A DNA stretch of 23,984 nucleotides, from assembly GCA_043739185.1 (NCBI GenBank), contig JAYUEN010000016.1, positions 1 through 23,984 of the forward strand, written 5' to 3'. Of the stretch, positions 1-23,984 are shown one piece after another (positions within the stretch are counted from its first letter, which is position 1; each line of letters opens with the position of its first letter). Source of the stretch: Bdellovibrionales bacterium (lineage in GTDB: Bacteria > Bdellovibrionota > Bdellovibrionia > Bdellovibrionales > JAMPXM01). The position numbers were made by a program, and so were the translations under genes. The notes beneath the pieces are model-generated. The model saw nothing but the letters and a program-made list of their open reading frames with translations. It was not told the origin of the DNA and did not search any database.

Positions 1-18
1 AATAATCTGAAAATAAAT

Positions 19-95
19 TGGGGTGATCGACGGGGTTTGAACCCGCGACCACAGGAATCACAATCCTGTGCTCTACCAGCTGAGCTACGACCACC
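19..95 (-). tRNA. tRNA-His (GUG), including G-1 and encoded CCA
   Basis: Reverse complement is G-GTGGTCG-TAGCTCAGCTGGTAGAGCA-CAGGA-TT-GTG-AT-TCCTG-TGGTC-GCGGG-TTCAAAC-CCCGT-CGATCAC-C-CCA. It folds as a cloverleaf with anticodon GTG and the G-1:C73 pair typical of tRNA-His. Confidence 0.97.
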
Positions 96-108
96 ACAAG
101 GAGGTATT

Positions 109-137
109 TTTATATGATTGTGAGGCTAAAGATGCAA
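109..137 (-). promoter_or_regulatory. Putative sigma70 promoter of tRNA-His
   Basis: Minus strand TTGCAT-N17-TATAAA, ending 13 nt before G-1 of the tRNA. Confidence 0.6.
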
Positions 138-171
138 CTGTAAAAGCTGAAAAAGCTCGGATTTTAGGGGG

Positions 172-963
172 CTAATGCTTCGATTTTGGGAGTTTTTGCA
201 GCTCCCAAAGTTTGGCGAACTTTAAAAACACTGAATAGGCAGCGCCAACTGAAATGATGAAGCCGGGCATTCCATCTAAAAAACCGCGCTTTATCAAATA
301 AGTTTCAATAAATTTAGAAATTGGTTTGGTCACGAGTTTAAAAAATGAGAATTTTTTGCCGCGCTCAAAAAGATCTTGAGCCCCCAGTGATGAATAGCGA
401 TTATTGGTTGAAATTTGTTCGGCATGAGAATCAAAGGGCCAATGCAAAATCGCTTGCTCAAGGCGCACATAGTTTTGCGCCACTACCCGCTCATGCACAT
501 GGCGCGCTTGCCACGAAGCCCTTGTGCGATCAAAGAAACGCAATTGCCAATCAGGATACCAGCCGCCATAGCGTATCCAGCGGCCGAGATTAAACGAAAG
601 CCTTGAAAATTCGATGCCGTCGTTTTTTTCAAAATCAAATACAAAGGGTGGAGTTAAAATTCCTTCAGCCAAATTTCTCAGGGTTAAGGATAGTTCTGGA
701 CTCAAAGCCTCATCGGCGTCAAGCGACAGTATCCAGTTGTGAGAGGCCAAGCTACAAGCAAATGTCTTTTGTTGCTGATAGCCGCGCCACTTTTCAACTG
801 TGACTTTTGCGCCCAATTTTTTTGCGATTTCGCAAGTGGCGTCGCTGCTACCACTATCAACTAAAATAACCTCATCAACCCACGGCGCTGATTCGATGCA
901 TCTGGCAATTCCTGATTCTTCGTTTAGTGCTATAATGACGAGTGAAACCGGGTATTTTGCCAT
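172..963 (-). CDS. Glycosyltransferase family 2 (LPS core biosynthesis, WaaE/KdtX-like)
   Basis: Motifs VSLVIIALNEE, VILVDSGSSD, WILSLDADE (DxD), WYPDWQLR, and C-terminal GFLDGMPG. Start set at ATG 963 (MAKYPVS), where GT2 similarity begins; the ORF track extends to 987. Confidence 0.9.
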   Translation of the reverse strand: MAKYPVSLVIIALNEESGIARCIESAPWVDEVILVDSGSSDATCEIAKKLGAKVTVEKWRGYQQQKTFACSLASHNWILSLDADEALSPELSLTLRNLAEGILTPPFVFDFEKNDGIEFSRLSFNLGRWIRYGGWYPDWQLRFFDRTRASWQARHVHERVVAQNYVRLEQAILHWPFDSHAEQISTNNRYSSLGAQDLFERGKKFSFFKLVTKPISKFIETYLIKRGFLDGMPGFIISVGAAYSVFLKFAKLWELQKLPKSKH

Positions 964-1056
964 TGCCAAAAAGCTTCTCAGGTTCATTGCGAACTTGTCA
1001 AAGACAAAGGACTATGGGAGTCTTTTCGCTGGTCCATTTCAAAGAGGAGTCTGCTC

Positions 1057-1701
1057 ATGAAACTCAAAGTCGCTGACCTAAAAATCTGGGGCACATCTGC
1101 ACTCATTCTTTTAAGCATTCAAAGTTTAGTGCCTTGTGCGAATGCCTATTACTCAACTCTCGATACTGGCGATACTCTTGGCGCCAATAAATATGCCGTT
1201 AGCATTGAACCGCAATTCATTTTAGATCGTTATGACGGAGCCAATGTAAACGGACGCTTCGATGCTGGCATTAATGAAGACTCAAATATGCGCGCCATTG
1301 TGGGCTTCGGAATCGTAAACTTTCAAGCTGGAGCCATGTACAAATACATTCCATTTCCGGATACTCCAAACCAACCGGCAATAGGAATTGAAGCTGGAGC
1401 CATCTATGCACGTGTTCAAAATACTTCGGAGCTCGCTTTTCGCGTTCACCCATTGGTTAGCAAAAAAATAAAACTACAAGAATTGAAACTCAATATCTAT
1501 GGCTCGCTCCCTATCGGAGTCAGCTTTCGTGATGGCAATACTTATTATCCCATACAACTTGCCCTTGGTTCGGAATGGAAGATTCCTAAGAATGAAAAAT
1601 TCTCAGTCATGGGTGAAATTGGTCTAAATATAAACGCCGCTTTTGGCTATATCAGCTTTGCCGGAATATATTACTTCGATGATACCAATATCCGCAAATA
1701 G
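1057..1701 (+). CDS. Hypothetical exported protein, probable outer-membrane beta-barrel
   Basis: SD AGAGGAG upstream; signal peptide ending in CANA; alternating hydrophobic beta-strand segments rich in Gly and aromatics; YYF near the C-terminus. Confidence 0.7.
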   Translation: MKLKVADLKIWGTSALILLSIQSLVPCANAYYSTLDTGDTLGANKYAVSIEPQFILDRYDGANVNGRFDAGINEDSNMRAIVGFGIVNFQAGAMYKYIPFPDTPNQPAIGIEAGAIYARVQNTSELAFRVHPLVSKKIKLQELKLNIYGSLPIGVSFRDGNTYYPIQLALGSEWKIPKNEKFSVMGEIGLNINAAFGYISFAGIYYFDDTNIRK

Positions 1702-1788
1702 CTTCAATCTCCCGGAACTCAACGTTGGTATACGGCATCGAGACAAGTATGCCGCCGTATATCAACGTTGAGTTCCGGGAGATTGAAG
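1702..1788. repeat. Long inverted repeat with 35-bp arms and a 17-nt spacer
   Basis: 1702-1736 CTTCAATCTCCCGGAACTCAACGTTGGTATACGGC pairs with 1754-1788 GCCGTATATCAACGTTGAGTTCCGGGAGATTGAAG. 34 of 35 pairs are Watson-Crick; the other is G-U on the + strand. Confidence 0.95.
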
Positions 1789-1799
1789 TCAGAGGCCCT

Positions 1800-1835
1800 A
1801 AAAAAAAGGCCCCAAGTTATTCACTTGAGGCCTTT
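1800..1835 (-). terminator. Rho-independent terminator of dnaK
   Basis: Minus-strand stem AAAGGCCTCAAGT / ACTTGGGGCCTTT followed by a T run (A8 at 1800-1807 on +), about 25 nt after the dnaK stop. Confidence 0.85.
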
Positions 1836-1859
1836 CTCTCACTACTGACAAAGCAGCAA

Positions 1860-3776
1860 TTAATTTACATCCTTATAATCGGCATCAATAACATCATCAT
1901 CTTTTTTGCCGCCAGAAGTTGCTCCTGATGCGGTATCAGCACCACCATTAGCGCCAGCCGCCGCGCCCTCTGGGCCCTTTTTCTGATAAATATCATTGGT
2001 AATCTTATGACTCAAAGTTTGCAATTTATCATAAATCGCCTTGATCTCAGTTACTGACATATCTTGATTTGCAATCACCGCTCGACCACTAGTAATCAAA
2101 TCAGTTGCGGCTGTTGCATCTGCCTCAGGTATGATCTTGGTATTTTCTTTAATGGTCTTTTCAGTTTGATACATTAGCCCGTCGAGATCATTTGAAGCGG
2201 TGATGCGCTCACGACGCTTTTTATCATCTTCAGCATGCTCTTCGGCATCTTTAACCATGCGTTTGATATCATCGTCTGTCAAACCAGACTTCGCAGTGAT
2301 TTTGATGTTTTGAGTTTTGCCAGTTCCCAAATCTTTTGCCGAAACATTTAAGATACCATTGGCATCGATATCAAAGGACACTTCAATTTGTGGAGTGCCA
2401 CGCTGAGCTGGAGGAAGACCCACTAGCTCAAAGCGACCCAAGGTTTTATTATCGCCGGCCATATCGCGCTCACCTTGAAGCACATGAATATCAACGCTTG
2501 GTTGATTATCAGCAGCGGTCGAGAAGGTCTGAGATTTTCTGGTTGGAATAGTGGTATTGCGCTCGATGAGTTTGGTCATGACACCACCCAAAGTTTCGAT
2601 ACCAAGAGACAAAGGTGTGACATCTAACAAGAGAACGTCTTTTACTTCGCCACCAAGTACTCCACCTTGAATTGCAGCACCAACGGCCACCACTTCATCA
2701 GGATTCACTGAACGATTTGGTTCGCGACCAAAGAAATCCTTAACGGCTTTTGCAACCGCAGGAATTCGAGTTGATCCTCCAACCAGAACCACTTCATCAA
2801 TGTCTTTAATTGACCAGCCAGAGTCCGCAAGAGCTTTCTTAGTTGGCTCCATTGAACGCTTCACAAGATCTTCAGTCATTTGGTCAAATTTGGCGCGCGA
2901 CAATTTAAGCGTTAAATGCTTAGGACCACTTTGATCAGCAGTAATGAATGGGAGATTAATCTCAGTCTCCATTGCGCTTGAAAGTTCGATCTTCGCTTTT
3001 TCAGCTCCCTCTTTAAGGCGCTGCAAAGCCATCTTATCGCCCTTCAAGTCAATGCCCTGATCTTTTTTAAATTCAGCGATCATCCACTCTAAGATGCGAA
3101 TATCGAAATTATCTCCGCCCAAGTGGGTATCACCATTTGTTGATTTTACTTCAACGACATTGTCGCCCACTTCAAGAATCGAAATATCAAAAGTACCGCC
3201 ACCTAAATCATAAACCGCAATTTTTTGATCTTTGTTTTTATCAAAGCCGTAAGCAAGTGCCGCGGCTGTTGGTTCGTTAATAATACGTTTGATATTAAGA
3301 CCCGCAATTTTTCCTGCATCCTTAGTCGCCTGTCTCTGGGCATCGTTGAAATAAGCAGGAACAGTTACTACGGCATCGGTTACTTCAGTGCCAAGATAGT
3401 CCTCAGCAACTTTTTTAAGTTTAGCCAAAACCGCAGCTCCAATTTCTTCAGGAGATACAACTTTATCATTAATCTTAAATCCGCAATCATTACCTTTTTT
3501 CACAACATTATAAGGAACCAAAACGGTTTCTTCTTTGGTCTCTTCGAACTTACGTCCAATAAAACGCTTTGAAGAAAAAATCGTATTTTCTGGATTGGTC
3601 ACCGCCTGGCGCTTTGCAATTTGACCAACTAGCTTTTCGCCATCTTTGGTATAGGCCACAACTGATGGAGTCGTTCTCCCGCCTTCTTCGTTCACTAAAA
3701 CTTTAGGGTCCCCGCCCTCCATTACCGCAACAACCGAATTGGTCGTACCTAAGTCAATTCCTATAATTTTACCCAT
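1860..3776 (-). CDS. dnaK: Molecular chaperone DnaK (Hsp70)
   Basis: Motifs [54 protein letters not shown] and C-terminal DVIDADY; SD AAGGAG upstream. Confidence 0.99.
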
Positions 3777-3824
3777 TTTAAGCTCCTTTAATAAAACTTT
3801 TAAACTTTAAGCATTTACTTTTTA

Positions 3825-3855
3825 AATATGTATTCGATTTGCAACTCGTCAAGTG
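3825..3855 (-). promoter_or_regulatory. Putative heat-shock (RpoH-like) promoter of dnaK
   Basis: Minus strand CACTTGAC-gagttgcaaa-TCGAAtACATATT; same layout as the motif before dnaJ. Confidence 0.7.
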
Positions 3856-3862
3856 CAGCTAC

Positions 3863-4945
3863 TTAAAAAAATCCCTTTTTTGGGTCGAGGACTTTTTCGC
3901 CTCGAAGTTTAGCCAATTCGCGCAGAAGTTTTTCTTCTTCTTTTTTTAGCTTTTGCGGAATCTCAACTTCGATTTCAAAGTAAAGATGGCCTCGGCCTCC
4001 GCCTCTGAGTGAAGGTACCCCCCTGCGATCCATTTTGATACGATCTCCGTGAGCTGAGCCTGCAGGCACTAAAAGTTCCTCTTTGCCTTCAAAAGTATCA
4101 ACATTTAGATGTGATCCAAGCAAAGCTTGCAGATAAGAGATTTTCACACGCGAGAGCAAATCAAGTCCATGACGTTCAAACTGCTCATCATCAGCAATGC
4201 GAATTTCAACATAGAGGTCGCCGGATGGGCCGCCCTTAAAGCCGCCCTCGCCTTCACCGCTCACTCTCAATTGAGTGCCATTATCAACGCCTGCCGGAAT
4301 ATTCACTCGAATCTTGCGCTTTATTTTTGAGCGACCACTTCCTCTGCACTTTTCGCAAGGACTTTTAATAATTCGGCCTTGGCCATGGCAAACCGGACAA
4401 GTCGTAGCCACCGAAAAGAATCCTTGAGAAGCAACCACTTGACCTTGTCCGCGGCAGTGTTTGCAAGTTTCAGCACTCGTGCCCTTTTGGGCTCCAGAGC
4501 CTGCGCAATCGACACAGCCCTCTTCAGTTTCAAATTCGACATCGCGTTCTGAGCCTTTGATAACGTCTTTTAATTTTACTTCGCACATATAACGTAAGTC
4601 AGAACCTCGCCCTGACTGACTCTTGCTTCGCGGGCGCCCTCTACTGGCACCAAAAAAATCTGAAAAAATGTCGCCAAAACTTGAGAAAATATCTTCGGAG
4701 TTTTGAAAACCGCCGCCATTTGCAAAAGCTGCATGTCCGAAACGGTCATATTTCGCGCGTTTTTCTGGATCACCTAAAACTTCATAGGCCGCCGCACAAG
4801 TTTTAAATTTGTTTTCGGCTTCGTGATTTCCGGGGTTTTTATCTGGATGAAACTGCATCGCAAGTTTGCGATAGGCCTTTTTTATCGTATCTTGGTCAGA
4901 GCTCCGCTCCACCCCTAAAACTTCATAGTAATCTTCTTTTGACAT
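3863..4945 (-). CDS. dnaJ: Molecular chaperone DnaJ (class A)
   Basis: J domain with HPD, G/F-rich region, four CxxCxGxG motifs ([32 protein letters not shown]), and GDLYVEI. Confidence 0.98.
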
Positions 4946-4967
4946 GCCTTTTCCTCAATCAAAGCAC

Positions 4968-4998
4968 AATATGTTTTCGAGTACAAAAAGGTCAAGTG
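4968..4998 (-). promoter_or_regulatory. Putative heat-shock (RpoH-like) promoter of dnaJ
   Basis: Minus strand CACTTGAC-ctttttgtac-TCGAAaACATATT; matches the dnaK upstream motif with identical spacing. Confidence 0.7.
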
Positions 4999-5004
4999 AA
5001 CGAA

Positions 5005-6012
5005 TCAAACTTTGGTGAAATATTTCTGTAATTTTTGGCTCAAACGCTTGATAGAAGCCAGATCCCGACCTGCCTTCCCGAGCCAAGCAAGTGGCAACTC
5101 AATGCTTTGGTCTTGAAAGCTCACAGAACAGTGTTTTTCATCCCTGCTCACCCGGCCCATGAGCAAAAGTTCAGCACACTTCTTTTGAGCTTTTTGAATG
5201 TTTTTTGGAGATATAAAAACCAGCGTCTGGTAGTCGCCAAGATCTCCCATCCAAAGCATGAGGGGGTGAAAAGCATTGTCCCGACAAAACTTCAGTGCCT
5301 TCGGATGCAAGCTATCACTTGAAAACTCAAGGCAAAAGCCAACTCTGTTGAGCTTTGATATGATATTAAGACTACTCGCCAAGCCATCACTGGTATCAAT
5401 GCTTGCTCGGATGAGGGGCCGCAATTTCTGCATCAACCAGGGCTTGGGCTGGGGCCGATAGTGTTTTTCTGGCAGCTGTTTCAAAGGCAATCGGTGCAAA
5501 AACCTGAGTGCGAGTGCCGGGCCAATACCTAATTTTTCTCGCCCCACCAAAGCAATATAATCACCAGGTTTTACCGACGTTCTCATGAGCGGCAGTTTTT
5601 TGGATTCACCGATCGCAGTAGAGCTAAAAAAGTACTCCGCCGATTCTCCTGAGTCGCCACCCAATAGCACCATCTTCGAGGCCTTAAGGGCCGCATTCAC
5701 GCCTTTAAAAAAACGAGTTTTAATCTTTGAACCTGCGCCAATTTTCCATTCGGTTGCGAGTAAAAGCCCAAGGGGACTTGCGCCACTTGCTGCCAAATCT
5801 GAAACTGAGGACATCACTGTGATCCAGCCCCATGTATATGGGTCATGGTAAAGTGCTTGATAAATCTCTTCACTCACAGAATCTAGCGTGAGTGCCAAAT
5901 AAGTAGAGTTCAGTTTTAAAATTTCGCAATCGCTTTCAAAAAGGCGATTTTTTTGTAGTCGACTGCGCGGTGAATTTTTTAAGAGAACTTTTAGACTTCG
6001 AAGCTCTCTCAA
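5005..6012 (-). CDS. Thiamine-monophosphate kinase-like protein (ThiL / AIR-synthase superfamily), divergent
   Basis: Motifs SVSDLAASGASP, LLGGDS, SIDTSDGLASSL and GDYQTL (GeDyeL-like). Likely TTG start at 6012 (MRELRSLK) just after the upstream stop; the ORF track start at 6087 overlaps the lipoprotein gene. Confidence 0.7.
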   Translation of the reverse strand: MRELRSLKVLLKNSPRSRLQKNRLFESDCEILKLNSTYLALTLDSVSEEIYQALYHDPYTWGWITVMSSVSDLAASGASPLGLLLATEWKIGAGSKIKTRFFKGVNAALKASKMVLLGGDSGESAEYFFSSTAIGESKKLPLMRTSVKPGDYIALVGREKLGIGPALALRFLHRLPLKQLPEKHYRPQPKPWLMQKLRPLIRASIDTSDGLASSLNIISKLNRVGFCLEFSSDSLHPKALKFCRDNAFHPLMLWMGDLGDYQTLVFISPKNIQKAQKKCAELLLMGRVSRDEKHCSVSFQDQSIELPLAWLGKAGRDLASIKRLSQKLQKYFTKV

Positions 6013-6019
6013 ATTTCGT

Positions 6020-6556
6020 TCAGGGTTTTTCAAAGATGCCAGTAAAATAAAAATTTTGCAGATCGGGATGGCAGTTCGGAGCGCCATTTGCCCCCTGAAT
6101 GTCTTGGCAAATTTGCAGCTCTTTGGTTTCGCGCAAAATGATGGCGCTCACGCCTAGTTTCAAACCAATAGGCGTAAAAATGAGCTCGAGTGAATTGCCT
6201 TTAATTTCGGGGCAGTGATTAGGAGAAAATCCGAAGGTCGCAGATTCTAAAATGCTTCCGGAATCATTTACTTGAATTGAAATGAGATCACCGATTTGAG
6301 ACTGACACTTCTCATTGCCCGTAATATCGTTAACCTTACCTTTGAAATGAGCGCGAAATTTCGCCGCCTCAAAAGAAAGACTGAGAACTCCCTGATTCAA
6401 ATCCATCGCACCTTTATAGTCGGCGACATAATTTTTTACTAACTCAACATAATTGGCCGGAACTTCTCCGTTTGACGTGGCAATTTGTTTGCACGCGGCT
6501 AGCAATAAAACGCAAAGCAAGAGACTTAAATTCAGATTAATTCGAACTGATTTCAT
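6020..6556 (-). CDS. Hypothetical lipoprotein
   Basis: SD GAGGAG before ATG 6556; hydrophobic signal with lipobox LAAC; four further Cys that could form disulfides. Confidence 0.75.
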   Translation of the reverse strand: MKSVRINLNLSLLLCVLLLAACKQIATSNGEVPANYVELVKNYVADYKGAMDLNQGVLSLSFEAAKFRAHFKGKVNDITGNEKCQSQIGDLISIQVNDSGSILESATFGFSPNHCPEIKGNSLELIFTPIGLKLGVSAIILRETKELQICQDIQGANGAPNCHPDLQNFYFTGIFEKP

Positions 6557-6763
6557 TTGGCTCCTCACCGAGATAAAATCTCACAATTCACATGGGCTCT
6601 TATCGACAGCAAAGCATTCAAGCATATGGTGAGTCAATACTTAGGGCCCTATGGGACTCGCCTGAACCCAAAATTCTAAAAAGTCTAACGCACTCAAAAT
6701 AGCTAGGCTTTTTCGTGCAAATTCTTGCAAAGACTTTCGTTCAATGTCAGCTTCAGTATTATT

Positions 6764-8152
6764 ATGCAAAAAGCAGTTTTGGTTGGAGTTCAACTCCCAA
6801 AAGTATCCAAAGAAGAAAATGAAGCTTCACTTGTAGAGCTTGGACGCTTAGTTACAACTCTAGGATTTGAAGTCATCGGACAAATGACCCAGAAGCGCCC
6901 GTCGCAAAGAAGTGCTACCGTATTGGGCGATGGAAGACTCAAAACTCTCGCCGAATGGACCGGCGGAACCGGTGAAGTTGCCTCAAGTGTTGTTCATAAA
7001 AAATCGCGCGCGGCCCTTAAATTTGAAAAAAATATCGAAGCTGCTGAAGAAGAATCAGAAGAGGATATTGAGGATCAACTTGAGGGAGATTTAGATGAAG
7101 TGGCTCTTGAATTTCCAAAGGAGCGCGCCGATATCGTTATTTTTGATTGCGATCTTTCACCATCACAACTTCGCAACTTAGAAAGTGCGACAGGTGTACA
7201 AGTACTTGATCGCACCGGCGTGATTATCGAAATTTTCTCAAGACATGCCAGAACCAGATCCGCAAGACTTCAAGTCGAAATTGCCCGGCTTACTTATGTG
7301 GCCCCAAGGCTTCGAGAAACCGGCGGAGGTGGCGATCGCGGCGGCGGCGGCATTGGCGCAAAAGGCTCAGGAGAAACCACTCTTGAACTCGAAAAACGCC
7401 ATATCAGAGATCGCATCAAAGAACTCAAAATTGAATTGAGCAGCATTGACAATGAACATTTGGTCAGACGAGCTCGCCGCAGTGGCGAACGCTCCGTAGC
7501 ACTTGTTGGTTATACCAATGCCGGTAAATCATCTCTAATGAGAGCGATGACTGGCAGTGAAGTTTTGGTGGCAGATAAACTCTTTGCTACCCTCGACACC
7601 ACAGTTCGCCCACTTTATCCCGAAACCAAACCCAATATCCTTTTGTCTGATACCGTCGGCTTCATTAAAAAATTGCCGCATGATTTAGTGGCTTCGTTTA
7701 AATCAACTCTTGATGAAGCTTTGAATGCCTCACTATTGCTTTTTGTTGTTGATGCCGCTGATCAAACCTTTCGCGCCCAACTTGAAGTTACCAAAGAGGT
7801 TTTAAATGAAGTCGGTGCTGCTGAAACACCGAGCCTACTGATTTTAAATAAACGTGATCGCTTAAGTGCAAAAGAGAGCGCTGAGCTGCAGGCTGAATTT
7901 CCTGATGCCATCTTGCTATCGACAAGAGACCCAAAAGACCTTTCATCTTTGCGAGACAAGCTCCTCTCTTATTTCGAAGGAGATATGATCGATGAAGATC
8001 TCTTCATTCCGTATACGACTGCCTCAGCTATAGGAGAAATACGCTCACGAATGCGCGTACTTTCAGAAAACTACAATGAAAAAGGCACCACTTTAAGGGT
8101 GCGCGCCCTAAAAGAGAGCCTCGACTATATTAAAAGAAAATTTGAACTCTGA
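6764..8152 (+). CDS. hflX: GTPase HflX (ribosome-splitting factor)
   Basis: Motifs VLDRTGVIIEIFSRHA, GSGETTLE, VALVGYTNAGKS, LFATLDTT, DTVGFI and NKRD. Start set at ATG 6764 (MQKAVLV). Confidence 0.97.
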   Translation: MQKAVLVGVQLPKVSKEENEASLVELGRLVTTLGFEVIGQMTQKRPSQRSATVLGDGRLKTLAEWTGGTGEVASSVVHKKSRAALKFEKNIEAAEEESEEDIEDQLEGDLDEVALEFPKERADIVIFDCDLSPSQLRNLESATGVQVLDRTGVIIEIFSRHARTRSARLQVEIARLTYVAPRLRETGGGGDRGGGGIGAKGSGETTLELEKRHIRDRIKELKIELSSIDNEHLVRRARRSGERSVALVGYTNAGKSSLMRAMTGSEVLVADKLFATLDTTVRPLYPETKPNILLSDTVGFIKKLPHDLVASFKSTLDEALNASLLLFVVDAADQTFRAQLEVTKEVLNEVGAAETPSLLILNKRDRLSAKESAELQAEFPDAILLSTRDPKDLSSLRDKLLSYFEGDMIDEDLFIPYTTASAIGEIRSRMRVLSENYNEKGTTLRVRALKESLDYIKRKFEL

Positions 8153-8186
8153 AATGGGCATTTATTACCAATCTTAAGCCTTGGCA

Positions 8187-8215
8187 TTGCGCGCAAGGCC
8201 GCTCCTGTGTATATT
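8187..8215 (+). promoter_or_regulatory. Putative sigma70 promoter giving a leaderless helicase mRNA
   Basis: TTGCGC-N17-TATATT-N7-ATG with no SD. Confidence 0.6.
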
Positions 8216-8222
8216 CTCGCGC

Positions 8223-9509
8223 ATGTCACAAAATACATTTCAAGAGCTCGGCTTATCTGAACCTATTCTAAAAGCATTAGTTGAAACCGGCTATACGATT
8301 CCGACGCCAATTCAACTAGCTGCAATTCCGCCCCTATTAGAGGGTCGGGATCTACTCGGTTGCGCACAAACCGGCACTGGCAAGACAGCGGCATTTGCGC
8401 TCCCAATTCTTGATCGCCTCGGAAAGGCAGAGAAGCGCCCGCTTGCACGCCATGCGAAGGTTTTGATCCTCACGCCAACTCGTGAATTAGCAATACAAAT
8501 TCATGAAAGCTTTCGCACCTATGGTAAAAATTTGCGCCTCAAATTCGCCGTTGTTTATGGTGGAGTGGGCCAAGCCCCCCAGGTCAAAAATGTTTCTCAA
8601 GGGGTTGATGTTTTAGTGGCCACTCCGGGGCGACTTATTGATTTAATTGAACAGCGCCATATTAGTCTTAGTCAGCTCGAGGTATTTGTCTTAGATGAAG
8701 CTGATCGAATGTTGGATATGGGATTTATTCACGCTATACGCAGAGTGATCGGAATGCTGCCGAGAAAAAGACATAATTTATTTTTCTCAGCAACGATGCC
8801 GCCAGATATACAAAAACTTGCAGACACCATGCTAGTTGATCCGGTCAAAGTTGCAGTAACGCCTGCGGCTTCAACCGTTGAGCGCATTGAGCAATCGGTC
8901 ATGTTTGTCGAGCGTAATCGCAAGAGTGATCTTTTACGTCATGTCTTAAAAGATAAGAGTCTCAGACGAGTGATTGTTTTCACTCGCACCAAACATGGCG
9001 CCAATAAAGTCGTTGAAGTTTTAGAGCGCAACCAAATCTCTTCAGCAGCTATTCACGGCAATAAATCTCAAACTGCACGCCAAAGAGCTCTTGAAGATTT
9101 TCGCGTTGGCCAAGTTCGAGTGCTTGTGGCGACCGATATTGCCGCTCGCGGAATTGATATTGATGATATCACCCATGTCATCAACTACGAAATTCCTAAT
9201 ATCTCTGAAAGCTATGTTCACCGAATCGGCAGAACGGCTCGAGCCGGAAGTGATGGCATCGCCATTTCTTTTTGTGACTTAGAAGAGCGCGCATTTTTGA
9301 AGGACATCGAAAAATTAATTGGTCTAAAAATTCAAGTTAATATCGAACAGCCCTATCATTCGTTAGTTGTTGCAAATGGCCAAGTTCAATCAAGGGGTAA
9401 GGCCAAAGCAATGATTGAAAATACTCAAAATCGCCGGCCGCGCAGCAGGCGGAGTTTTCACAGTAAACAACGCAATTCTTCAACACATTCGCAAAACCGC
9501 TCCAAATAA
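8223..9509 (+). CDS. rhlE: DEAD-box RNA helicase, RhlE-type
   Basis: Q motif (F..LGL, PTPIQ), AQTGTGKT, PTRELA, TPGRL, DEAD, SAT, HGNKSQ, ARGID, HRIGRTAR, and a basic C-terminal tail. Start set at ATG 8223. Confidence 0.92.
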   Translation: MSQNTFQELGLSEPILKALVETGYTIPTPIQLAAIPPLLEGRDLLGCAQTGTGKTAAFALPILDRLGKAEKRPLARHAKVLILTPTRELAIQIHESFRTYGKNLRLKFAVVYGGVGQAPQVKNVSQGVDVLVATPGRLIDLIEQRHISLSQLEVFVLDEADRMLDMGFIHAIRRVIGMLPRKRHNLFFSATMPPDIQKLADTMLVDPVKVAVTPAASTVERIEQSVMFVERNRKSDLLRHVLKDKSLRRVIVFTRTKHGANKVVEVLERNQISSAAIHGNKSQTARQRALEDFRVGQVRVLVATDIAARGIDIDDITHVINYEIPNISESYVHRIGRTARAGSDGIAISFCDLEERAFLKDIEKLIGLKIQVNIEQPYHSLVVANGQVQSRGKAKAMIENTQNRRPRSRRSFHSKQRNSSTHSQNRSK

Positions 9510-9722
9510 CCTGTTTAGCGCCTCACTCTAATTTTGCCCTATAAGATTAATTGTGGCTTTTATCGCGCCAAATTAATGGGGCGAATTTTCTCAACCTATA
9601 ATATTTTCAAAAATTTATTTGTTTTTGATAAGAAAAGTCTGGTAGGAGAAGCTTCATTTGCTTTTAAGTGCCAAATTGAAACCAGCACATTAAGGGTAAA
9701 AACTTTAAAAGGGGGATTTTAA

Positions 9723-10220
9723 GTGAAGAATACAATATTGAAGGCATGTGCAGGATTTGCTCTTGCCTTGATCGGAATTAACGCCGCGGCGCAACAGCTG
9801 CCGGTTTGCATCAATCATATAACTGGTTATCAGGTGCCAATTATTACCAATGCTGGCCAATCGAACCCAGCCTATTCGACCCTTGATCCAAGAACTGGCA
9901 GCCCAGAAATATTTTTGAATATTCCGGTTTTGCAAAATTTAGGAATTGATACTTCACCATATACTCTCACTTTTATTGTAGAGCATGAGTGCGGCCACGT
10001 TAATTTGGGACATCTTACAACTGGTCCGGTGCCACGAAAAAAGACCAATCAAGAAGAACTTGCGGCTGATTGTTATGCCGCTCATGCCGTTAAAAAATTG
10101 GGCTTCAATCAAAGCATGCTACATTATGTATTGATCGACGTAGATAAATTGCCGAAAGATCCTGATCATCCAGCGGGTATTGTGCGCGCTGCAAATATTG
10201 TGAAGTGCTTTGGTAAATAG
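9723..10220 (+). CDS. Small secreted protein with HEXXH zinc-metallopeptidase (M48-like) motif
   Basis: GTG start with GGGGGA SD; signal peptide (AAA|QQ); HECGH, downstream ELAADCYA, and HPxxxxR (HPAGIVR). Confidence 0.72.
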   Translation: MKNTILKACAGFALALIGINAAAQQLPVCINHITGYQVPIITNAGQSNPAYSTLDPRTGSPEIFLNIPVLQNLGIDTSPYTLTFIVEHECGHVNLGHLTTGPVPRKKTNQEELAADCYAAHAVKKLGFNQSMLHYVLIDVDKLPKDPDHPAGIVRAANIVKCFGK

Positions 10221-10242
10221 CTTTTAAATTAATTTTGACTTC

Positions 10243-10274
10243 AAAAGGAGCCGTGATCTGGCTCCTTTTTTTTT
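10243..10274 (+). terminator. Rho-independent terminator
   Basis: AAAAGGAGCC-gtgatct-GGCTCC followed by T9, about 20 nt after the stop of 9723-10220. Confidence 0.9.
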
Positions 10275-10297
10275 GGCTTATGAGCTTCGATCTCCCC

Positions 10298-10833
10298 CAA
10301 CTCAATGTCGGCACAGCGGGCTCGCCACCCCACTTAAACTTCAAAGAATTGCAGAAGAGCCACTTTACTATGAACCATTTTTTCTGTTCGTAAGTGAGGG
10401 CCATAAACTTTCAACGCAGTCAAAAATTTCAGAAAAAATGTTGAGTGCGAGTGAAGTCTGGCTGCTTTCAGATGAAAATTGCTTTCGCAATCAAGTACTA
10501 GAGGTTTGCACTGAACGTGGCCAAAAAATAAAACTTGGTCAGCTCGAACTCAAAGCAAGTCATCTTGAACCTCTGATTGAACTAGTGGCCACTGGCAACG
10601 GCTATACTCTTCTTCCGCAAATGGCAGCCGAGAGTGTCAAAAAGCGAAAAATTTCTGGTCGCATCATTGAATTTTCGCGCCCCTCTCCTGCACGAGAAAT
10701 AAGTCTAGTTCATCGTCGAGGCCCATTGAAGCAAAGTATTCTCAAGGCCTTAAGCGAGAGCATTTTACAAGGCGTGCCCAAGACTTTTGCAAGAGAAGCT
10801 TCGCGCGCAATGCATACCGTCGGTGTCAATTAG
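10298..10833 (+). pseudogene. oxyR: 5'-truncated, frameshifted oxyR remnant (LysR regulatory domain only, no HTH)
   Basis: LATP, EEPLYYEPF, VWLLSDENCFRNQVLEVC (two Cys spaced like C199/C208), GYTLLP and PAREISLV. The preceding QLNVG (10298-10312) is in another frame. No SD; a terminator lies immediately upstream. Confidence 0.75.
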
Positions 10834-10872
10834 CTTTGTCTATAGCGTATAGAAACAATCCATTGGCTCTAT
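10829..10872 (+). promoter_or_regulatory. Putative OxyR/LysR-type operator upstream of rubrerythrin
   Basis: ATTA-N7-CTAT (10829-10843), ATAG-N7-CCAT (10849-10863) and a further CTAT (10869-10872), resembling the OxyR ATAG-N7-CTAT unit. Confidence 0.55.
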
Positions 10873-10934
10873 CAAAAATCCTAGTTCATAATCGTTCATA
10901 ATTGAAAATGCACAAACAACCACAAGGAGAATTT

Positions 10935-11357
10935 ATGGCAAAAGCACTTAAAGGTACTAAGACCCATGCAAATTTGAAAGACGCATTTGCAGGCGAGTCG
11001 CAAGCAAATCGCAGATATTTGTATTTCGCAAAAGTTGCAGACATCGAAGGTTATCCTGAGATTGCAAGTAACTTTCGAGAAACTGCAGAAGGCGAAACCG
11101 GCCACGCCCACGGTCACTTAGACTATTTGAAACAAGTTGGCGATCCAGCGACTGGTCTTCCTATGGGAGATACCACTTTGAATCTGAAAGCTTCAGTCGA
11201 AGGCGAAACTCATGAGTATACTGATATGTATCCAGGCATGGCAAAAACCGCACGTGACGAAGGATTTTCTGAAATTGCAGATTGGTTTGAAACTCTCGCT
11301 AAAGCTGAGAAGTCTCATGCCGGTCGATTCACTCAAATGTTAAAAACAATTACGTAA
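10935..11357 (+). CDS. rbr: Rubrerythrin, aerobic type (ferritin-like di-iron domain, no rubredoxin domain)
   Basis: [37 protein letters not shown] and AEKSHA. SD AAGGAG before ATG 10935; 140 aa. Confidence 0.95.
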
Positions 11358-11374
11358 AAGAACTTGAGGAAATC

Positions 11375-12757
11375 ATGGCAGAAGAAACGCATAGGAGAAT
11401 TTCTTATCAGCCCACCGACGGTCTCAGTTATGATCCAATAGATCCGAAATACTGGGACGAATCGGCGCTACAAAAAGAAATAACCAGAGCGTTTGAACTC
11501 TGCCATGGTTGCCGAATGTGTTTTAAGTATTGTGACTCCTTCCCTAGTCTATTTGAATTCATAGATAAAAATCACGATGGCGACGTAAATAAAGTCACCA
11601 AGTCTGAAACTCACAAAGTAATGGATGCCTGTTTTCAGTGTAAACTTTGTGAAGTGCAATGCCCCTATACGCCAAGAGATAATCACGAATATCAATTGGA
11701 TTTTCCTAAACTCGTTCATCGCTACAAAGCTCAAGAGGCGCGCGCAAACGGACTGGGCCTAAGAGATAAAGTCCTTGGCAATCCTGATGCTGCCGGAAGT
11801 CTCGCTCGAACTAGCTTTGGAATGGCCAATGTTATGAATCGCGTGAGTGCTCATCGTTGGTTTCTAGAAAAAATTGTGGGCATTCATCGCGACAAACTCC
11901 TGCCTGACTTTGCTAGTTCGACTTTTGAAAAATGGGCCGACTCGCAAAATCTAATTCGCGAAGATAAAAGAGACTGTGAAGTGGTTTTATTTCAAACTTG
12001 TTATGTACAAAACAATGAGCCCGAAATTGGTCGCGACACAATTGATGTCATGAAAAAAAATCAGGTGAAAATTCAGTGCGAAAAGGGCCTCGAATGTTGT
12101 GGCATGCCTCGCTGGGAATCTGGTGATCTCGAAAATACTCAAAAACAAGCCAAGCATAATTTAGATAAACTTTTGCCCTTTGTTGAAGCCGGCGCAAAGG
12201 TCGTCGCAATCAATCCCACTTGCTCGATGATGCTGAGAAAAGAATATCCAAATTTGGTAGCGCCTGAAGACCGTGAGCGCTCAAGAAGATTGGCTGCTGC
12301 CGTCATGGATCCCAGTGAATATTTATGGTCTATTCGAAATGAAGCGCGATTTAATACTGACTTCAAGAGCACTCCTGGCGCGCAGGTCAGTTATCACGCT
12401 CCTTGCCATTTGAGGGCGCAATCAATCGGCTTTAAAGGCAGAGACCTCTTAAAAAAAATTCCCGGTGTTGTTCCCAAAACTGTAACTGAATGTTGCGGAC
12501 ACGACGGAACCTATGCAATGAAAACCGAAAGCTTTGAGGCCTCAAAACGAATCGGGCAAAAGTCATTTGATGCCATGAAAGAAAATGAGTCTGAAATTTG
12601 GTCAACCGATTGTCCCCTGGCAGCTATTCAATTCAAGCAGCACGCTGGTGTTAAACCCATGCACCCTATGAGTATTTTGTCTCGCGCCTACCGTGAAGAT
12701 GGCTTTAAAGAAAAAATAGTGAAAGTGAGTCAAGATGAAGAAGATCATAAGAACTGA
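11375..12757 (+). CDS. Rubrerythrin-associated Fe-S oxidoreductase (GlpC/HdrD-like with CCG domains)
   Basis: CHGCRMCFKYC and CFQCKLCEVQCP iron-sulfur motifs; two CCG domains (ECCGMP, ECCGHDG); position between rbr and a DUF3501-like gene. Confidence 0.9.
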   Translation: MAEETHRRISYQPTDGLSYDPIDPKYWDESALQKEITRAFELCHGCRMCFKYCDSFPSLFEFIDKNHDGDVNKVTKSETHKVMDACFQCKLCEVQCPYTPRDNHEYQLDFPKLVHRYKAQEARANGLGLRDKVLGNPDAAGSLARTSFGMANVMNRVSAHRWFLEKIVGIHRDKLLPDFASSTFEKWADSQNLIREDKRDCEVVLFQTCYVQNNEPEIGRDTIDVMKKNQVKIQCEKGLECCGMPRWESGDLENTQKQAKHNLDKLLPFVEAGAKVVAINPTCSMMLRKEYPNLVAPEDRERSRRLAAAVMDPSEYLWSIRNEARFNTDFKSTPGAQVSYHAPCHLRAQSIGFKGRDLLKKIPGVVPKTVTECCGHDGTYAMKTESFEASKRIGQKSFDAMKENESEIWSTDCPLAAIQFKQHAGVKPMHPMSILSRAYREDGFKEKIVKVSQDEEDHKN

Positions 12758-13289
12758 AATTCGCCCCTTAGCTGAGTATGCGAAAATTCGAGAAGCATTT
12801 CGAACTCAAATTATGAAAGTCAAAGATGAGCGCCGAATTCAAATTCAGCCGCATCTCACTTTTCTCTTCGAAAATCACGATACTATTTTGTATCAAATAC
12901 AAGAAATGCTTCGCACTGAGCAGCAAACTGGCGAGAAAGAAATTCTTCATGAGATTGAAACCTATAATGAATTGATTGGCGAAAAAGGCGAACTCGGCTG
13001 CACGCTCATGATTGAAATCGAACAAGCTGATGAGCGCAGTGTGAAGTTAGCACGCTGGCTTGATTTGCTTTCTCATATTTATTTGCTCACCGATCGAGGC
13101 TCAAAAGTATTTCCGCAGTTTGATTCTCGGCAAGTAGGTGAAAGTCGAATTAGCTCAGTTCATTATTTGAAATTTAAATTGGGTGATCAAATTCCAGTGC
13201 GCATCGGCTGCACTCATTTGGATTTAAAAGCGGAAGTGGCACTTACTCAAATTCAAACGGCAGCACTCTGTAAGGATTTAATTGGTTAA
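12735..13289 (+). CDS. DUF3501 family protein
   Basis: LFENHDTILYQIQEMLRTE, EIETYNELI, TLMIEI and SSVHYLKF; expected third gene of the rbr-oxidoreductase cluster. Confidence 0.88.
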   Translation: MKKIIRTEIRPLAEYAKIREAFRTQIMKVKDERRIQIQPHLTFLFENHDTILYQIQEMLRTEQQTGEKEILHEIETYNELIGEKGELGCTLMIEIEQADERSVKLARWLDLLSHIYLLTDRGSKVFPQFDSRQVGESRISSVHYLKFKLGDQIPVRIGCTHLDLKAEVALTQIQTAALCKDLIG

Positions 13290-13898
13290 ATTGAGTTTAG
13301 TACCCCGGGCTTTTAAGGTTTGCTCAAGCTTTAATTTGTAAACCTGACTCAGCTGAGCCCCAACTTCAGAGCTTTCGATAACTCCAAATGCAGCGGCTAT
13401 GGCTTCAAGTGTTGCCATGCCATTTTCAATATGTTCTTTTCTCAAAAATAAAGGACCTGAAACTCTGGGCAAAAGTTTTACACGCGGAACATCTTTTAAT
13501 TCAAGATGACGAGAATTTACTTTACTGGCTTGGCGCCAATTCCCGTCGGGGACAATCAGATGAATAGGCCTTTCATAGTTTTCTAAATATTCTTGAGTTA
13601 GGAATTCGGCCCCATCGGCCGGATAGAGCAAAAGACTTTGATAATTGGGGTTTAATATCTTTGTAAGATCTGTCTTTTCAGTTTGTTCAAATCCTCGAAT
13701 GACCAATTCACTATTGACAAGTGCTTTGATTGCAAGCCTTCCGGTATTGCTCGTTCGCTTCAGTTCTTTGTAGTGAACAACTAAACTGATTCGGGTTTTC
13801 AGATCAAGTCGCGGAATGAATTCGCAAATACAATAGTCTTTATGCAAAAAACATCCCTGACAGGGATCAAGGGTTTTTCGAAGTCGCGATTTCATCAC
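13278..13898 (-). CDS. DTW-domain protein (TapT-like tRNA-uridine aminocarboxypropyltransferase)
   Basis: N-terminal CxxC..CxC, HYKELKRTSNTGRL, LLYP, DGNW in place of DxTW, and ATLEA. Confidence 0.88.
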   Translation of the reverse strand: MMKSRLRKTLDPCQGCFLHKDYCICEFIPRLDLKTRISLVVHYKELKRTSNTGRLAIKALVNSELVIRGFEQTEKTDLTKILNPNYQSLLLYPADGAEFLTQEYLENYERPIHLIVPDGNWRQASKVNSRHLELKDVPRVKLLPRVSGPLFLRKEHIENGMATLEAIAAAFGVIESSEVGAQLSQVYKLKLEQTLKARGTKLNLTN

Positions 13899-14626
13899 TT
13901 CAGCCCGATTTGCAAAAGCAAATCTTCAAATTTAGCATCTAATGAGGCTTGAATTCTCACTGGCGTATCAAGGACAGGATGTTGAAACCCAAGGCTTGTG
14001 CAGGCTAGTAAAAGACGATGACAATTAAATTTGGTGCGAAAGATTTGGTTGTGTATTCCGGAACCATAGTTGACATCCCCAACTATCGGATGCGAGAGAT
14101 GCTTGAGATGTCTTCTGATTTGGTGCTTTCTTCCGGTCTGAGGTGTGGCCTCAATTAAACTGTAACGACTCGTAGGATGGACACCGCTTGAAAAGTCGAG
14201 TTCACATTGAGATAAAAGTCTAAAATTGGTTTTCGCATTCTGCGCTTTTTTGGTCTTGTTAGCTTTGAAATCAGTCTTGCGATCTTGAATTTCTTTAAGT
14301 GGATACTCGAGTTCAACTCGCTCAGACATAAAGCCACGAACCACGGCTAAATATTTTTTTTCAATTTGGCCGCGAGTGAAAAGATCGGTCATGGCGCGCG
14401 CAGCCACTGGCGATTTTGCGAATAAAAGTACCCCCGAAGTAGCTTTATCTAATCGATGCACCGGATAGACCCGCTTGCCAATTTGGTCACGCAAGATCTG
14501 AAGAGCAAATTGTTTTTCTTTTGAATCAATTTTTGTAGCATGCACCAAGAGACCCGATATTTTGTTAATCGCTACAAAATATTCATCCTGAAATAAGATT
14601 TCGAGTTCACAGATCTTCAAAGACAC
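13895..14626 (-). CDS. truC: tRNA pseudouridine(65) synthase TruC (RluA family)
   Basis: NKISGLLVH, LRDQIG, PVHRLDKATSG, TGRKHQIRRHLKHLSHPIVGD and RLLL; no S4 domain; GTG start with GGAG SD. Confidence 0.88.
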   Translation of the reverse strand: MSLKICELEILFQDEYFVAINKISGLLVHATKIDSKEKQFALQILRDQIGKRVYPVHRLDKATSGVLLFAKSPVAARAMTDLFTRGQIEKKYLAVVRGFMSERVELEYPLKEIQDRKTDFKANKTKKAQNAKTNFRLLSQCELDFSSGVHPTSRYSLIEATPQTGRKHQIRRHLKHLSHPIVGDVNYGSGIHNQIFRTKFNCHRLLLACTSLGFQHPVLDTPVRIQASLDAKFEDLLLQIGLK

Positions 14627-15020
14627 GAATAAGCTCCCCAGGAATTGGGGTAGGACGACCCGTTTTTAAATTGACGTAAACCCAAAAAGTCTTAGCACTA
14701 AGAACTTTTTTTTGATCATGAGTTCGTATAATACAATACTCACGGGTGGTTTTAACCCCCTCCATAGCCGAGACCCAAGTCTCAAGTAGCAATTCTTCTG
14801 CCAATAGTACCGGCGCCAAATAATCAATTTCATGGCGACGCACTACGAAGCCGGCACCATCTGAAATAAATTTCTGTAAACTATATCCTAAACTGTCAGA
14901 ATGTTTTGTCGCACCCTGCATGAGCCAAGTAATATAAACTTCATTATTCACATGTTTAAATTCATCAATATCATTTTGACTTACTTTAATTGGCATTCTG
15001 AACATTTTTGTTTGGCTCAT
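14607..15020 (-). CDS. Acyl-CoA thioesterase (YbgC/4-HBT hot-dog family)
   Basis: DIDEFKHVNNEVY, VRRHEIDYLAP and TGRPTPIP. Start set at ATG 15020 (MSQTKMF). Confidence 0.9.
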   Translation of the reverse strand: MSQTKMFRMPIKVSQNDIDEFKHVNNEVYITWLMQGATKHSDSLGYSLQKFISDGAGFVVRRHEIDYLAPVLLAEELLLETWVSAMEGVKTTREYCIIRTHDQKKVLSAKTFWVYVNLKTGRPTPIPGELIRVFEDL

Positions 15021-15212
15021 ATTGGCAATATATAATCGCAAGCTTCGCTTTATTGCAACGGCCAATCTTATCGATATTTGGTATATCTTGATTTAAAAGA
15101 CGCCTTAAAAAATGGAAGGCCAAAAGATTTGCAAAAAAATCAATGCTTAAAGCTGCTTACCGAAATCAAACGAGTCCTTTAAAAGATGAGAACGCAAAAT
15201 TTTAATTTCGCG

Positions 15213-15243
15213 CACTTGACTTCGTTTAAAAGCGAATCATTTT
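15213..15243 (+). promoter_or_regulatory. Promoter-like motif of the mini-gene
   Basis: CACTTGAC-N17-CATTTT; same CACTTGAC and spacing to CAT as the dnaK and dnaJ motifs. Confidence 0.55.
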
Positions 15244-15285
15244 TGAATCAGGTTGATCGAAAAACAAATCTTAAGGAGGTTTTCA

Positions 15286-15321
15286 ATGAGATCTGGGGCA
15301 GTAAAAGAAGTGACTAAATAG
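15286..15321 (+). CDS. 11-aa mini-ORF MRSGAVKEVTK; possible internally deleted cold-shock protein gene or small peptide
   Basis: Perfect SD TAAGGAGGT (15272-15280) 5 nt before ATG; stop TAG at 15319-15321; followed by a + strand terminator. Confidence 0.6.
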   Translation: MRSGAVKEVTK

Positions 15322-15327
15322 TCTGAG

Positions 15328-15367
15328 GCAAGGCTCCGCTTTAATTTTCAGGAGCCTTGTTTTATTA
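15328..15367 (+). terminator. Rho-independent terminator, + strand
   Basis: CAAGGCTCC (15329-15337) / GGAGCCTTG (15351-15359) followed by TTTTATT; the U tract exists only on the + strand. Confidence 0.8.
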
Positions 15368-16822
15368 GCCAATCCACGAAATGAGGCTCCGGCGTTCTGA
15401 GAATTCTTCCATCGCAAAGCGAATGCCCTCGCGGCCAAGGCCGGAGCTTTTCACTCCACCGTAAGGCATATTGTCGGCTCGATAGGTTGGTATATCGTTG
15501 GCTATTACTCCACCCACCTCAAGATTCTGCAGAGCTTGGTATTGAAGCTCGGAGTTCTGAGTGAAGACACCTACTTGTAAACCAAATTTTGAAGCATTGA
15601 CCAAATCAAGGGCTTCAGAAAAATCTTGATACTCTTGAATTAAAACAATTGGCGCAAAAACTTCTTCGCATGATACTTTGCTTGTCGCTTTTACTTGGGT
15701 CAAAATCGTGGGCTGAATAAGATTTTTTTCTCTGGTTCCTCCGGTCAAAACCTTTGCGCCTTCTGCTTTTGCCTCGTCAATCCATTTCATTATGCGCTCG
15801 GCGGCGTTCTCATCAATGACAGGACCAACGCTTGTATCTTTATCATTTGGATCACCCGTTTTGATCTTTGCGGTCTCTTTGAGTAATGCATTGGTGAATT
15901 CGTCTTTCACTTTAGTATGCACAAAAATTCGTTGAACTGAAATACAAGATTGCCCAGCATAGCCATAACCACCCGTCGCGCACCTTTGGGCTGCTCGCAA
16001 AATATCTGAGTCAGAGTGAACAATCACTGCGGCATTGCCACCCAATTCGAGGGCAATCTTTTTACCTATTGCTTGGCCCTGAAGCTCCCATCCCACTTTA
16101 CCGCTGCCTGTAAAGCTGAGTGTTGAAAGCCTCGGGTCACGAACAGCTTTTGATAATATTTCATTTGAGCAATTTAAAACTTGAAAGCATGCGGCCAAGA
16201 TATTTTCTTTTGTATCTGAGGCTTGCCGAATAGCCTTTTCAAAAATCTCAGCAAGTAAATAAGCACAGCCAGGGGCTTGAGGTGACGGCTTTAATAAAAT
16301 CGGACAACCGACAGCTAAAGCGGGTGCTACTTTGTGCGCAACCAAATTGAGCGGAAAATTAAAAGGCGTAATTGCAAGAATGGGCCCGCGAGCAAACCAG
16401 TATGAGATGGCGGGCGCATAAGCTCTGCCAGAAGCATCAATATCAAGAGGAATGACTTCGCCGCCAAATCTTTTTGCTTCCTCACTTGCTATCGTAAAAC
16501 TTTGAATTGCACGATTCACTTCCATTTCAGCAAACAGAAAAGGTTTGCCAGCCTCTTCAATCATTTTTTTTATGAAATCTTTTCGCCGCATTTCAATTTC
16601 AGCAGCCATAAGACCCAAAACTCGGCTCCGCATATAGCGGCTATTTTTTCGAAATCCTAAACTGACGTCGTGAGCAGCCTGAATAGCGATCTCTAGATTT
16701 TCGGGGGTGGCCATACTTACCAGGCTCAGTTTTTCGCCTGAAAAAGGAGACTTCAATTGTGCTTTTTCAGAAGACTCCAACCATTTTCCGTTGATAAAAC
16801 TTTTATAAATTAGCTGAGGCAT
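15365..16822 (-). CDS. Aldehyde dehydrogenase, ALDH21/y4uC-like; candidate succinate-semialdehyde dehydrogenase
   Basis: PFNFPLNLVAHKVAPALA, SFTGS, LELGGNA, AGQSCISVQR, EEVFAP and MPYGGVKSSGLGREG. Start overlaps the gabT stop (TAATG). Confidence 0.9.
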   Translation of the reverse strand: MPQLIYKSFINGKWLESSEKAQLKSPFSGEKLSLVSMATPENLEIAIQAAHDVSLGFRKNSRYMRSRVLGLMAAEIEMRRKDFIKKMIEEAGKPFLFAEMEVNRAIQSFTIASEEAKRFGGEVIPLDIDASGRAYAPAISYWFARGPILAITPFNFPLNLVAHKVAPALAVGCPILLKPSPQAPGCAYLLAEIFEKAIRQASDTKENILAACFQVLNCSNEILSKAVRDPRLSTLSFTGSGKVGWELQGQAIGKKIALELGGNAAVIVHSDSDILRAAQRCATGGYGYAGQSCISVQRIFVHTKVKDEFTNALLKETAKIKTGDPNDKDTSVGPVIDENAAERIMKWIDEAKAEGAKVLTGGTREKNLIQPTILTQVKATSKVSCEEVFAPIVLIQEYQDFSEALDLVNASKFGLQVGVFTQNSELQYQALQNLEVGGVIANDIPTYRADNMPYGGVKSSGLGREGIRFAMEEFSERRSLISWIG

Positions 16823-18144
16823 TAGGATAAACTCGCAATTCCGGCCTCTAATATTTTTAAGCCTTCTTCAACATCTTTTAACTCTGTCACTAGCGGCATC
16901 AACAATCTCACAACATTGCCTAAAGAGCCCGAGGTCATAGTGATTAAGCCTCCTTCATAACAAAATTTAACTAAAGCTTTAGCAAGCTCAGGATCAGCTT
17001 CTTTGGTTTTTCGATCTTTCACAAATTCAATTCCCAACATCGGCCCAAGGCCTCTGATATTGCCAATGCGAATTTGTCGCTCCTGCATTGCTACCAAATG
17101 ACTTTTCAAAAATTGGCCTAATTTTTTTGCTTTTTCTAAGAGATGATCTTTTTGAATGGTCTCGATTACCGCCAAGGCCGCGGCACAACTCAAGGGATTG
17201 CCACCAAAGGTCCCGCCGATTCCGCCCTCGGGTGCTGCATCCATAATTTCACTGCGACCAGTGACTGCCGAAATCGGTAAGCCACCACCCAAGCCTTTGG
17301 CGGAGAGAATGAGATCGGGAGTCCATTCGAGCTGTTCACAGGCATACAAGGTGCCGGTTCTGCCAAATCCACTTTGAATTTCATCGGCGATACTCACAAT
17401 TTTTTCTTGTTCGCAAAAATCTTGCAGTAATTTTAAAAATTCCTTTGGAGCTGGAATAAATCCGCCCTCGCCTAAAACTGGCTCAATTATAACAGCTGCT
17501 GGTTTTTCTTTTAAGCTTGAAATGAGGTGTTTAAATTCTGCAAAACATTCTTTTACAACTCTTGCAGGCTCTTCGCCCGATGGCCAACGATAAGCAAAGG
17601 GATAGTGTGCACGATGCACATCCGGCATTAGGTTACCGAATCCAGCCCGGTAGGGTTTTTCTTTATAGGTCAGAGAAAGAGCCATAAAAGTTCTGCCATG
17701 AAAAGCATGCTCAAAGCAAATGACGGGATTTCGCCCGGTAAAAGCGCGTGCAATCTTAATCGCATTTTCAACTACCTCTGCGCCACTATTGGCTAAAAAC
17801 GATTTCTTCTTAAAACTTCCTGGCGTTAATTGATTTAATTTTTCACAGAGTTCGATATAGACCTCATAAGGCGTGACATTAAAGCTTGCGTGCAGCAATT
17901 GATCTGCTTGCTGATGTATTGCTTGTACAATATGAGGATTGAGGTGGCCAAGATTTAAAACTCCAATGCCTGAGGCGAAATCAAGTAGGATATTTCCGTC
18001 TACATCTTCGAGAAATGCCCCTTTGGCCCTTTTTACAAATATGGGCGTGACATGAAATGGGCTTTTGAGCACAGCTTCGCTACGCCTTTTCATTAGTTCA
18101 ATGCTCTTGGGACCAGGAACTTTTGTTTTAAGTTGAATAGACAT
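16822..18144 (-). CDS. gabT: 4-aminobutyrate aminotransferase (class III PLP)
   Basis: DVDGN, DFASGIGV, NSGAEVVENAIKIAR, AFHGRT, EPVLGEGG, DEIQSGFGRTG, SAKGLGGG and GGTFGGNP. Start set at ATG 18144. Confidence 0.92.
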   Translation of the reverse strand: MSIQLKTKVPGPKSIELMKRRSEAVLKSPFHVTPIFVKRAKGAFLEDVDGNILLDFASGIGVLNLGHLNPHIVQAIHQQADQLLHASFNVTPYEVYIELCEKLNQLTPGSFKKKSFLANSGAEVVENAIKIARAFTGRNPVICFEHAFHGRTFMALSLTYKEKPYRAGFGNLMPDVHRAHYPFAYRWPSGEEPARVVKECFAEFKHLISSLKEKPAAVIIEPVLGEGGFIPAPKEFLKLLQDFCEQEKIVSIADEIQSGFGRTGTLYACEQLEWTPDLILSAKGLGGGLPISAVTGRSEIMDAAPEGGIGGTFGGNPLSCAAALAVIETIQKDHLLEKAKKLGQFLKSHLVAMQERQIRIGNIRGLGPMLGIEFVKDRKTKEADPELAKALVKFCYEGGLITMTSGSLGNVVRLLMPLVTELKDVEEGLKILEAGIASLS

Positions 18145-18146
18145 TT

Positions 18147-19610
18147 TTAGTACCAACCAATCGGAGTTTCATCGAGATTGATATTCACTTGTTTAGTTTC
18201 TAAATAAGCTTCGATGCCGTAAAGTCCGAGTTCTCGACCCGTTCCGCTTTGTTTATAACCACCCCAAGGCATTTCATTAAAGGTCGGATGATAATTATTC
18301 ACCCAGGTAATTCCTGCTCTTAGTTCTTTTACGACGCGAATCCCTTTGGTAATATTGGTGGTCCAAACACCGGCGGCCAAACCATATTCAGTATCATTTG
18401 CGAGTTCAATGGCCTGAGCTTCAGTTTTAAAAGTTGTAATCGTGAGTACAGGCCCAAAAATTTCTTCTCTGAAAATTCTCATTTTCGGTGTCACTTGATC
18501 AAAAATTGTCGGCTCACAAAAATTACCTTTTGCAAACTCACTTCCTTGAGGGCGCTTGCCTCCGCATAAGAGCTTCGCCCCTTCTTCTTGGCCTATTTTA
18601 ATATAGGCTTCAACTTTTTTAAGATGCTCAACTGACACCAAGGGACCCATCTTGACATCTTTTAAAAGACCATGACCCAATTTTATTTTTGGAATTTTTT
18701 TAAGAATCGCCGCAATAAGTTTTGCATGAATGCTTTCTTCAACTAAAAGCCTTGAGCCAGCTGAGCAAACTTCTCCTTGATTTGCGAAGGCTCCAAAGAG
18801 CGCACCATCTACTGCCATTTCAAAATCAGCGTCGGCGAAAATGATGTTCGGGTTTTTTCCGCCAAGTTCAAGCGTGGTTTTTTTAAGATTTGATGTCGCA
18901 GCATTTGCGATTTTTCTGCCGGTTGCAGTCCCACCTGTAAAGGCAACTTTGTCTACGAGCATACTGCTTGCGAGTTCTTCGCCTACTCCTGCTCCAGGGC
19001 CAGTGACGAGATTGACTACACCAGAAGGCAAGTCAAGAGTCTGAATTAACTTTACTAGCTCAAGTGCGGTTAGCGGCGTGAGCTCAGAAGGTTTTAATAT
19101 ACAGGTATTTCCGGCAGCAAGTGCGGGTGCCAACTTCCAGGCGGCCATGAGTAAGGGAAAATTCCAGGGAATGATTTGTCCGCAAACGCCCAGTGGCTCT
19201 CGCAAAACAAAACTGAGTGAATTGGCTGGGACGCTCATGGTTTCGCCGTGAATCTTGGTAGCCAGTCCGCCATAAAACTCAAAACAATTGGCTGCATCTT
19301 GCACATCAAATTCAGCCTCAGCCAAGGGTTTACCACAATTTTTGGTTTCAAGCTCAGCTAGCATTTTGGCGTTTTGCCTGATTAAATCGCCAATTCTGAA
19401 TAAGTATTTTCCACGCTCAAGAGCGGTGGTTTTTCTCCAGGCACCAGAGTCAAAGGCTTTACGAGCTGCTTGAATTGCGGTGACTGCATCTTCGCGACTA
19501 CTTTCAGCCACACTAGCGATGATTTCGCCATTGCCCGGATCTTTGATTTCGCGAAGAGCTTTATTTTTTGCCGGCACCCAATTGCCGTTTATGAAATTTT
19601 CGTATTTCAT
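18147..19610 (-). CDS. Aminoaldehyde/betaine-aldehyde dehydrogenase family protein
   Basis: IIPWNFPLLMAAWK, KPSELTP, AFTGG, LELGGKNP, NQGEVCSAGSR, EEIFGP and PWGGYKQSG. Confidence 0.92.
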   Translation of the reverse strand: MKYENFINGNWVPAKNKALREIKDPGNGEIIASVAESSREDAVTAIQAARKAFDSGAWRKTTALERGKYLFRIGDLIRQNAKMLAELETKNCGKPLAEAEFDVQDAANCFEFYGGLATKIHGETMSVPANSLSFVLREPLGVCGQIIPWNFPLLMAAWKLAPALAAGNTCILKPSELTPLTALELVKLIQTLDLPSGVVNLVTGPGAGVGEELASSMLVDKVAFTGGTATGRKIANAATSNLKKTTLELGGKNPNIIFADADFEMAVDGALFGAFANQGEVCSAGSRLLVEESIHAKLIAAILKKIPKIKLGHGLLKDVKMGPLVSVEHLKKVEAYIKIGQEEGAKLLCGGKRPQGSEFAKGNFCEPTIFDQVTPKMRIFREEIFGPVLTITTFKTEAQAIELANDTEYGLAAGVWTTNITKGIRVVKELRAGITWVNNYHPTFNEMPWGGYKQSGTGRELGLYGIEAYLETKQVNINLDETPIGWY

Positions 19611-19611
19611 T

Positions 19612-21033
19612 CTAATCCTTTATTTGAAATTTCGGTCCCTGAAATTTATGTCGTGCTTGAAAAAACCAAATGAGACATAGGGAAATAAAAAGTGCGCCAA
19701 TGACCACTCCGGCTTGTTGATTCGGTGGCAGTACAAAGACAATAGTTATAAAACAGATCCAAATGAGGCCTAAAAATGCAATTGACGTGCTCAATTTTCC
19801 TAAATGCCAAGGGCCCGGCTCATCTTTTATTTTTTTAAATCTCCCTGAGAGTCTCGCAAAAATCGGTAGGCCATATGAAATATAAAGTGCAATCGTCGCA
19901 ATTGAAACCACTGCTGTATACAGGTCAACTGACAATACAAGTAGCATAGCTAAAGCCGCGAGCCCCCAAATTGCATTTGCTGGTACACGGTGGCGAGTGC
20001 TGACTCTCGCCCAAAATTTCGCATACGGAAGTCCGCCATCTCTGGCAAATGCATAAACCATTCTCGAGGCAGAAGTCATTGCACCCAGGCCACAAAGCCA
20101 CATGGCACCAGCTATGAGAATCGCCAAAGACCTTCCAGTACTTTCGCCCAAGCGAAGTTTTAAGATTCCGGTGAAAGCGTCGTCACCCATTGCGGTCACT
20201 TGCGTAAGATCAGGAATTGAAAGTGTTACGGCTATCAACATAATCAAACCAAAAATGACCGAGATACCAACAGCTAAAACAATTCCCCATGGCGCATTCT
20301 TTCTGGGGTTTTTTGTCTCCTCGGTCACATGTGCAGAAGCATCGTAACCAGCGAGCGTCCACTGCGCGAGCAATAGTCCGATGAGCATTATATAAGGGGG
20401 TGGAAGTTTCGGATCAATACTTTGAAACTTAAACAGAAATGAAATGGGCTGCGCAATGCCTTTTGAAAGCAAAGCTCCAAGTAGCAAAGAGACCACTGCG
20501 ATATGATACCAAGCTGAAAAGTTATTGAGCCAAGACACAACTCGAATACCAATATGATTAAGCCCTGCATGAGTAAAAAGTAAAAAGGCGTAAAGTAAAA
20601 TCGGAAAAAAACCTGTGGTTGGCCAAGCAAATATGCCAATTAAAAATTGTGCGAGTCCGTAATCAATACCTGCCAATACCGCAAATTGCCCAATGGTATT
20701 AAAACACGCTGTGAACCACCCCAGTCGCTTAGAGCCTAAAAAGCTACTCCAGTGATAAAGCGCTCCTGAGGTCGGATAACTACTGGCCAATTCTGCCATC
20801 GCAAGTGCAACGAAAAAAGTAAAAATTGATACGAGAATCCAACCGAAAATAATTTGTAATGGACCGCCGTATTTTAATCCGTAACCATAGAGTTGGGTGA
20901 TGCCGGTCAAAATTGAAATCACTGAAAAGCTAACGGCGAAACTTGAGAAGCCGCCCATATCACGGAGCAATTCTTGGGCGTATCCAAGATGCTTTAAATC
21001 ATCGCTGTCGAAACTGATATTTTGTTTTGTCAC
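19612..21033 (-). CDS. APC-superfamily amino acid/polyamine/GABA permease (ACT-type)
   Basis: LGYAQELLR, FAVSFSVISILTG, MAELASSYPTSGALYHW, GYDASAHVTEET and SRMVYAFARDG; about 12 TM helices. Likely GTG start at 21033. Confidence 0.92.
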   Translation of the reverse strand: MTKQNISFDSDDLKHLGYAQELLRDMGGFSSFAVSFSVISILTGITQLYGYGLKYGGPLQIIFGWILVSIFTFFVALAMAELASSYPTSGALYHWSSFLGSKRLGWFTACFNTIGQFAVLAGIDYGLAQFLIGIFAWPTTGFFPILLYAFLLFTHAGLNHIGIRVVSWLNNFSAWYHIAVVSLLLGALLSKGIAQPISFLFKFQSIDPKLPPPYIMLIGLLLAQWTLAGYDASAHVTEETKNPRKNAPWGIVLAVGISVIFGLIMLIAVTLSIPDLTQVTAMGDDAFTGILKLRLGESTGRSLAILIAGAMWLCGLGAMTSASRMVYAFARDGGLPYAKFWARVSTRHRVPANAIWGLAALAMLLVLSVDLYTAVVSIATIALYISYGLPIFARLSGRFKKIKDEPGPWHLGKLSTSIAFLGLIWICFITIVFVLPPNQQAGVVIGALFISLCLIWFFQARHKFQGPKFQIKD

Positions 21034-21040
21034 ATTCAGA

Positions 21041-21069
21041 ATTGTACGTGCACGGATGTTCGAGATCAA
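21041..21069 (-). promoter_or_regulatory. Sigma70 promoter of the permease-ALDH-gabT-ALDH operon, probably leaderless
   Basis: Minus strand TTGATC-N17-TACAAT-N7-GTG with no SD. Confidence 0.65.
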
Positions 21070-21147
21070 TCTCGTTACGCTTTCGCAGCGCTCAACTTTG
21101 GTCTAGCTTTGACATATTTGGGATGAAGTGTGAGCCTTCTTTTAACC

Positions 21148-21190
21148 ACTCTGAAAACATACAACCTCTAGGGTTGTAATTTTTCAGAGT
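21148..21190. promoter_or_regulatory. 43-bp imperfect palindrome (operator or 5'UTR hairpin) upstream of the amine oxidase
   Basis: ACTCTGAAAA-ca-TACAACC-tctag-GGTTGTA-at-TTTTCAGAGT, ending 6 nt before SD GGAGG (21197-21201). Confidence 0.7.
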
Positions 21191-21206
21191 ACTTCCGGAG
21201 GCTACA

Positions 21207-23135
21207 GTGAGACTTATTTTGTTAGGTATTTTACTTTCTTCAAACGCATTGGCACATCCGCTCGATCCCCTTTCTAAAAATGAAATTGAAATTGCCATGC
21301 AAGTTCTGAAAAGAGCCGAACTCACAAACCAAGATACTTTGTTTCCTTATTTTATGTTGAACGAACCTGCAAAAAGCGAAGTCTTAAAAGGCGGCCCAAC
21401 AAAACGCGAAGTTTTCATCGAGAGATTTGATCGCAAACAAAGTAAGCTTTATGAAATCATCATCGATATAGGTGCGAAAAAAATATTGAGCAATAAGGAA
21501 ATGTCCGGCGCTCAACCCTCTGTCATGCTCAGTGAGTTTGATGCGGCCCCTCCGATTGTTAAAGCCGATGCGAGATTCAAAGAGGCGATGCAAAGACGTG
21601 GCATCTCTAATCTCGATGATATTGCAGTTGATATTTGGGCATACGGAAGCCCTGACTCCGATCACTCAAAAAGTGCCAGGCTCCTAAGAGCAATTTGTTA
21701 TTTTAAAGGCAAGGGCAAAAACTTTTATGCACGCCCAATTGATGGCCTCACCTTTATTGTCAATATGGATGAGAAAAAAGTTGAGAAGGTAGTCGATACT
21801 GAAGTTTATCCGATTCCACCAAAAGCTTCTGAATTAGATGCCAAATCATTGGGGCCTAAACGCCAGGGACTCAAAGCTCTTAAAATTTCTCAACCCCAGG
21901 GCCCGAGCTTTCAAATCAGTGGCAATCAAATCACTTGGCAGAATTGGCGCTTTCGCTACAGCATGCATCCGCGAGAGGGATTGGTTATTTATTTAGTTGA
22001 GTATCACGATCAAGATCGTTGGCGCCAGATTATGTACCGCGGCTCCCTTTCAGATATGATGGTGCCCTATGGACATCCGGATCAGCACTGGACCTACCGC
22101 AATGCTTTTGATGAGGGTGAATATGGCATCGGAAGATATAGTGGCCCTCTCAAAAAAGGTGCCGAGGTGCCTGACAATGCAAATTTGTTTGATGCCACAT
22201 TCGTTGATGATTTCGGAAAAGTTTATGTAACAAAAAACGCCGTGGCCCTTTACGAAAGAGATGGCGGACTTCTCTTTAAGCATTTTGATATGTACAATGG
22301 CGGAAACTTTGTGCGCAGGTCTCGAGAACTCGTCATCGGTTTTATCACCACCATTAGCAACTATGACTACGGTATCAATTGGATCTTCAAACAAGATGGC
22401 TCAATTGAGCTTGAGGCCCAACTCACAGGCATCATGCTAGCCAAGGGTTCGCATATCGAAAGCATGCCTTCAGGGCACCAACATTCAGAGGGTGATTTGA
22501 AGTATGGACATTTGGTTGCTCCAAATGTGGTAGCACCTCATCATCAACATTTTTTTAATTTTAGACTCGATATGGACATCGATGGCCTTGAAAATCGCGT
22601 TGCGGAACTCAATACCGAAGCTGTTACCGATAAATCTATTAATGCCGCCGGAAATGTTTTTTCAATGCAAGAAACTCCGTTGAAATCAGAGCTCGAAGCC
22701 GCCCGTGATCTCGATTTTAAGGCCCAACGAAAATGGAAGATTTATAATCCAAAGTCAAAAAATTCACTCGGCTATGAAGCCGGTTTTGTTTTGGTCCCAG
22801 GTGAAAATGCCGCCCCTTATTTGCAGGATTATTCACCTCTGAAAACTCGCGGTGGCTTTATCAATCATCAATTTTGGACAACCCAAGAACGAGACGATGA
22901 AATTTATGCGGGCGGAGCCTATCCCACTCAGCGTGCAAGTGCCGACGGCCTGCCGGTTTGGATAAAACAAAATCGCTCGCTTGAAAATCAAGATCTGGTT
23001 TTATGGTATACTCTTTGTGTCACCCACGCTCCGCGCCCTGAAGAGTGGCCGGTTATGAATGTGCATCGCACGGGCTTCAAACTCCTACCCGCCGGATTTT
23101 TCGAAAAAAATCCTGCCCTGGATGTGGCCGAATAA
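21207..23135 (+). CDS. Exported copper/topaquinone amine oxidase (TynA family)
   Basis: Signal peptide (NALA|HPLDPL), catalytic Asp region AFDEGEYG, TPQ site SNYDY, Cu ligands HQH and VTH, PRPEEWPVM, and GFFEKNPALD. GTG start with GGAGG SD. Confidence 0.96.
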   Translation: MRLILLGILLSSNALAHPLDPLSKNEIEIAMQVLKRAELTNQDTLFPYFMLNEPAKSEVLKGGPTKREVFIERFDRKQSKLYEIIIDIGAKKILSNKEMSGAQPSVMLSEFDAAPPIVKADARFKEAMQRRGISNLDDIAVDIWAYGSPDSDHSKSARLLRAICYFKGKGKNFYARPIDGLTFIVNMDEKKVEKVVDTEVYPIPPKASELDAKSLGPKRQGLKALKISQPQGPSFQISGNQITWQNWRFRYSMHPREGLVIYLVEYHDQDRWRQIMYRGSLSDMMVPYGHPDQHWTYRNAFDEGEYGIGRYSGPLKKGAEVPDNANLFDATFVDDFGKVYVTKNAVALYERDGGLLFKHFDMYNGGNFVRRSRELVIGFITTISNYDYGINWIFKQDGSIELEAQLTGIMLAKGSHIESMPSGHQHSEGDLKYGHLVAPNVVAPHHQHFFNFRLDMDIDGLENRVAELNTEAVTDKSINAAGNVFSMQETPLKSELEAARDLDFKAQRKWKIYNPKSKNSLGYEAGFVLVPGENAAPYLQDYSPLKTRGGFINHQFWTTQERDDEIYAGGAYPTQRASADGLPVWIKQNRSLENQDLVLWYTLCVTHAPRPEEWPVMNVHRTGFKLLPAGFFEKNPALDVAE

Positions 23136-23173
23136 TCTTGCCTGTAGAAATATCTTCGCGCAAAATGGGGTGA

Positions 23174-23569
23174 ATGAAAACTTCGCCTGAGCATAGAGAT
23201 AAACTAAAGATTTTGACGGCTAGCTTCGCCCGAATTCATAAAATGTTGCTCGAACACCAAATGGCTGATCTAGAAAGACAGAGTGGCATTGAAATAAAGC
23301 CGGCTGCTCGCTTAAATCTTTTATTGAATGACCCGGCTTTTGCTTGGCTCAGAAATTTGAGCCAGCTCATGGCGATCGCAGATGATGTTTACTTTCAAAA
23401 AGAAGAAATTTTGCCAGAACAAATGACCCAAATTTGTAAGGCATCCCAAGACCTCTTTATTCATGAAATCAAACCTGAATTTACGACTCCATACAAAATA
23501 ACCGCTCAGAAATTGAGTCCTTTAATGCTCGAACATGCAAAACTGCTTAGCATTTTAAAAAATTTTTAA
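23174..23569 (+). CDS. Hypothetical helical protein
   Basis: 131-aa ORF with GGGGTG SD-like site; amphipathic helical sequence (HKMLL, LLNDPAFAWLRNLSQL). Confidence 0.75.
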   Translation: MKTSPEHRDKLKILTASFARIHKMLLEHQMADLERQSGIEIKPAARLNLLLNDPAFAWLRNLSQLMAIADDVYFQKEEILPEQMTQICKASQDLFIHEIKPEFTTPYKITAQKLSPLMLEHAKLLSILKNF

Positions 23570-23772
23570 GCGCCACTTTGGGATTTTTGCGAATCGAGGC
23601 CTGATTTATCATTTCGACCTCTATCTTGGTGGCTAAGGCAAACTCACCATACCTGAGAATACTTTTGGCTATTTTAAATACTCTTACTATGCATTTTAGC
23701 CAATTCTGCTCAAACTGAATGCATTATTCCAATTGGCCCTGACTCCAAAGTATCGAAATCAAGAGAAATTTC

Positions 23773-23801
23773 TTGAACGCTTGGCAAACTCTGTCTATAT
23801 T
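23773..23801 (+). promoter_or_regulatory. Sigma70 promoter of tRNA-Asp
   Basis: TTGAAC-N17-TATATT, 22 nt before the mature tRNA. Confidence 0.7.
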
Positions 23802-23823
23802 CGGATGCTTATTCCACCTTTGC

Positions 23824-23900
23824 GGGGTGGTAGTTAAGTTGGTTATAACGCCGCCCTGTCACGGCGGAGGCCGCGGGTTCGAGTCCCGTCCACCCCGCCA
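23824..23900 (+). tRNA. tRNA-Asp (GUC) with encoded CCA
   Basis: GGGGTGG-TAGTTAAGTTGGTTATAACG-CCGCC-CT-GTC-AC-GGCGG-AGGCC-GCGGG-TTCGAGT-CCCGT-CCACCCC-G-CCA. Confidence 0.97.
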
Positions 23901-23984
23901 TTTTAATTAGTAAAATTAGACACTTAGCTCTGAAGCACTTCTTAAAATTGGTTACTGGACAAGATTCGATTGGTTACTAAGATA

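Follow-up and report, generated by a model that had tools for sequence, protein, structure and literature searches.

Hsp20 genes of the Bdellovibrionota (PF00011; e.g., B. bacteriovorus kdesi, L182) form monocistronic units with a CTTGAC motif 61 to 90 nt upstream and an AAGGAGG Shine-Dalgarno (SD) sequence, and 41 of the 51 Hsp20 proteins that we fetched begin with MR. The mini-ORF unit described here shares all of these features but lacks the alpha-crystallin domain and about 93% to 94% of the coding sequence, so that no chaperone is made from it: a functional Hsp20 needs an alpha-crystallin domain of about 100 aa, and the entire mini-ORF product has 11 aa. The unit also recalls the cold-shock proteins (CSD, PF00313), with which it has a strong SD, a monocistronic layout, and a G-x-V-K motif in common, but its locus, leader, and promoter are wrong for a csp gene and its match to the ends of these proteins is lower. 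The G-x-V-K likeness is best read as a coincidence, since the GAVK of the mini-ORF would derive from the C-terminal tail of an Hsp20 protein.

Two further kinds of system are relevant for comparison. According to the available text of PMC6054270, free-living bacteria show a deletion bias and purge pseudogenes quickly, and the gene remnants described there lose coding sequence by deletion, as is the case here. The short life of such remnants in free-living bacteria (PMC6054270, available text) fits the occurrence of the mini-ORF in one species only. Unlike the remnants in that text, the mini-ORF shows one large in-frame deletion with expression signals and both ends intact and is free of frameshifts and gradual decay. 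The small RNA OxyS, as presented in the accessible part of PMC8825220, originated in the mRNA of a peroxidase, in whose regulon it has remained; similarly, the mini-ORF unit is a fragment of a stress gene under the regulatory input of its parent. However, OxyS is conserved and expressed with a known function in that account (PMC8825220), whereas conservation of the mini-ORF unit was sought and not found and the unit is known from DNA alone.

An 11-codon unit with complete expression signals

The mini-ORF lies on the plus strand of the window (the whole stretch of 23,984 nt that was analysed) in a gap of 299 bp between 2 minus-strand genes. Its divergent neighbor is a thioesterase-like gene (PF13279; 14607 to 15065), which adjoins the dehydrogenase also in the same-genus genome G001, and its convergent neighbor is an aldehyde dehydrogenase gene (PF00171; 15365 to 16822) that served as synteny anchor, with orthologues of 71% to 75% aa identity in the same-genus genomes G001 to G003. 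The promoter CTTGAC (15215 to 15220)-N17-CATTTT (15238 to 15243) has its -35 element 71 nt 5' of the ATG and is followed by a leader (15244 to 15285) in which transcription would start near 15250. This leader carries the SD sequence TAAGGAGGT (15272 to 15280) with a 5-nt spacer to the ATG of the mini-ORF (15286 to 15321; MRSGAVKEVTK and stop). An intrinsic terminator-like hairpin with T tract (15324 to 15366) borders on the stop codon of the convergent dehydrogenase gene. An earlier note on this DNA had described these elements in a 300-bp gap, and all of them are indeed present in the sequence. Its statement that the SD is the best of the window also holds, with TAAGGAGGT being the strongest SD and occurring only once there. 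Genome-wide, 13 sites read TAAGGAGG and then ATG, and among these only that of the mini-ORF leads into a frame of at most 30 aa.

The hairpin (15324 to 15364), with a loop of 13 nt, has a predicted energy of -21.3 kcal/mol, and its 3' arm enters the plus-strand T tract. A generic consensus scanner listed neither the promoter nor the terminator, because the -10 box fails its rule and the loop is longer than 8 nt. Compared to shuffled sequences, the 118-nt unit folds only modestly better (z -1.79; 9/200), and an Rfam search with it gave just 2 chance-level matches (E about 4) and no family. Support for an RNA thermometer of ROSE or fourU type was sought and not seen: the SD is partly paired, but warming from 15 to 45°C raises its predicted unpaired fraction only from 0.29 to 0.38, and Rfam holds no match. 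As a separate observation, the region from 15365 to 23135 appears from its sequence to encode 2 aldehyde dehydrogenases, a class III aminotransferase, an amino-acid permease, and a copper amine oxidase-like gene (with a profile match for the first dehydrogenase only), which is consistent with amine or GABA catabolism.

Homology to hsp20 genes at locus, leader, and protein ends

A DNA search of 41 genomes revealed 3 genomes of the same genus, G001 to G003, that match at the dehydrogenase. At the same site and strand as the mini-ORF, and convergent on the aldehyde dehydrogenase gene, G002 has a gene of 176 aa and G003 one of 189 aa, and both are Hsp20 (PF00011; E 1e-24 and 2e-23, respectively). 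A full hsp20 is thus found at the orthologous site in 2/3 same-genus genomes, and G001 has no gene there. The stretch comprising leader, SD, and start (15238 to 15291) is 87% identical to G002 hsp20 over 54 nt and 82% to G003 hsp20 over 44 nt; neither alignment score was reached by any of 300 shuffles each, so that the match exceeds chance and marks this leader as homologous to those of the relatives. Behind the hsp20 of G002, a hairpin with T tract (-17.7) sits in the same place as the terminator of the window, and no likeness between the 2 terminator sequences was detectable. Leader or promoter matches in G039, G033, and G050 are short, and those in G039 and G033 are not syntenic. A metagenome scan with the dehydrogenase returned 55 loci, none of them with an hsp20 or a leader match, but these loci are too distant to be informative.

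The 2 ends of the peptide point to the same parent. We scored the peptide against the best combination of prefix and suffix of each protein, and the highest match was to P0003, a 167-aa protein from the homologue search that begins with MRS and ends with GAVKETSK (score 39; 8/10 non-Met residues; best split after residue 3). P0003 is tied to the locus by its tree position only, as it groups with the syntenic proteins of G002 and G003 and with P0004 at a support of 100/100. Among the relatives that carry names, P0008, P0036, P0045, P0046, and L182 suggest a placement in the Bdellovibrionota. The hsp20 products of G003 (score 27; 6/10; best split again after residue 3) and G002 (score 18) follow, so that the 3 best terminal scores among the 51 fetched Hsp20 proteins all come from the syntenic clade and the next one is 12. 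As background, 4183 ORFs of the genome gave a top score of 24, and none of them reached 6 matched residues. A start with MRS occurs in only 2 of the 51 Hsp20 proteins, both of the syntenic clade; the hsp20 of G003 begins in this way and that of G002 with MRT. The C-terminal tail GAVKEVTK is identical to P0003 in 6/8 positions at equal distance to the end and to G003 (GAVQSVQS) in 4/8, with weak likeness to G002, and a D-[PA]-G tail motif is common to the syntenic clade (4/51 Hsp20 proteins). On its own, the 27-nt DNA tail is a weak match (15/27 to G003; local alignment not significant), and no relative with the exact peptide tail was found in 2 protein searches. Taken together, locus, leader, and protein ends establish the identity of the parent gene, and the mini-ORF is almost certainly what remains of an hsp20 gene.

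The promoter belongs to the same context. In agreement with the earlier note, it resembles the dnaK and dnaJ motif: CTTGAC-N17-CATATT precedes dnaK and dnaJ (3776 to 3853 and 4945 to 4996 of the window, minus strand) as well as groES on contig C386 (about 100380), which had played no part in defining the pattern. The hsp20 paralogue on contig C522 has the same type of promoter (position 507). Among related hsp20 loci, CTTGAC lies 61 to 90 nt upstream in 16/23 (24 loci minus that of G002, whose contig ends 48 nt upstream), compared to 29/3304 ORFs of the genome, though these loci are kin and not independent. The -35 element is at -71 in the window and at -69 in G003 hsp20. A strict form of the pattern matches 9 sites in the genome versus 1 to 2 in 3 shuffles, a comparison that is partly circular since the dnaK, dnaJ, and hsp20 sites had themselves served to define the pattern, and the other 5 genome matches are near genes that by eye are not chaperone-like. 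We saw no such motif upstream of the second groES, nor upstream of grpE as far as that stretch was covered. A candidate palindromic operator within the promoter was discarded, since 26 matches make its pattern a common one.

No HrcA was found in this genome. The sigma-32-like factor L231 passes 1 of 3 sigma-32 models, clearing PRK06596 (285.5 vs 241) and missing TIGR02392 (289.8 vs 323.1). The accessible text of PMC3464611 regards Bd3314 of B. bacteriovorus as unlikely to be RpoH and reports groES1EL of this organism as induced at 42°C. Sigma-32 sites as tabulated in the available part of PMC545781 have shorter spacers than the mini-ORF promoter. By its sequence, the mini-ORF promoter is of chaperone type with a candidate sigma factor only, and we infer that the unit would be induced by heat.

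The deletion

The matches of prefix and suffix to P0003 and G003 imply a loss of about 156 to 178 codons, which includes the whole alpha-crystallin domain and amounts to about 93% to 94% of the coding sequence. A single internal deletion would have joined codon 3 of the hsp20 gene (first three codons, MRS, at 15286 to 15294) to its last eight codons and stop (GAVKEVTK; 15295 to 15321), with about 470 to 530 bp gone at an approximate junction at 15293 to 15295, and would have spared the promoter, leader, SD, and start on one side and the stop and terminator on the other. The 5-mer AGATC occurs in the G003 hsp20 at gene positions 4 and 537, where the two breakpoints lie, as well as at 210 and 314; it is absent from the G002 hsp20. 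These repeats suggest that the deletion arose at a short overlap, through slippage or end-joining. Because a clean crossover at AGATC of G003 would be one base off frame, either the join used an overlap of 1 to 2 nt or a further base was lost, and the exact join can be fixed only with a closer intact allele; no close relative with such an allele was found in 251 genomes of the order or in 2 protein searches. Frame and stop of the ancestral gene are retained across the join, for which the odds are 1 in 3. The earlier proposal that a gene had lost its middle and had its 2 ends fused in frame stands with regard to a stress gene with intact expression signals, but the parent is an hsp20 and the loss comprises 156 to 178 rather than about 55 codons.

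The missing middle of the gene was not found elsewhere in the 97.65%-complete assembly. Its only strong match is the paralogue on C522, which is 45% to 52% identical, groups with another genus, and, being cut by the contig end, is seen in part only. A search of the genome for PF00011 gave 4 matches, all on contigs other than that of the window, confirming that the alpha-crystallin domain is gone from the locus. The genome may have coped with the loss thanks to its paralogous hsp20, whose promoter is of the same type, and the deletion is probably recent, with expression signals that have not yet decayed. The unit would still be transcribed together with the chaperone genes, giving an RNA of roughly 115 nt, and its translation would yield an 11-aa peptide that could have no chaperone activity and would be degraded.

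Other features of the surroundings were noted along the way. On C522 (2 to 1207), the paralogue is next to another protein, which looks secreted and matches HSP20 weakly. A protein with an EHECGH motif that also looks secreted is encoded at 9723 to 10220 of the window, and its homologue in G001 (L008:2757-3173) is near the DTW gene in opposite relative position. At 10273 to 10833, a LysR-type substrate-binding region that we take to be OxyR-like, seemingly devoid of the N-terminal DNA-binding part and possibly another truncated gene, precedes rubrerythrin and Fe-S oxidoreductase-like genes. An RluA-type pseudouridine synthase of 243 aa in the window has a counterpart of only 106 aa in G001 (L004:2712-3032), which appears internally deleted.

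Artefact, remnant, or retained unit

The source of the mini-ORF had originally been sought in a cold-shock gene minus its middle, a reading that could draw on the resemblance of MRSGAVK to Csp starts, on the best of 19 Csp proteins (score 25; 5/10 residues), and on a genome without an intact csp, in which a CSD (PF00313) search gave no gene above cut-off and one match below it on another contig. However, csp absence is normal in this family, where 3/24 genomes have a CSD gene versus 14/16 genomes of the other families of the order, which suggests a family-wide loss. The only same-genus csp, that of G001, is found in a different neighborhood and has a terminal score of 16, and even the best Csp score is well below the 39 of P0003. 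Inspection of the locus in relatives for a full csp or the same mini-ORF instead revealed hsp20 in G002 and G003 and no gene in G001; a non-csp gene at the orthologous locus had been set beforehand as refuting a csp origin, which is hereby refuted. Given that leader and promoter match hsp20 units as well, the chance that a csp gene was the source is vanishingly small.

An assembly collapse, or a minority allele in a living population that has a full hsp20 at this site, is another way to explain the short form, and the genome is indeed a fragmented metagenome assembly of 540 contigs. We aligned Logan contigs instead of raw reads to positions 14600 to 16000; such contigs drop rare variants, and the 4 DNA runs that carry the stretch (X1 to X4) all come from one study, with 2 of them possibly the source of the assembly. 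We demanded 31 bases on either side of the junction near 15294 for a contig to count as bridging. X1 and X2 each cover 14600 to 16000 with one contig and 0 differences to the window, and a contig of X3 (14600 to 15328) spans the junction and extends 34 bases past it, again with 0 differences, whereas the X4 contig (15270 to 15626) covers the junction with about 25 bases on the left and falls under the 31-base rule. The sole variant, G15327A, lies between the stop codon and the core of the stem and comes from a single X4 contig (one lineage), and no joints, indels, or loose ends were found at ORF or junction in the contigs of X1 to X4. The inspection that had been proposed for reads over 15286 to 15321 thus returned, on contigs, only the short form and no full-length csp: in these contigs of one study, 4/4 runs have the short form and 0/4 an intact allele, a pattern compatible with fixation, be it through drift or selection. 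This short form exists as real DNA, and because it recurs in contigs from other assemblies, the suspected collapse is rejected as far as contigs show. Beyond this, the breakpoint overlap in G003 is just 5 nt and too short to collapse 31-base words, and the hsp20 middle is missing from the assembly; we therefore regard collapse or a minority allele as very unlikely.

The remaining question is whether the unit has been retained for a function of its own. With the hsp20 origin accepted, the short unit could now be under selection within the chaperone regulon, either as a small RNA induced by stress or for its micropeptide of 11 aa. It could bind ribosomes as a decoy, act on the convergent dehydrogenase as antisense or terminator element, or work through its peptide. 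This would agree with expression signals that are all intact and include the strongest SD of the window, with the preserved frame, with the precedent of OxyS (PMC8825220, accessible part), and with a leader that is 87% identical to that of G002 and thus far more conserved than the four-fold sites of the neighboring gene, which are saturated (0.24 to 0.39). Yet a leader that was under selection until a recent deletion would be conserved just as well, and the short form is seen in 1/35 genomes of the family and in no other species searched. Matches to the tail pattern among 262 are limited to the window's own 2 loci, and a scan for the SD-start pattern over at least 120 loci showed 15/120 opening ORFs of 30 aa or less, of which 0 were peptide-like (3/120 matched Hsp20). 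Hfq was not found in 4/4 genomes of the genus, Rfam offers no family, and no structure stands out beyond the terminator. The promoter has also been kept, separately and without the gene, in G001, where the site (L004:2135-2290; G001:C141:8229-8384) has no hsp20 but the CTTGAC motif and then about 130 nt of unrelated sequence; the gap there measures 156 bp, is unlike that of the window, and has the motif at a distance of 136 nt to the dehydrogenase stop. A weak GGAG-ATG 7-codon ORF and a hairpin of -12 kcal/mol were noted at this site. The G001 remnant has no significant match to the window or the other genomes of the genus, and its absence of hsp20 next to a kept promoter motif shows that the gene is dispensable and that promoters can outlast it. 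As the G001 dehydrogenase is closest to that of G002 (84% aa), the loss in G001 looks like a separate one, judged by pairwise identity and not by a rooted tree. Altogether, selection for such a role seems unlikely to us.

The preferred reading is that of an internally deleted hsp20 gene that is very probably a non-functional remnant, likely still transcribed and with no chaperone function; a recent deletion explains intact signals, kept frame, and leader conservation without any new function. Gene erosion by deletion is a known process of which this is a new instance, and we found no report of the mini-ORF locus in a literature search that was not designed to prove absence from print. There is a slim chance that the locus is instead a newborn small RNA or micropeptide of the stress regulon, in which an hsp20 would have turned into a transcript of 115 nt with near-perfect SD and 11-codon ORF that is selected, e.g., as ribosome decoy or dehydrogenase regulator; promoter retention in G001 would then indicate a role of the locus at transcript level.

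As a remnant, the unit carries little weight beyond being a clean case of gene loss by a single in-frame deletion. It also cautions that a larger gene can leave behind a short ORF as its shell, with perfect expression signals and a deceptive likeness to an unrelated family. If functional, it would represent a traceable one-step origin of a regulatory RNA or peptide that inherits the regulation of its parent, the route proposed for OxyS. As a by-product, the analysis brought up a promoter, CTTGAC-N17-CA(T/C)(A/T)TT, that is common to chaperone genes across the order and, recurring before hsp20 throughout, may be the chaperone promoter of this group.
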